Made by a program: the position numbers and the translations under genes
IMG/VR virus record: IMGVR_UViG_3300001598_002233
Span: 1-64,000 of that record
Strand: one strand, 5' to 3'
From: a virus
Lineage: Duplodnaviria > Caudoviricetes
DNA length: 64,000 nucleotides
The notes under the pieces: model-generated
Told to the model about the DNA's origin: nothing
What the model saw: only the letters and a program-made list of their open reading frames with translations
Databases searched by the model: none
Shown: in pieces, positions 1 through 64,000 of the stretch
How the letters are laid out: the number at the start of each line of letters is the position of its first letter
How positions within the stretch are numbered: position 1 is the first letter of the stretch

Positions 1-69
1 GGAGGGAAGAGGTAACGAACCCGATGAATCGCTGAGATAGAAAGTTGGTATCAACAAGTATATCATTCC
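1..69 (+). repeat. Copy 1 (probably 5'-truncated by window edge) of 69-nt intergenic repeat / candidate structured RNA
   Basis: 67/69 identical to 15639-15707; both copies lie just upstream of a start codon. Confidence 0.9.
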
Positions 70-83
70 CTAAAACAAAGAAT

Positions 84-491
84 ATGGAAAGCACAGAAAA
101 GTTAGAGAAGCGTTTTTTTGAGTTTAATCCTTTAACTTGCAATCGTTTTATTGTAAGTTTACCTGAAAAACTGGATATTAATGAATTCTACATAAAAGGA
201 TTCAATGTTAATACTCATAGTTATACTATAAGCGTGGAGGTGATTGAAACGGTGGAAAAAAACATTAGGGATAGTTATTATAACTATGAAGATACAAACG
301 CACTTATTAAAGGTGGGGACATTGTAATTGAATATTTAAATGAGCGTGGTAGTGTTGTGAGAAAGGAGAAATATTCTGATGTAAGTTATTTAGGACAAGA
401 ATATGGAGGAGGAAATTACGATTCATTTGAAGCAATAAAAACATCTTTAGTGTTTAGATACGGAAGGAGAGAAAATGTCGCAACCAATTAA
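84..491 (+). CDS. Tail tube (T4 gp19-like) fold protein, 135 aa
   Basis: NRFIV near N-terminus and C-terminal pattern DIVIEYLNERGSVVRKEKY...GGGNYDSFEAIKTSLVFRY resemble tail-tube proteins; ATG at 84 preferred over the GTG/TTG-type start at 45, which lies inside the repeat. Confidence 0.55.
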   Translation: MESTEKLEKRFFEFNPLTCNRFIVSLPEKLDINEFYIKGFNVNTHSYTISVEVIETVEKNIRDSYYNYEDTNALIKGGDIVIEYLNERGSVVRKEKYSDVSYLGQEYGGGNYDSFEAIKTSLVFRYGRRENVATN

Positions 492-975
492 GAAAAACGG
501 AACATATCAAAAGCCCCGTTCAAAAACGGTAAAGAAAAGGGCTTTAACAAAGAGCGAAATCATAAAAAAGAATATCATTAGAAGTAAAAAGCCACACCCT
601 AAATATGGAACTTCCAAGTTGGAAGATAAGTTTGCTAAAGAATTTTTAGATAAATTAGGCGTTCCGTATGAAAGGCAATTTGAAGCCAAGGATATAAAAC
701 GATTTTACGATTTCAAAGTTGGGAATAGGGTGTTACTGGAAATTGATGGAGATTACTTTCATGGATTTAACAAACTTTATGAGGAGAAAAACCCAATGCA
801 GAAACATAATGCGCGTGTGGATGAAATTAAAAACGAGTGGGCAAGGGCTCATGGGTACATTTTAGTTAGAATATGGGAGCATGATATAAACAATAACTCT
901 ACAAGAGTAATGAAAGAACTTAAGGAGTTTTTAAATATAGATAATAAGAAAAATGATAAGAATAAAAGGCACTAA
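475..975 (+). CDS. Vsr/DUF559-like PD-(D/E)XK endonuclease with basic N-terminus
   Basis: SKLEDKF...FYDF...LLEIDGDYFHG...DEIKNEWARAHGYILVRIWEHDI motif series. Confidence 0.8.
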   Translation: MSQPIKKNGTYQKPRSKTVKKRALTKSEIIKKNIIRSKKPHPKYGTSKLEDKFAKEFLDKLGVPYERQFEAKDIKRFYDFKVGNRVLLEIDGDYFHGFNKLYEEKNPMQKHNARVDEIKNEWARAHGYILVRIWEHDINNNSTRVMKELKEFLNIDNKKNDKNKRH

Positions 976-978
976 GAT

Positions 979-2253
979 ATGGCGATTACAAAACAAGATG
1001 AATTAAACCAATTAAAGGTTATTAAAGCTTCATATGATATGTACGAGGAAACGAAAAAGACTACTATCAATAATATGAAGAAAAAGAAGAACGCTGATGG
1101 AAGTAAAAGGTTCACGCAGGAAGATATTGATGCTGAAATTCAATTAATAGAAACTGCACAAGCAGAATTATTAGGAAAATATCAACTTTTCGGAGGGGAC
1201 CCAAGCGAGTTGGCTAAGAAAAAGTCTCATAGTAAAAAGTCAGCATCTGCAGAAATTGATGAAATTGAAGCAATACAGGAAAAGAGGATTAATAAACAGA
1301 AGGAGTCATTAAGTGAAACTTCTACCTTAATTGAAAAAGTTGTTGAGGTTAATAAAAACGACTATGCAATTCAAGCATCATATGACCTTATTCCGTTACC
1401 TTCAAAGGGAGAATGCTATAAGAATAAGATGGGAAAACTACCTGTTGCATATCTTACAGCATATGATGAAAATATGATTATTGCACCTAATCTTTATCGT
1501 GACAATCTCATTATTGACACAATACTTAAAGAAAAGGTTCTTAATGATACAATTGATGTGGGTGACCTTCTTGAGGGTGATAGGGATGCAATAATTTTAT
1601 TCCTCCGTGCAAATGGCTATGGCAATGAATATCCAATCACAGCAACAGACGGTGAAACTGGTGAAGAGTTTAATGCTACCGTTGATTTATCACAACTTAA
1701 ATTCAAGGAATTCAATCTTAAGGGTGACGACAATGGATGGTTTGATTTCACATTGCCAGTTTCAAAGAAAGAAGTGAAGTTTAGGTTCTTAACTCATAAT
1801 GATATTAAGTGGCTTAATGCAAAGGAAGATGCTGAGGAGAAGAAAATTGCAAAGGCTAATGTTAAGAGGATGGCAAAAGACCTTGATGTAATTTTTAAAG
1901 ATAATTCAGATATGGATGCTGCAAAGAAGGGTAAGATTAGACAAGCCATAAATACGATTGAAGAATGGGGTGATGAAATGGAAGAGGATAATACGCTTTA
2001 TACACATTCAGTTACTAACAGACTTGAATTGTCTATTATGTCAATTGATAATGTAACAGATAGGAAAATTATCAGAGAGTTTGTTAGAAATATGAATGTT
2101 AGGGATTCTGCTGCATTAAGAAAATACATTAAGGCAAATGAGCCTGGTATTGACTACAATATTAAGGTGGAAAAACCTGAGAGTCTTGGAGGTGGCTCGA
2201 TGTCATTGTTTCTGCAACTTGACCAATATGTTTTTCTCAATATTACCGAATGA
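979..2253 (+). CDS. T4 gp26-like baseplate hub / tail assembly chaperone
   Basis: IPLPSKG..Y, YLTAYDENMI, DLLEGDRDAIILFLRANGYGNEY, VDLSQL motifs; sits upstream of tape measure gene. Confidence 0.75.
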   Translation: MAITKQDELNQLKVIKASYDMYEETKKTTINNMKKKKNADGSKRFTQEDIDAEIQLIETAQAELLGKYQLFGGDPSELAKKKSHSKKSASAEIDEIEAIQEKRINKQKESLSETSTLIEKVVEVNKNDYAIQASYDLIPLPSKGECYKNKMGKLPVAYLTAYDENMIIAPNLYRDNLIIDTILKEKVLNDTIDVGDLLEGDRDAIILFLRANGYGNEYPITATDGETGEEFNATVDLSQLKFKEFNLKGDDNGWFDFTLPVSKKEVKFRFLTHNDIKWLNAKEDAEEKKIAKANVKRMAKDLDVIFKDNSDMDAAKKGKIRQAINTIEEWGDEMEEDNTLYTHSVTNRLELSIMSIDNVTDRKIIREFVRNMNVRDSAALRKYIKANEPGIDYNIKVEKPESLGGGSMSLFLQLDQYVFLNITE

Positions 2254-2497
2254 GTATGAACGACAATTAAAAGAGGAAATTTGGGGCTGCTTTAAGCATA
2301 TAGGAATTCCTTTTGATACAATAATGTCAATGCCTATACAAGACCGTAGGTTCTATATAATGAAACATAATATGGAACAAGAGGCAATAAATAAGGAATT
2401 ACATAAATCAAATGAGTCCTCTTATAATGGCAATGGTGACTTAAATAGTTTTGCTCAATTAGAGCAATCAAACGCAAAAGTTAGAAACGGACAATGA
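2228..2497 (+). CDS. Small tail/baseplate assembly chaperone partner (gp51-like or gpT-like), 89 aa
   Basis: LKEEIWGCFKHIGIPFDTIMSMPIQDRRFYI pattern typical of the second chaperone ORF preceding tape measure; overlaps upstream gene by 26 nt. Confidence 0.6.
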   Translation: MFFSILPNEYERQLKEEIWGCFKHIGIPFDTIMSMPIQDRRFYIMKHNMEQEAINKELHKSNESSYNGNGDLNSFAQLEQSNAKVRNGQ

Positions 2498-2515
2498 ATT
2501 TGTCCGTTTTTTTGT
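2485..2515 (+). terminator. Intrinsic terminator
   Basis: aaacggacaa-tgaat-ttgtccgttt hairpin followed by T-run. Confidence 0.8.
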
Positions 2516-2536
2516 TTCAAGAAATCAATAGCAAGA

Positions 2537-2544
2537 TATTTATA
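2537..2544 (+). promoter_or_regulatory. TATTTATA motif (candidate late promoter)
   Basis: Same (C)TATTTAT core recurs shortly upstream of 7 genes in this window. Confidence 0.5.
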
Positions 2545-2564
2545 TACGATAAATTATATGCCTT

Positions 2565-5500
2565 ATGAGTGATACATCGAGAGATGATATGGTTAAAAGA
2601 CTGGACAAGTTAATAGAAATAATGTCCAAGCAAAATAGGAATACCTCTAACAGTGCAGGTAGGGGCTCTTATTCTTATGATATAGATGACTTTATAACAG
2701 ATACAGAGGAAAAAAATGAACGATTAAGAAAACAGATTTCTGAAAGCAGAAGCCTCATTAAGTCTTATTTCTCTGATATGAATGAAACCTCAAGAAGAAT
2801 TGGAGATTTAGCCAATAAAACAAAGGAATCAGCCAAAAGTTTTGAGGAGGCACAGAAGGAATATCAGGAGGCTCTTAAAAAAAGCAAATTAACTGACAAG
2901 CAGGTTAAAGACTATGCTGATAAGAAGAAAAGGGAAGAGCAGTTAACGAGGAAAAAGAATAGTGGAACTGCTAATTCAGAAGAACTCAAGGAGTTAAGAG
3001 CAGTACAAAAAGAGTTAAAAGATGTTAAATCTAAATATGAAGACATAGATAGACTTAATGAGGCAAGGTTAATTGTATTAGGTAAAGAAAACAAATATCT
3101 TAAAAAGAATAAAGAACAGATAGATGAATCTCGTGCGGCAATCAAGCAAGGATTTAATGAAATCAAGCAAGGTTTCAATCAAGTACATGCCGTTGCAAAA
3201 GACTTTATGTCTGTTTGGGGTAAGATAGACCAATCAGCATCCAAGTTTGCAAAATCCATTGGTATAAGTGTCAATGGAATGAACCAATTAAGGAAAAGTT
3301 CAATAAACGCTGTTGCACAAGGAAGACTTGGGGCAAAGTATAATCTCAGTGCAGAGGAACTTATTGAATTGCAAGGCAATTATTCTCGTCAAATAGGACG
3401 TAATGTCCGAATGTCAGGTGTTGACCAAGAAAACATGGCTGCGTTAAACGCCTTAATGGGTGAGAACGGAATGAAGTTAGCAACCAGTCTTGAGAATTTC
3501 GGACTTTCTTATACAGAGGCAGCAGCCAAGGCAGGAAAAATGTTCAAGACTGCGAGTGAATATGGCGTTAGTTTTGAAAAGTATGCAGAAAATGTTCAAG
3601 AAGGCCTCAGTATAGCACAGAATTACACATTTGCCAATGGTATCAAGGGAATGCAGGAGATGGCGAAGAAAGCCACTGCTATTAAACTTGATATGAAGCA
3701 AATATCTTCATTTGCGGATAAGGTTAATTCAGTACAAGGTGCAATCGAAACAGGTGCAAAACTTCAAGTATTGGGAGGTCCTTTTGCTCAAATGGGCGAC
3801 CCTCTTGGAATGTTAAGCGATAGTATTAACAATGTAGAAGGGCTATTAGATAGATTCACCAAGATGACAGGTGGATTAGGGCGTTTTGACGCAGAAAAGG
3901 GCGAAGTAACGGTTTCAGCATTCAATAAGAGGAGATTACAAGTTGCTGCAGAGGCAATGGGAATGTCCTATGATGAGGTGATGAAGAGTGTGCAAGCCCA
4001 AGGCCGTCAAAATTATGTTGGAAGTATTATTGGAAATAGATATAGTAAGGAAGATACAGATTTCCTTAAGAATATTGCTACAATTGAAAATGGACAGGCC
4101 AGAGTATCTTATACAGATGAAAATGGACAAACAAAGAGCGTCAATCTTTCTGAGCGAGACTTAACGGCGAAGGAATTAAAGGCGATTAAGAAGGAAAATC
4201 AATCAGAAAGCGAGGATGTAAAGGATATTGCAAGGCAATTGCGAGGATGGGAAGATGTTAGAGAAGGATTTAAGAAACAGTTTGAAAATACCAAGGCCCA
4301 ATGGATGGAGAAATCTGGCATTGGAAAATTGGTTAAATCAACAGTTACAAGCATAGGAACAAGTAATCTCCTTTTAGGGGGTATATTAGGAGTACTTACT
4401 GCGTGGAAAGTTGGCGGCGGCTTGTTAGGAATGGGGAAAGGCGTTTCTAATACCATTACAGGGGCACGAGGGATGAGAGGTGCTTTACCAACAACAGCGA
4501 AATCATCGTCTAAAGCAGTATCAGCAAGTAAAAACGCCAGTATTTTTGGGAAAACAGTTGGAAAAGGTACTAAAAATGTGGTGAATGTTGCAAGAGACGG
4601 TAAATATCTGCTTGCAGAAACAGCAGAAGGTACTTTAGTAAGTGGTGGTAAGGCTATGGGGGCGATGACTAAAACAGCATTAAAGAGTGGGGGGGCTATT
4701 GCTTCTGGAGTTATTAGTGGATTAATAACAGGATTCGAGGAATTTGGTGGGGACAATAACCACTCAACAGCAAAGAAGGCAGGAAAAACTGCGGGCTCTT
4801 CATTAGGAGGATGGGGAGGTGCTGCAGCAGGTGCTGCAATAGGAAGTGCTATTGCACCTGGTGTGGGTACAGTGATAGGAGGAATAATTGGTGGGTTAGG
4901 TGGCAGTGAATTAGGAAAATGGATTGGAGGAGGCCTTGCAAGTGATAAGCGTAGGGATAAGTTCAAAAATCTACTTGAATTAGATGAACTTAAAGGGGAT
5001 TATAGTGTAAGAGAACTTAAGGCAATAAAGAGTGGAAATATTTCTGAAAAATTAAGAGATAAAATTAAGAAGAGGGGAGACGGTGAGGTCTTAGAAAAAA
5101 TAGAAAATGCAAAAATGTATGCTGGCACTGTCTATCTTTCACCTGAAAAGGTTAAAAGGGCAAAAGGACGCAATAATGAAATGGCTGAAGGAGGATTGCT
5201 TTATGGGCCTTCACACGGAAGAGGAGGAATGCCTATACTTGGTTCTAACATTGAGGTTGAAGGTGGCGAATATGTTGTTAATAAGCGTTCAGCAGCCAAG
5301 AATATTGATATACTTAATGCAATCAACAAAATGGGGAATGGAGGTAGAATTATGCCCCGTAGAATGGAGACAGGAGGTGCTTTAGAGGTTGCACCCAAGA
5401 CAGCAAGTTCAGTCGCAAATATAGGCCCTCAAAGCATTAATATCAATATTAATGGAAGTATTAAATTAGAAGGAAAGAATGGACAAAGTGCAGACATCAC

Positions 5501-5612
5501 AAATGAACTATTGAAAGATTCTGGTTTCATCAGAAATATCACTAAGATGATAGAAGAACAAATGGGTATTAATAAGACTGGTGGTAGAGTTGTAAACAAA
5601 GGTTTGTATTGA
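2565..5612 (+). CDS. Tape measure protein, 1015 aa
   Basis: Long helical/coiled-coil protein, Gly/Ala-rich hydrophobic segment GGWGGAAAGAAIGSAIAPGVGTVIGGIIGGLGG, C-terminal MAEGG...GPSH..GG...EGGEYVVN motif; follows chaperone pair. Confidence 0.85.
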   Translation: MSDTSRDDMVKRLDKLIEIMSKQNRNTSNSAGRGSYSYDIDDFITDTEEKNERLRKQISESRSLIKSYFSDMNETSRRIGDLANKTKESAKSFEEAQKEYQEALKKSKLTDKQVKDYADKKKREEQLTRKKNSGTANSEELKELRAVQKELKDVKSKYEDIDRLNEARLIVLGKENKYLKKNKEQIDESRAAIKQGFNEIKQGFNQVHAVAKDFMSVWGKIDQSASKFAKSIGISVNGMNQLRKSSINAVAQGRLGAKYNLSAEELIELQGNYSRQIGRNVRMSGVDQENMAALNALMGENGMKLATSLENFGLSYTEAAAKAGKMFKTASEYGVSFEKYAENVQEGLSIAQNYTFANGIKGMQEMAKKATAIKLDMKQISSFADKVNSVQGAIETGAKLQVLGGPFAQMGDPLGMLSDSINNVEGLLDRFTKMTGGLGRFDAEKGEVTVSAFNKRRLQVAAEAMGMSYDEVMKSVQAQGRQNYVGSIIGNRYSKEDTDFLKNIATIENGQARVSYTDENGQTKSVNLSERDLTAKELKAIKKENQSESEDVKDIARQLRGWEDVREGFKKQFENTKAQWMEKSGIGKLVKSTVTSIGTSNLLLGGILGVLTAWKVGGGLLGMGKGVSNTITGARGMRGALPTTAKSSSKAVSASKNASIFGKTVGKGTKNVVNVARDGKYLLAETAEGTLVSGGKAMGAMTKTALKSGGAIASGVISGLITGFEEFGGDNNHSTAKKAGKTAGSSLGGWGGAAAGAAIGSAIAPGVGTVIGGIIGGLGGSELGKWIGGGLASDKRRDKFKNLLELDELKGDYSVRELKAIKSGNISEKLRDKIKKRGDGEVLEKIENAKMYAGTVYLSPEKVKRAKGRNNEMAEGGLLYGPSHGRGGMPILGSNIEVEGGEYVVNKRSAAKNIDILNAINKMGNGGRIMPRRMETGGALEVAPKTASSVANIGPQSINININGSIKLEGKNGQSADITNELLKDSGFIRNITKMIEEQMGINKTGGRVVNKGLY

Positions 5613-5643
5613 TAATTAAGAAAAAAGAAATTATATTAAGGAT

Positions 5644-8478
5644 ATGGCAAGAGTATATGCAGCATTGGCTTCAACAGCAATAGACCCTTCACAATATGAT
5701 ATTAGTAATAGTGGTCTATACACGAAGCAGGTCTATAATTTATTAAACAGGAAAATTGGTAACACCTTATACATTAAGAATATGGTGTTTAAGGACGCTG
5801 CGTTGTTAAAAAACCCTCTAAAGAGAAGGTATCAGGACCTTCCTAATGCACAGAGTACAATAGGAAGTCCTTATATTGGAGAAAGATATAACATATATGA
5901 AAATCTTGGAAGGCAAATAGTCTTCCTTGATGATGTGGATGGCCTTACGGGATTTACTTTCAAGAATGGGTTTGAAACCATTCAGAATACGAGCGTTATT
6001 GCTAATATGGAAGAAGTTGCTAAGGGTAACGCCATATTATTTTCAAATTATGGGGAAGGGGATTCGGTATATAATGTTAGTGCTGAACTAAATAAAATAA
6101 AATTTTTAGATGAAGAATTAACAGATAAGGTTCTGTATAAGCCCCATAGGGATTTAAGAGGGTATTCCATTGATAGTCCTTTAATTTTAAGAGGGGAATT
6201 TGGTGAAACCAGAGAGGTAAAGGATAGTAGAAATATTTATTCGTGGTATAATGAGAATGGTGGAATAAAGAGTACTGAAAATAATACTTTAGAGTTTGAT
6301 AGTGTTTATTCTATTGATGCGAGCGAAATTAATACTAGAAGTCTTCTTTATAGAACAAATCAATTATTTTCTCAAGGTAAGATACATTCTTTGGTTAGCA
6401 GAATGGCTAATGAGAAAGGTGGTGTTACCAGAGGAAGAAATTTAAAGAACGCAAAGGGGCAGTATAGTAGAGTATGGACAATAAACAACCAATACACTAA
6501 ATTAAAGCAAACAATTAGGCCCAAGGATGAAGATGGAAATATTATAGGATTAGCTGATTATCAAAATCAGAAATTGAATATTACTTCGTTTAGGCCATTT
6601 AACGGGGCAAGTAGATTAGAGAAAATGGGTACTATGATGCCCAATGGAATGCCTAAGATTGCCCCTACGACAAAAGAGGATATTAAAAAATGTATGTTCT
6701 CCATCGAAAATCTTGCATGGAAAGATGTTCTCACAGCAGATAATAAAAATGTTTTAAAAGATGGGCAAAAGGGTCCTAATGGGGGACGAGTAATGTGGTT
6801 TCCTCCGTATAATTTAAAGTTTAGTGAGAATGTATCTGTAAATTGGGAGGGCTCTGACTTTATTGGAAGGGGTGAGAAGATTTATACTTATAACAATACA
6901 GATAGAGGTGGGCAATTAGAGTTCACCATATTAGTGGACCATCCATCTGCCATAGACAAGTGGGGAAGATATGCAGATGAGAATGTGAAGGAAAATGAGG
7001 AACAATTGTTGAGATTTTTTTCTGGTGAAGATAATCTAATAAGTTATATCGCTAATTCTAAAAATAATGTACAGGAAGAAACAGCCAGCCCTTCAACAGA
7101 TGCTCAGCCAACAAAAGAACCATTTACGATTAAATATTGGCTATTTTTCCCTTGGGGATTATCTGGATATGATTGGATGACACGGCCAAGCGAATTGCTT
7201 CAATATTTATGGGGAGGAAAAGGTAGTGGTGCAGGATATGAAAAGGGGAATGGGGTTCATTTAGTATCGGCTTTATCTGACGAATTAAAAAAGAAGGGGT
7301 GGAAATATGAGACTGATTTATCAAATATAAATGTAACAGATGTCAGCAAAGAAGATACAGCGTCGTATGGCTTTAATAATACAGACGATTTTTATAATAA
7401 AATAATAAACACAGGAAGTACATTATTAAGGGAATCTGTTGAATGCTCGGAATTATCAAAGAATGAAATTCAAGATACAATTTTCTCATTTGAAGACCTT
7501 ATAAATGGAGACCTATATTCTAAAATAAATCTTTCTGGATATAGTGAAGATTATGATGTAAAGATAAAAGTTAAGGGATATGATGATGTTAGCCAGACAA
7601 CTGCAGACGATAGAGGTAGGTTTATATATAGATGGCTTTTAAAACAGCAATTAACTGATGCTGAGAATATATCTTATGAGAAGGGAGAATTGCTTGATAC
7701 TGGGTTTGCGGATAAGGTAAATTCAGAGGAATCAAAACTCGCAAGAAGGGTATGTGTGGAAGTTGATTTTATCCCCAAGGCAGAAATAAAACCAAATATT
7801 GGCGGGGAGGATGCTTTTGAGGAAATTTTCGCACAAGCACAAGAAGAAACAAATAGGGCAGTCGAGGAGGCCCTTGCAAGCATTAGCAATATTATTCCTG
7901 TTGTTGATGTGGAAAATGGTGAGAATGAATATAATTATTTCAAAGACTTAACAACAGAAGACCCTATTGTAATTAAGAACATTGTTAAAAAAGTGAAATA
8001 TTTCAGTCCTGCGTTCCATAGTATTACGCCAGAAGGGTATAATTCAAGATTGACCTTCTTACATCAATGTACAAGACAAGGACCTACTAATATAGGTGAT
8101 AGTACCAAGGCGGGGAATCTTGCATTCGGAAGACCGCCAGTATGTGTATTAAGGATAGGGGATTTTTATAATACAAAAATTATAATTGAATCAATGAGCA
8201 TAACCTATGAATCAGATGGGGGAATTCAGTGGGATATGAATCAAGAAGGTATAGGTTTACAGCCAATGTTGGCAAATATATCAATTGGTTTTAAGTTTCT
8301 TGGGGGAAGTGACCTTGGAGGCCCTATTGCAAGGCTTCAAAATGCAGTATCTGAGAATTTCTTCGCCAATACAAGTGTATATAGTGAAAGGGCTGATTAT
8401 AGAGAATCAGATAGTACAAAAACGAAGGTAATAAATATAACAGAAGCAAATCCAACACACCAGGAATATGAGTTATAA
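5644..8478 (+). CDS. Baseplate / tail-tube initiator protein (gp48/gp54-like domains), 944 aa
   Basis: FSENVSVNWEGSDFIGRGEKIYTYNNTDRGGQLEFTILVD and GRPPVCVLRIGDFYNTKIIIESMSITYE motifs; position after tape measure. Confidence 0.6.
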   Translation: MARVYAALASTAIDPSQYDISNSGLYTKQVYNLLNRKIGNTLYIKNMVFKDAALLKNPLKRRYQDLPNAQSTIGSPYIGERYNIYENLGRQIVFLDDVDGLTGFTFKNGFETIQNTSVIANMEEVAKGNAILFSNYGEGDSVYNVSAELNKIKFLDEELTDKVLYKPHRDLRGYSIDSPLILRGEFGETREVKDSRNIYSWYNENGGIKSTENNTLEFDSVYSIDASEINTRSLLYRTNQLFSQGKIHSLVSRMANEKGGVTRGRNLKNAKGQYSRVWTINNQYTKLKQTIRPKDEDGNIIGLADYQNQKLNITSFRPFNGASRLEKMGTMMPNGMPKIAPTTKEDIKKCMFSIENLAWKDVLTADNKNVLKDGQKGPNGGRVMWFPPYNLKFSENVSVNWEGSDFIGRGEKIYTYNNTDRGGQLEFTILVDHPSAIDKWGRYADENVKENEEQLLRFFSGEDNLISYIANSKNNVQEETASPSTDAQPTKEPFTIKYWLFFPWGLSGYDWMTRPSELLQYLWGGKGSGAGYEKGNGVHLVSALSDELKKKGWKYETDLSNINVTDVSKEDTASYGFNNTDDFYNKIINTGSTLLRESVECSELSKNEIQDTIFSFEDLINGDLYSKINLSGYSEDYDVKIKVKGYDDVSQTTADDRGRFIYRWLLKQQLTDAENISYEKGELLDTGFADKVNSEESKLARRVCVEVDFIPKAEIKPNIGGEDAFEEIFAQAQEETNRAVEEALASISNIIPVVDVENGENEYNYFKDLTTEDPIVIKNIVKKVKYFSPAFHSITPEGYNSRLTFLHQCTRQGPTNIGDSTKAGNLAFGRPPVCVLRIGDFYNTKIIIESMSITYESDGGIQWDMNQEGIGLQPMLANISIGFKFLGGSDLGGPIARLQNAVSENFFANTSVYSERADYRESDSTKTKVINITEANPTHQEYEL

Positions 8479-8779
8479 TAGATATACATTGTTTAATTCA
8501 AATGGGGAGATAGAATCAGTTCCATTTGGAAAAATTCCCGTAAAGGATAGTGATTTTTATGAGACATACCAAAGGGGCAAGACAAGATTAGATATTTTGT
8601 CATATAACTATTATAAAGATAGTAGTTATGGGTGGCTTATTCTTCAAGCAAACCCAGAATATGGTGCATTGGAGTTTGATATTCCTGACGGGGTAACTTT
8701 GAGAATTCCTTATCCCTTAAATACAAGTATTACAGATTACGAGAATTCGATTAAAGAATATAAAGAACTATACAAGTAA
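8468..8779 (+). CDS. LysM/gp53-like baseplate protein
   Basis: TRLDILSYNYYKDSSYGWLILQANP...IPDGVTLRIP motif. Confidence 0.75.
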   Translation: MSYNRYTLFNSNGEIESVPFGKIPVKDSDFYETYQRGKTRLDILSYNYYKDSSYGWLILQANPEYGALEFDIPDGVTLRIPYPLNTSITDYENSIKEYKELYK

Positions 8780-8785
8780 AAAGAT

Positions 8786-11700
8786 ATGCCAGAAGAACAC
8801 GGAAGGTTTGTATATGTAGAACCCAATGATATGGAGAACAGAGGAATAAGCAACATAATGCAGTTTTCCCCTGAGGATTATTGTATATCAGTAGGGTTAG
8901 AGATTGAAGTAATGGATAGATATGCTTATGGCTCGTCCAATGGGGCATATAAAATGCAATTTAGTTCAGATAATGGCTCTGTTTCTTTCTTCGGGGGAAA
9001 AGGCGGTGATAATGAAAAACAAGGGTTTTTGTCAACAGATTTCACCAATGTTAGTGCAAACGATGCGAGAAAAGAAGGGATAAGAGAGTGTTTGGGGGTT
9101 GATTCTATACAGATAACTTATAATTCATGGATGTACCCTGAAGTTACGGTGGTATTCACTGATGTTCGAGGCAGTGCCCTTTTTATGCCACAGGATAAGG
9201 GACTTAAGATAAAAACAAATACCGAAACAGGAGAAAAAGAGGCTGTAATGGATGGGGGCTCGTTCTTTAAGTCGTTATTCACATTTCCATATCCGTTATT
9301 CAAACTTTCAGTTAAAGGTTTTTATGGAATGGAAGTAACATATAAATTAACAGTGTCTAAATTTACTTCTGAATTTGATTGTGAACGAGGTTTCTTTACG
9401 GCAACTGTTAATTTTATAGGATATATGTATGGAGTATATACAGATACGCCTATGTCATTTTTATCAATTGCACCCTATATAGACAATAAAGCATATTGGA
9501 ATGAACAGGTCAGTGCAGGAAAATTTATGTTTGAAAGTTGTGTTGATAGTGATACAGTTTCGAAGCACCCAATGATGACAATTCCAGAATTCAGGGCATT
9601 AGTATCACAAGCGTCAGCAAAGGCTCAAAAAGCAAGTATGCAGAGTTCAGTGGGCATATTGTACACAACGGCTAATGAGAAAAAGTCTAAATTAGAATCA
9701 TTTAAAGCCAGATTCCCAATTACAGAGGGATTAGGTGGAACTTGGGGAAAAAAGGGAAATTTATACATTAGTAAATATTATGGTGGCGAAGCCATTTTAA
9801 ACAGTACATTAGGAAATGCTTTTTCCAATTTCATAACCGATGTATCTGCTTTTGAAACTGCTTATACGATGAATATCAGCAGTTCTCTAAACAACATATC
9901 GAAACAATTAGTATATGATGAGAAAACTAAGAATTATTGTATGTTTCCTCTGTACAAATTTGTTAAGACTGATGATAATATAGAGGTATATGAATTGAAG
10001 TATAATACTACCAAAAAGGAATTTCAGACAAATTATAGTTTAGGAGGCGACGCTGCCAAAAATAAGATAGAAGAGTGTGAAATAAAAATAGAGGATTTCA
10101 CTAATGAAAGGGACACTATATTTGCTTATTATTTTATAAGTAATTTCGATGATGTGGTAACAAAGCAAATAGAGGTTTTATCAAAAGAATCTAAGACATT
10201 CGAAGACAATTTGCATAGTGAGCAGATGAATCTTATTAGAAACTTATTACAATTTGATTTGTCGATTGAGAATGTTTTTAGATTAATATTCGCACATTAT
10301 GAGACATTTATTCATCATTATTATCTATGTCTTGACAATATAAGGGAAGAAGGAAGTAGTAGAAATAAAGAAAATTTTGAAGGATATGACAAAACTGATG
10401 TACCAAAGGAAAGATTAGAGAAGGCACCTTTTCCTCCTTTTACTGCATTTTATAAAAAAGATGAAAATGGAGTGGGGGAAAGACAACTAACCTTTCCTGT
10501 GTATAAATTAGGGGAAGGGGGGAGAACGACAGAAGAAAAATTTATTGAAAGTCTTCTTGCTGCTTCAGAAATGTATTTAAAGGCTGATACGGAAAATCAG
10601 AAAGAAACTGATAAGGTTTTTGAAATGCTAAAAACAGGTGATGAAGGACAGCCTGATATAAGCACATTTGTTCCATTAACATTGAATGACTATATTCAGA
10701 GAGACAAGGGCTATAATCCCTATTCAGAGGTATTTTCAATAAATGATAATGATAGGTGTGCAGAACTTCTTATTTCTATATTTTATTTACGAGCATATTA
10801 TTTCCTTTACATGTTTGATGGTAAAAACACAGGTTCAGGCGGATATTTTTTAGATAATGGGGTTTTAAACAAGTTTGTAAAGTTAGAAGCAGATAATTTT
10901 TATTTGGCAAATCCCCAATTTAGTAAGACATTTAAAAAGGCGATAAAGGGGTTAAAAAGAGATGATGGGTATGATTGTGTCACAAAGAAAAACGGGTCAA
11001 AAATATGGGAAATTTCTACCGATTGCAATCCATTAATTGAAGAAAAGGATAATGAAAGTAGTTGGGAACATGTTATTTCCAGATGGATAAATTTGGGAGA
11101 TGGCAAAACAGCATTCCCAGTAGGAAACTTTAATATAAACACAATAATGTCAGATAAGGAAATGGGCGAAATATCTGGCAGTGATAATTATATTATTTTT
11201 AAAGGTGACAAAATTGTAAACGAGAATGGCTTTTTCGTGAACACAAATGCTTCTTTTTTTGATAATATTATCAGTGGTGTAAATGAAGGTAGTTTTAAAA
11301 AGATGTTTAACGCAACTATTGCACCCAATTTCATAAGTGATGAAATTTTTAAGAAGGCATACTGCTTGCTATATGGCGAAAACAATCGTTTGGTAAACAA
11401 TATTTTTTATGGCTTAAATGATAAGCAAGTGTGGGAAGCAAAAGATATTACCGATATAAGTAATCGCAATATGATTGGGTGCGGAACTTTAAATAGTGGG
11501 AAACAACTTGTATCTTTTAATAGTATTTACAACGGAAAATATGATGAAAGTTATAGTGTTTTTTCTTCTCCTGCATATAAAAAACAAGGTAATATTTTGG
11601 CAAAGGCGTATTTGTTCTTATTTGCAACTCCGATAAGTGATGATTATATGAGGGAAGTTGTAAGCCATAACAACTGCGTTGTTTTAAATTCAGCGTTATT

Positions 11701-13717
11701 AAGGGAAGGGGCCTACTATTATTTTTCAGGCTCATCCATAGCAGAAGTCATAGTGCTTGAAGACGGGACAAAAGAATGGAAATATGAAGAGGGTGAAATT
11801 CCTATTATAGAGAAGAATAAAACCCTATGTTTCTTAAAGGAAGATAGTAAGACAAATTACCTTAAATGGGATTACGCTGAAACATCCAACGGAAGGAAAA
11901 CTGCATTAATAAAATATTTTAAGGAGTGGGCAAATAGTAAGTTTAATGCAATAGATATGTATTGGCGAGATAAAAATATTGGAGGTTTTGATAAAGCATT
12001 ATTTGAGTTCTACACTGAAAAAGTTACAATTTTAGATTATTGTAATTCAATTAGGCGAGATATTACTAACGACTACTACTTAGGAAAAATAGGTGGCTTA
12101 TGTGCTGATTTTATAAAAAAAATTAAGTATAAATGTGATGCTATTAAAGACGAGAATATAAATAACACGCCAGTGGCTTTAGATATGCCATCAAGTAGTA
12201 AAGATTTAAAATTATCATTATATATGAACCTTAAAAATCTTTATGACAAGTGGTTTTGTTCTCGTGATAGGGAAACTTGGTATCTAAATAATGAAGATGG
12301 CGATTTTCAGAATTTTGAATACATAGATTCATTTTACAATAAGATAGGAAAAAGGTTTATGGTGAATGGTAGTCATGTAAATGAAATATTGGCTTCCATA
12401 GTTCCAAGTATTCAGTCGATTAGTGCTAATACACTAACAACATACAATCAGATGTCTTTTTATGAATTTATGAACGAAGTGTGCCAAAAGAACAATATGG
12501 TATTTATGGCATTACCTCAAAAATTCGGAAATGGAGACACAATCACAACGAGCCAAATGAAAAACGCATTCACCCCGTGGCCGTATTCTGCTCTCCAAAA
12601 GGGACCTAATAGTAAGAAAGTAAAGAATAGTTATGTTTGCATTTATGCATACAGACCTTCAGATACATTAAATATAGCAGATGAAGATGGCGATTATGCA
12701 TATGCTGATGATAGTTTCTTAATTACAAATGATAGTTCCCTCCCTGTTTCTATAAGTAATATGGATGGGGAACGAATACCTGCATTTGGTGTATCTTTCG
12801 CAAGGCAAGACCAAAGTATGTTTAAGAGAGTATCACTCAATATGGAGGATAGACAAGAAACAGATGTTTCAATTGCAACAACAATAGGTATTTCACAACA
12901 AGGAACAATGGAGCCACGAGAAACAACAATGTATGGACAAGACATATATAGGGTCTATGCGGGATATTCATATTCTTGTCAAGTGGAAATGATGGGAAAT
13001 GCACAGATAATGCCATTAATGTATTTCCAACTTAATAATATTCCAATGTGGAAGGGTGCTTATATGATTACAAAGGTAGAACATAGTGTTAGAGCCAATT
13101 CTATGGTGACGACATTTACAGGTGTTAGACAGAGTAAGTTTGCAACGCCATTAGCCAATGGAGAATTATATTTCACAGATTCGGAAGGAAATGTGTATAC
13201 TACAAGCAACAGATTATCAGAAGGAATACCATTTTCTCCAAAAACTCTAACAGTTAATGTTAGGGTAGTAAGAGAAATATTTTTAGAAGATAGAACAATA
13301 GGCAAAATGTATATTGATGGTAAATATGTATGTGATACTTTGGAAAATAAGGATAGAGGGCTTACAAGTTCAATGGAGAAATTCGAGGTTAAAAGTAAAA
13401 AAGTAGACAAGGAAACCGCAATACCATACGGAAAATATAATTTAACATCAAGCATATTTTCGCAAAAGTTTGGAAAGAGAGAGTTTTATATTTTTACTGG
13501 TGGATATTTGCCAAGGGTTATGAATGTTACAGGTTTTGATGGGATTTTGATTCATGTGGGCACAAAACCAGAAGACACAGATGGGTGTATTTTAGTTGGG
13601 CAATATAATAGTGATTCCAATACCTTACAAAATTCAAGAAAGACTTTTATTGATATTTATGACATATTAGGCAAATGTAAGGATGATTCAACGATTACAA
13701 TAGAGAAAAAAATTTAG
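8786..13717 (+). CDS. Baseplate hub (gp27/VgrG-like) protein with C-terminal DUF5675 (L,D-transpeptidase-like) domain, 1643 aa
   Basis: YSCQVEMMGNAQIMPLMYFQLNNIPMWKGAYMITKVEHSV hub-type motif; C-terminus TIGKMYIDGKYVCDTLE...TAIPYGKY...ILIHVG...DTDGCILVG. Confidence 0.7.
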   Translation: MPEEHGRFVYVEPNDMENRGISNIMQFSPEDYCISVGLEIEVMDRYAYGSSNGAYKMQFSSDNGSVSFFGGKGGDNEKQGFLSTDFTNVSANDARKEGIRECLGVDSIQITYNSWMYPEVTVVFTDVRGSALFMPQDKGLKIKTNTETGEKEAVMDGGSFFKSLFTFPYPLFKLSVKGFYGMEVTYKLTVSKFTSEFDCERGFFTATVNFIGYMYGVYTDTPMSFLSIAPYIDNKAYWNEQVSAGKFMFESCVDSDTVSKHPMMTIPEFRALVSQASAKAQKASMQSSVGILYTTANEKKSKLESFKARFPITEGLGGTWGKKGNLYISKYYGGEAILNSTLGNAFSNFITDVSAFETAYTMNISSSLNNISKQLVYDEKTKNYCMFPLYKFVKTDDNIEVYELKYNTTKKEFQTNYSLGGDAAKNKIEECEIKIEDFTNERDTIFAYYFISNFDDVVTKQIEVLSKESKTFEDNLHSEQMNLIRNLLQFDLSIENVFRLIFAHYETFIHHYYLCLDNIREEGSSRNKENFEGYDKTDVPKERLEKAPFPPFTAFYKKDENGVGERQLTFPVYKLGEGGRTTEEKFIESLLAASEMYLKADTENQKETDKVFEMLKTGDEGQPDISTFVPLTLNDYIQRDKGYNPYSEVFSINDNDRCAELLISIFYLRAYYFLYMFDGKNTGSGGYFLDNGVLNKFVKLEADNFYLANPQFSKTFKKAIKGLKRDDGYDCVTKKNGSKIWEISTDCNPLIEEKDNESSWEHVISRWINLGDGKTAFPVGNFNINTIMSDKEMGEISGSDNYIIFKGDKIVNENGFFVNTNASFFDNIISGVNEGSFKKMFNATIAPNFISDEIFKKAYCLLYGENNRLVNNIFYGLNDKQVWEAKDITDISNRNMIGCGTLNSGKQLVSFNSIYNGKYDESYSVFSSPAYKKQGNILAKAYLFLFATPISDDYMREVVSHNNCVVLNSALLREGAYYYFSGSSIAEVIVLEDGTKEWKYEEGEIPIIEKNKTLCFLKEDSKTNYLKWDYAETSNGRKTALIKYFKEWANSKFNAIDMYWRDKNIGGFDKALFEFYTEKVTILDYCNSIRRDITNDYYLGKIGGLCADFIKKIKYKCDAIKDENINNTPVALDMPSSSKDLKLSLYMNLKNLYDKWFCSRDRETWYLNNEDGDFQNFEYIDSFYNKIGKRFMVNGSHVNEILASIVPSIQSISANTLTTYNQMSFYEFMNEVCQKNNMVFMALPQKFGNGDTITTSQMKNAFTPWPYSALQKGPNSKKVKNSYVCIYAYRPSDTLNIADEDGDYAYADDSFLITNDSSLPVSISNMDGERIPAFGVSFARQDQSMFKRVSLNMEDRQETDVSIATTIGISQQGTMEPRETTMYGQDIYRVYAGYSYSCQVEMMGNAQIMPLMYFQLNNIPMWKGAYMITKVEHSVRANSMVTTFTGVRQSKFATPLANGELYFTDSEGNVYTTSNRLSEGIPFSPKTLTVNVRVVREIFLEDRTIGKMYIDGKYVCDTLENKDRGLTSSMEKFEVKSKKVDKETAIPYGKYNLTSSIFSQKFGKREFYIFTGGYLPRVMNVTGFDGILIHVGTKPEDTDGCILVGQYNSDSNTLQNSRKTFIDIYDILGKCKDDSTITIEKKI

Positions 13718-13741
13718 ATTTGTCTTTAATAATATTTTTTG

Positions 13742-13747
13742 TATATT
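13742..13747 (+). promoter_or_regulatory. (T/G)TATATT motif preceded by T-run (candidate early/middle promoter)
   Basis: Recurs at 15557, 18674, 20004, 59886 (+) and 59899-59906, 62436-62443 (-) upstream of non-virion genes. Confidence 0.45.
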
Positions 13748-13753
13748 AGCGTT

Positions 13754-14341
13754 ATGCAATATATAGGAAATATAGTAACAAAGACCATTTTTGAAGATAA
13801 GGGGTATTATAATGTAGTTAGTGATATTAAAGACATTATAACGGACATTCCTACACTAATAATAGGTTGGGGATTAACGAAATCGTTTTTCCCCAACGCT
13901 AATATTTTAGAGCACAGAATAAATAGCAATATTTACTGGACATTCGGAAAACGTGAAAAAAGAGACAAAATGGAGGTAGATATTGTGAAATTTAAGACAA
14001 TTTCGATTGAATTTTTGTGTAAATCCATACCATATTCTTTTTTTAATGCTCTAACAAAAACAAAGGAGGAAAAGACAGATTTCTTTAATAGTGTTTCAGA
14101 TAAGGAAGAAAAATCTTGCTTTTTCTACAATGATATGGCTTATATATATTATAAAAATAAGAGAGAAATTATAGGTACATCAATTCGTGATATTGTATAT
14201 GAAAACGGAAATGCTGATAAATTCCTTAGTTTTTTGAAAAACACGGCATCAGTAAGTATAGTAGATAAAAACAGTGATACACAAAACATTAATTTTTTAC
14301 TAAAAAACAATATATATCTAATGTCTTACATCTTGTCTTGA
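13754..14341 (+). CDS. Hypothetical protein, 195 aa
   Basis: Open frame filling the gap between hub and next gene; ATG at 13754 preferred. Confidence 0.7.
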   Translation: MQYIGNIVTKTIFEDKGYYNVVSDIKDIITDIPTLIIGWGLTKSFFPNANILEHRINSNIYWTFGKREKRDKMEVDIVKFKTISIEFLCKSIPYSFFNALTKTKEEKTDFFNSVSDKEEKSCFFYNDMAYIYYKNKREIIGTSIRDIVYENGNADKFLSFLKNTASVSIVDKNSDTQNINFLLKNNIYLMSYILS

Positions 14342-14385
14342 TATTTTTTGTAAAATCAAACTATTTATTATAAAAAAGCATAGTT

Positions 14386-14679
14386 ATGGCAGTAAAACAA
14401 ATAATTAAAAGAATTAGAAGAGAGGATTTTTATCGTCCTGGCTTTGAAAGTGAGGTAATTGCTGCACCTATAGAGGAGGCTATGCCTTCACAGAAGAAAA
14501 ATAAAAGCAAAAAAAATGATGAAGATATGACTAACGAGGAAATTAAGGCTGCTGAAGCACTAGCACAGAATTTCGCACCTGAGGTAAAGGTTGTTAAGAA
14601 AGACCGTGGACTTATTGAAAGAACTGAGTCGTCTAAAATAGTTCTTACCGAAGATAATAGACAAGTACTTTCTGACTAA
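14386..14679 (+). CDS. Hypothetical protein, 97 aa
   Basis: ORF preceded by CTATTTAT motif (14361-14368); coupled to next gene. Confidence 0.75.
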   Translation: MAVKQIIKRIRREDFYRPGFESEVIAAPIEEAMPSQKKNKSKKNDEDMTNEEIKAAEALAQNFAPEVKVVKKDRGLIERTESSKIVLTEDNRQVLSD

Positions 14680-14681
14680 TT

Positions 14682-15500
14682 ATGGACAAGAAATATCTCG
14701 AAAGATATAATCTCCTTGAAGCAAGAGAAAAATATCAAAGAATACTTGAGTATATCAGCCCTAATTCTTTTGTAGAAGAAGAGGGGGATGAAGAGCAGTC
14801 TGCAGACCCTTCTATGGGTGGAGGAATGCCCCCTATGGGCGGTGGCCCTAACGCGATGGGAGGAGACCCCAGTATGGGAGGAGGAATGTCCCCTATGGGT
14901 GGTGTAGACCCTAATGCAACGGGTGCAGACCCCAGTATGGGAGGAGGCCCCAATGCAATGGGAGACCCTTCTATGGATGGGCAAGGACAAACGCCAGAGG
15001 GTTTGGCTCCACAGGGAGGAGAAATGGAACAACTCGGTGCAACAGCAGATACAGACCCCAATGCGGGCGTTGGAGACGATGAAGAAGTTATAGATGTTGA
15101 CGACCTCACAAATTCACAGGAAGCGACAGAGGAAAAAATTGACAGACTCTCAGATAAATTTGAAAAACTTATGGGAATGCTTGATAGTTTTGAATCAAGG
15201 ATTGACGCAAGTAATGAGAGGATGGAAAGTTTAAGAAGTGAAATTGAAAAAAGAAATCCTTCACCTGTTGAAAAAATGTCGTTAAGGTCAACAAAGTCTT
15301 CTCCTTACGGAGAAACACCAGAAGAGTGGTGGGCAAATAATGCACCAGAAAATTATAGTCCTGAGGATGATAATAACGGGGCACATGACCCACAGTATCA
15401 GATTACAAAATCAGATATTGATAATATCAGCGATTGGGGTAATATAGCAAAGTCAATGAATGACGATAATTTATCCATAAAGGATATGTTCGATTTTTAA
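14682..15500 (+). CDS. Acidic protein with Gly/Met/Pro low-complexity repeats and coiled coil (possible head scaffold/internal protein)
   Basis: DPSMGGG repeats, acidic linker, coiled-coil segment QEATEEKIDRLSDKFEKLMGMLDSFESRIDASNERMESLRSEIEKR. Confidence 0.6.
   Translation: MDKKYLERYNLLEAREKYQRILEYISPNSFVEEEGDEEQSADPSMGGGMPPMGGGPNAMGGDPSMGGGMSPMGGVDPNATGADPSMGGGPNAMGDPSMDGQGQTPEGLAPQGGEMEQLGATADTDPNAGVGDDEEVIDVDDLTNSQEATEEKIDRLSDKFEKLMGMLDSFESRIDASNERMESLRSEIEKRNPSPVEKMSLRSTKSSPYGETPEEWWANNAPENYSPEDDNNGAHDPQYQITKSDIDNISDWGNIAKSMNDDNLSIKDMFDF
14805..14980 (+). repeat. Imperfect coding tandem repeat (DPSMGGG units)
   Basis: Four gacccttctatgg/gaccccagtatgg units in a locally GC-rich patch. 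Confidence 0.85.
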
Positions 15501-15540
15501 ACAAAATACGGCTAAAAATCTAGCCGTATTTTGTTTGTTT
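15499..15540 (+). terminator. Intrinsic terminator
   Basis: 16-bp perfect stem aaacaaaatacggcta-aaaatc-tagccgtattttgttt. Confidence 0.85.
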
Positions 15541-15564
15541 TGAAAAACTTTTTTTGTATATTTG
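15534..15564 (+). promoter_or_regulatory. Bacteroidota-type promoter (TTTG ...19 nt... TAnnTTTG)
   Basis: TTTG at 15534-15537 and TATATTTG at 15557-15564 match the Bacteroidetes -33/-7 consensus. Confidence 0.65.
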
Positions 15565-15638
15565 TTTTGAGCATTCAATTGGAAATGCTTATTTAATATT
15601 TAATTTTGAAAAGCCCGTAGGGAAGCGGGTAAAGGCGT

Positions 15639-15707
15639 GGAGGGAAGAGGTTACGAACCCGATGAATCGCTGAGGTAGAAAGTTGGTATCAACAAGTATA
15701 TCATTCC
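15639..15707 (+). repeat. Copy 2 of 69-nt intergenic repeat / candidate structured RNA in leader of SSB gene
   Basis: 67/69 identical to 1-69; contains hairpins ggtt-acg-aacc and gttg-gtat-caac. Confidence 0.9.
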
Positions 15708-15742
15708 TTTTAATAATAATTTATGTAAAAATTTAGTTTAAA

Positions 15743-16741
15743 ATGGGAAATTTAGTAAATTTGCCAAACATTACTCCAGAGTCTCTTGTTGAAGAGGAGT
15801 CTAAACAAAATTCAACACCGCAGAACAGTAAGTTCAGCACACAAAATTATCTTAACACAAGAATTGAGGAAGGACAGACAAAGAAAACTGTCACCATTAG
15901 GCTTCTTCCTATGGACCTCAAGACAGGCAATCCTTTTGTAAAGGTGCATATGCACAATGTTAAAGTTCCAAAGGAATTAGTAGCAGACGGTGCGAAGCCC
16001 TTCAAGTCTTACCTCTGCCTTTCAAAGAATGCAGACATTGACCATGAGAGATTTGGTCATAAGTGCCCTTTCTGTGAAATTAATAAGAACGCCTACGATA
16101 ACTCAACTAAGGCAACCGACCCTCTTGAAAAGAAGAATTGGCAGGAAATTTCTCTTGCAAATCTCAGTAATGAGGCTGTAATTGTGCGTTGCATAGAGCG
16201 TGGAAAGGAAAATGAAGGCGTTAAGTTCTGGAAGTTCAATCTCCGTAATGACCAAAAGGACCCTTATCATGCAATTATTGACCTATTCAATCAGAGAAAG
16301 AGTGAGGCAGAAGCGCAGGGTCGTTCAGAAAATATCCTCGACATCTATAATGGATATGACCTTACAATCACATTTACACAGGGACAGCCAGTACCTCCTC
16401 CAACAGTAACAGATGCTAAGTATCCTTCGCCGCTTTCAAATGACGAGGAACAGATGAAGGCATGGATTTATGATGAAAAGAGGTGGCAGGATGTGTTTAC
16501 TCCTAAGGATTATAATTACCTTTCACTTGTTTCACAGATGAGAGTTCCTTGGTTTGATAAGGCAAACAACGTTTGGGTTGATAAGGAAGAGTGGGAAAAG
16601 ACTCACAAGAAGGATACAACCGAGGCTGATAAGAAAATTGAAGAAGCAAAGGAACAAATTTCACAATCTGCAAATAATAAAGAAGAGAAACTTACTGTTG
16701 AATTTATTGATGAGACAGCAAATGACGACCTTCCGTTCTAA
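15743..16741 (+). CDS. Single-stranded DNA-binding protein, T4 gp32-like
   Basis: IRLLP, HMH...CL...HKCPFCE zinc motif, GVKFWKF, GYDLTIT, acidic C-terminal tail ending DDLPF. Confidence 0.85.
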   Translation: MGNLVNLPNITPESLVEEESKQNSTPQNSKFSTQNYLNTRIEEGQTKKTVTIRLLPMDLKTGNPFVKVHMHNVKVPKELVADGAKPFKSYLCLSKNADIDHERFGHKCPFCEINKNAYDNSTKATDPLEKKNWQEISLANLSNEAVIVRCIERGKENEGVKFWKFNLRNDQKDPYHAIIDLFNQRKSEAEAQGRSENILDIYNGYDLTITFTQGQPVPPPTVTDAKYPSPLSNDEEQMKAWIYDEKRWQDVFTPKDYNYLSLVSQMRVPWFDKANNVWVDKEEWEKTHKKDTTEADKKIEEAKEQISQSANNKEEKLTVEFIDETANDDLPF

Positions 16742-16750
16742 TATATGAAT

Positions 16751-16779
16751 GGCACCTTGAAATATAGGTGCCTTCTATT
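16751..16779 (+). terminator. Probable terminator
   Basis: ggcacct-tgaaatat-aggtgcc hairpin after SSB stop. Confidence 0.6.
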
Positions 16780-16787
16780 AGGTTTTT

Positions 16788-17417
16788 ATGAGTAAGGGAA
16801 AAATTTTATTTAAGTACGGATGTATGGGCGCTGGAAAAAGCCTATTACTTTTATCAACAGCATTCAATTTCCAAGAACATTCTATACCTTTCATTATACT
16901 TAAAAGTTCTATTGACACACGAGACGGAAAAGATGTTATTCATAGTAGGGCTCTTGGCGATAGAGAGTGTGTAAGCGTTTCTCCAACAGACAATATTTTT
17001 ACAATTGTTTCGACATTTAAATCAATGTCAGATGCATCTTGTACAGAATTCGTTAAATGGATATTGGTGGATGAAGCACAGTTTCTTACAGAAGAACAGG
17101 TTGACCAACTTGCAGCAGTGGCTGATAGATATCAACTTAATGTTATCTGTTATGGTTTAAGAACAGACTTTAAAACACATCTATTTCCAGGCTCAAAAAG
17201 ACTATTTGAAATAGCAGATTCAATTGAAGAAATAAAGTCAAGTTGCTTTTGTGGTTGCAAAACAATGTTCAATGCAAGGGTAAATAATGGAGAAATTGTT
17301 ACAGACGGAAATCAGGTTGAAGTTGGGGGTGATGATAGGTATGTTTCACTTTGTAGAAAGTGCTATTACGAAAAGACGGGGCATCCACTTTACAAAAAAG
17401 ATAATTACGAAGAATAA
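16788..17417 (+). CDS. tdk: Thymidine kinase (type II)
   Basis: GCMGAGKS P-loop, DEAQFL, YGLRTDF, CFCG...CRKCY lasso zinc site. Confidence 0.95.
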   Translation: MSKGKILFKYGCMGAGKSLLLLSTAFNFQEHSIPFIILKSSIDTRDGKDVIHSRALGDRECVSVSPTDNIFTIVSTFKSMSDASCTEFVKWILVDEAQFLTEEQVDQLAAVADRYQLNVICYGLRTDFKTHLFPGSKRLFEIADSIEEIKSSCFCGCKTMFNARVNNGEIVTDGNQVEVGGDDRYVSLCRKCYYEKTGHPLYKKDNYEE

Positions 17418-17441
17418 TATGAGATAATTTTTAAAAAATTT

Positions 17442-18629
17442 ATGGGACAACCATTAAAGAAGAAAGAAGTAAAGAAAACTTCTTTGTCAGATATTAAGGC
17501 TAAGATGGGACTTATGCCAACAAAGGATTCAAGCAATGCTGATAAGGTGATGGAGTGGCTTGATATGCCACAAGCATATAAGGACGCATTGAAACTTCCA
17601 GGAATACCTATGGGATATATTACTACAATAGTAGGACACTCAAATACGGGTAAATCAACATTGGTAAATCACGCTGTGGTAGCAGCACAGAGACAGGGAC
17701 TTATTCCTGTAATTTATGATACTGAGAATAACTTTGATTTCAAGTATGCTATGGATATGGGAATGAAAGCCAATCCAATTGAAGGTGATATTGAAGTTGA
17801 GACAGTTAATGCTGAAACTGGGGAAGTTGAAATTCGCACAGAAAAGGGTACAGTTGCCTATGACGGCGAGTTCTTCTATTTTAACAATGCAATGCTTGCG
17901 GAAAGATACGGAAAACACGACTATGCAACAGGAAAAGATGTTGCAAAGGGAAGAACAGTGGCTGTTATCGAAGATATTGCTTATAGCATTAACGAATTTC
18001 TTGATTTACAGGATAGTGGAGAATTTCCTTTTGGCTTCGTGTTTATTTGGGACTCAGTAGGTTCAATATCTTCATTTAAGAGTTTTAATTCAAAAGCCAA
18101 TAACGCAATGTGGGATGCGGCGGCAATCAGCGTTGCTTTCAATACAATAGTAAATGACCGTATTCCTCGTTCAAGGAAGGTTTCTGCGAAGTATTCAAAT
18201 ACTATGATACTTGTAAATAAGGTGTGGCTTGATTCTATGACAAATCCTGTTGGCCCTCCTAGTCTTCAGTTAAAGGGTGGTAATTCAATCTTTTATGCAG
18301 CAAGACTTATTATTTTGCTCGGAGGACAGTTAAAGGCATCGGTAAAGAAACTGACAGCAATCGCAAAGGGGTTGAGTTATAATTATGGAATTCAGACCAA
18401 AGTAAAGGTTCTTAAGAATCAGTTGCCTAATCCATATACGGTTACTTATGAGGGGGAAGTTATTTGTACACCCCACGGAATGATTGGGACAGAAAAGGAA
18501 ATTGTTGATGCTTATAGAAAAGAACATATGGGCGATATTCTAAAGCAACTTAATGAACTTGGAGATGGGAAGGTATCTGAAAAAGACGAGATTACATATA
18601 CCTCAGAAGAGGAAGAAGTGATTGGTTAA
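17442..18629 (+). CDS. recA: RecA/UvsX-like recombinase
   Basis: GHSNTGKST Walker A, YDTENNFD, FIWDSVGS Walker B, GGNSIFYAARL. Confidence 0.85.
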   Translation: MGQPLKKKEVKKTSLSDIKAKMGLMPTKDSSNADKVMEWLDMPQAYKDALKLPGIPMGYITTIVGHSNTGKSTLVNHAVVAAQRQGLIPVIYDTENNFDFKYAMDMGMKANPIEGDIEVETVNAETGEVEIRTEKGTVAYDGEFFYFNNAMLAERYGKHDYATGKDVAKGRTVAVIEDIAYSINEFLDLQDSGEFPFGFVFIWDSVGSISSFKSFNSKANNAMWDAAAISVAFNTIVNDRIPRSRKVSAKYSNTMILVNKVWLDSMTNPVGPPSLQLKGGNSIFYAARLIILLGGQLKASVKKLTAIAKGLSYNYGIQTKVKVLKNQLPNPYTVTYEGEVICTPHGMIGTEKEIVDAYRKEHMGDILKQLNELGDGKVSEKDEITYTSEEEEVIG

Positions 18630-18637
18630 ACATCATT

Positions 18638-18670
18638 AAGGCGAAGGGACTTGTTTCTTTCGCCTTTTTT
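18638..18670 (+). terminator. Intrinsic terminator
   Basis: aaggcgaagg-gacttgttt-ctttcgcctt plus T-run. Confidence 0.8.
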
Positions 18671-18698
18671 ACGTATATTAGTGTAAAATATTGTGAAA

Positions 18699-19976
18699 AT
18701 GGGGCAACCAGTTAGAAAAAAAATAATAGAACAGCATCCAGAAATAGCAGAGAAACCATTCTATACATTATTAATTGATGGCACAAATCTTTTGAGAATA
18801 TGTTTTGCTGATAATAAAGTAAATAACAAGGGTGAACATATAGGGGGAATTGTACAATTTTTTGTGCAAATCCGTAAAATGCTTGCAAAGAAACAATATG
18901 ATTATATATATGTTTTCTTTGATGATGAAGATAGTGGTATTTTGCGATTTAATATATATAATGGATATAAGGCTAATAGGGATAAGAAGTATGCAGAGCA
19001 CGCTTTTTTATCAGAGTATGGCAAAGCATATGAGGCAAAATTGAAGGAGTGGCGAGATAAGCACGCAGGAAAGAAGAAATATGTAGGGAACGATGATACA
19101 AAAGCATATATTGAGAAGTATAAGCAAGGTAAAGTATCAAAGGAAACATTAATTTCTCGATTCGGTGAAAAACAGGGAAAGGAAATGGCAAGAGAGGCTG
19201 AAAAAGAAATTTTGGACACAAATTTTAAGAGGGAGAGAGATTTTATCCTTAAATGTTGTAACGAATTGTACATTAGGTGGATTTTTAATGATGTGACAGA
19301 AGGGGATGATTTAATATCATATTATGTTCAACATAAGAAGCCTGAAGAAAGAATAGTTATTATGTCAACAGATGAAGACTTAACGCAATTAATATCCGAT
19401 ACCGTGTGCGTTTATAACAAGAAGATAGATAAGTACCTTTCAAAAGAAAATTATCAGCGATTAAGGGGATTTCCTGTTGAAAATGTTGTTATTAAAAAGA
19501 TAATGTGCGGAGACACTTCTGATAATATAAAAAATATTGCGGGATTAAGTGAGGATGGGCTATTCAATCTTATACCAGAAATGAGGGAAAGGCCAGTTAC
19601 GGTTGAAGAAATTAAATTAAGAGCACAATCTTTAATTGACGAGAGGATAGGTGAGAAGAAAAAACCGCTAAAAGTACACGAAAATATTGTGAATGGCGTA
19701 TGTAATGGTGAATATGATGGTGATTTCTATGATATTAATAGAAAATTAGTGGATTTATCACAGCCATTGCTATCGGAAGAAGGGGAGGATGAAATAAGGT
19801 CTATGATGTATGAATCACAAGACCCAGAAGGACGCTCATTTGAGAACCTATATAAATATATGGTGGAAGATAATATTGACGATTTTAAGGACGATAAACA
19901 TTTTGCGACATTTTTTGAACCGTTCAAGGATTTAGTCAATAAAGAAATTTTCAGATATAAGAAAGCAAATAGATAG
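18699..19976 (+). CDS. 5'-3' exonuclease / flap endonuclease (T4 RNase H / PolI N-terminal family)
   Basis: LLIDGTNL, YKANR, EGDDLI, STDEDLTQL, GDTSDNI motifs. Confidence 0.9.
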   Translation: MGQPVRKKIIEQHPEIAEKPFYTLLIDGTNLLRICFADNKVNNKGEHIGGIVQFFVQIRKMLAKKQYDYIYVFFDDEDSGILRFNIYNGYKANRDKKYAEHAFLSEYGKAYEAKLKEWRDKHAGKKKYVGNDDTKAYIEKYKQGKVSKETLISRFGEKQGKEMAREAEKEILDTNFKRERDFILKCCNELYIRWIFNDVTEGDDLISYYVQHKKPEERIVIMSTDEDLTQLISDTVCVYNKKIDKYLSKENYQRLRGFPVENVVIKKIMCGDTSDNIKNIAGLSEDGLFNLIPEMRERPVTVEEIKLRAQSLIDERIGEKKKPLKVHENIVNGVCNGEYDGDFYDINRKLVDLSQPLLSEEGEDEIRSMMYESQDPEGRSFENLYKYMVEDNIDDFKDDKHFATFFEPFKDLVNKEIFRYKKANR

Positions 19977-20060
19977 TACCTTTGGTTTTAAAAAATATTT
20001 TTGTATATTAGACTTACAATTTATTATATATTTTTGTTTAACAATTTAAAAAAGAAAAAA

Positions 20061-20813
20061 ATGGCAGAATTTAGAAAACAGCCTGAAACGGTAAGGGATT
20101 ACCGTGAAAGATTTGAGTTTAAACTCACAGTAGGTGACAATATTATTTGTCAGCGTTATTTCAAAATTAACAACTTTAATCCGCGTTCATTGAAGTCATT
20201 TGAACTTGCAGATGCGATTCGCGGTTGTGCAGAGACAATTAACAAGGACCTTAAGTCTAAGACACAGACTTATCTTGAGATTTTTGCACCTAAGGTGTTT
20301 AACACAGTAGAAGAGATGAATGAATATTTTAAGGATGGTAAGCATTCTTCAGATATGAGGCTTGGCAACGGCATTGTTGTTAAGAATTCATCAGTGGATT
20401 ATGTATGGGGAAAGAACAACGCCCCTATTCCTTGTCAGTTTAAGTTTGACGATGGTGAACTTTACGCACCTATTACAAACGAGAACGTTGTTACTTATAA
20501 GTTCGCTTTCTGCGTTGACGGAAGAGAAACTTGTACAACTTGTTGGGAGGGACTTTACCCTAAGTATATTAGGAATTCAATCGACCTTTCAAATAAGAGA
20601 GGTAAGCAGGACCCTGATGATATTTCAAGGCTTAGTTTCGAGCAGTACCTTGATTATAAGGTCGTAGAGGGTCGTTCAGACCTTGTTTGGGGCCTTATTA
20701 AGGATATTTGCTATGTTTGTAGTGTACAGGATAATGATTGGTATACCGTATCAGATATGGGATATAGCAACATTCCTGATTATAGTATGTGGTTCAAAAA
20801 GGAAAGTAAGTAA
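20061..20813 (+). CDS. Hypothetical protein, 250 aa
   Basis: ATG at 20061 after A-rich leader; sits between exonuclease and helicase. Confidence 0.75.
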   Translation: MAEFRKQPETVRDYRERFEFKLTVGDNIICQRYFKINNFNPRSLKSFELADAIRGCAETINKDLKSKTQTYLEIFAPKVFNTVEEMNEYFKDGKHSSDMRLGNGIVVKNSSVDYVWGKNNAPIPCQFKFDDGELYAPITNENVVTYKFAFCVDGRETCTTCWEGLYPKYIRNSIDLSNKRGKQDPDDISRLSFEQYLDYKVVEGRSDLVWGLIKDICYVCSVQDNDWYTVSDMGYSNIPDYSMWFKKESK

Positions 20814-20815
20814 TT

Positions 20816-22261
20816 ATGGGAAAATCTGTTGATAAAAGCAATCTTGGGTATTTGGGAATTGATTTCCAGTATAAGCTCGTAAAGTGCTTTATCGAAGAAC
20901 CTAATTACTTTGACGAAATTTACAATATTGTTGACCAAAGTGCCTTCACAGATGCCCTTCTTAGGACATTTGTGGGGGTATTGAAAGACTATTACAAATC
21001 TAATAATTTAGTTCCTAGTTATGAAGTCATTAGGATACCACTAAGAGCAAGTGCTAATAGTGAAATAGAACTTGAAGAATGGGATTCTTTGATAGATAAA
21101 CTGAAGTCTACAAGCATTGAGGGATATTTATTGGTAAAAGAAAATGCTTTAAAGTTTTTTAAGCAACAAAGAATTATAAAGGCCGCTAATAAAATTCTCG
21201 AAAAGGCAGGAAACGGTGACTTGGAACATTACGAAGAGTGCCAAAAAATCTTGGAGGATGCACTTGAAGCGGGTGATACGGAAGACCTCGGTCATTCCAT
21301 TTTTGAACTCGAAGAAGAGGCTTTGTCCAATGACTATACAATTTCAATTCCAACAGGTATTGACGGCCTTGATGAATATCTCGGCGGGGGTCTTGACAAG
21401 GGTAAGATTGGATTGTTTATGGCTGCTCTTGGAGTAGGAAAAACAACTTTTTCAACAGCAATTGCATCAGCAGCTGCGACTTCAAGAAGTATTCTTAATA
21501 ATAATGAGGGGTGGAAAGTTTTACAAATTTATTTTGAGGATGATAATGTAGATATTACACGAAAGCATTATTCACGACTAACAAAAGTTGAAGCGTGTGA
21601 CATACGCAAGTGTGATATGGCACAAAAAGAGGAAATCCGTGAAATGCTTAATAGGCATCCTGATAGAGAACTCTTGAATAAGAACCTTAAAGTATTGAAA
21701 CTAAGAACGGGTGAGGTTACTCCGTCGAAGATTGAACAGATTATTAAAAAGTTAATAAACAAAGGGTTTAGGCCTGATGAAGTTATTATTGACTATTTTG
21801 AATGTATGGAGTTTGAGAAAGGTGGAGGACCTAACGAGTCCGAGTGGAACAAGGAAGGTCGCAATATGCGTAAACTTGAGAATATGGCAAAGGACCTTAA
21901 TATGGCTATTTGGGTTACTTCACAGGGAGGTAGAGATAGTATTATGTCCACAATAGTAAATGCTTCACAAGGTAGCGGTTCTATTAAGAAGCAACAGATT
22001 GTGCAAGTTATTGTAACGGCTGCAAGAAATCTTGAATCACAAAATCCATATTCAGCGAACTTAGCACTTGTCAAAAACAGAAGCGGAAAGTCGGGTAGAG
22101 TGTTTGAAAACGCTGTTTACGATAATGGTACAAGTACTATATCTTGCTCAGAAGTAAAGGTCTACGATAATGCACTGGAGTGGAAAGAGGAGGAACAAAA
22201 GTCAAAGGAAAGGCTCAGAAATGAGATGCTTAGAATCGCCGCAAACGGCAGTGGAAATTAA
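20816..22261 (+). CDS. dnaB: Replicative DNA helicase (DnaB / T4 gp41-like)
   Basis: AALGVGKTT Walker A, IIDYFEC Walker B, WVTSQGGR, KNRSG arginine finger. Confidence 0.9.
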   Translation: MGKSVDKSNLGYLGIDFQYKLVKCFIEEPNYFDEIYNIVDQSAFTDALLRTFVGVLKDYYKSNNLVPSYEVIRIPLRASANSEIELEEWDSLIDKLKSTSIEGYLLVKENALKFFKQQRIIKAANKILEKAGNGDLEHYEECQKILEDALEAGDTEDLGHSIFELEEEALSNDYTISIPTGIDGLDEYLGGGLDKGKIGLFMAALGVGKTTFSTAIASAAATSRSILNNNEGWKVLQIYFEDDNVDITRKHYSRLTKVEACDIRKCDMAQKEEIREMLNRHPDRELLNKNLKVLKLRTGEVTPSKIEQIIKKLINKGFRPDEVIIDYFECMEFEKGGGPNESEWNKEGRNMRKLENMAKDLNMAIWVTSQGGRDSIMSTIVNASQGSGSIKKQQIVQVIVTAARNLESQNPYSANLALVKNRSGKSGRVFENAVYDNGTSTISCSEVKVYDNALEWKEEEQKSKERLRNEMLRIAANGSGN

Positions 22262-22384
22262 TTTTAATTAAAGATGGTGAACATCAAACACTTACCATCT
22301 TAGGACAACAAAATAGGGAAGATTTGGACTTTTTTGATTGAAAGTTTATTAAATTTTCCCTATTTATTTTAAAAGGAATAATAT

Positions 22385-24577
22385 ATGGAAGTAAGAAAAA
22401 GTAATGGCTCTTTTGAAGAGTTTGATAAAGAAAAAGTGAAGTACAGCGTTTGTTCTGCATATATTGCGGCTGGTGAAGAGTGTGATGAAGTTATCCTTGA
22501 TGCTATTATGGGTGGCCTTTATATCTACGATAGAATTACAACAATGGAAATTGAGAGACAGGTGTCTGAAATATTGATGTCCATTAACAAGAAGGTTGCT
22601 CGTAAATATCTTGATAAGGCAAATGATAAAAGGCCTCTTAAGAAGAACGATGACTTTGTAAAGAATTATATTACGGCATCTAACGCTGCAACTGGGTCTA
22701 AATTTGACTCTAATGCTAATGTATCAAATAAGAATATTGTTACTCTTGGGCAAGAAATTCATAAAGGTGAGAATATTCAGCAGAATAGATATATTATGCA
22801 TAATAAGATTAAGAATCTTTACAGCAAAAAACTTGCAGACCAATACATTTATGACCTTGAGCATCATGTGATTTATCGTCACGACGAGTCAGGTACTCCT
22901 GGTTTTCCTTATTGCGTAGCAATTACGATGTATCCATTCCTAACAGATGGACTTTCAAAATTAGGTGGTATTTCAGTAGCACCTACTGATTTAAAATCTT
23001 ATTGTGGCGAATTTATTAATCTCGTTTATTCTGTTTCATCGCAGTTTATGGGGGCAGTGGCAACACCAGAATTCCTTATGTATATGGATTATTTCATTCG
23101 TAAAGATTATGGTGAAAACTACCTTGAAAGACTTGGTGAAGTTGTAGAAAATAATAGAAAATCAAGGACACTTGAACAGGTTATTGAAAACTATTTTCAA
23201 CAGGTGGTTCATAGTATGAATATGCCAGCAGGTAACCGTGGATATCAAACAGTCTTTTGGAATGTGGGCTACTTTGATAAGCCTTATTTTGAAGGGGTGT
23301 TTGGCGAATTTGTTTTCCCTGATGGAACAAAGCCAGTATGGGAGACACTTTCTTGGTTGCAGAAAAAATTTATGAAGTGGTTTAATCATGAGCGTGAGAG
23401 ATATGTGCTTACATTCCCTGTCGAGACAATGGCAATGCTTACAGATGGAAATGATGATTTCGTAGATAAGGAGTATGCTGATTTTACTGCTGAAATGTGG
23501 GCAGAAGGCCATAGTTTCTTCTGTTATCTTTCAGATAGCCCAGATAGTCTTAGTAGTTGCTGCCGATTGAGAAATTCTTTAAAGGATAGTGAAAATACTG
23601 ATGAGCACAACCATACAACGCATCAGTTCTCTATGGGTACAGCATCAGTAGCAACAGGCTCAAAGTGTGTTATGACCATCGACCTTAATCGTGCAATACA
23701 GGACGCTACATTTAAGTATTATGAGGATAAAGGTATTTCATATAAGCGTGGAGAACAATTAAAGAAAGATGCAAACCGCGAAGAAGTTTATGATTATATC
23801 AAAACATATCTTGCAGAACTTACAGAGAGAGTGCATAAGTATCTTGCATCATTCAATGCAATTGTAAAAGATTTTTATCAGGCAAGGATGCTTACTGTTT
23901 ATGATGCAGGTTTTATTGATATGAAAAAGCAATATCTTACAGTTGGTGTTAATGGGCTTACTGATGCCGCAGAATTTTTAAGACTTGAGCCAAATCCCAA
24001 TAAGGATTATGAATTTTTTGTAAATGAAATTCTCGAAACCATTAATAAAGTAAATAAGAAGGATAGGACCAGAGATTGTATGTTTAATACGGAATTTATT
24101 CCTGGTGAAAATGTTTCTTACAAGCATTATAAGTGGGACGAAAAAGACGATTACTATGTATCCCCGAAGCATATAATGTATAGTTCCTATTTTTACAACC
24201 CAGAAGATAATAGTCTTTCTGTTCTTGATAAATTTGAACTTCACGGAAAAAAGTATGTTCAGTACCTCGATGGTGGCTCTGCACTTCATATGAACCTTAA
24301 CGAGCATCTTTCTAAAGAACAATATAGAAATCTATTAAAGGTTGCGGCTAGAAAGGGTACAAACTACTTTACATTTAATGTTAAAAATACAGTTTGTGAA
24401 GATTGTGGGTATATTAGCAAGCATACTCTTGATACTTGTCCCCATTGTGGAAGTAAAAATCTGTCTTATTTGACACGAATTATTGGTTACTTAAAGAAAG
24501 TATCTTCATTTAGCGAAGCTCGACAGAAAGAAGAAGGAGTAAGATTTTATACAAAGGAAAATGATGTTAAGTTATGA
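22385..24577 (+). CDS. nrdD: Anaerobic (class III) ribonucleoside-triphosphate reductase with N-terminal ATP-cone
   Basis: MEVRKSNGSFEEFDKEKV ATP-cone, SCCRL, C-terminal CEDC..CPHC and TRIIGY glycyl-radical loop. Confidence 0.95.
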   Translation: MEVRKSNGSFEEFDKEKVKYSVCSAYIAAGEECDEVILDAIMGGLYIYDRITTMEIERQVSEILMSINKKVARKYLDKANDKRPLKKNDDFVKNYITASNAATGSKFDSNANVSNKNIVTLGQEIHKGENIQQNRYIMHNKIKNLYSKKLADQYIYDLEHHVIYRHDESGTPGFPYCVAITMYPFLTDGLSKLGGISVAPTDLKSYCGEFINLVYSVSSQFMGAVATPEFLMYMDYFIRKDYGENYLERLGEVVENNRKSRTLEQVIENYFQQVVHSMNMPAGNRGYQTVFWNVGYFDKPYFEGVFGEFVFPDGTKPVWETLSWLQKKFMKWFNHERERYVLTFPVETMAMLTDGNDDFVDKEYADFTAEMWAEGHSFFCYLSDSPDSLSSCCRLRNSLKDSENTDEHNHTTHQFSMGTASVATGSKCVMTIDLNRAIQDATFKYYEDKGISYKRGEQLKKDANREEVYDYIKTYLAELTERVHKYLASFNAIVKDFYQARMLTVYDAGFIDMKKQYLTVGVNGLTDAAEFLRLEPNPNKDYEFFVNEILETINKVNKKDRTRDCMFNTEFIPGENVSYKHYKWDEKDDYYVSPKHIMYSSYFYNPEDNSLSVLDKFELHGKKYVQYLDGGSALHMNLNEHLSKEQYRNLLKVAARKGTNYFTFNVKNTVCEDCGYISKHTLDTCPHCGSKNLSYLTRIIGYLKKVSSFSEARQKEEGVRFYTKENDVKL

Positions 24578-25077
24578 TTAGATATGTTAAAGAAGATACA
24601 ACAGTAGCATTTGCTGAAATCCCTAATGAGACCAGCCTTTGTCTTAACATCTCAAATTGCCAAAATTCTTGTGTTGGATGTCACAGTCCGTATTTAAAGA
24701 AAAATATTGGGGAATATCTTGATTATGCTGAACTTGATAAGTTGGCTAAGGAAAATGAGGGTATTACTTGTATTTGCTTAATGGGAGAAGGTAATGACTT
24801 TTGCGATATTATCCATTACGGTGCTTATATTCACAATATCTTAGGCCTAAAGTCGGCTGTTTATTCAGGAAGGGAAGATATTCCCGAAGCAGCATATTGG
24901 GATGTATTCGATTATATCAAAATTGGCCCATATAAGGCCGAATTTGGGCCCTTAAACTCAAAGACAACCAACCAACGCCTATACCATCATAATGGCGAGA
25001 AAGAGGCTGAAATTGAGATTAATGGGGTAAAGCATCAGGGATGGACTGATATAACTCACAAGTTTTGGGAAAAATGA
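24574..25077 (+). CDS. nrdG: Anaerobic RNR activating enzyme (radical SAM)
   Basis: CQNSCVGCHS CxxxCxxC motif, DYIKIGPY, TTNQRLY; ATGA overlap with nrdD. Confidence 0.93.
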   Translation: MIRYVKEDTTVAFAEIPNETSLCLNISNCQNSCVGCHSPYLKKNIGEYLDYAELDKLAKENEGITCICLMGEGNDFCDIIHYGAYIHNILGLKSAVYSGREDIPEAAYWDVFDYIKIGPYKAEFGPLNSKTTNQRLYHHNGEKEAEIEINGVKHQGWTDITHKFWEK

Positions 25078-25859
25078 GAAAACTCATAATAACAGAGGGC
25101 CAAGCAAAAGAGATACTTGGAGGGCGATTTTTAAGGGAAAGTAAGAGTGTGCTTGATATTTTTAATGTTAAGAGAACACCGTTATTGGAGGCTTATTATG
25201 CTACTTATCCCATAAAAAAGGTGGTGGAATACTTAACGAAACATTTTTACCTAAGTCAAGATTATCAAAATTTTTTGAATAATAGTGAAAAATATCAAGG
25301 GTTTATAACTATTACAGAGATGGAAAGTGGGGAAGAAAGTATTAGTTTAGTATTTCCTAACGGGGAATATCCTTTAAAAAAATTGGGTGAAGCGATGTCG
25401 TTATGTGGCTATTATGAAAGTGATAGAAAAAAGATAGGTGAAATTGGTGGGGTAGAGTATGTGAATATAAATTTTGAAAAACGCCATCAAGATAATGTTT
25501 CTGAAAAGATTAAGGGAGAGTATAAGTATCTTTATCATATAACTTTGAAAGAAAAAGAAGATAAGATAAGAAGAATAGGCTTGGTTCCAAAGGCGTATAA
25601 TAAGCGAAGTAATCATCCAGAAAGAGTTTATTTAATACCAAGTAATAGCCCAATACCGTATTTAATGTTTCATTTTTATCAAGTAGGAAAAATGCTTTAT
25701 CCTGATAAAAACAGTTTTATTGTTTGTGGCATTGAGACTAAAGATTTGGATTGTGAATTTCATTTTGACCCCAATATGGAAAGTGCAGTATATATAACTG
25801 AAAATATCTCGCCACAAATATTGCACATAAAAGATATAATTGTTAAAAACCAAGCATAA
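25074..25859 (+). CDS. ADP-ribosyltransferase-fold (Tpt1/KptA/DarT-like) domain protein with N-terminal leader
   Basis: C-terminal YLYHIT...IRRIGLVPK...RVYL...FDPNM..AVYITENI pattern; ATGA overlap with nrdG stop. Confidence 0.55.
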   Translation: MRKLIITEGQAKEILGGRFLRESKSVLDIFNVKRTPLLEAYYATYPIKKVVEYLTKHFYLSQDYQNFLNNSEKYQGFITITEMESGEESISLVFPNGEYPLKKLGEAMSLCGYYESDRKKIGEIGGVEYVNINFEKRHQDNVSEKIKGEYKYLYHITLKEKEDKIRRIGLVPKAYNKRSNHPERVYLIPSNSPIPYLMFHFYQVGKMLYPDKNSFIVCGIETKDLDCEFHFDPNMESAVYITENISPQILHIKDIIVKNQA

Positions 25860-25871
25860 TGCTTGGTTTTT
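25845..25871 (+). terminator. Terminator (possibly bidirectional)
   Basis: aaaaaccaagca-taa-tgcttggttttt perfect inverted repeat. Confidence 0.8.
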
Positions 25872-25895
25872 TGTTGCCTATTTCAAATATTTTTG

Positions 25896-25903
25896 CTATT
25901 TAT
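25896..25903 (+). promoter_or_regulatory. CTATTTAT motif (candidate late promoter) in front of glycosylation cluster
   Basis: Same motif precedes baseplate and other virion genes. Confidence 0.5.
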
Positions 25904-25922
25904 TTAAAAATGCGTTTTTGTC

Positions 25923-28900
25923 ATGACAAGTAAATACGAAAAATATATTCCATTAATTAAGGAAGTCTGTAAAAAGAAGGGATTTGATATTGACCTCGAA
26001 CACCCAACAACTATTCAGGATAAACTAAACTGGTATAATATCTACGATTATCCTTCAAGGAAAACCAATTGCACTGATAAATATTTATTGCATAAACATT
26101 CCGAGACAAAACTTGGAAAGGATTTTTGTATTCCAATGTATAAGGTATATAAGAATGTGCTTGAAATTGATTGGAAATCACTCCCTAATAAGTTTGTGAT
26201 AAGGTGCAATCATGGTAGTGGAATGCATATTGTTGTCAGAGATAAAAGCAAGGCTGATATTTCGGGTATAATGGCTCAGTTAAATAAGTGGATGGAGGAA
26301 GATTATACTTTCAGAAATAATTTCGAGTTCTGTTATCACGAGATAGAGCATAGAATTATGGTTGAGGAACTTCTTGAAGACCCTTCACAGCCAAAGTTAT
26401 TGCAGACATTCAGATTTTGGTGCTTCAATGGTAAGGTAAAGTTTATGTCAGTACAAGAGGGTGAGTTCGGCCCTATCAACCATTATGATGCTGATGAAAA
26501 TTTTATGAAATGGTTATCAAGAACTGATTATCCTAGCCAATACAAGTCTGATTATTTTATTCCGTATAATTATGATGCAATGAAACTTTATGCAAGGAGA
26601 CTTGCAGAGGACTTTGAATTTGCTTGTGTTGACTTTTACGAGGTTAATGGAAAACCATATCTAAAGAAGATGTGTTTCACGCCTAACGCCAATTATTTTC
26701 TATACAAAGAGGTGGAATCTAATTTTAAGGTTGGGAAAATGTTAACTTTGGGGATAAAGGGGGAGAATGAACACCAAGGAACATATAAGATGTTTGAAAC
26801 ATTGCTTCCAAAGCCACAGGTGAAGCCAATAGCAGCAGAAAAGTCCGTGGAAGTAAAGCCAAAAGTGGAGCAAAAGCCAGTTAATAGTCAACCACAACCG
26901 AAGGTTAATACCCAAAAGGTAGAAGCATTAATTGAGAAGAAGGTAAAAGAAATACTTCAAAAGAAAGTAAAAGAGGACGAGGCTAAAAAAGTGGTTAAGC
27001 CTGTTGGCAGACAAGTATATTACGGAAGTAATTTATTAAGCGGAGGCATTAGTAGCCCTTCAGATAATATAATACCAAAAGCATATCCTAAAAAGACGAC
27101 ATTTTTAGGTTCTAACGATGAATATTCTGTTTCTGATTCAGAGAAAATTATAGAGCAGAAGGGTAGTATGGAAAAGCCAGAAACTTCTCTTAAAATATCG
27201 TTATCTTCCATTTTTAAAGACGATGCACAAGCAATTGATTATCTAAAAACTGAGGTGTTGAAGGATAAAAGTATTTTCTGGGAGGTAAATAATGCTATTG
27301 AGGAAAATCGCAGAATGAACCTTATCAAGAGAGAAAGTGTGGAGAAGGTTATTTCTGATTATGTTTGGAAAAGCACAAACAGCATACTGAGTGAAGATAT
27401 TGCCACGGAAGATGGTAGATTTATCCCACAAAAGTTTGAACAGCCTAAAAATATCATAGCAAGTGAAAATGTGGTATATGAGACCAATTTAACAACATAC
27501 CAAAATAGTTTCAATCTTAATGGTATAAAGAAAGAGGTACCCATGGAGGTTGAAGTTGAGGAGGTAGAGGAGGAAAAGGAATTTTTCATTGCCGAGGGAA
27601 ATAGTGAAACTATTAATCTTTGTATAATTCACTATAACACACCGAAATTGACAGAATGTCTTATTAGGAGTATAAACAAATTCACACCCAATTGTGTTAT
27701 ATATATATTTGATAATAGTGATAAGGAGCCATTTACCTATAGGCAGGATAATATAATTTATTTGGATAATACAAAGGGACAATATATTGATTTTGAAAAA
27801 TGGTTACAGAAATATCCAAATAGGAAAAGGTCCCCAGAAGCGACGCATCAATTTGGTAGTGCAAAACATTGTGTAAGCGTGGAGAAGTGTATGGAATTGA
27901 TTGACAAGAATTTCATATTACTCGACTCAGATATTCTATTGAAGAAAGATATTTCCGTATTTAATGATAATAAATATATATTCGTTGGAACAACAGAAAA
28001 ACAGCCATTTGTAGGAATCAGTAGGGTACTTCCGTTTGTGTGTTTCATTAATGTTGACGCTTGTAAATTTTATGATGTCCATTATTTTGATGAAAATCGC
28101 ATGCACGGCTTATTCAATAATGCAATTATTGCAAATGCAGACCATTATGATACTGGCGCAGCGTTCTTATATCACGCAAAGCCTTACCCACATAAAGAAA
28201 TTGACTATAGGGGCTATATAGAGCATTTTAAGGGTGGCAGTTGGGAAAATATTTCTTCAAGACGAGGCAATCGAACAATGTCATCGAAAGATTGGCTTGC
28301 TAAATTCAAAAACTTATGGGACGACACCAAGCCATTCCGTAAAGTTGTTTATACTTGCATTACTGGTGGATACGAGAGTCTTAAGAAACCAAGTTATGTG
28401 AATGCTGATTTTGACTACATATGTTTTACTGACGCTGATATCAAGAGTGACTTTTGGCAGATAAGACCATTACCAAAGGAAACGGAGGGGTTAAGCAATG
28501 TTAAAAAACAAAGATATGTAAAGATTAATGCACATAAGGTGCTTCCAGAATATGACTTCTCTGTTTGGATTGATGGAAATGTTGACATCAGGGGAAATAT
28601 TAATGAATATATTGCAGCAAACTGTCAACGAAGCAAAGGCGTAATTTCAATAGGAACGCACCCAGAAAGAGATTGCACTTATGAGGAAGCAAAGGCATGT
28701 GTTCATTACAAGAAAGACACAATGGACAATATGGCAGAGCAGATAGATTTCTACAGAAAAGAGGGACTTCCTGAACATTATGGGCTCGTACAGACTTGCA
28801 TTGTGTTTAGATATCATAATGACGAACAATGTGTACAACTAATGGAAGAGTGGTGGAATGAACTATATTCCCATAAGAGTCATAGAGACCAACTTTCAAT

Positions 28901-28997
28901 AAGTTATGTGCAATGGAAAACGGGAATTAGGATAAACAAGTTAGATAAATCAATTTTCAAAAATAAATACTTTTGGTGGGGGGTAACACACAGATGA
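25923..28997 (+). CDS. Multidomain enzyme: TupA-like ATP-grasp + low-complexity linker + GT2-like (GT-A) + DUF616 glycosyltransferase-like, 1024 aa
   Basis: PTTIQDKLNW, CTDKY, LPNKFVIRCNHGSG, RIMVEELL, FACVDFYEV (TupA); LCIIHYNTP...FDNS...LLDSDI (GT-A); VVYTCITGGY...CFTD...KINAH...SVWIDGN...HRDQLS (DUF616). Confidence 0.85.
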   Translation: MTSKYEKYIPLIKEVCKKKGFDIDLEHPTTIQDKLNWYNIYDYPSRKTNCTDKYLLHKHSETKLGKDFCIPMYKVYKNVLEIDWKSLPNKFVIRCNHGSGMHIVVRDKSKADISGIMAQLNKWMEEDYTFRNNFEFCYHEIEHRIMVEELLEDPSQPKLLQTFRFWCFNGKVKFMSVQEGEFGPINHYDADENFMKWLSRTDYPSQYKSDYFIPYNYDAMKLYARRLAEDFEFACVDFYEVNGKPYLKKMCFTPNANYFLYKEVESNFKVGKMLTLGIKGENEHQGTYKMFETLLPKPQVKPIAAEKSVEVKPKVEQKPVNSQPQPKVNTQKVEALIEKKVKEILQKKVKEDEAKKVVKPVGRQVYYGSNLLSGGISSPSDNIIPKAYPKKTTFLGSNDEYSVSDSEKIIEQKGSMEKPETSLKISLSSIFKDDAQAIDYLKTEVLKDKSIFWEVNNAIEENRRMNLIKRESVEKVISDYVWKSTNSILSEDIATEDGRFIPQKFEQPKNIIASENVVYETNLTTYQNSFNLNGIKKEVPMEVEVEEVEEEKEFFIAEGNSETINLCIIHYNTPKLTECLIRSINKFTPNCVIYIFDNSDKEPFTYRQDNIIYLDNTKGQYIDFEKWLQKYPNRKRSPEATHQFGSAKHCVSVEKCMELIDKNFILLDSDILLKKDISVFNDNKYIFVGTTEKQPFVGISRVLPFVCFINVDACKFYDVHYFDENRMHGLFNNAIIANADHYDTGAAFLYHAKPYPHKEIDYRGYIEHFKGGSWENISSRRGNRTMSSKDWLAKFKNLWDDTKPFRKVVYTCITGGYESLKKPSYVNADFDYICFTDADIKSDFWQIRPLPKETEGLSNVKKQRYVKINAHKVLPEYDFSVWIDGNVDIRGNINEYIAANCQRSKGVISIGTHPERDCTYEEAKACVHYKKDTMDNMAEQIDFYRKEGLPEHYGLVQTCIVFRYHNDEQCVQLMEEWWNELYSHKSHRDQLSISYVQWKTGIRINKLDKSIFKNKYFWWGVTHR

Positions 28998-30382
28998 TGA
29001 CAGAGCAACCGATTACAATTCAAGAAAAATTACAATGGCTTAAAGAGAATGATAAGAATCCATTGAAAGAAAAATGTAAGGACCAATTAAAACTAAGAGA
29101 ATGCCTAAAGTCTGTTTTAGGCAAGGACTTTTGTGCACCTGCATTAAAGATTTATAAGTCTTCAGCATATATTGAATGGGATAAACTTCCAAAGAGTTTT
29201 GTTATTAAGTGTAATCTTAATGATAAGAGCATTTTTGTCAAGGATAAAGATTCGGCTAATAGGGGCAAAATTAATAAGGAAGTAGATTCGTGGCTTATTG
29301 ATGAACAACATAAGATTGTAATTGAGAAATATGTTGTGGATAAAAAAGAGTTATTAAAATTTGGACTATGGTATTTTAGCGGGGAATTAAAATTCTATGA
29401 GGTGAAGGAGGGAGATAATGGAAGGTACTGCAATTTTTATGATACTCAAAATAGGTTCTTAAAAAAGTTTTTGGTAAAAGGGTATGTTAATGATGAAATG
29501 ATTCAATTCCAAAGGCCCCCACATTTTGGCTTGATGAAAGAGTATGGAAAAAAACTTTCTAAGCCATTTAAATTTGTTATAATTAATTTTTATGAGGGTA
29601 ATGGGGAACTATTTGTCGATAATTTTTGCTTTGAACCCTATGGCGGGGATTTTTCTTTCGAAAGGCCCGATATAAATCGTTATGTGGGGGATTTTCTCAA
29701 TTTGGACTTAGAATTAAAGAAAAAGGTTATATATACTTGTATTACTGGCGAATATGAAACGCCTTATGTTCAAGAGTGTGAGAAACAGCCCAATTTTGAT
29801 TATATTTGTTTTACAGATTCTAATATTCAGAGTGATTTTTGGGAGATAAGGCCATTGCCAAGAGGACTTGAGGGCCTTAGTAATGTTAAAAAACAGAGAT
29901 GGATAAAGATAAATGCCCACAAGATATTGCCAGAATATGAATTTTCCATTTGGGTTGATGGGAATGTAAAAATGGGAGGTAATATGAATCAGTTCTTATC
30001 TGAAAACATAACGAATAAACCTTATAAGTTTTATGTCGGAACACATCCACAAAGGGACGATGTATATGAGGAAGGAAAGGCTTGCATAGAACTTAAAAAA
30101 GATACCCCCGAAAATATCCACAGACAGTTAGATATTTATAAGAAAGAGGGCCTTCCAAGTCACTATGGAATGGCTCAGACTTGTATGTTATTTAGATGGC
30201 ATAATAATGAAGAATGTATAACATTAATGGAAGCGTGGTGGGACGAGATGGAGAAATACGGTCATAGAGACCAATTATCGTTTCCTTATGCATTATGGAA
30301 AACAGGAATTAAGATTGGATTCTTAGATAAGAAAATATTTAAAAGTGAATATTTTAGAAGAATTCCACATAATAAAAAGTAA
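28994..30382 (+). CDS. TupA-like ATP-grasp + DUF616 fusion protein
   Basis: TIQEKLQWLK, CKDQLKLRE, LPKSFVIKCN, IVIEKY; C-terminal VIYTCITGEY...KINAH...WVDGN...HRDQLSFPYALWK. Confidence 0.8.
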   Translation: MMTEQPITIQEKLQWLKENDKNPLKEKCKDQLKLRECLKSVLGKDFCAPALKIYKSSAYIEWDKLPKSFVIKCNLNDKSIFVKDKDSANRGKINKEVDSWLIDEQHKIVIEKYVVDKKELLKFGLWYFSGELKFYEVKEGDNGRYCNFYDTQNRFLKKFLVKGYVNDEMIQFQRPPHFGLMKEYGKKLSKPFKFVIINFYEGNGELFVDNFCFEPYGGDFSFERPDINRYVGDFLNLDLELKKKVIYTCITGEYETPYVQECEKQPNFDYICFTDSNIQSDFWEIRPLPRGLEGLSNVKKQRWIKINAHKILPEYEFSIWVDGNVKMGGNMNQFLSENITNKPYKFYVGTHPQRDDVYEEGKACIELKKDTPENIHRQLDIYKKEGLPSHYGMAQTCMLFRWHNNEECITLMEAWWDEMEKYGHRDQLSFPYALWKTGIKIGFLDKKIFKSEYFRRIPHNKK

Positions 30383-30394
30383 AAATAGTAAATT

Positions 30395-30877
30395 ATGATT
30401 ACATACACAATAGAAAATGCTCAAAAACAAGGAATGAAAGTTGGAAAAAATGTGGGATTTACAGATACACCCAACTTTGGCTCAGAGCCTTATCTAATAG
30501 AAATTGGGGATAATACAACATTTAGTTTCGAGGTTGCCTTTGTCAATCACGATGCGGCGACACGTGTTATTAGACAACTTCCAGACGGCGACCCGAATAC
30601 AATTATATATGGAAAAATAAAAATAGGTAAAAATTGCTTTATTGGGTGTAGAACTACTTTATTACCAGGAATAGAAATTGGCGACAATGTGGTAATTGGG
30701 GCGGGAAGTGTGGTCAATAAGTCAATTCCTTCAAATTCCATTGCTGCAGGAGTACCTTGTAAGGTAATATGTAGTTTAGACGAATATCGAGAAAAGCATC
30801 AGGATGATTTTTTATATATGGTAAATTTACCATATAATGAAAAAAAGAAATTCTTAACAGAGCATTTTGGTGATTAA
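30395..30877 (+). CDS. Left-handed beta-helix (hexapeptide) O-acyltransferase
   Basis: GSEPYLIEIGDN, KIKIGKNCFIG, LLPGIEIGDNVVIGAGSVV..SIPSNSIAAGVPCKVI. Confidence 0.9.
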   Translation: MITYTIENAQKQGMKVGKNVGFTDTPNFGSEPYLIEIGDNTTFSFEVAFVNHDAATRVIRQLPDGDPNTIIYGKIKIGKNCFIGCRTTLLPGIEIGDNVVIGAGSVVNKSIPSNSIAAGVPCKVICSLDEYREKHQDDFLYMVNLPYNEKKKFLTEHFGD

Positions 30878-30903
30878 TAATAAGAGTTTAAAGTACATAA
30901 AGA

Positions 30904-31758
30904 ATGAAAGATATTAAAGTTGCAATAGGTGCTATTGCTAAATGCGAAAACCTTTATATTCGTGAATGGGTGGAATACCATAAAAATCTTGGTATATATA
31001 AGATATTTTTATACGATAATAACGATATAGACGGGGAACGGTTTGAAGAAGTTATTGACGATTATATTAAAAATGGCTATGTTACTATAGTGGATTATAG
31101 GGGGCGTAAGAATGACCCTAATGGAGATTTACATCATATGCATATAAATCTCCAATCACAAATGTGCAACCATTGTTATAAAATAGTTTCTGAAGAATAT
31201 AAGGAAATTGATTGGCTTGCTATTATTGATATTGATGAATTTATTGCTTTCAGCAATGAATTTAAGAACATAGGTGAATTTTTATCACAGGATATATTCA
31301 AGGATTGCGAATGTGTAAGGCTTAATTGGAAGATGTATGGGGATAGTGGGTATTATAAAGTCGAAAATGGTAATTATTCAGTTGCAAGATTTAAAGAGTG
31401 GAAGATAGATAAATTAGGGAAGTCAATATTTAAAACTGGATTATCGCATTTGTATGGCATAATAGAAGGGCATGGGTCTTATGTTTCTGTAAATTTTGAT
31501 GAAGAGGGAAATAGATTACCGATTTTTAATAATCGTATATCAATTGTTAATCCCAATCCCAAGTATTTACATGCTTGGATTAATCATTACAAATCAAAAA
31601 CAATAGAAGAATTTATAATTAGGCGATGTGTCATTAAAGATTTGGTGCCTTTTATTGAATACAAACCGATTTCATTTTTTTTATACAATGAAAGGACTAA
31701 GGAAAAAGAAGATTGGGCAAAAATTATTTGTAAAAAATATGGAATAAAGTATGAGTAA
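30904..31758 (+). CDS. Glycosyltransferase, GT92/GT2-like (GT-A fold)
   Basis: AIAKCENLYIREWVEYH..LG..IFLYDNN; WLAIIDIDEF DxD; INHYKSKTIEEF. Confidence 0.85.
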   Translation: MKDIKVAIGAIAKCENLYIREWVEYHKNLGIYKIFLYDNNDIDGERFEEVIDDYIKNGYVTIVDYRGRKNDPNGDLHHMHINLQSQMCNHCYKIVSEEYKEIDWLAIIDIDEFIAFSNEFKNIGEFLSQDIFKDCECVRLNWKMYGDSGYYKVENGNYSVARFKEWKIDKLGKSIFKTGLSHLYGIIEGHGSYVSVNFDEEGNRLPIFNNRISIVNPNPKYLHAWINHYKSKTIEEFIIRRCVIKDLVPFIEYKPISFFLYNERTKEKEDWAKIICKKYGIKYE

Positions 31759-32467
31759 ATGTATATATTTTCCGCCTTCTACGGAAGAAGCAAACAAGGA
31801 ATTTATTAAGGATAAAGAAGAATTTTTATCTCGTAATGATTCACTTATATTAGATATGAATAAGTTGCAATTTTATGACAATTGGGAGCATAATGAACTG
31901 CATATTACAACAGAAAGTCATTATACTTATATTTTACCTGAAATGGGAAAATTTCTCGGCTTCAACTATGATATAAATGATTTTGAACTAATAGAGAAAA
32001 AAGATAGGACAGGAAATTTTGATATAAGTTATTTATTCCCTAAAAAGAACAAGAAATTTAAAATAGCCTTTCAAGATAAACAATATATGTGTGGGTATGA
32101 GGGAATGATAGGTTTTAATAATGCAGAAAAGTGCGAAAAAGATTTTTTTGATAATACAAGTTTTAAAGAGATGAACCCAGATTATCATCTTTTGTTTTTT
32201 GCATCACATCAGTGCTGTGTAATAGAAAATTTAGATGAAAATAATGGGAAAACTGTAGTAATTAGTGGGGATTCGCAACTCATACCAGATGTACCAATAT
32301 TAGCATATTATTATAAAAAAATAGTATATTTAGATAAGCGTAGAGCAGATTATGGTTCTGTTTTATTTAATATTTCCAGAAAAGATGAGGTTGTTTATGT
32401 AATGTCTAAATATGACCTTGCTAAGTATACAGACATAAATTCCAAAAAATGTAGATTTATAGATTAA
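31751..32467 (+). CDS. Putative SGNH/DHHW (AlgJ/AlgX-like) O-acetyltransferase or esterase
   Basis: C-terminal KTVVISGDSQLIPDVPILAYYYKKIVYLD resembles the GDS-containing DHHW/AlgX-type segment; weak. Confidence 0.4.
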   Translation: MSKCIYFPPSTEEANKEFIKDKEEFLSRNDSLILDMNKLQFYDNWEHNELHITTESHYTYILPEMGKFLGFNYDINDFELIEKKDRTGNFDISYLFPKKNKKFKIAFQDKQYMCGYEGMIGFNNAEKCEKDFFDNTSFKEMNPDYHLLFFASHQCCVIENLDENNGKTVVISGDSQLIPDVPILAYYYKKIVYLDKRRADYGSVLFNISRKDEVVYVMSKYDLAKYTDINSKKCRFID

Positions 32468-32470
32468 ATT

Positions 32471-33151
32471 ATGAATAAGAATGTTTTTTATACTTGTATA
32501 ACGGGAAAATATGAAATTCCATTTGAGAACAAATGTCAAAAATTACCAGACTTTGATTATATTTGCTTCGCTGACACTGATATCAAAAGTAATTTTTGGG
32601 AGATAAGGCCGATGCCTAAGACACCAGAAGGCTTAAGTGATGTTAAAAAACAAAGATGGGTAAAGATAAATGCTCATAAGGTGTTACCAGAATATGAATT
32701 TTCAGTATGGGTTGATGGTAATATATTTATGGGAGGTGATATGTCAGCATTTTTAAAAAATACAGTATTTAACTTTCCTTATAGTTTTTTTGTTGGGAAA
32801 CATCCAGAAAGAAATTGCGTTTATGAAGAAGCAAAGGCATGTATTAATCTAAAGAAGGACATAAAGGAGAATATAAACCCACAAATGGAGGCATATAAAA
32901 AGGAAGGGCTCCCTGCTCATTTTGCCTTAGCACAAACTTGTATGCTATTCAGATATCACAATAGGGAGGATTGTATTAAATTAATGGAAACTTGGTGGGC
33001 TGAAATGGAAAAATATGGCTATAGAGACCAATTATCGTTCCCATATGCTGTGTGGAAAAATCCAGATGTTAAAATTGGGTGGATGGATAAACGTATTTTT
33101 TGTAGTGCATTTTTTAGGAGAATACCACATAATAAACAGAAGAAATCTTGA
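32471..33151 (+). CDS. Stand-alone DUF616 glycosyltransferase-like protein
   Basis: VFYTCITGKY, CFAD, KINAHKVLPEYEFSVWVDGN, YRDQLSFPYAVWK; clear paralog of the two fused DUF616 domains. Confidence 0.85.
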   Translation: MNKNVFYTCITGKYEIPFENKCQKLPDFDYICFADTDIKSNFWEIRPMPKTPEGLSDVKKQRWVKINAHKVLPEYEFSVWVDGNIFMGGDMSAFLKNTVFNFPYSFFVGKHPERNCVYEEAKACINLKKDIKENINPQMEAYKKEGLPAHFALAQTCMLFRYHNREDCIKLMETWWAEMEKYGYRDQLSFPYAVWKNPDVKIGWMDKRIFCSAFFRRIPHNKQKKS

Positions 33152-33978
33152 CATTTTGCCTTATATTTCTTATTTTTAAAGAAAAAGTATTGGCAAAGAA
33201 GATTATCATATTATGTATGTCCTGCAATATTGAGCGATTCAGAAACGAAGAGCAGGTAATAAAGGAAACATGGGGTAAACCTATTATAGAGGGGGACCCT
33301 GATGTTTCTATTTATTTTTATAGGGGTGGGTGCAATATGAATGTGGTAAATGACAAAACACATGAAATACTTTTAAGTTGTGGTGATGGCTTAGATAATA
33401 CATTTGAAAAAACGATAAAGGCTTTTCTTGGCATAAACAGAAAAGATTATGATTATGTTATCAGAACTAATACAACCACATATCTAAATATTCCATTATT
33501 AAAGCAAGTAATAGAACAATTAGATAATACGGCACAATTTTATGGGGGAAGACTGGTCAGTAATAGGAAGAGTGAGTATGTGCCTTTCTTTAGGGGGTGC
33601 TTTATGATGTTTCCGAAGTCATTAGTCACAGAATTGTTGGAAGTGGTTCCCAAGTATGGGGTGAAAGGTGTTGATGATATTGACATAGCGAAAATACTCT
33701 GCAACGAAAGAAGAAAAGATGGAAATCTTAAAGAGTATATAGAATTATTGAGGGAGGCACCAGGAATAGAGAAGATAAGCGAAACTGATTTCTTAGAGAA
33801 GGTAAAAACTGCATATTATATTAGAGCGAAGGAAAATAAAACTGGCGAAAACCATGTGGCTATTTTTAAGGTGCTTCACGAACTATTATCAGGATTAAAT
33901 TGTGAATATGAGGTTACAATGCCACATAAAGTTACAAAGGTAGAAACAATAAAAGGAATAATTAATTTGAATATATGA
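33148..33978 (+). CDS. Putative GT31/galactosyltransferase-like glycosyltransferase
   Basis: IIILCMSC...IKETWG...TFEKTIKAF...YDYVIRTN..TYLN...GVDDIDI; true start may be TTG 33190. Confidence 0.6.
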   Translation: MTFCLIFLIFKEKVLAKKIIILCMSCNIERFRNEEQVIKETWGKPIIEGDPDVSIYFYRGGCNMNVVNDKTHEILLSCGDGLDNTFEKTIKAFLGINRKDYDYVIRTNTTTYLNIPLLKQVIEQLDNTAQFYGGRLVSNRKSEYVPFFRGCFMMFPKSLVTELLEVVPKYGVKGVDDIDIAKILCNERRKDGNLKEYIELLREAPGIEKISETDFLEKVKTAYYIRAKENKTGENHVAIFKVLHELLSGLNCEYEVTMPHKVTKVETIKGIINLNI

Positions 33979-35651
33979 CAACATTATTGTGCTGCATAGG
34001 CAGAAAAGAGAACAGATACATACGAGAGTATGTTGAGTGGTATAAGCATTTAGGGTTTACAAACATTGTTATTTATGACAATAATTATGATGGGGAAGAC
34101 AATTTCCGTGACGTAATTGGTGATTATATTGATAGTGGATTTGTAATTATAAAAGATTACAGAAATAGAACGATATGTCAACACGAGGCATATAACGAGT
34201 GTTATAGAGAACACGGAGATAGTTACGATTGGATTGCCTTCTTTGATTGTGATGAGTTCTTGACATTGCCCAGAAAGAAAGATATAAACACGTTTTTGTC
34301 TTCAATATTGTTTAGGAAGTATGATATGATTCATGTGAATTGGATGAGTTACGGTGATAGTGAAAATATCTATTATGAGGACAAGCCACTTACGGAGAGA
34401 TTTCCTAGTCCAGTAAAGCCATATGACTTTAAGAAGACCTATAATTTCCCAGACAACAATCATATTAAGAGTATTGTTAGGGGTGGATTAAAAACTGTGT
34501 TGTTTGGTAATAGAGGGTGGTCCCATACACCGAGTGGAGTTGCTACTTGCTGCACAGCAAAGGGAATTGCTTGTGACCCCAATTCACCCTTCACACCGTT
34601 TGACTTTACAGAAGCATATTTAAGACATTATGTAACAAAGAGTACGGAAGAATATGTAGATAAACTTCGTAGGGGTTTTCCTGACCAAGAATTCAATCCT
34701 GAAAGATTTAAATATCTTGTGGAACTCTATTTCAAGATAAATACAAAGACACAGGAAAAGATGGATTATTTCAATGAAAAACTTGGAATGAATTATGCAG
34801 CCAAGAGAGATGATGTACAGATATTTACATTGTGCTACGATAAGAAAGATTATGAGTTTATGGAGGATTCCGTGATTACTCCCCTTCAGTGTGGTGCTGC
34901 AAATGGTAAGGATGTGTGTAAGGTAAAGGATAATACGGGGGATAATATTTCTGGCCAGAACTATGTTTATATTGAAAATACTGGCGTTTATTGGATTTGG
35001 AAGAATGTGAAGAACGCTAAGTATAAGGGAAATATGCAGTATAGGAGACTTCTTGAGGGTGTTAATGAGAACATGAACTTTAATGAAGTATTTAAGAATT
35101 ATGATGTAATTACTTGTGTACCATTTAATCACCCAGAACATAAAATACCAAAGTTCCAAGGAGATGCAATTATTCCTGCTGACACGGTAAGAGAAGGTTA
35201 TACTTTTAGTAATTGTGGTGCTGATTTGGATATTATGGAAAAGGTTGTTAAGGAACTATATCCTGATTATGCAGAATCGTGGGATAAATACATTAATAAT
35301 GGTGAGAACCTTTATTATTCTTGTGGATATGTTCTTAGGGCTGAGGATTATGACCGATATGCTGAATTCCTTTTCAGATGTGGTGCGGAGTTTTTGTCAA
35401 GAACGGAGATTAGAGATGAATTCAGTTTATATCTGCATGTTGCAATTGATATGGGCAAGGGGCTCTATCCAAAGATTGCGGGTCATGACCCCCACGATAT
35501 ACTAAAATCTGGTTTTGACTTTTTAAGATGGGAGAAGAGTATTTTAGGATTTTTAGGGGAACGACTATGGACATTATGGGTGCAGCATAACTTCACTCGT
35601 GACAGAATTATGGAAGTCCCATTTAAGAAAGTAGAAAATCAATGGATTTAA
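33975..35651 (+). CDS. Dual glycosyltransferase: GT92/GT2-like + DUF4422 (GT111-like)
   Basis: N: GRKENRYIREYVEWYKHLG..IYDNN, WIAFFDCDEF, HYVTKSTEEY; C: PLQCGA...DNTGDNIS..N....NTGVYWIWKN...QYRR...GFLGERL. Confidence 0.8.
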   Translation: MTTLLCCIGRKENRYIREYVEWYKHLGFTNIVIYDNNYDGEDNFRDVIGDYIDSGFVIIKDYRNRTICQHEAYNECYREHGDSYDWIAFFDCDEFLTLPRKKDINTFLSSILFRKYDMIHVNWMSYGDSENIYYEDKPLTERFPSPVKPYDFKKTYNFPDNNHIKSIVRGGLKTVLFGNRGWSHTPSGVATCCTAKGIACDPNSPFTPFDFTEAYLRHYVTKSTEEYVDKLRRGFPDQEFNPERFKYLVELYFKINTKTQEKMDYFNEKLGMNYAAKRDDVQIFTLCYDKKDYEFMEDSVITPLQCGAANGKDVCKVKDNTGDNISGQNYVYIENTGVYWIWKNVKNAKYKGNMQYRRLLEGVNENMNFNEVFKNYDVITCVPFNHPEHKIPKFQGDAIIPADTVREGYTFSNCGADLDIMEKVVKELYPDYAESWDKYINNGENLYYSCGYVLRAEDYDRYAEFLFRCGAEFLSRTEIRDEFSLYLHVAIDMGKGLYPKIAGHDPHDILKSGFDFLRWEKSILGFLGERLWTLWVQHNFTRDRIMEVPFKKVENQWI

Positions 35652-35655
35652 TATG

Positions 35656-35685
35656 GAAGCGTGGTTTTGCCACGCTTTTTTCTTT
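35656..35685 (+). terminator. Intrinsic terminator closing glycosylation cluster
   Basis: aagcgtgg-ttttg-ccacgctt plus T-run. Confidence 0.8.
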
Positions 35686-35735
35686 CCTTTTTCCGAGAAT
35701 TTTGTTAATTTTAGATAGGAAAAATGTAAGGTAAA

Positions 35736-35744
35736 CTATTTATA
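35736..35744 (+). promoter_or_regulatory. CTATTTATA motif (candidate late promoter) for baseplate wedge operon
   Basis: Recurrent motif upstream of gp25-like gene. Confidence 0.55.
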
Positions 35745-35759
35745 GGAAATATTGTGAAT

Positions 35760-36137
35760 ATGATACAAAAATTCGGAATAAAATACCCTTTTACCTTGGA
35801 GAACAACGACGAACTATATATGGATGTGAATGATTCATATACAGATATGGTCAAATCTAATGTTCTCCATGTGCTTTTTACACCAAAGGGGCAGAGATTA
35901 ATGAATCCTGATTTCGGGACAGATTTGGTGAGGTTTTTATTTGATGCAAACGATGATATTACATTAGACGACCTTAAATCTTCTCTCAAATCAGATATAT
36001 CAAAATATGTCAGTGGGGTTGAATTTAACGATATCTCCATTTATAATGATGGGGAGAATGGAAGGGTGGTAGTTGTTCATTATACCGTCGTTAGAGGCAA
36101 TAATAAGGAGCAAACAAGCGTTGCTGTAAAAATATAG
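35760..36137 (+). CDS. Baseplate wedge subunit, gp25/GPW-like
   Basis: GIKYPF, VKSNVLHVLFTPKGQRLMNPDFGTDL motif. Confidence 0.9.
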   Translation: MIQKFGIKYPFTLENNDELYMDVNDSYTDMVKSNVLHVLFTPKGQRLMNPDFGTDLVRFLFDANDDITLDDLKSSLKSDISKYVSGVEFNDISIYNDGENGRVVVVHYTVVRGNNKEQTSVAVKI

Positions 36138-36144
36138 TTGAGTT

Positions 36145-38052
36145 ATGTCAGAAAAGAAAATATCTTATTTAAATAGAACCTTTGCAGATTATAAGGAGGC
36201 TTTAATAGACTTTGCAAAGAAGTATTATCCCAATTTAGCAACATCATATGATGATGCGTCAGTTGGGTCATTCATTATTGATATTAACGCTGCAACTGCA
36301 GACGCATTGGGGTATTATGTAGATAGGGCATATCAAGAAACCAATATAGAAAGTGCAAATGAAAGGGCATCACTATATGCATTGGCCAGAAATAACGGTT
36401 TGAAAACACCAGGGCCTAAGGGTGCAATGGCAGAAGTTCAGTTCAGTTGCCAATTACCTAAAAATTCTGATGGTACTGTTGACTTTACCTATGCACCTGT
36501 TGTTAGAAGGGGAACAAAGGTATCAGCTGGCTCTCAAGTATTTGAATTGCTTACAGATGTTGATTTCAGTAAACAATTTAGCGAAGAGGGTACTTCAGAT
36601 AGAACAATTTATCCTATGTTAGATTCTAATGGCGTTATTCAGCAATATAAGGTAACAAAACTTGCTGTTGTTGTTGCTGGCGAATCAAAGGTTTATAAGA
36701 AAGTTGTTTATATGAAAGATGTGGTTCCTTTTATGGAAATACTTCTTCCAGAAAAGAACATTATGAACGTGGAATCCATTATAGTAAAAGATGGAACAAA
36801 CATTGTCTCAACACCTACATATAGTGAATTTTATATGGAAAGTGAAAGTGGGTGTACTGATGCCACAAAAGGCAAGGTGATAAGGTTTTTCGAAGCAGAC
36901 TCATTAGCACAGCAATATAGATGGGGTGATGAGGAAGAGAATGGAAAGGCATTATCAAGTACATATAAAGACAAGAACGGTAATGAGGTATATTACATTA
37001 CAAAGGGAAAGTGGCATCGTCTTGAACACAAGTTTATAACAGAATATACGGATAATGGCTATCTTAAAGTAATATTTGGCTCAGGAACTGACGAAAAAAA
37101 TACTTCGGTATTAGATGGGGCAAGCGCATTTTCAAAATTCCAAATTGAAAGGGTGATAAAGAACGATTCACTTGGTATACTTCCAAATGCAGATACAACA
37201 GTATTTGTATTATACAGAGTAGGTGGGGGCAAATCAAGCAACGTTGCGAAGGGTGCAATCAACTATATAAATTATCTTAATGCTGAAATTCCTGGTGGCA
37301 ATGCTTCAATGAAGAGCCAAGTCGCAAGGTCAATTACCGTTATTAGTACAACGCCTTCTGTTTCTGGTAAGGATATGCCAACAGCTAATGAATTAAGATA
37401 CCTTATTAAGTATAACAATGGCTCACAAGACAGATGTGTTACTGTAAAGGATTACATACATAGGATATTGATGATGCCCTCAAGATATGGCTGTCCTTTT
37501 AGAGTGGGTGTTAGTGAGGAAAATAATAAGATAATGGTCAATTTGTTAGGGCTCAATGCTGATGGACAACTTGACACGGCAATGCCAGCCTTACTTATTC
37601 ATAACATCAGAGAATATCTTGCAAATTATCGTATGATAAATGACTATATTGAGATAAAGCCAGGTAAGATTGTCAATATTTCTTTTGATATTGATGTTTA
37701 TGTGGACAAGAATTACAATAAGTCAGACGTAATTTCTGCTATCATCAATAAGGTTTATGACTATATGGATATTAATGCTCATAATATGGGTGATGATATA
37801 TTTGTTGGTGATATTGAGAAGGAAATTTCAAAGATTGACGGTGTAATTAACCTTATAGATTTACAGGTATGGAACGAGTATGGCAATGGATATTCAGAAA
37901 CAAGAACAACACAGGAAATTGAAAGTACCAATGTTGCTAACAGAAGCAAAATTGACCTCGAAGCGTCTGAGGGCATTCTTTATAGTGATGGAGACACAAT
38001 GTTAGAGATAAAGACACTCCAAGATGTGAGAGTTCGTTGTAAAACTCGTTAA
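36145..38052 (+). CDS. Baseplate wedge protein, T4 gp6 / baseplate J-like
   Basis: YLNRTFADYKEALI, DALGYYVD...QET, YRVGGG..SNV, QDRCVTVKDY. Confidence 0.88.
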   Translation: MSEKKISYLNRTFADYKEALIDFAKKYYPNLATSYDDASVGSFIIDINAATADALGYYVDRAYQETNIESANERASLYALARNNGLKTPGPKGAMAEVQFSCQLPKNSDGTVDFTYAPVVRRGTKVSAGSQVFELLTDVDFSKQFSEEGTSDRTIYPMLDSNGVIQQYKVTKLAVVVAGESKVYKKVVYMKDVVPFMEILLPEKNIMNVESIIVKDGTNIVSTPTYSEFYMESESGCTDATKGKVIRFFEADSLAQQYRWGDEEENGKALSSTYKDKNGNEVYYITKGKWHRLEHKFITEYTDNGYLKVIFGSGTDEKNTSVLDGASAFSKFQIERVIKNDSLGILPNADTTVFVLYRVGGGKSSNVAKGAINYINYLNAEIPGGNASMKSQVARSITVISTTPSVSGKDMPTANELRYLIKYNNGSQDRCVTVKDYIHRILMMPSRYGCPFRVGVSEENNKIMVNLLGLNADGQLDTAMPALLIHNIREYLANYRMINDYIEIKPGKIVNISFDIDVYVDKNYNKSDVISAIINKVYDYMDINAHNMGDDIFVGDIEKEISKIDGVINLIDLQVWNEYGNGYSETRTTQEIESTNVANRSKIDLEASEGILYSDGDTMLEIKTLQDVRVRCKTR

Positions 38053-38056
38053 ATAT

Positions 38057-38299
38057 ATGGCGTGTGCGTGTAAGGTAAATCAGCAGATTGATTATCTGCA
38101 TAAAAAATATGGGACAAAGGTACCTGTAAGTAAAAAAACACAAATTTCTTTCCATATTGGAGAGGCTTTTAAGAAATTGCTTATAGGGATATTAACTCTT
38201 CCTTTAACAATTGTTATGCTTATACATGTTTTGTTTAAAGCATTTTCAAAAAACAAAGTTATAAATATCAACAGATTATTAAGATTGAAACATGTCTGA
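38057..38299 (+). CDS. Small membrane protein, 80 aa (MACAC N-terminus)
   Basis: One hydrophobic helix LLIGILTLPLTIVMLIHVLF; tightly coupled to neighbours. Confidence 0.65.
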   Translation: MACACKVNQQIDYLHKKYGTKVPVSKKTQISFHIGEAFKKLLIGILTLPLTIVMLIHVLFKAFSKNKVININRLLRLKHV

Positions 38300-41200
38300 A
38301 TTAAATAAATCATATAGAATAAAAGCAAATGTGGGTGGGGATTCAAACATTAGTTTGATGCTTAACCAAGATTATAATGTGCTTGAGGTATTGTCCATAA
38401 AGATAAACCAAGAAGATACTTATAAAATTCATTCTGCAAATTACGGAGTCATTGTTGGTCGCGTTTTGGCCAATAATGGCTTTGGTGTTCCTAATGCTAA
38501 ATTAAGTATTTTCATTGAAGGTGAGTTCAGCAGTGTTGAAGATACTGCATTATATCCTTTTTCAAGCACGGCAAGTAGAGATGGTAATGGTACTCGTTAT
38601 AACCTTCTTGTAGATAAGAAAGTGGATGATTGCCATCAGGTTGTTGGTACTTTCCCCAATAAGACATATTTGCTCGACAATAATGATTTAATTGAAATTT
38701 TCGACAAGTATTATAAATATACAACCAGAACAAACAATTCTGGCGATTATCTCATCTGTGGCGTACCTGTGGGAAATCACACGCTTCATATGGACCTTGA
38801 CCTTTCCGATTGCGGCATTCTTTCACAGAGACCAAGAGACTTCGTTTATAAAGGTTATACAATTGAGCAATTTGAAAATCCCAATCAGTTCAAGACAGAC
38901 ACAGAACTGGATGTATTAAGCCAAGTATTTTCACAAGACCAAACTGTAAATGTAATTCCATTCTGGGGAGAAGAAAACAATGGGCAAGAAATTGGTATTA
39001 CAAGGGCAGATGTTAATGTTAAGTTCAAATTTGAGCCTACTTGTGTATTTATGGGAAGCCTTGTTGCTGACAATGCTTCGAATGGTATTTCGAAGAAATG
39101 TGTTCCAACAAATCAGATGGGTGCAATGGATGAACTTACAACTGGTGAGGGTACAATTGAAATGATTAGGAAAACAATGTCAGACGACGTTGAGGAATTT
39201 CAGATTAAGGGAACACAATTAATTGATGGTAACGGAGTATGGTGCTATCAGATTCCTATGAATCTTGACTATATGATGACAGATGAGTATGGCAATACCG
39301 TCCCTACAGATGACCCAGAAAGAGGTATTCCTACAAGAGCTCGTGTTCGTTTCAGGATATCAATGCAAGATAATGAAATGAATACTGACAATTATTTCAG
39401 AGCAAAGGTGCTTGTTCCCCACAATCCACAGGATACTGTAGAGGGACATGAGGAATATGATTATGAGTTTGGTTCCTATACAAAGGACGAGTCATTTAGA
39501 GACTTGTTTTGGAATAATGTTTACACAGTTAAGTCCTATATTCCAAGAATACAGAAATCACAGGTAACAAGGTCTGAGAGGTTCACTGGTATCAAGCACT
39601 GCAACATTTATGGTAATAATAATCCAATGCCTTATAATAACATTAGAATTAGATTACCATTGATGTTCACTATTCTTTGTGCATTGATAAAGTCATATAT
39701 TAGAATTGTTAGATGGATAAATACCATATTAGACTTTTTTATATTTTGCTTTGGTCAAATTTCTACTGCGGGAGATGGTGTAACGTTTGGAATGGCATCA
39801 AAATTTGTACATTTAGTAGAAAATAGTAAATTTATTACTCTTGCAGATGGTTTATGCCCTGACCTTGAAAATTGGTATTTTGCACCTTCTAATAGTAATA
39901 AGACAATATACTATGATTGGGGTAAAGATACAAAGGCTACTACAATGCTGAAATTGACATTTAATTCTTTAATATACGATAATGCTGCTGATACTACCGC
40001 AATAGATACAACAAATAGTAGTAATAATACACAATCAATATGTTTAACAAGTTCAATTGATTACCTTGTTTCTTGTATTGAAATGAATCTTGCACAAGAA
40101 TATAAAGTAATTAATTTTGATTTCTACAACGATTGGGTAAATGGTGTGATTTATATGCCACGATGGATGAAATTCATCAGAAAGAAGCGTAGTTTTCTTT
40201 TTGGCCTTATTACTATTAAGTCTAAGGTAAAGGCTTGTATGGATGATTCCACTATTTTTGGTAAGACAAGAAGATATACACAGCAATGTTCACTGCAGTA
40301 TAAAAGGGCCAACAATAAGCCATATACGGAGGTAATTACAGACCTTGGGTGCGATGAAAAGAACAAAAACAAGACAACACAGAAGTGCCATAAAAACCAA
40401 GGAATGAATCAGTATTCTATATTTGGAAGTGGAAATAGGTCACAGAAAGGTAATGGTGGGGCTGTCCACGAAACAAAGACAATGAAAGACCAATATGTGT
40501 ACTATTTTAAACCTTGTGAGTGGGGACTTACTGATAACAAGAAAACTATATTGTTTGCTAATGATATAATATTATTAGGCTCATTAAATGATTGTAATTT
40601 ATATGGGCTCCCACAAGCATTTAAACATCTTACGAGTTCATCATATATTATGCCTACTAATTTGGCATTAACGAATATGGACGATGATGGATATCTCTAT
40701 GCTGACAATAATGGTACTATTTGCAGTAGAACTACTTTGGATGAAAATCTCTCAGTAAAGAAAGTTGAAACAAGTTTTTCATCAACAAGTAAATATTATT
40801 CGACAGCACAAGATGAGACAGTACAATATGGGGTAGACAGTGAAGGGAATGCTGTGAATGATGATACTATTCCTTTAACGGAGGCTGCAGGTATTGCTTG
40901 GAATTATACAGGCCCAGGACAAGGAACTGCTAATTTCAGCAAACGAAATAATACGATATATCAACCTGGTGGTCACTTCTTAGGTATTTCTTGCGTTAAT
41001 TCTGAGACTAATATTAAGTCTTGTATAAACCTGCAGCGAATATGTGAGGCGGGTGCCACAATGTCTCAAAGACGAGAAGAAGTAAGACAAGTCAGTATGG
41101 AAAACGGAAGCCCTAAACTTAGTTATAGATATTTCATACCAACAGGACTTATTTCACAAGATGAGGTTCTTGATGGCGATTTCAGAACAATGTTTGCAAC

Positions 41201-44200
41201 GATGAATCACAGAAGATTATTGTGTGGCGATAAGGTTGATGAGCAAACTGGATATCCTATTTATGATTTCCTTTATTTAAGGGGTAATGGCTTTGACGGA
41301 AAAATGAACAAGCAAGTTACAGCAACTACTGAGTATAATAAGAAGGTGGATGTTAATGATGAATATAGTTGGATGCAGGGGCAAGGCAACCTCAAGTCAG
41401 ACGATTATGACAATGCGGAGAAGGGTGAGACCTATGCAAAGACATTGGAAAATGTCAATTCAGACTATTATATGTTCAGGATGGGCCTTGATACTCTAAA
41501 AAGCGAACAGCAAGATAAGAAGTTCCTCATAATTTCAAACGGAGCATCAATGCCTCAGTATGAAAATAGTTATTACTTTTATTTCGGACTTAAGGATGGT
41601 GCAACGGCATTAGACGAGTTCAATAAACAATTCTTCTCAGTATGTGAAACTGATAGTTCTATAATAAATACACCTGCAGTAAATGCTGTTGGTAATGTTG
41701 AATCTGGCAGTTGCCTTACAGGTGATATTACGGTTATGGGTAGATTTGTAGAAACGCCAATTAGAGTAACGCTTAGTAGAACAGATGGGACACTTATTGA
41801 TTCGGTGACAACACAGAATGATTATCATATTTTTGAAGATATACCATTTGGCAATTATACCGTAAATCTTGTAGACGCAAATGAGGTGGAATTATCAACT
41901 TCAGTTATTCTTGGTTCTAATGTAATGGAAGTAAATTATGAAACAAGTGATTTCAGTTTTAGAACAAGAGGAATGGATATTGGAGATATTACAGACAAGG
42001 CAAGTGAAACACAAAGTGGATTATTTAAAGTTAGAAATAAAATTCAGGTGGGAGAGGATACCTATATTTTATCCACAGCATTAACAGATTTTGCTATTGC
42101 ACTTGTAAACACAACACCAAAGGATGGGAAAATTGAATATATGCATTACCCAACGGGCACAAATGTCCCTATTGATGAATCATTGCTATATAATGAAGAT
42201 AAACAGCGTGTTTATACAGGGTCTGATATTACAAATAGTATACAAGGCATTACACAGACAGCAGGTGAAAATGGAACAACGACAATACCAATGTGGCGAA
42301 GCGAAAGTAATTATAGCCTTTATATTTATCTTACATGTGGTAGTAGTTGGAAGTATACACAGCATAGCAATTTCAGTGTTAATGGCATTGATGCCTATGA
42401 CCTATATTTAGGTAGCAAACTATTACCTTATAGCGAAAAATTAGTAGGATTAAGTGACAAATGGTGGGATAGTATAGGTGATGACAGTACTAATATAGAT
42501 AATTGGGCAATGAGGCACGCCTTATTCAGGCAAACAGATGATAGTGGTGAGGAGTTTGAAAACAAAATTTATGCACTTAATGAGAACGATAAAGAGATAG
42601 ATACGGCATTGTTTGGGCAGCCAGAACAATTTATCGGAGGCGTTCCTGTTCCATATTCAAAGGATGGGAAAACCATATGGTATGAAGGTGATAACGCATT
42701 TGAAGGCGACCTTTCAGATGAAAGCATACTTCCTACTTGGCCAACAGGGACAACGAGCCGTGCTCATTTTAGTGAAATGGCTTATTATAAGGGATTGGTT
42801 ATCTCAGATTCAATAGGAAAGGCCACAATAACAAATAGCACTACAGGAAGGGCAGATAGTATTTGTATTACTATTAGCAAAACAATGAGTTCGATTGCGG
42901 CGAATGACGCTTGTATCATCAAATTAAATGATGGGAATGTTATTTATGCCGTTAAAGTATCTGACAAGAAATATGAATATTATGGTGAAACTTATTCGAA
43001 TGGAACAGAATTAGAATTTCACCCCGTGTTCAAATATCCTGTAATGGATAGGCCATTTTACGCAAATATGAATTTCCTTATATGGAATATAGCAACATTA
43101 GACGCTGAGATTGATGAGGAAACACAGAGTACTACTTTTGTTACCGTGGATGGCCTTGGATGGAGAATGGATAAGTGCAAAGTTCATAATGGTATTACAT
43201 ACCAGAAGAATTTCAATCAAGTGCTAATAAATGGGCTCAGTGCAATAACAATAAATGGTGCAGTAACTCCATATGCTTCTATAATTAGAAGGCCAGTTAG
43301 TGAAACTGATATAAAAGAAGAGTGTATTATAAGTGCAAGCATAGATATTAATAGGATAGATGAAAATCTTAATGACAATGTTTCTTTCTATATTGAAGAG
43401 GGTGTTCCTGGTAGTGTTTTGGATAAGACAAGCGATGTTTACCAGAAGATAAATAAGCCAAGGAAATTTGAATCTGCAAGTATAGAGGGAAGCGTTAGTT
43501 TTGGGGATATGGAGAATGAAATCAGATATTATAGAAATGGTGATGCATTTACATTCTCAGGGTCTTCAACGATGGATTATTATCTATTTAATGCGACAAC
43601 AACTTCAGTCGGATATGTTGAGCAACCATTAGGCGTAGGCGATGTTGTTAGTTATTTGATGCCAGATTTCTCATACTCTACATTGCACTTTGCAGTAAAG
43701 GGTAGAATAAATAGTACAGGTGTTGGCATTGATTCAAGGAATGTTTTGAATGAAACTATTATTTGTGAATGTCAGAAAGATATTTATAATTCGAAAATTT
43801 TTAACATTGTTTTCTCAATATATAGCGGGTCTACGATTAAATCAAAGATTACGGTAAAATGTGAAAATAAGTATGATGCTATTACTGCAACAACTCCTTA
43901 TGAAGTTTTAGACTATGAGTTTGACAAATTTTATGGAGGAAAGGAAGACATTGAAGATATGGGTTATACCACTATTGACTATTTAAGTGAATATTGTGGA
44001 ATTGATATCTGTATGTCTTATACATATGACAGAGCAAATCCTCCAACAGGATATACTTGTTGGTTAGATTATTACAAGAAGGAAATCGGGGATGGTAATG
44101 CATATAAAATTAAAATGGGTGAAACCCATAGATTTTTAATGATAGACGATAGTTCCTTTGCCATTGCAATGGCAAGTAATACAAGTGGGGCACAAGGTGA

Positions 44201-44252
44201 TATCAACGTACTAAAAATATATCCAGAATTAAAGGAAATAAAGAAATTGTAG
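38292..44252 (+). CDS. Very large virion (baseplate/tail) protein, 1986 aa
   Basis: Uninterrupted ORF in baseplate operon; N-terminal GVIVGRVLANNGFGVPNAKLSIFI beta-sandwich-like start; beta-rich C-terminus. Confidence 0.7.
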   Translation: MSELNKSYRIKANVGGDSNISLMLNQDYNVLEVLSIKINQEDTYKIHSANYGVIVGRVLANNGFGVPNAKLSIFIEGEFSSVEDTALYPFSSTASRDGNGTRYNLLVDKKVDDCHQVVGTFPNKTYLLDNNDLIEIFDKYYKYTTRTNNSGDYLICGVPVGNHTLHMDLDLSDCGILSQRPRDFVYKGYTIEQFENPNQFKTDTELDVLSQVFSQDQTVNVIPFWGEENNGQEIGITRADVNVKFKFEPTCVFMGSLVADNASNGISKKCVPTNQMGAMDELTTGEGTIEMIRKTMSDDVEEFQIKGTQLIDGNGVWCYQIPMNLDYMMTDEYGNTVPTDDPERGIPTRARVRFRISMQDNEMNTDNYFRAKVLVPHNPQDTVEGHEEYDYEFGSYTKDESFRDLFWNNVYTVKSYIPRIQKSQVTRSERFTGIKHCNIYGNNNPMPYNNIRIRLPLMFTILCALIKSYIRIVRWINTILDFFIFCFGQISTAGDGVTFGMASKFVHLVENSKFITLADGLCPDLENWYFAPSNSNKTIYYDWGKDTKATTMLKLTFNSLIYDNAADTTAIDTTNSSNNTQSICLTSSIDYLVSCIEMNLAQEYKVINFDFYNDWVNGVIYMPRWMKFIRKKRSFLFGLITIKSKVKACMDDSTIFGKTRRYTQQCSLQYKRANNKPYTEVITDLGCDEKNKNKTTQKCHKNQGMNQYSIFGSGNRSQKGNGGAVHETKTMKDQYVYYFKPCEWGLTDNKKTILFANDIILLGSLNDCNLYGLPQAFKHLTSSSYIMPTNLALTNMDDDGYLYADNNGTICSRTTLDENLSVKKVETSFSSTSKYYSTAQDETVQYGVDSEGNAVNDDTIPLTEAAGIAWNYTGPGQGTANFSKRNNTIYQPGGHFLGISCVNSETNIKSCINLQRICEAGATMSQRREEVRQVSMENGSPKLSYRYFIPTGLISQDEVLDGDFRTMFATMNHRRLLCGDKVDEQTGYPIYDFLYLRGNGFDGKMNKQVTATTEYNKKVDVNDEYSWMQGQGNLKSDDYDNAEKGETYAKTLENVNSDYYMFRMGLDTLKSEQQDKKFLIISNGASMPQYENSYYFYFGLKDGATALDEFNKQFFSVCETDSSIINTPAVNAVGNVESGSCLTGDITVMGRFVETPIRVTLSRTDGTLIDSVTTQNDYHIFEDIPFGNYTVNLVDANEVELSTSVILGSNVMEVNYETSDFSFRTRGMDIGDITDKASETQSGLFKVRNKIQVGEDTYILSTALTDFAIALVNTTPKDGKIEYMHYPTGTNVPIDESLLYNEDKQRVYTGSDITNSIQGITQTAGENGTTTIPMWRSESNYSLYIYLTCGSSWKYTQHSNFSVNGIDAYDLYLGSKLLPYSEKLVGLSDKWWDSIGDDSTNIDNWAMRHALFRQTDDSGEEFENKIYALNENDKEIDTALFGQPEQFIGGVPVPYSKDGKTIWYEGDNAFEGDLSDESILPTWPTGTTSRAHFSEMAYYKGLVISDSIGKATITNSTTGRADSICITISKTMSSIAANDACIIKLNDGNVIYAVKVSDKKYEYYGETYSNGTELEFHPVFKYPVMDRPFYANMNFLIWNIATLDAEIDEETQSTTFVTVDGLGWRMDKCKVHNGITYQKNFNQVLINGLSAITINGAVTPYASIIRRPVSETDIKEECIISASIDINRIDENLNDNVSFYIEEGVPGSVLDKTSDVYQKINKPRKFESASIEGSVSFGDMENEIRYYRNGDAFTFSGSSTMDYYLFNATTTSVGYVEQPLGVGDVVSYLMPDFSYSTLHFAVKGRINSTGVGIDSRNVLNETIICECQKDIYNSKIFNIVFSIYSGSTIKSKITVKCENKYDAITATTPYEVLDYEFDKFYGGKEDIEDMGYTTIDYLSEYCGIDICMSYTYDRANPPTGYTCWLDYYKKEIGDGNAYKIKMGETHRFLMIDDSSFAIAMASNTSGAQGDINVLKIYPELKEIKKL

Positions 44253-44253
44253 T

Positions 44254-46932
44254 ATGGAAAATAAAATTTTATTAAACTCTAAAAAAAGTAAATATTCGGT
44301 GAATAAGGAGGAAAATTTAGCGATAAATCTTTCCTCCAAATCCCGTATTATTCCATATAATGATGTCAGTACAAAATTTAATTTGTATAATCTATACAAT
44401 GAGGAACGTGATAACAGTGACAAGTATAGAATAATACTAACAGTAAATCCCATATGCTCCAATGTTCTTCTCAATATGAGAACTGAGGTCGTTAAGGGCG
44501 AGGGAGGGGATAATTGTGAAACATTAGTTGGAGATGCTACTTTTACTGGTATATCCTCAATCAACAACGCATCTCTTGATTGGAAACAAGCAATTAGGGA
44601 TACGGAATATACACACCCACAAGAATGGAAAGATGGCAAGCCGATTGTTTATCATTGCGGGCTCGATATACTTAACAATCATCTTTTAAGGCAGAACGGA
44701 TTTATATATGTCGCATCGGCTGGCACAAGTGGAGTATTTAACACAATTTATGATTATGTTAGGGACCTTAATGGAAAAACAGTAGAGGAGGCAACAGGCG
44801 TTGATTCAAAAACACAACCAATTCATCTTTATCAGTATGACACTATTCTAACAATGTATAATGCTTATATTAATAGAGTGAAAGAGGAAAATGGGTGGTA
44901 CGGTTTTAAAAATAGTGCAAATATAGATATTCCTAATGCAGCAAAGACTGGTGTTGGGGGTGGGCTTTTTACCATCAATAAAATTATGAACAACAACAAA
45001 CCTTGTGAGTTTATTGATTTTTACCCTGACCGTTCCTTATATTCATTTATACCCAAGGTAAACAAGTATAGACATAGAGTTGAAAAGAATTGGGATTATT
45101 GTTTAACTTATCCTTACGAGAAAGATTACAAGAAACTACATCAAGTATGCCAACCAGAAATAAGCACTGCAATTACGGTGGATGGGGGTAATGATGCTAT
45201 TAGGATAATTAATGCCGAGGTATTTAATACAGCAAGTGGCTTCGAATGTGTTAGATTCAAGTCAATGTTCAAACATACGATAAAGGCTAAGGATTATATT
45301 ACATTATTCTATAAGAATGGAGATACATTAGTGAAACGCCCTTTAAGGATTAAGATTTATTCAGTGGGTGATTTAGACGGAAAGGATAAGGACAGATATT
45401 TTTCAATTAGAATGTCTGATATTGCTGATACTTTTGGGAATAGGGATGGAAAGGTCGTGTTCCGAGACGGTGATTTAAAGCCAACAGAGGAAGTTGCACA
45501 ATTTTTCTATAAAAAATCTATCGAAGGGTATGATTGCCATTATTATTTCAGAAAATTCAAAAAGATAGATTGCAATAGCGAAATAAACAAACTCGCATTT
45601 GGAGAAAATATCTATGGCGATAGAATGGCTCAAATTGTATTTACTGATGTTGTAGATACAATGGGACTTGTTGACCATAATGGAAAGCCATTAACTGAAT
45701 TGTACCTTACAATTATCAAAAGAAATAAGGGATATGAGGAGTGGTATGACAAAGGAAATTATAGGGGAGAAGATGTTGAGTTTTCGCATTGTTTTGGAAA
45801 GGTGACTTCTGGGCTCGATATGCCTACCGACGAAGATTGTTATCAGTATAATGTAAGAAGGCTTCACAATGTGGATTTAGAGGCGTTTTCAAGCATTTAT
45901 AAGAGTCAGACGAAGGCAGTCTTCGGAAATGTATTAAGCAAGAAAATAACCCCATTAGAAGACGATATAACAATAAGCAATGATACTTTCTATGGCGATA
46001 TTGTTGAGTATGATATCATAAATATGAAAGAAACCGTTTTAGAACATGTTTATTATCGTTTTAATACGGCACAGAGAGAGACTGCAAATAGTGGTTATTG
46101 TGATATATTATATGATAGGCTTGACTATGATGATTACGATAAGAACATAAATCAGAGTGGGGTAGATGGATTTAAGATAACTTCTGGAAATATGAATACC
46201 ACAAATTATGGCACACTTCCTACTGGACATACAAGCCTTGACAATTTATTTGCAGGAAATATTCAGCCAGAGGGGTATTATTATAATCCTCATTATAAGA
46301 TAAAGATAAAGGAGGTTTCAGAAGAAGTAACAACTGCTTCTGGCCGTACTATGAATTATAAATCTGCAAATGTAATAACTGACATTTCAGGAGACACTTA
46401 TGCAATAATTCAATTATCTTCAAGATATTCATTAATAAAGGATACCATTATTGGATTCTATAATTATGAAACCAATAAATTAATGTGGGGCTCATTAAGT
46501 GCATTTACATTAAATGATAAGGGGGAAGAAATAACGGTCTTGATGGCAGAAAGTGTAAATCAGACAGAGTTATACACCGCGTTTAGAGATAGGAAGATAT
46601 ATGTTATTTTAACAAGCAATGAAATTGCACCCTATGCAACATATCTTAGTGGCTCACATAGTTTCGTTTGGAGAGAAATAAAACCAATGTCAAGTCTTGT
46701 GGAGGGGGAGGATTTGTATTCAATGCCGTTCACGAATGGATGTCACTATATAAATCAAAATATCAACTTGTTCTTAAAGAGGCAAGACCCAAGGAATGAA
46801 TATTTCTTATTATCACCAGAAGAAAAAAGTGGTGTTGTAAGCCCACTAAGGGTGTATAAAGTATGGGGATGGGATGTCGTGGATACTTCATCTTCTGAAT
46901 ATAATGATGGCATAGGACAATTGTGCGTGTAA
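44254..46932 (+). CDS. Virion structural protein (baseplate region), 892 aa
   Basis: ORF coupled to neighbours with 1-nt gaps in structural operon. Confidence 0.65.
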   Translation: MENKILLNSKKSKYSVNKEENLAINLSSKSRIIPYNDVSTKFNLYNLYNEERDNSDKYRIILTVNPICSNVLLNMRTEVVKGEGGDNCETLVGDATFTGISSINNASLDWKQAIRDTEYTHPQEWKDGKPIVYHCGLDILNNHLLRQNGFIYVASAGTSGVFNTIYDYVRDLNGKTVEEATGVDSKTQPIHLYQYDTILTMYNAYINRVKEENGWYGFKNSANIDIPNAAKTGVGGGLFTINKIMNNNKPCEFIDFYPDRSLYSFIPKVNKYRHRVEKNWDYCLTYPYEKDYKKLHQVCQPEISTAITVDGGNDAIRIINAEVFNTASGFECVRFKSMFKHTIKAKDYITLFYKNGDTLVKRPLRIKIYSVGDLDGKDKDRYFSIRMSDIADTFGNRDGKVVFRDGDLKPTEEVAQFFYKKSIEGYDCHYYFRKFKKIDCNSEINKLAFGENIYGDRMAQIVFTDVVDTMGLVDHNGKPLTELYLTIIKRNKGYEEWYDKGNYRGEDVEFSHCFGKVTSGLDMPTDEDCYQYNVRRLHNVDLEAFSSIYKSQTKAVFGNVLSKKITPLEDDITISNDTFYGDIVEYDIINMKETVLEHVYYRFNTAQRETANSGYCDILYDRLDYDDYDKNINQSGVDGFKITSGNMNTTNYGTLPTGHTSLDNLFAGNIQPEGYYYNPHYKIKIKEVSEEVTTASGRTMNYKSANVITDISGDTYAIIQLSSRYSLIKDTIIGFYNYETNKLMWGSLSAFTLNDKGEEITVLMAESVNQTELYTAFRDRKIYVILTSNEIAPYATYLSGSHSFVWREIKPMSSLVEGEDLYSMPFTNGCHYINQNINLFLKRQDPRNEYFLLSPEEKSGVVSPLRVYKVWGWDVVDTSSSEYNDGIGQLCV

Positions 46933-46933
46933 T

Positions 46934-48463
46934 ATGGAAAAGATAGAAATTAGTTTAAATAGTAAAAAAGATAGGGAAGTTTCTTTCAAGATAGTAGAAA
47001 TGTCTGACTATGGCAATTATCTGAAGATAAAAACCAATATCAAGATAAGCCCACAAGATACCATATGTTTTAGAAGATATGTTTCTTCTGAGGCATATGA
47101 TGCCGATGTTTGCATTAGGACATACTATACAACCGTTGTAAAGTCTCTTTCCGATGCTGAATTTATAATTGAGCACCCTAAGCCACAACAGTTAATTGTT
47201 AGTGCTGTAAGTGGCAATTGTATAACATTTAAGGAAGAACATAATATTTTCGCACAAGACCTAATACAATATCCTTATACTTTAGTGTCATCAGCAAAGT
47301 CATACACAGGCTTATCAATGTGTGATGCTTTTACCCATAGTAGCGTTACCCCTTCAGATTTTGTAAAGACAAGGGCGATAAATACCAATGTAATGTGTGA
47401 AACGGGTAAAACAATCGTTGATGGTAAAATAAAATACTATATTCCAGTAAAGTTAGATAGATTGAATATCTATGTGGCTGATGCTACGGGTTTAGGGCTA
47501 AATTCAGCAGTAACACCTTCTGTAAATGAGTTCTATTATAAGTCAGGAACGGCATATACAATGTTTAGTGGGGTAAGTGTAACTTTGGTTAAAAACTATT
47601 ACCAAATCCCCTTAAATTTAAGTGAAAATACTGATTATGTTCACTTAATGCAAGAGGAGAATATTAACAATGAGTTTATTGCTAATGCTAAAGCATCATT
47701 AGTTCCAGAAGTGATTGACTTTGAAAAATTAAAGTATTCACCGTATGTGAATATTACTGGTGACACTCCAAGTATGGCCTCAAGCATTACTTTCAATCTT
47801 CATTTCAGGAAAAGAACAGAAGACAGCAAGTGGGAAATAACGGGCGAGGATTGGAATAATTCAACACCAGGTACATCAGATGTGTTAGGGTGGCTTAATT
47901 TTGTGGATAGTGATGTGCAATATCAAAAACTAAAGGTTAGGAAGTCGTTTATAAGATTGTCATTTTACACAACCAATGACCCTCTTACACAGAAGTTATT
48001 ATTTTACTCTACTGTTTTTCTTGACGGAGGAGAACTTTATGGGAAATTTGTAAAGACAAAGGCTTATTTAAAAAACAATACGGGATATACTGAACAGGTA
48101 ATATCATACACAGGAACTCCTCGTGTTGATAGCCAAATTGTTATTAAAAATGAATATAACTATGATAAATCAAGTGAAGGATTTTATCTATATTTATTTG
48201 CTTCTGATGCCCCAGAAAATGAGCCTAAAACTATTTATATGAAAGTGGAGTTTAACCATGCGGGGGTTGGAAGAACATTCCCTATGATTCCTGCTAAAGA
48301 AGGTGTTACCCTTGAAAATTATATGGAAAATCTTTACATTCCTTTAAATATTCGTTATAAGGGTGGCAAATATATGTATGGCTTCAAACCAATTAAAGAT
48401 TTTTGTACAGAAACTAATAACAATATAATATTTGATTTATACGAACCAATTTTAGACAAGTAA
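46934..48463 (+). CDS. Virion structural protein, 509 aa
   Basis: Operon context; no motif recognised. Confidence 0.6.
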   Translation: MEKIEISLNSKKDREVSFKIVEMSDYGNYLKIKTNIKISPQDTICFRRYVSSEAYDADVCIRTYYTTVVKSLSDAEFIIEHPKPQQLIVSAVSGNCITFKEEHNIFAQDLIQYPYTLVSSAKSYTGLSMCDAFTHSSVTPSDFVKTRAINTNVMCETGKTIVDGKIKYYIPVKLDRLNIYVADATGLGLNSAVTPSVNEFYYKSGTAYTMFSGVSVTLVKNYYQIPLNLSENTDYVHLMQEENINNEFIANAKASLVPEVIDFEKLKYSPYVNITGDTPSMASSITFNLHFRKRTEDSKWEITGEDWNNSTPGTSDVLGWLNFVDSDVQYQKLKVRKSFIRLSFYTTNDPLTQKLLFYSTVFLDGGELYGKFVKTKAYLKNNTGYTEQVISYTGTPRVDSQIVIKNEYNYDKSSEGFYLYLFASDAPENEPKTIYMKVEFNHAGVGRTFPMIPAKEGVTLENYMENLYIPLNIRYKGGKYMYGFKPIKDFCTETNNNIIFDLYEPILDK

Positions 48464-48464
48464 T

Positions 48465-50174
48465 ATGGAAATAATAAGAAAGAAAATATATCTTGAAGAC
48501 AGCAGATGCAGAACAAACAGCAATCTGCCCTTTATTCCATATAATGTAAGTGTAGAAGGACAAGATTGGACAGCAATCACCCAAAGTACAATTAATAAAG
48601 GAAGTTGGGGAAATTTTGCTGCTGACCTTTCTGGGGAAACCATACAAATGTCATATAAGGATTTTGATGGGGCATCAATAGTAGATACCACAAGTACTTG
48701 GGTGGGGAAAAGTAATGTTATCAGAACATTGGAATTGCTCAAAAGATACTATGATATTCTCAAAATATTAAGAAATGGTGAATATATAGAGGGAAAACAA
48801 AATGCTATGTGTGATACGGCCAGTACTTGGGACGGAAAGACCTATGTGAAGGTGGCTGTTATAAATGGCACCGCAGAGAAAACAATGCGTGATTATATTC
48901 CATATAATAGAGTGTGGTTCGATAAAAATGGAAATGAATTCATTAAAAAATATGGGGAAGCGTCAGCTAGTAGAAAAGTAAATCTGATATCGCCAACAGA
49001 ATATGAAGAATATCAAAAGTTAGGGGGGATGGGATTAGTTAGATATGTTGATGAATTGATAAATAGTTCAATAACTTGGTCTAATAAATATACAAAGCCT
49101 ACAATTGATATGGATATCTTCTTATCTCAAGATATGGCAGATGTTGGCGTGCTAACTACATATGAAACACTAACGCTACAAATTAATTCAATAGGTGCGG
49201 CACTTTTTGATAGCACAACTTTTTCAGTCCCAATGGTGCAAGCAATTGCAAGCAGTTCAACTTGGACTGATTTTAGCAGTATAACTGCAGAGTCAAGACT
49301 TCAAGAACTGCAATTAGAGTACAATATGTCTGATGATGAGACACTGTCAGGAGTATTTGAACCTTATTGTGGGGACACCTACTTCACCAAGGCAAAATAC
49401 AGTGGAGGAAAATGGAAATTAAATAACCCGACAGTACAAACAGGATTAACTTGTGGAGATGGAAAGTATATTGGCGATTTAGGTGAAAAAGAATACCAAA
49501 CATTTTCAACGCCGTCAGCATTACTTAGTGCGTTATCTACAGCACCAACAGTTAAAGATTATTGGTTTAAGATAAAGTATAAAGATAGTTTAGGTATTCC
49601 TTATAAAGTAAATGTACCATTTAATAGTATGCTTGTGGAAAGTGGAACAACAGGTGGTACATATGTGGGTGACTATATAACAGAAATTAAAGATGAGGGT
49701 TCTGCAATTACATTTACCTATGTAATGGGTGGCAGATTTATTGAGAGAGGAAAGAATATTACTCCAATAGTTAAAACTGGTGTTGTTTATACAGAAAAGT
49801 ACCCCTATAAGAAAGGTATTAGTGCCACTACGGTGTTAGATGGCTATAATGCAACTATTTATTATAATAAAATTGATTATGATGCAAATAAACAAACAAT
49901 ATATAATGGTGATTTGAACCTATATAGGCAAGCGATAATAAGCAACATAATAGGATATAATGTATATGACTTTTTAAGCGATAGTGGCGAAACAATAAAC
50001 GCTCCTTGCTTCTCACAGGAATACTTATTTGGAATGCCATTCCCCATCACTTCAGAAGTTGATGTTGAGGTTGATAGAGGAAGCAGCACGGCGTTTGAAA
50101 AGCATTTCAAGATTGCTGAATGCAATTCATTTGAAGACCTCGAAAATTACGGAAATAACTTTTTTAATATATAA
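48465..50174 (+). CDS. Virion structural protein, 569 aa
   Basis: Operon context; no motif recognised. Confidence 0.6.
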   Translation: MEIIRKKIYLEDSRCRTNSNLPFIPYNVSVEGQDWTAITQSTINKGSWGNFAADLSGETIQMSYKDFDGASIVDTTSTWVGKSNVIRTLELLKRYYDILKILRNGEYIEGKQNAMCDTASTWDGKTYVKVAVINGTAEKTMRDYIPYNRVWFDKNGNEFIKKYGEASASRKVNLISPTEYEEYQKLGGMGLVRYVDELINSSITWSNKYTKPTIDMDIFLSQDMADVGVLTTYETLTLQINSIGAALFDSTTFSVPMVQAIASSSTWTDFSSITAESRLQELQLEYNMSDDETLSGVFEPYCGDTYFTKAKYSGGKWKLNNPTVQTGLTCGDGKYIGDLGEKEYQTFSTPSALLSALSTAPTVKDYWFKIKYKDSLGIPYKVNVPFNSMLVESGTTGGTYVGDYITEIKDEGSAITFTYVMGGRFIERGKNITPIVKTGVVYTEKYPYKKGISATTVLDGYNATIYYNKIDYDANKQTIYNGDLNLYRQAIISNIIGYNVYDFLSDSGETINAPCFSQEYLFGMPFPITSEVDVEVDRGSSTAFEKHFKIAECNSFEDLENYGNNFFNI

Positions 50175-50179
50175 AGCAT

Positions 50180-51064
50180 ATGTCAGGAACTTATGGGACA
50201 ATACGTCCAGCAAATATAGATGTTAGTAAAGATGTTGAAATGTTTTACTATTATAGGCCTACAAGAGGCTCAGAATCACAGGACTTCAATGGATATAAGC
50301 CCCTTGATAGTTCATTCTTGGTAGGTGGCACTAAAGATAGTGACGGTACTGGTATTCTTGGAGTATATAATTTAAGATTACCTGTTGATAAGTTCAATAG
50401 GAAGGGCTTTTATAGCGTATATATTAGGCCAAAGGAGGTAATATGCAATATATTGGATGTTAGTGTGCTTGCTGCCTACCCTGATGTTAAAGGCATTGTT
50501 TTTAATTTAAGTGACTTAAATGGCTTGGGTATTTCTGATACTGACTTAACTGGCTACAGAATTGATTATTTTGACAATTCTGGTAATAGGACTGATACAA
50601 CAAGATTGATTACATCTTGCAATTATTGCGAGCCTGTTCTTGTCACAATTACTGACACTTATCCAAAGTCCACGAGATATAAATATACTGATAGTAGCAG
50701 TAATATGGTTTTCTGCACGGTAACACCGAGTTCTTCACTCAGTTTCAGGCCTAATATCGTGCCTTATATTGGTTATGCAGGGTGCAAGATTGCCTTGTCC
50801 AACACAAAGTTCAATCCAGTACTTCTTGACCTTGAAATGGTTGAACATGACATTGAGACAATCACGAATATGGTAGAAGGCGACCAAGTTAGGAATAGGG
50901 ATAAAGGTATTATTACCGTATTTAATGGCGATAAGGAAATTTACAAGCAACAGGAATACTACACTGTTAAGGATAAACTTGGAAATGCCCTATATGATGT
51001 TAAGAAAGGCAAGGATTCAATAGATAGTGGCGAATCATATGATAAAACGATAGACAATGTTTAA
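50180..51064 (+). CDS. Virion structural protein, 294 aa
   Basis: Operon context; no motif recognised. Confidence 0.6.
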   Translation: MSGTYGTIRPANIDVSKDVEMFYYYRPTRGSESQDFNGYKPLDSSFLVGGTKDSDGTGILGVYNLRLPVDKFNRKGFYSVYIRPKEVICNILDVSVLAAYPDVKGIVFNLSDLNGLGISDTDLTGYRIDYFDNSGNRTDTTRLITSCNYCEPVLVTITDTYPKSTRYKYTDSSSNMVFCTVTPSSSLSFRPNIVPYIGYAGCKIALSNTKFNPVLLDLEMVEHDIETITNMVEGDQVRNRDKGIITVFNGDKEIYKQQEYYTVKDKLGNALYDVKKGKDSIDSGESYDKTIDNV

Positions 51065-51066
51065 GT

Positions 51067-53883
51067 ATGGCAGAAAAATATAAAATAAAATCAGACTATA
51101 CTCTATTAAGAAAGAAGTCCCAAACAGTTGACGATGGTAATATCTATGAAAATGATATTATGACAATATCGCCAATGGCTGATTTATTCGATGATGGGCA
51201 AGTCCTATATGCCGATTCCAATTTTAGATTTAGTGTTAACAATAGCCTTAATTTAAAGAAAAAGCATACAAGAAATAGTTGGGAGAAAACCCCAAGTGGC
51301 AAAATTGAATGGACTTATTCTGATGTTGAGGATTCGCCTATTTCAGAAGAATCAGAGGTTAGAATTAAGCCAGATTATTCTCGATTAAATGACTTCGCTT
51401 ACTTTGGCTCTGCTGTAAAAATGGTGGAGGCTGCAGTAAATGATGTTGTTATGAACTTCCCTGCTGAACTTTATTTTACAGATAAAAAGATAGAGTTAAA
51501 TGGAACAACATACTATATAATATCTAATGATTTCCAGATTAATGCAGATATTCCTTATATTGGAGAGGATAATGTGCCTAATCCAATGAGATATCTTTGT
51601 AGTAAGATAGCAGATTACAATTATGTAACAAAGAGTGGTGCAGTGACTTCTGGCCTGACAATATCAATTACTCAAAATAGTGGATGGACTTGTGAGAATA
51701 ATGAAAAAGGTGGAATATTTGCTTCAGCGACGGTAAAAACCAATGGGGGTAAATTAGTTGATATCTATACATACCAAAAAAGTGACATTAAAACGTTACT
51801 TTATACAGATACAGCACTCAATGGTTGTAGTATTAGGCCTTCAGATGCTGTTGTTGATAGATTTTTCTATACAATAGACTTGTTTGAATTTGTACTATTG
51901 GACAGAACCAGTAACCCTATATATAAGGCAGTTTTTGAAACCCCATATCAGACGGAAACAGGTTTCTTCTATAAGATGAAATCCTATATATGGCCATCAA
52001 TAAATGGGTGGAATCCAGACTTAGCGTCTCAAGCATATACCAAGTATATTAATTCTTTAATTTCATTGGCTGATTTTTACGATGAGTATTATTCAGATAA
52101 CCTATGGAGAATGGGCACCCACGAGGCCATTAAGAACCTTGATTGGACATTTATGCGTGATAAGGGGGATACCATTGAGGACCTTTCTAATATAGATACG
52201 AGCAGAATTGAGCCTGCTATTCGTTTATATGGAAGGCAATTTGATGGCATTAAGAGATATATTGACAATATCAAGCATTCTAATCAGGTAACATATAATC
52301 AGAAAAACAATCTTCCAGATTATTGCCTAACAGATGTGGCAGGATTATCTGGGTGGGATGCTCTTGTCATTAAGCCAAAGGCACAATCAAATGTGGTTGG
52401 CGATATCATATATTCAGCAATGACCAAGGGGTTCTCAGAAGTTGATATGAACACTTATTTTATGAGGAACTTGAAGATTAATTCAAGGGCATTAATGTCA
52501 ATGAAGGGAACAAGAAAGGGCGTTGAGGCAATGCTTGGCCTTCTTGGAATAAGGGAAGATGAATACAAAATTCATGAGAAGATAGGTATTGCAAAAGGCG
52601 GAGATAAATGTGAATTCAGTGGAGCAACCCCTTCTTCAGCAAGTTCTGTTTACCCAACTTACGAAAGTATTAGACTAATCAATGAAAGAAAAGATAATTT
52701 CATATTCGGAGAAGAGGATATTCAAACCGATGAATTACAGGGATTGGCTGTTAAACAAGTTAAAGATTATGTTGTTCCTTGGTTTGACTCAAGTGTTGAA
52801 CACGATGGCGATTGGTATTTCCAATGCAAAGGCGGATGGGGAAAACGTAAGGATAAACAAATATACTTACCAGAACTAACCAATGTAACTGCAATAACAG
52901 CAACAGCAGATTTTCCTATATATGATGAAACAGAACCATATATGAAATTTGCAACCGATATAAGTGAAATGCTTCACTATTTACCAGGAGAAGTTAAGGC
53001 AGGTGATGTTTGCTATGTAAACGATGTTACCGATATTGACACATATAAGGAATATGATAGTATTAAGTCAGAAATAACAGCAAGCGGCATTTCTCATTAT
53101 TTCATATTAAAAGATGTGAATAGAAGTACTTATTTTGGTGAAGATGGATGGAAATATATTACCGTTACCGAAATAAGAACAGCATCATCTACCAATGGAA
53201 AGAAGGTTGTTTATTTGGAAAGCCTTGTAGATAAGACAGAGGGTAATAATCCACATATAGGAAAGGGTGAATATGACGATGGACGTGAATATATTGATTA
53301 TTTGGACAATATATTCAAAAATGCCATTGAAACAAGTGGAATGTCATTATTCACAAAGACCGATATAGATAATATAAAGAAATATTACAAGTTTAATATC
53401 AGTGGTGCCACTGATGATATTAAGTGTTGGTATTTCTTAAATGCTACAGGAAACAATTACACATCGTCAATAGACAAATTAAAGGATGAGACAATATCAA
53501 ATGAAGATAAAAATACACAATTCATAAACCCAGAAAGTGGTGATAAACGATTAATTGCTGCAGCAAATTCCGTGGTAAATCTTAAAAATATGGAGATTGT
53601 CTTCGATTATCCTAAAGTATTCAGTGGAATTACAGCATTAAAACAAGAGTGGAAGCAATATATTGACAATATTGCAATGGAATATGTAAAACAAATGCTT
53701 CCTTCTACTACAATATTGGAATATTATATGTCAGGAGAAACTACTTATTCAGTAGCAATACCGATTGATGATACTAATCCATATAGCACTGCTAATAAGG
53801 TATATGGTATTACCTATACAGATATGGATGCTGCAGACGGAAACGACTCTTCGAATACGAATAAAATTATTAAAAAATCATAA
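51067..53883 (+). CDS. Baseplate/tail protein, 938 aa
   Basis: Segment FMRNLKINSRALMSMKGTRKGVEAMLGLLG resembles wedge (gp7/tail-I-like) signature; operon context. Confidence 0.55.
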   Translation: MAEKYKIKSDYTLLRKKSQTVDDGNIYENDIMTISPMADLFDDGQVLYADSNFRFSVNNSLNLKKKHTRNSWEKTPSGKIEWTYSDVEDSPISEESEVRIKPDYSRLNDFAYFGSAVKMVEAAVNDVVMNFPAELYFTDKKIELNGTTYYIISNDFQINADIPYIGEDNVPNPMRYLCSKIADYNYVTKSGAVTSGLTISITQNSGWTCENNEKGGIFASATVKTNGGKLVDIYTYQKSDIKTLLYTDTALNGCSIRPSDAVVDRFFYTIDLFEFVLLDRTSNPIYKAVFETPYQTETGFFYKMKSYIWPSINGWNPDLASQAYTKYINSLISLADFYDEYYSDNLWRMGTHEAIKNLDWTFMRDKGDTIEDLSNIDTSRIEPAIRLYGRQFDGIKRYIDNIKHSNQVTYNQKNNLPDYCLTDVAGLSGWDALVIKPKAQSNVVGDIIYSAMTKGFSEVDMNTYFMRNLKINSRALMSMKGTRKGVEAMLGLLGIREDEYKIHEKIGIAKGGDKCEFSGATPSSASSVYPTYESIRLINERKDNFIFGEEDIQTDELQGLAVKQVKDYVVPWFDSSVEHDGDWYFQCKGGWGKRKDKQIYLPELTNVTAITATADFPIYDETEPYMKFATDISEMLHYLPGEVKAGDVCYVNDVTDIDTYKEYDSIKSEITASGISHYFILKDVNRSTYFGEDGWKYITVTEIRTASSTNGKKVVYLESLVDKTEGNNPHIGKGEYDDGREYIDYLDNIFKNAIETSGMSLFTKTDIDNIKKYYKFNISGATDDIKCWYFLNATGNNYTSSIDKLKDETISNEDKNTQFINPESGDKRLIAAANSVVNLKNMEIVFDYPKVFSGITALKQEWKQYIDNIAMEYVKQMLPSTTILEYYMSGETTYSVAIPIDDTNPYSTANKVYGITYTDMDAADGNDSSNTNKIIKKS

Positions 53884-53886
53884 TAT

Positions 53887-56800
53887 ATGGCAAGAATATT
53901 TAGTTGGAAAGTAAAAGATGAATATGCATATTTGGGTAAAGTGGGATTGGTTAAAGAGTGGTTCCACCAAACGACTCAGATAACGGACAACAATGAGTTG
54001 AGTGCAATTTCAAGAACGGTGATGACATACTCTGAAGAAGAGTATAAATCGTTGTTCAATTCAATGGCTGCTTGGGCAACAGGCAAGGGTGTTTCATTAG
54101 AGCCATATAACTACTATTATGATGTTGCAGGAAGCCTCCTTATGTTGATTGGGCCTGAAGGACAACAAGGTGTTCAAGGAAAAGAGGGACAGCAAGGTAT
54201 TTCAGGCGCTACTGGTGCGGCAGGCAAAGGCCGTAATGTAATTTGTTATAGGTCAACGCCAGAAAGTGCAACAACGCTACAAGCCCCAACAGGGGGTAGT
54301 TTTAATCCTGATAAGTGGGATATTGAATACCCCTATTCGCCAGAAGACGGCAAGCAATGGCAGGATTCAAGCGAGTTTGGTGAGGGAAAAAAGGTATGGA
54401 TGTCAAATGCAGACTTTGATAATAATGGATATAATCTTCACGGATGGGTAAAACCTATATGTATATCGGGCCCAAAGGGTGATAATGGTGCTGATGGCGA
54501 TAATACAGAGTTTATATATAAGAGAACAAAAGAAAGAACTGAACTTCCAGTTCCTAATCCTCCTACAGGTACAACAGAAGAAGAAGCGAAAACACAGGGA
54601 TGGACGGACCATCCTATGGGAATTGGGGTCGATAGCGGCACTGGCGTTTTCTATAAAGCAGAATGGCTATCTTATCACACAAAAGATGAACACGGCGTTT
54701 GGGGAACGTGGAGCACGGCGGTTCTTTGGTCCTCATGGGGCGAAGATGGTGCTGATGGTGATGGTATTGAATATATCTATGCAGTAACATCTACTAATTA
54801 TGACCCGCCAAAAGAAAGTATCCCTGGTAACCCTGCAGCGCCACACTATGATGACCTTATGCTACATTGGCAAGAGCCTGAAATATGGGATTATATTGTA
54901 TCTAATCATTGGGAAGAAGACTACAAATTTGTGGATGAATCTGGTGTAACAAGATTTTGGACAGACGACCCAAGTGATGTTTCAGACACTGAACCTTACG
55001 AATGGGTTAGTATGAGGAAAAAGAAATGGGACGCTACACAAGAGGCTGGCATATTTGGCAAATTTGAAGACCCAAAGTTATGGGCACACTGGGGAAAAGA
55101 TGGAGAACCAGGAAAGGATGGTACTTCTTTAAATGTTAAAGGAAAATATGATAGTCTATATTCAGTTCTTAAAAAATTAGAAGACGATTCTGCCTTCCCT
55201 CCTGCTGTAGGCGATTCATATGCCATCAGTGCAAATACTGGCGAAGTACATATGTGGGTATGGATGGAAGTGACAACAGAAGGTAGAACTCTATATGATA
55301 GATTTCCTAAGGCTGGAGTAGATTACACTAATTACTATTATACAGTAGAGGCAAAGCCTTATTGGTTTGTTGATTGTGGAAAATTCCAAGGAGAAGATGG
55401 TAAAACAGCATATCTTCATATAAAATATGCAACAGATTGGGATGGAGTTCCCTCACATATTCATAGTGCTGCCACAATTGCTCGCGTCGGTGTTGTTGAC
55501 ATTATGTTCACAGACCAAGACAAGGCAGAAAAGGGTGAAACCCCTGGCCCCTATGTAGCACAATATTCTGATAATATTTATACAGATAATGACAATTTGG
55601 AATTTTATTGTGAAAACAATCTTTGGGTTAAGTATGAAGGTGATGATGGACAAAGTTTTGGACAAGAACAAGTATTCTTCAGAACATTTGGAAATGAACT
55701 ACCAAGTAATTTCTATTATAAACTGAAAGATGGGGATATATTACACGGCTTTAAGGCAGGTGATACCATTCTTTCAGGATTTACATACCCTGCAGAAGCA
55801 TTTACGACTTCGGATTGGGTGCCTACGGTTGGTAGTGGTGCAGATGGGTGGACAGATAGACCTAAGGGACTTGAAGATAATAAATATAACTTTGAATGGG
55901 TGGCCACAAGAAGGCTTATAGATAAAAATATAGAGCCAGAATTTGGTGGGGAGTGGTCTTATTTTGGAGAACCAAGAATATATACCCAAGCAACTGATAC
56001 AGAAAGAACACAGATAGAATATACGACATATTCTGGTGATTTGCGTTCAGTTAAGTTCGATAAATTTACAGGTGAAGCATATCCTTTAACAACTGCAGAT
56101 GAAACAGCGTGGAGAAATAAATATAGCACTTATGGAACATGGTCAGACAATGCAAAAGATGCTGTGTGGAAATTAACCTGTTATGCTATTATAAAGAGTA
56201 AGGAAAAAGGCGTTGCGGGTAAGACAGAGTGGTCAGACTGGAAGGTAGAAAAAATAAAGGGTGCAACTGAATTTGCTGCATTTGCTTATGTTTCTTTACC
56301 AGAAGGTGTTAATATCAGTAATATACAGCCTAAAAACGGTACATTTACCAATCCTATTCCAGACAAGCAAACAGCAAGTTCATATACAATTACTTGGAAA
56401 GATGTTCCAGAAGGAAAAGTCAATGAAGTCCTATGGATGACAAAAGCAATGTTCACATCAGAAGAGCCCACAAGACCAATTACTTCAACAACATTGCTAT
56501 ATGGATGGTCACTACCAAGTGTTTTGGCTGATACCAATGATTTCGAGGTAATGTATGCTAGTTTTAGTGGTGAGCCTTATCAGATTAGCGCTATTACTGG
56601 CTTTAAAAAGATAGGAAAAGACATTGATACAAATTGGCTAACTAGGGCAAATGCTAAGGGATGGTTTGATGAAGTTCACGAGGTTACTGGTGGTGATATT
56701 ACCTATATGGCACAAATCAGGGGCATAAACAATAAATTTGAAGATAAGGATTGGCAAATAACCAGAATTAAGGGGGCAACAGAGTTTGTCTCGTATGCTT

Positions 56801-59343
56801 ATTTTGCTGCAGATGAAGGTGTAATACTCTCAGGACTAACTCCAACAGGAGGAACATATGACAACCCAATACCTGGAAATAATACAGTTACATATACTTT
56901 TAGCGGAAAGACTTACACAGTAACAGTTAAATGGACAGATGGCCCCAAGGCAGAGCCAGGACAAATACTTTGGATGACCAAGGCAAGTTTCAAATCGTCA
57001 GTCAGTGGCCCTTCCAAGGCATGGACAACACCTACTTCAATGGCTGACACCAATGATTTCGAGGTGATGTATGGTGCGTTTAATGGAGACCCTTATCCTC
57101 TTAGTGCAGTTACTGGATTTAAGAAAATAGGGCTCGCCATAGACCCTGTTTGGTATGCAGCAGCAAAGGCAAAGGGGTGGTATGATGATGTATGGGAGGT
57201 AACAGCAGCAACGCACTCAGCGGCAACCCATATGGCAACAATCAAGGGAACAAATAACTCGTTCAAAGATAAGGATTGGCAGATATCAAAAGTAAAGGGT
57301 GAAAGTGGTGATACTAAATTTATTTCATTTGTATATGCACTATTGCCAGAAGGTATAGAAGAAATGACAGGAATAACGCCAACAGGTGGTACATTTGCAA
57401 GCCCGAAGCCTACGGCACCTACAGGTGTTACTCATAAAGGTACAACATATCCTATTACTTGGACAGATGGCCCCACAGGAGGTGGAAATGGAAAGGCTCT
57501 ATGGATGTCTAAGGCTACTTTTGATAGTGCAACCCCAAGTTCGCCTATAACACCAGGTTGGTCAAAACCAACATTGTTGGCTGATACAGAGGATTTCGAG
57601 GTGATGTATGGCGCATTTACAGGAACCCCAGAACCAATGCCTTCAGGATTCACTAAAGTAGGTGTAACGATTGATGCTACATGGTATGCAGCAGCAAAAG
57701 CAAAGGGTTGGTATGACGATGTGGATGAAGTAACAGCAGCAACTCATTCAGCCGTAACGCATCAAGCACAAATTAAGGGCAAGAACAATAAGTTCAATGA
57801 TGGGGATTGGCAGATATTTAAGGTTAAGGGTGAAGATGGACAGTCTGGTAAGTCAGATGTTGATTGGTTGAAGGAAGTATTTGGCTCTGGGGTTACTGTA
57901 AATCCAGATGAGGCTGCATTAAAGGGGCTAATTGGCGTTGTGGATAGTGCAAATAATGTCAAGGCATTTATGAATGGAAAATCAGCATATTCAAGTGCTA
58001 AAGACGGAACGCTGATGATTGCAGCAGGTGTTGAAGGAATGTCTGACCCCAATACTGCCAAATTCAGAGTTTATGAAAATGGAACAATATATGCTGAGAA
58101 TGCTAACATTCAAGGTACAGTTAATGCAACCAATGGATATATTGGAGGCATTGAAATTGGAGCTGGAGGATTATCTTCTGCAAATTTCGGTCTTTCAAGT
58201 GATGGTAAAGTTACTGCTAGTGATATTAATATTAATAACGATAATATTACAATAGACAATAGCGGTATCGTTTTCAAAAATGCGGGATTACCAGCTCTTT
58301 CTGTAAATGCAAAGACCTATAATTCAAGTTCTGAATGGATTACGACGGGTTCAACAGCATCTACTTCTTATTCTGCAATAACAGTATGGTCTGGACAAGG
58401 CACAAATGTTGTGCAGAAGGGTGCAGAATGGCAGTGGTCTACCAATTATGAGACTCCGTATGTTATTTCGGCGGGAACGCTGAATATAAGCAGTTATTCG
58501 AAATTAAAAATATCGGGAAAAATAAATTATTATTTAACCCCATATAATGTAGGAGGTGCATATGGTGATGGTCGTGCTTCAATAAGTTCAAACATGGGTT
58601 TTCATTTTATATCAGGCGATTCAGGATATGATGTATGGGAGACAAAAATTTTGAACGCTTATTATTATTCAACAATTAACTGTGGTGTAACTTTTACAAA
58701 AGAGTTATTAATTCCTGCTGGTGTTTATAATTTTGTTATAAGCGATAATGCTACTTTGGGAATGATGGTAATTCCTCAATTACCAGATACTGCAGGAACA
58801 TATTCTGGCAAATGGGAAATTGGAATTACAGGATTAGAAATCACGGTAACACCACAGCAGGATTATACGGAAATATTCAAAAATGGATTTGGAACGAAGG
58901 CTGATGTAAATAATTATTTCTTTGTTTGCAAAGACTCTACAGATAATAAAATAACTTTTGAAGTTGTTAGTGACGGTAAGAAGATGATTTTGGACGAAAC
59001 AGGCTTAAAGTTGGCTCCAAAGAAACTTACCAAGATAACAACTAATGGTGTAGGATTATCTTCGTGTACAAAATACGAAGAAATTATATGGGATGTTCCT
59101 GTTGATGATAGTGAAATAATACTACCTTCAAGTGCTAATATGAAAGATGGAGAGATAATTTATTTAAATACAACAGGTAATATATATAAACTGAAATGCT
59201 CTTCTCGTACATGGATTGGTGTTGGAGATACAAGAGGATGGTATAACAGTGGCAATTATTCTCCGATGATACGCGGAGTCACTGTTGTAAAAATAATAAG
59301 AATGGGCACAGATATGTATGCCTTTATTACCAAATATCCTTAA
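53887..59343 (+). CDS. Tail fibre / receptor-binding protein with collagen-like triplets and tandem repeats, 1818 aa
   Basis: GPEGQQGVQGKEGQQGISGATGAAGKG, recurrent (K)GEDG/GADG junctions, three ~175-aa repeats, beta-rich C-terminus. Confidence 0.8.
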   Translation: MARIFSWKVKDEYAYLGKVGLVKEWFHQTTQITDNNELSAISRTVMTYSEEEYKSLFNSMAAWATGKGVSLEPYNYYYDVAGSLLMLIGPEGQQGVQGKEGQQGISGATGAAGKGRNVICYRSTPESATTLQAPTGGSFNPDKWDIEYPYSPEDGKQWQDSSEFGEGKKVWMSNADFDNNGYNLHGWVKPICISGPKGDNGADGDNTEFIYKRTKERTELPVPNPPTGTTEEEAKTQGWTDHPMGIGVDSGTGVFYKAEWLSYHTKDEHGVWGTWSTAVLWSSWGEDGADGDGIEYIYAVTSTNYDPPKESIPGNPAAPHYDDLMLHWQEPEIWDYIVSNHWEEDYKFVDESGVTRFWTDDPSDVSDTEPYEWVSMRKKKWDATQEAGIFGKFEDPKLWAHWGKDGEPGKDGTSLNVKGKYDSLYSVLKKLEDDSAFPPAVGDSYAISANTGEVHMWVWMEVTTEGRTLYDRFPKAGVDYTNYYYTVEAKPYWFVDCGKFQGEDGKTAYLHIKYATDWDGVPSHIHSAATIARVGVVDIMFTDQDKAEKGETPGPYVAQYSDNIYTDNDNLEFYCENNLWVKYEGDDGQSFGQEQVFFRTFGNELPSNFYYKLKDGDILHGFKAGDTILSGFTYPAEAFTTSDWVPTVGSGADGWTDRPKGLEDNKYNFEWVATRRLIDKNIEPEFGGEWSYFGEPRIYTQATDTERTQIEYTTYSGDLRSVKFDKFTGEAYPLTTADETAWRNKYSTYGTWSDNAKDAVWKLTCYAIIKSKEKGVAGKTEWSDWKVEKIKGATEFAAFAYVSLPEGVNISNIQPKNGTFTNPIPDKQTASSYTITWKDVPEGKVNEVLWMTKAMFTSEEPTRPITSTTLLYGWSLPSVLADTNDFEVMYASFSGEPYQISAITGFKKIGKDIDTNWLTRANAKGWFDEVHEVTGGDITYMAQIRGINNKFEDKDWQITRIKGATEFVSYAYFAADEGVILSGLTPTGGTYDNPIPGNNTVTYTFSGKTYTVTVKWTDGPKAEPGQILWMTKASFKSSVSGPSKAWTTPTSMADTNDFEVMYGAFNGDPYPLSAVTGFKKIGLAIDPVWYAAAKAKGWYDDVWEVTAATHSAATHMATIKGTNNSFKDKDWQISKVKGESGDTKFISFVYALLPEGIEEMTGITPTGGTFASPKPTAPTGVTHKGTTYPITWTDGPTGGGNGKALWMSKATFDSATPSSPITPGWSKPTLLADTEDFEVMYGAFTGTPEPMPSGFTKVGVTIDATWYAAAKAKGWYDDVDEVTAATHSAVTHQAQIKGKNNKFNDGDWQIFKVKGEDGQSGKSDVDWLKEVFGSGVTVNPDEAALKGLIGVVDSANNVKAFMNGKSAYSSAKDGTLMIAAGVEGMSDPNTAKFRVYENGTIYAENANIQGTVNATNGYIGGIEIGAGGLSSANFGLSSDGKVTASDININNDNITIDNSGIVFKNAGLPALSVNAKTYNSSSEWITTGSTASTSYSAITVWSGQGTNVVQKGAEWQWSTNYETPYVISAGTLNISSYSKLKISGKINYYLTPYNVGGAYGDGRASISSNMGFHFISGDSGYDVWETKILNAYYYSTINCGVTFTKELLIPAGVYNFVISDNATLGMMVIPQLPDTAGTYSGKWEIGITGLEITVTPQQDYTEIFKNGFGTKADVNNYFFVCKDSTDNKITFEVVSDGKKMILDETGLKLAPKKLTKITTNGVGLSSCTKYEEIIWDVPVDDSEIILPSSANMKDGEIIYLNTTGNIYKLKCSSRTWIGVGDTRGWYNSGNYSPMIRGVTVVKIIRMGTDMYAFITKYP
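56239..57810 (+). repeat. Three tandem coding repeats of 171, 175 and 177 aa in tail fibre
   Basis: Unit boundaries at W codons 56239, 56752, 57277, 57808; shared DT(N/E)DFEVMY and AKAKGW(F/Y)D motifs. Confidence 0.9.
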
Positions 59344-59346
59344 TAG

Positions 59347-59378
59347 AAAATCCCACTCGAAACTGAGTGGGATTTTTG
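59347..59378. terminator. Bidirectional intrinsic terminator between convergent genes
   Basis: aaaatcccactc-gaaact-gagtgggatttt. Confidence 0.9.
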
Positions 59379-59380
59379 TT

Positions 59381-59845
59381 TTAGAATCCTTTCTTTTTAG
59401 ATTTCTTTGATTCTTTTTCTTCCTTTTCCTTATCCTTTATCTGTTGCAAAGTAAGGGCTGCAAGTTGAAGTTTCTGAACAGCGATATCCTTATACTTATC
59501 ATAGATTCCGAGAGGGAGAGTAATTTTCGGTTCAGCACCAATGATGAGTTTTCCCTTCTCAATGTCATAAGCAACCTGACAGAGGGCGTTCTCAATCCAG
59601 AACTTCTGTGTCTGTTCGTCCACAAGGTCAAACGCCTTCTCGTAAATATAGACGTCAATCATGTCTTCGCCATCAAGAGCGACTTCCATAGGTTCTGATG
59701 TCTTCTTTACCTTAATAACTTCCTTTGATGATTTAAGCATATTGAATACCTTCATTTCAACATACTTTCCAATACCGCAATCATCAGCAACGGTCTTTAC
59801 AAGTGCAACATAATCTTCACTTGCTTCAATAAGATTTCTTGCCAT
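59381..59845 (-). CDS. Hypothetical protein, 154 aa
   Basis: Clean ORF with A/T-rich leader and TGTATATT motif upstream on minus strand. Confidence 0.75.
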   Translation of the reverse strand: MARNLIEASEDYVALVKTVADDCGIGKYVEMKVFNMLKSSKEVIKVKKTSEPMEVALDGEDMIDVYIYEKAFDLVDEQTQKFWIENALCQVAYDIEKGKLIIGAEPKITLPLGIYDKYKDIAVQKLQLAALTLQQIKDKEKEEKESKKSKKKGF

Positions 59846-59927
59846 AAAATTTAATTTATTAGTTGATTATTATTAGAATTTTCGTTATATTTTTAGTGAA
59901 TATACAGAAAAAAAACTTAAAATCCAA

Positions 59928-60974
59928 ATGAATTTACCAGAAGGAATATCTGAAAAGGAAAAGCAGAGAAGAATTAAAATTTCAATTGCCAAGAAGAAGT
60001 CAATTGAAAAGAAAATTCGTGCTTGGAATAGGAAACAGCATTTGGAAGCGTTGAAGAGGAAACGCAAGAGAGAAAAGGAGAAAGAGAAGGAAAGGAAGAA
60101 GCGTGAGGAAAAACGCCTTAGGGAGAAGGAGAAGAAACTTCTTAAATTGGAGAAGATAAAAGAAGCAAACGGAGGTAGGATTCCGAAGAAGAGGAAACCA
60201 GGAAGACCAAGGAAACCTGGGCCGAAGAAGAGTTACTACAAGAAAAAGAAAAAGGCAGTAGTTAAAGAAAGGAAAGAGCCAAAGTTTATTTCTTATAAGG
60301 TGGTTGCTTGTAGAAATGGTAAGGAAATCAAGTTTATGGGACAATTTATTGAGTCTGCAGATGCTTATGAATTGGTTAAGTCCTTATTGGCAGAAAGCGA
60401 AAAGGTCATATTCCCGATAGAGAAAGAGAATAATGAGGTTCTTGAGGATACCAATTTTGAATACCTTATTCTGGAAAGCAATAGAACAGAACAGCCCAAT
60501 CCTTTTATGCCAAATGAATATGGCAAACTTGTGGAACAGAAGACAACAAGCAACAAGTGGATAATCCTTGATAAATTTCCTTATAAGGAAGAGGAATTGT
60601 TTTGGGTATGGGGATATAACCCAAGGACAGACAGAAAAGACTTTCAGTGGATATATGATAATATCATTGTAAATAATTTAAGTGCTTATGACATTAAGCG
60701 TGTTATTCTTTATAAGAACAAGATAATTATTAAAGATGATAATAATGATATTGAAATGATATTATGCAAGACATTATCTGATGCTGTTAGATTTTATAAT
60801 TTGTTAGAAACATTTACCAAAAGAGATAATTTAAAACAAATTGTTTTCCTTGGTTCTTATAATAAGATAAGTGATAAACGCAGAAGGCTTGAAGAAGAAC
60901 TAATGGAATTAACAGGATGGAATAAGACAAAAATACAAATGTCAGGAACGAAAAAACACGCAAAAAAAGAATAG
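59928..60974 (+). CDS. Protein with highly basic N-terminus and AT-hook-like motif (putative nucleic-acid binding), 348 aa
   Basis: K/R/E-rich helix then KKRKPGRPRKPGPKK. Confidence 0.65.
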   Translation: MNLPEGISEKEKQRRIKISIAKKKSIEKKIRAWNRKQHLEALKRKRKREKEKEKERKKREEKRLREKEKKLLKLEKIKEANGGRIPKKRKPGRPRKPGPKKSYYKKKKKAVVKERKEPKFISYKVVACRNGKEIKFMGQFIESADAYELVKSLLAESEKVIFPIEKENNEVLEDTNFEYLILESNRTEQPNPFMPNEYGKLVEQKTTSNKWIILDKFPYKEEELFWVWGYNPRTDRKDFQWIYDNIIVNNLSAYDIKRVILYKNKIIIKDDNNDIEMILCKTLSDAVRFYNLLETFTKRDNLKQIVFLGSYNKISDKRRRLEEELMELTGWNKTKIQMSGTKKHAKKE

Positions 60975-60976
60975 TT

Positions 60977-61072
60977 ATGGAAAAGATTAAATTATTTTGC
61001 TTAAAGCATACTTGGTTGGTGAATATGTATTTGCCATATGTGCCAATGATAATTGACTTTATTGGGTTCTAA
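60977..61072 (+). CDS. Putative 31-aa small protein (MEKIKLFCLKHTWLVNMYLPYVPMIIDFIGF)
   Basis: ATG 2 nt after upstream stop, stops right before terminator hairpin; below ORF-track cutoff. Confidence 0.4.
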   Translation: MEKIKLFCLKHTWLVNMYLPYVPMIIDFIGF

Positions 61073-61073
61073 A

Positions 61074-61099
61074 AAAGGAGAGCGTCACTGCTCTCCTTT
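61074..61099. terminator. Bidirectional terminator hairpin
   Basis: aaaggagagc-gtcact-gctctccttt between convergent genes. Confidence 0.8.
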
Positions 61100-61378
61100 A
61101 ATTATTTTTTTGAAGTTGGATTTTATTCTTTCCCACTTTGACGAATAAGTTTCTTCCTTTGGGGGTTCCGTATTTTCATATGGGTTTGCTTGGCTATAAT
61201 ATCCGTTTAATTGGGGATTGGATAAGTAAGATAGAATCTCGGCCATTTTCGTATCATAATCGGTCATTATGGCCCGTTTTTCAGCATCTAAAAGGGCGTT
61301 ATCGTCCTTCACTGCAGCAATGAGGTCGTCAGTATCTTTTATCTCGTCAAGATAATCTTTTTCTTCTATGTTAATCAT
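61085..61378 (-). CDS. Hypothetical protein, 97 aa
   Basis: ATG at 61378 overlaps stop of upstream gene. Confidence 0.65.
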   Translation of the reverse strand: MINIEEKDYLDEIKDTDDLIAAVKDDNALLDAEKRAIMTDYDTKMAEILSYLSNPQLNGYYSQANPYENTEPPKEETYSSKWERIKSNFKKIIKGEQ

Positions 61379-61793
61379 GGATTTCAATTGAGTCATCTTG
61401 TTTTTCATCTTCTATAATGCTATTTTGAGCATTGCCCTCAGCAATATTTTCAAAAAATAGTTCAACGTGATGGATAAACCATACAATGCCACTCGTAAAT
61501 GCAATATCTGCAAGGACGGCCACCCACCATAGGCCAGTTCCTGCAAGGAGGATGTTAAACGGTGTAATTGCAATCTGTGGAAGAAAGAACCAATCAACGA
61601 GACTGCATATGAGTCCAACATTTGCAGGGAAACACATCATACATCCAAACATACTACCAAAATGCTCACTAATTGAACTGGCAATGTTACGGATGTGCTC
61701 AAAAATACGGAATGGGCCACTTCCAAATACCATCATATTTGATAGTCCGTAAGCGGCGATGCTATAAAGCAATATTGTTAAACCTGCACTCAC
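61371..61793 (-). CDS. Membrane protein, DUF1360-like
   Basis: Hydrophobic segments, GPFRIFEHIR...FGCMMCF (CxxC) pattern. Confidence 0.55.
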   Translation of the reverse strand: MSAGLTILLYSIAAYGLSNMMVFGSGPFRIFEHIRNIASSISEHFGSMFGCMMCFPANVGLICSLVDWFFLPQIAITPFNILLAGTGLWWVAVLADIAFTSGIVWFIHHVELFFENIAEGNAQNSIIEDEKQDDSIEIHD

Positions 61794-62236
61794 TTTTCTT
61801 CTTCGTTTTCGTTAGTCTTTTCCTCAACTGTAGGGACCATTATTTTTTTGTCCTTTCTCTTTCCCTTATAAGTAAAGTCCAATGTTCTCAATGACTCCAA
61901 TGCTATTGACTCATCTTCGAATAATTTACGGAGTTCATCCACCTTAGCCTTTAGAAGCATAGCACGTTCTTGAGCCGTTACCATTTTTTCAATATTATAG
62001 TCAATTGCGTCAAAAACAGCATCAAAGCCATCTTCTATTGAAGCACAGAAATAATATTGATTACCATCATTTCCTGGAGCAATGGAAACTTTAAACTTAT
62101 TGGGAATAGTTTCGTCAACAATCCAAAGGGGAGGAAATTCAACAATGACGTAAACGATTTGCTCGTTGTCAATCGTTTCCACTTGCATTCCCCTAAAGTA
62201 TTGCCCTATTCTTTTTATTCTATCTTTAATCTCCAT
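61790..62236 (-). CDS. Hypothetical protein, 148 aa
   Basis: Coupled ORF in minus-strand operon. Confidence 0.7.
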   Translation of the reverse strand: MEIKDRIKRIGQYFRGMQVETIDNEQIVYVIVEFPPLWIVDETIPNKFKVSIAPGNDGNQYYFCASIEDGFDAVFDAIDYNIEKMVTAQERAMLLKAKVDELRKLFEDESIALESLRTLDFTYKGKRKDKKIMVPTVEEKTNENEEEK

Positions 62237-62240
62237 GATT

Positions 62241-62423
62241 TTAAAGTGGTAGCCCTAGTATTATAATTGTAAGTATGTATGAAATTGCACTGCCAATAAG
62301 AATCAATCTCCTGGTCGTTATATCACTTTTACCAGTAATAAGTGCCCTATAAAAATTAAACCCTTCTTTACAAAGATATAGAGCAGCAAATATCAAAACA
62401 AATAAAAATATTCCTCTAATCAT
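62241..62423 (-). CDS. Small two-helix membrane protein, 60 aa
   Basis: Two hydrophobic segments; first gene of minus-strand operon with TGTATATT upstream. Confidence 0.65.
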   Translation of the reverse strand: MIRGIFLFVLIFAALYLCKEGFNFYRALITGKSDITTRRLILIGSAISYILTIIILGLPL

Positions 62424-62483
62424 AGTTTTTGTTTAAATATACAAAAAACATATGAAAAAAGCAAGAGAAACTATTTATAGAAG

Positions 62484-63128
62484 ATGAAAACATGGCAAAA
62501 AATAGCAATATTCGCTATGATAATGGCGATATGCGTAGCAATAGGATTTTTCACGGGAAGGAAGATAAGTACAATAAAAACAGTTACGGTAACTGAATAT
62601 GTGGAATTACCGCCTATCCACGATTCTGTTACTTGTTTCGTTCCATATGAGGTGGTAAAACCTTGTGATACTCTTAATATTATAAAACAATGTATTAAGG
62701 ATGGAAAATTTGCTGAAATGTGGCCGAAGAGGGAAATAAGAGATTCGATAATTATAACTAAAGCAGATACAACTGCAATAATGGCTGATTGGGCAACAAT
62801 TAGAAATTATAAGGATACTTTGTTTAATTCTGACTCTGTTGGAACTTGTATCTATGAGGCTCGTGTTCAGTATAATGAAATGAAAATGCTTGGATATACA
62901 TACACCCCAATACAAAAAGAGGTAAAGACCATTGAACAGAAGGTAAGAACATTCTCTCCGTTTATTGGAGTGGGGATATCAATTCAGCCTACTGTGGAAG
63001 CAGAGTTTGGTGGCTTTATTGATGAGAAGTGGGGTGCGAGCATATCTGGTAGGTATAATTTAAAACCTGTGGATAATCAGTTCCTATCCAAGTATGATTT
63101 TTCACTTAAAGTGATTAGAAAATTTTAA
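62484..63128 (+). CDS. N-terminally anchored membrane protein with beta-rich C-terminus (spanin-like candidate)
   Basis: N-terminal TM (IAIFAMIMAICVAIGFFTG), C-terminal amphipathic strands ending ...FSLKVIRKF; CTATTTATA upstream. Confidence 0.5.
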   Translation: MKTWQKIAIFAMIMAICVAIGFFTGRKISTIKTVTVTEYVELPPIHDSVTCFVPYEVVKPCDTLNIIKQCIKDGKFAEMWPKREIRDSIIITKADTTAIMADWATIRNYKDTLFNSDSVGTCIYEARVQYNEMKMLGYTYTPIQKEVKTIEQKVRTFSPFIGVGISIQPTVEAEFGGFIDEKWGASISGRYNLKPVDNQFLSKYDFSLKVIRKF

Positions 63129-63183
63129 GCATTGCCTTATTTTTAAGAATAATAAACTATTTATAGAGAAAAATGGTTATAAT

Positions 63184-64000
63184 ATGGGAAAATTAACATT
63201 AAATAAACACTACAGTACACCTTCGCAATGTATAAGCAATTTTGATGCGATATATGGAAAAAGTGAAGTTATCGTTTGCAATGACATAGACCAACCTGGT
63301 ATATATATTTATACCACGGGTGCTTCAGGCAACAAGGCTATAAATGTAATGGATATGTCTGTTATAAAATTAAAGGCTAATCCTAGTACAGCAACAACAG
63401 GTGAAGTTGTTTCTGGAGATACTCTTGAAAACATAGTTTCAAAACTTCAGAATAAAATAAATGCAGCTTCTGGCGTTTCAAGTGGTATAACTGAAAAGGT
63501 GGAAAATATTATTATAGGCGTTGGGCTTAATCCTGATGGTACCTATAAAGCAATTACTGGTAAGTATGTCAGCACCGCAACAACAGTTGCAGATGCTATT
63601 ACATTATTGAGCAATGCTATTGAGAATGAAAAGGCAGATGCTATTGCACAAGGTAAGACATATACTGACACAAAGGTACAAGAGGAAATTGAGAAGCTTG
63701 ACGCTGAGGCTAAGGCCCCTCTTGGAGGCGTATTTACTGCAATTACCGAAACAGATGGTAAAATTAGTGCAGATACGCAGATGCTTGCAGTTGAACTTAA
63801 CCCCGCTATGACTACTTCTAACCACTATGACTTCTATCTTAGTGGGGGTACTTCAAGGCATAAATGGGGTGAAATTGATGTCCCCAAGGACCAATTCTTA
63901 AAGGATGTTAGTTTCATTGCAAGTGCGACTTCTTCTGATATTACAACAGCCCATGACCGTGGATGTATCATTGAGTTGGGTAAGGCTTATCTTGTATTTA
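63184..64000 (+). CDS. Partial virion/tail-fibre-like protein (runs off window end)
   Basis: Open frame from ATG 63184 to end of window with no stop (MGKLTLNKHYSTP...), CTATTTATA at 63157-63165; missed by ORF track. Confidence 0.75.
   Translation, partial: MGKLTLNKHYSTPSQCISNFDAIYGKSEVIVCNDIDQPGIYIYTTGASGNKAINVMDMSVIKLKANPSTATTGEVVSGDTLENIVSKLQNKINAASGVSSGITEKVENIIIGVGLNPDGTYKAITGKYVSTATTVADAITLLSNAIENEKADAIAQGKTYTDTKVQEEIEKLDAEAKAPLGGVFTAITETDGKISADTQMLAVELNPAMTTSNHYDFYLSGGTSRHKWGEIDVPKDQFLKDVSFIASATSSDITTAHDRGCIIELGKAYLVF

Follow-up and report, generated by a model that had tools for sequence, protein, structure and literature searches.

Eight genes (g1 to g8), all transcribed in the same direction and translationally coupled, form an island at positions 25,923–35,651 of the window, the window being the whole 64,000-nucleotide stretch of DNA that was analysed. 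The contig (86 kb) represents about 23% of the ~350–380-kb genome of a very large, uncultured jumbo phage from the gut or rumen, and the host is likely a gut or rumen Bacteroidota. The eight open reading frames proposed in a previous sequence-only reading of this DNA were all present on the + strand, but the starts of two of them needed correcting. The g2 reading frame is open from a TTG at 28973, and its true start is more likely the ATG at 28994, which makes an ATGA overlap with the g1 stop codon; the g7 frame is open from a TTG at 33148, and the ATG at 33217 is the more likely start. The domain count of that reading was identical to ours, with eight glycosyltransferase (GT) domains (in our assignment, three DUF616/TOD1-MUCI70, two GT92-like, one unclassified GT-A, one GT31-like, and one DUF4422/GT111), two TupA-like ATP-grasp domains, one left-handed beta-helix (LbH) acetyltransferase, and one SGNH/AlgX-like protein. 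The terminators that it had placed on both sides of the cluster were also found, each as a hairpin plus a T-run, as were the gp25-like and then gp6-like baseplate genes directly downstream (Table 1). We regard the island as an autonomous transcription unit. Its upstream neighbours are the nucleotide-metabolism genes NrdD and NrdG, and a thymidine kinase is also encoded by the phage.

Table 1. Features of the glycosyltransferase island and of its flanks (positions in the window).
Feature	Position	Strand	Assignment and basis
Hairpin plus T-run (ccaagca-taa-tgcttgg tttttt)	25850..25878	+	Read directly; closes the NrdD/NrdG/264-aa unit and bounds the island on its upstream side
CTATTTAT promoter-like box	25896..25903	+	20 nt before the g1 start
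g1, 1024 aa	25923..28997	+	Pfam, sequence, AF2 and Foldseek
g2, 462 aa	28994..30382	+	TupA-like ATP-grasp fused to DUF616 (Pfam)
g3, 160 aa	30395..30877	+	Left-handed beta-helix (hexapeptide) sugar acetyltransferase; Pfam Hexapep
g4, 284 aa	30904..31758	+	GT92/Glyco_tranf_2_4-like GT-A glycosyltransferase (Pfam)
g5, 238 aa	31751..32467	+	SGNH-hydrolase-like (AlgX/DHHW polysaccharide O-acetyltransferase-like)
g6, 226 aa	32471..33151	+	Stand-alone DUF616/TOD1-MUCI70 domain (Pfam)
g7, 253 aa	33217..33978	+	GT31/Fringe-like glycosyltransferase
g8, 558 aa	33975..35651	+	Fusion of a GT92-like domain (aa 1-270) and DUF4422/GT111 (aa 280-480); Pfam
Intrinsic terminator, 11-bp stem plus T-run	35655..35689	+	Downstream boundary of the island
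AAACTATTTATAG box	35733..35745	+	Before the baseplate operon
gp25-like (127 aa) and gp6-like (635 aa) baseplate wedge genes	35754..38052	+	Conserved downstream neighbours, outside the island

The g1 protein contains, in this order, a TupA-like ATP-grasp domain (aa 1–279), a K/E/V/P-rich linker (280–560), a GT-A domain (565–801), and a DUF616/TOD1-MUCI70 domain (806–1024). The ATP-grasp and DUF616 domains were found by Pfam, and the middle domain was recognized from its AF2 model (pLDDT 92.6), which has a GT-A fold with an LLDSD motif and was matched by Foldseek to LARGE1, LgtC, and SpsA with a probability of 1.0. This GT-A family comprises 436 representative clusters without a Pfam model, and g1 homologues with permuted domains were present in the related loci L014 and L016. 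In both g1 and g2, the TupA-like domain (PF14305; 84 and 37 bits, respectively, for a cut-off of 25 bits) is fused to DUF616 (PF04765), and identity between the two ATP-grasp copies is as low as 32%. Since over 30 protein clusters contain the TupA-DUF616 fusion, and several of these clusters occur on contigs of 260–374 kb, the two domains probably perform coupled chemistry. The third DUF616 domain, g6, shares 66% identity with the copy in g2 and 53% with that in g1, and retains every column that is invariant in a six-sequence alignment (A2).

The nearest types to g3 are WbbJ, NeuD/PglB, and LacA, all under the family cut-offs, and g3 shares 73% identity with a gene of the L016 cassette, which lies in an unrelated genomic context. 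No match to g5 was returned by the Pfam search, its likeness to SGNH/AlgX/DHHW proteins coming only from an Atlas structure and feature search (TM 0.73). The g4 protein is 29% identical to the N-terminal half of g8. The DUF4422/GT111 domain of g8 was detected both with PF14393 (E 3.3e-34) and with the structure of WbbM (PDB 6u4b, E 4.8e-14), and hundreds of protein clusters contain g8 homologues that are 50–59% identical, several on contigs of 300–380 kb.

As previously claimed, no transmembrane helix or signal peptide was found in g1–g8 by a hydropathy scan. The same scan revealed no multi-span membrane protein across the whole 86-kb contig, nor among the 75 ORFs of 14 island versions, i.e., this island and 13 related loci. 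Among these 75 ORFs, Pfam matches to priming transferases, flippases, polymerases, and ABC transporters were likewise absent. An initiating phosphoglycosyltransferase (Bac_transf or Glycos_transf_4) was detected neither in g1–g8 by Pfam and NCBIfam nor among the called genes of L014, L016, L018–L021, and L006/L007, and the cluster contains no nucleotide-sugar synthesis gene. The sequence-only description of a cluster devoid of flippase, Wzy, priming, and nucleotide-sugar genes is therefore correct and, for the lipid-carrier and export genes, extends to the 13 other versions. Flippase, polymerase, priming, ligase, and ABC-transporter genes are near-universal in bacterial surface-polysaccharide loci, and the island, without initiating transferase, flippase, polymerase, or ABC transporter, does not have the composition of a Wzx/Wzy- or ABC-transporter-dependent locus. 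Many bacterial GTs acting on undecaprenyl-linked acceptors are soluble too, a point against a virion target.

In each of the 13 related loci, g8 lay zero or one gene upstream of the gp25-like baseplate gene. It is ~52% identical across the relatives, whose baseplate proteins are 55–62% identical, and to judge from these sequences its inheritance follows that of the phage core. Within the island, g8 constitutes the conserved core, the other genes being swapped in relatives for other GTs, UDP-glucose dehydrogenase, or epimerases; UDP-glucose 6-dehydrogenase (Ugd) genes were present in the relatives' islands, and some relatives carried an epimerase or RmlA. Several paralogous GTs and a content that varies between related large phages are also features of the "LPS" clusters of jumbo phages and cyanophages. 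The proximity of the baseplate genes had been pointed out in proposing a virion role. The adjacency was observed in every locus, but synteny covers the whole RecA-DnaB-RNR-island-gp25 region, and thus it says little by itself.

The CTATTTAT box was indeed found upstream of g1, but it is not specific to virion operons, as it also heads NrdD (22360) in addition to the baseplate operon (35736), and its enrichment as an 8-mer is slight (13 matches versus 7.8 expected). A box similar to AAACTATTTATAG was located 23–30 nt 5′ of the gp25-like gene in the eight relatives examined (8/8), and the island version, CTATTTATTTAAAA, resembles that of NrdD more than the AAACTATTTATAG of the baseplate operon. 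The argument for late or virion co-regulation from a common box thus fails.

Our preferred, still tentative, reading is that the island encodes a soluble cytoplasmic assembly line that may build an acetylated glycan containing amidated uronic acids on proteins of the phage particle. The set of domains, the total lack of membrane and export genes, the vertical conservation of g8, the swapping of accessory genes, and the lack of a known route to a glycosylatable DNA base all point in this direction. A cytoplasmic virion-glycan pathway had already been put forward; the soluble enzymes, the missing export genes, and the reduced likelihood of a DNA target are in its favor, but its promoter argument is lost and no acceptor protein was found in the 86-kb contig, about 23% of the genome, in which capsid and tail-tube genes were not seen. 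The acceptors would most likely be proteins of the baseplate or fibres, or surface proteins of the head or tail whose genes lie in the other three-quarters of the genome. One striking Ser/Thr-rich protein (34% S+T, with a BACON domain; contig positions 67724–70468), the sole candidate of this kind, is not conserved in G001, a 93%-complete relative.

From the domain identities described above, we infer the substrates and the acceptor of the following scheme. The bifunctional and lineage-conserved g8 would lay down the invariant part of the glycan with its GT92-like and GT111/DUF4422 domains, maybe a galactofuranose-containing two-sugar repeat as made by WbbM. The DUF616 domains of g1, g2, and g6 would add uronic acid residues, whose C6 carboxylate would be amidated by the TupA-like domains of g1 and g2, possibly with different amines, given how far these two copies have diverged. 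Further sugars may be added by the GT-A domain of g1, g4, and g7, and acetyl groups by g3 and g5, the nucleotide sugars being supplied by the host in this phage. As all genes but g8 are swapped between related phages, the product would consist of a lineage-conserved core with a strain-variable decoration.

Two enzymes serve as models for this scheme. Klebsiella WbbM, an O2a galactan synthase (GT111 + GT8; PDB 6u4b; PMC12269835), likewise combines GT111 and a second GT-A domain in one soluble chain, but in g8 the partner is GT92-like instead of GT8 and the domain order is reversed. Polymerisation and the use of Galf are putative for g8; a Glf gene was absent from the contig and from G001. Campylobacter jejuni Cj1438, a GT2 fused to a TupA-like glucuronamide synthase, also belongs to a glycan pathway, and its TupA-like domain (Cj1438C) amidates glucuronate (GlcA) (PMC11800379); in g1 and g2 the fusion partner is DUF616 (plus the novel GT-A domain in g1) and the domain order differs. 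The amidation of uronic acids at C6 is inferred by analogy with Cj1438C and with plant GT116 MUCI70, a rhamnogalacturonan galacturonosyltransferase (GalA transferase) and the only characterised relative of DUF616 (bioRxiv 10.64898/2026.09.18.752628), together with the Ugd genes of the relatives.

The assembly of a glycan on virion proteins by soluble viral enzymes has been observed in other viruses. Virion glycosylation by virus-encoded soluble GTs has precedents in chloroviruses and mimiviruses, and in giant viruses (chlorovirus PBCV-1, Mimivirus fibrils) complex glycans are assembled on virion proteins in the cytoplasm without host membrane machinery. Multi-domain soluble GTs and clade-specific gene clusters are common to these viruses and to the island, but giant viruses infect eukaryotes, use unrelated enzyme families, and have chemically characterised glycans, whereas the glycan of the island is predicted. 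In mycobacteriophages, glycosylation systems comprise about 2–4 genes and modify Ser/Thr-rich tails; the island, by comparison, has its eight GT domains together with amidoligases and acetyltransferases. The mycobacteriophage systems (Che8, Corndog, Myrna; cited in PMC12619734 and PMC11256854) also consist of soluble GTs without export genes, and PMC12619734 describes the glycans at the C-termini of capsid and tail-tube subunits. Decoration of capsid or tail in the cytoplasm by phage-encoded soluble GTs, proposed here for the island, is given there as proven for mycobacteriophages (Freeman et al. 2023, as cited in PMC12619734).

The main rival, which is possible but doubtful, is a remodelling of host surface polysaccharides. 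The soluble GTs would bind the host membrane from its cytoplasmic side and lengthen or redecorate the host's undecaprenyl-linked intermediates of capsule or O-antigen, which the host would export; the altered cell surface would then block superinfection or keep progeny from re-adsorbing to debris. The characterised relatives of the island enzymes all act in surface or wall polysaccharide synthesis, mostly on lipid-linked molecules: WbbM/GT111 (PMC12269835), Cj1438C (PMC11800379), WbbJ/NeuD-type acetyltransferases, AlgX-like SGNH proteins, and plant MUCI70 on pectin (bioRxiv 10.64898/2026.09.18.752628). Peripheral binding to the membrane could also be mediated by K-rich segments, found in the linker of g1 and in the tails of g1 homologues. 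Both observations weigh against a virion target, as do the strong terminators that insulate the island from the baseplate operon, the promoter box in common with NrdD, and the published interpretation, as Iyer et al. 2021 regarded polymorphic jumbo-phage GT clusters as modifying the host capsule or O-antigen (PMC7824862), and cyanophage papers give the same host-surface interpretation (PMC12801897). The clusters of cyanomyoviruses and jumbo phages (P-SSM2, S-SCSM1, S-SCSM2R; PMC7824862, PMC12801897), whose function is predicted as is that of the island, resemble it in their many paralogous GTs, their large lytic phages, their polymorphic gene content, and the presence of NDP-sugar enzymes in some versions. 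The island differs by its DUF616+TupA and GT92-GT111 fusions, its unclassified GT-A domain, one lineage-conserved fused enzyme at a fixed site before gp25, a likely gut/rumen Bacteroidota host, and a window without sugar-synthesis genes. Gene-content variation between relatives would suit diversifying selection on a cell-surface antigen equally well, but no priming transferase, flippase, polymerase, ligase, or ABC transporter was found in the 75 ORFs of the 14 versions, the product would have to suit a host export machinery outside phage control, and the surroundings of the island showed neither an integrase nor a lysogeny context. Moreover, the conservation of g8 at ~52% identity across a diverse large-phage lineage implies a constant acceptor, and a phage protein is thus easier to picture than the variable capsules of different hosts.

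Soluble enzymes and missing export genes would also suit a different cytoplasmic acceptor, which we consider unlikely: non-structural phage or host proteins, a small molecule, or a free oligo- or polysaccharide acting, for example, as a decoy, osmolyte, or assembly scaffold. The island is transcriptionally independent with a promoter box like that of the NrdD operon, the homologous L016 cassette lies away from structural genes, and there is a published link between a TupA-like ATP-grasp enzyme and the modification of a protein, FimA (PMC13419641). However, a pathway of eight GT domains with acetylation and amidation resembles those of surface-exposed antigens, and the strain-level swapping of accessory genes suggests selection from outside. 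We also know of no precedent for a free cytoplasmic heteroglycan made by a phage.

Finally, an oligosaccharide built by the island GTs on a modified base of phage DNA, allowing restriction evasion, is very improbable: hypermodification with several GTs occurs in phages (Pyle et al. 2024, as cited in PMC12619734), NrdD and NrdG precede the island, which has their promoter box, and DUF616 genes adjoin DNA methylases in Cellulophaga phages and in L016, but eight GT domains with amidoligases and acetyltransferases far exceed any described DNA glycan, and the phage, having a thymidine kinase, would make normal dTMP. The sole thymidylate-synthase-family gene of the contig and of G001 encodes a canonical bifunctional DHFR-TS, TET/JBP dioxygenase (PF12851) and C5 DNA methylase (PF00145) genes were absent from the contig (23% of the genome) and from G001 (93% complete), and no hydroxymethylase was found in G001. 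The enzyme for a hydroxymethylated base on which T-even- or TET-type DNA glycosylation depends (a dCMP or dUMP hydroxymethylase, or a C5-methylase with TET/JBP) is thus lacking from both, which makes glycosylation of the phage genome unlikely on sequence grounds and less plausible than when the sequence-only reading listed it as an alternative.

It is conceivable, though doubtful, that particles of this whole ~350-kb gut/rumen jumbo-phage lineage, probably at their baseplate or fibres, receive a polysaccharide-like glycan made by the phage itself, with an invariant backbone from the conserved WbbM-like two-domain synthase (GT92-GT111) and a strain-specific decoration from a swappable cassette. 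The cassette of this phage would then add amidated uronic acids via fused uronosyltransferase-amidoligase enzymes, a chemistry that, to our knowledge, is undescribed in viruses.

Multi-GT clusters are common in large phages, with the host surface, DNA, and the virion as candidate targets, and the target of such systems has been tested in only a few mycobacteriophages. With one conserved fused enzyme, a fixed site, and a cassette that varies from phage to phage, this lineage provides a clean handle on the question, strengthened by the complete lack of membrane parts and of a known route to a glycosylatable DNA base. For two poorly characterised families, the recurrent DUF616-TupA fusion predicts a biochemistry in which uronosyl transfer precedes amidation, and the middle domain of g1 defines a sizeable GT-A family lacking a Pfam model. 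If virion proteins do serve as acceptors, the jumbo phages of gut and rumen would have glycan coats that vary, with consequences for mucus adherence, immune recognition, and host range. Such a coat would be a bacteriophage counterpart of the Mimivirus fibril glycans, i.e., a virus-encoded serotype.

The site of the island, and one of its genes, are conserved across a lineage of related phages. In all 13 related loci compared (L001-L007, L014, L015 and L018-L021), a homologue of g8, a GT92-like and DUF4422/GT111 fusion, was found directly upstream of the gp25-like baseplate gene or with one gene in between. Identity of the g8 homologues in these loci is about 50-54%, close to the 55-62% seen for the baseplate protein. 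Of 445 homologous clusters with E ≤ 0.001, at least 120 were full-length at 49-59% identity, and several g8 homologue clusters are located on 300-380 kb contigs. These loci were found through the baseplate protein and protein databases; GenBank phages searched by megablast with the island, and IMG/VR by pattern scan with g2, gave no match.

Island content other than g8 differs among the related loci. The L020 island contains only g8 and two small genes, that of L018 a hexapeptide transferase, a DUF616 protein and g8, and those of L014 and L015 g8 and a GT-A+TupA+DUF616 protein, which has the three domains of g1 in a changed order. L006, L007, L019 and L021 carry instead GT2, GT8, GT11-like and additional DUF4422 genes and a GalE/TviC-like SDR, with UDP-glucose 6-dehydrogenase additionally present in L019 and L021. 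On a 364-kb phage contig (L016), a cassette combines RmlA and a GT92 gene with a hexapeptide transferase (73% identical to g3) and with genes for GT-A+TupA+DUF616 and GT-A+DUF616 proteins; its genomic context differs from that of the island, indicating that cassettes move between jumbo phages. No multi-span membrane protein was detected among 75 ORFs in 14 island versions. A hydrophobic 19-mer occurred in only two of these ORFs, one being a small single-pass protein, and the second 19-mer probably lies within an N-terminal extension added by ORF calling, in which this ORF begins 81 nt before its database start.

ORF calls, Pfam, structure matches and terminators bore out both the gene cluster and the domain count of the sequence-only reading. 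The eight ORFs have short or overlapping junctions (8 nt for g4/g5, 4 nt for g7/g8, and an ATGA overlap for g1/g2 if g2 begins at the ATG that is also its database gene-call start), and a hairpin with a T-run was found at each end, in agreement with the proposed terminator boundaries. As had also been claimed, no membrane segment was seen in any of the eight proteins by hydropathy scan; in the long form of the g7 ORF, an N-terminal hydrophobic stretch precedes the likely start.

Coordinates of features of the island, its full contig (G000) and related loci; window positions unless another sequence is named
Feature	Position	Strand	Remark
Island, g1-g8	25923-35651	+	eight ORFs
Upstream terminator	25850-25878		hairpin + T-run
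Downstream terminator	35655-35689		hairpin + T-run
g1 linker	26760-27600		aa 280-560
g1 middle domain	27615-28325		aa 565-801
g2 start	28994		ATG, likely
g7 start	33217		ATG, most likely
(A)ACTATTTAT box	22360, 25896, 35736, 62471, 63157; contig 79171		23-30 nt before start codons
264-aa ORF	25065-25859		co-transcribed with NrdD/NrdG
80-aa membrane protein	38057-38299		single-pass
914-aa protein (P0121)	G000 67724-70468 (L017:4724-7468)	+	outside the window
DHFR-thymidylate synthase fusion	G000 84396-85943 (L012:1489-3036)	-	515 aa, outside the window
Ribonucleotide reductase large subunit	L020:6377-8974		class I/II, in place of NrdD
LAGLIDADG domain	L014:2642-5140		inside DnaB-like helicase

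Pfam identified a TupA-like ATP-grasp domain (E 1e-23) and a TOD1_MUCI70/DUF616 domain (E 1e-17) in g1, the same pair in g2, a hexapeptide transferase in g3, GT92/Glyco_tranf_2_4 in g4, DUF616 in g6, and GT92-like and DUF4422 (E 3e-34) domains in g8. The three DUF616 copies, 53-66% identical in protein and 68-72% in DNA, all keep every invariant column of a six-sequence alignment (A2), and the two ATP-grasp copies share only 32% identity. Three parts were left without a Pfam match, namely the middle domain of g1, g5 and g7. The g7 protein is GT31/Fringe-like (Pfam Galactosyl_T, E 0.067; B3GALT5, E 0.02; Atlas score 0.98, TM 0.82). For g5, AF2 run on the single sequence gave no usable model (pLDDT 32), so the Atlas model (TM 0.73), which resembles SGNH-fold AlgX/DHHW proteins, is the sole basis for the SGNH/AlgX call.

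A PDB sequence search found no solved relative of the TupA domain, the DUF616 domain, or the g1 middle domain and its profile. The latter domain has 436 representative clusters at E ≤ 0.001, occurring stand-alone (~230 aa) or fused, and its AF2 model (pLDDT 92.6, 38-sequence alignment) matched the GT-A enzymes LARGE1, LgtC, SpsA and WrtF by Foldseek (probability 1.0, TM about 0.5). It contains an LLDSD motif, and residues invariant in the family include N13/T14, D38/N39, D109-D111 (LLDSD) and H209 (alignment A1 numbering); as modelled, it is an unclassified GT-A-fold family. Between its ATP-grasp and GT-A domains, g1 has a 280-aa low-complexity K/E/V/S/P-rich linker, missing in the L014 and L016 homologues, which have K-rich C-terminal tails instead; this linker could serve as a tether or for docking to membranes or proteins.

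MUCI70, the founding member of the TOD1/MUCI70 family, is a galacturonosyltransferase (GT116; bioRxiv 10.64898/2026.09.18.752628), and the GT-fused TupA-like domain of Cj1438 converts the C6 carboxylate of glucuronate to an amide (PMC11800379). Since these two independent annotations converge on uronic acid, and Ugd is found in the islands of relatives, we infer that the DUF616-TupA fusion, which recurs in more than 30 protein clusters, would place a uronic acid that is afterwards amidated. Acetyl groups may be supplied by g3 and g5, and further sugars by the remaining GT-A domains. Glf, sought as support for Galf chemistry, was absent from G000 and from G001, a 93%-complete relative.

G000 is an IMG/VR virus record of 86,310 bp whose completeness was estimated by CheckV at 23%, and related sequences occur on 302-374 kb contigs; it is thus a piece of a ~350-380 kb jumbo phage. 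The host is likely a member of the Bacteroidota, as hinted by a BACON domain in one contig protein, by the N-terminal domain of g8, which is 38% identical to Prevotella Lak megaphages, and by partial matches to human faecal phage contigs. The island is preceded by genes for thymidine kinase, a UvsX-like recombinase, an exonuclease, a DnaB-like helicase, NrdD and NrdG, and is followed by gp25-like and gp6-like baseplate genes, then by a run of very large proteins to which PHROGs assigned no function. The 264-aa ORF had no match in Pfam, PHROG or NCBIfam and no positional homologue in relatives. The 80-aa membrane protein, between the gp6-like gene and a ~2000-aa protein, is conserved in relatives at 41-63% identity.

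The sequence-only reading had linked the island to virion operons through a shared sequence motif, an argument that fails because this promoter-like box is common to NrdD. On the contig, seven starts, that of NrdD among them, have CTATTTAT at a distance of 10-30 nt upstream, and the (A)ACTATTTAT box is also present in L006, L007, L014 and L018-L021. The box precedes NrdD in all four contigs checked (the window, L014, L018 and L021) and the gp25-like gene in eight of eight relatives examined; its flanking bases give no clean split into classes, and it was rejected as a mark of late or virion genes. As a 9-mer, it was not enriched (4 matches vs 2.1 expected). The island's variant resembles that of NrdD, and the timing of the island is therefore not fixed by the box, which resembles a general promoter element of phages.

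Our best reading, a tentative one, is that the island glycosylates virion proteins. It agrees with three features: the enzymes are soluble, the site ahead of the baseplate genes is constant, and the decoration varies; a mycobacteriophage precedent is among the work cited in PMC12619734. No acceptor was found, and the capsid and tube genes lie beyond this contig. The 914-aa protein (34% Ser+Thr, internal repeats, BACON domain) is preceded by a 1488-aa protein (22% Ser+Thr) headed by AAACTATTTATAG, and could represent a mucin-like or glycosylated fibre. As a conserved Ser/Thr-rich acceptor it was rejected, G001 having no conserved copy, and it is a lead only.

Remodelling of the host envelope, which is how the literature interprets polymorphic GT clusters of jumbo phages (PMC7824862) and clusters of cyanophages (PMC12801897), is possible but somewhat unlikely: the characterised enzyme relatives all work on polysaccharides, but priming, flipping and export genes are missing in every island version, and conservation of the core enzyme across diverse phages suggests a constant acceptor. 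We consider action on some other cytoplasmic acceptor rather improbable. DNA glycosylation is very improbable, since the sole thymidylate-synthase-family gene in G000 and G001 is a bifunctional DHFR-TS, and TET/JBP and C5 methylase are absent from both. Such a fusion is unusual in a phage; the 515-aa DHFR-TS has its best PDB matches among protist DHFR-TS enzymes (E 1e-81), and an open frame of 503 aa in G001 matches this family.

Large phages with many GTs are already known. Specific to the present island are the GT92-GT111 core, found throughout the lineage at one fixed site with its adjoining swappable cassette, the DUF616-TupA fusions, the unclassified GT-A family and the negative outcome for the DNA route. 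It offers a good system for settling what the multi-GT clusters of large phages act on.
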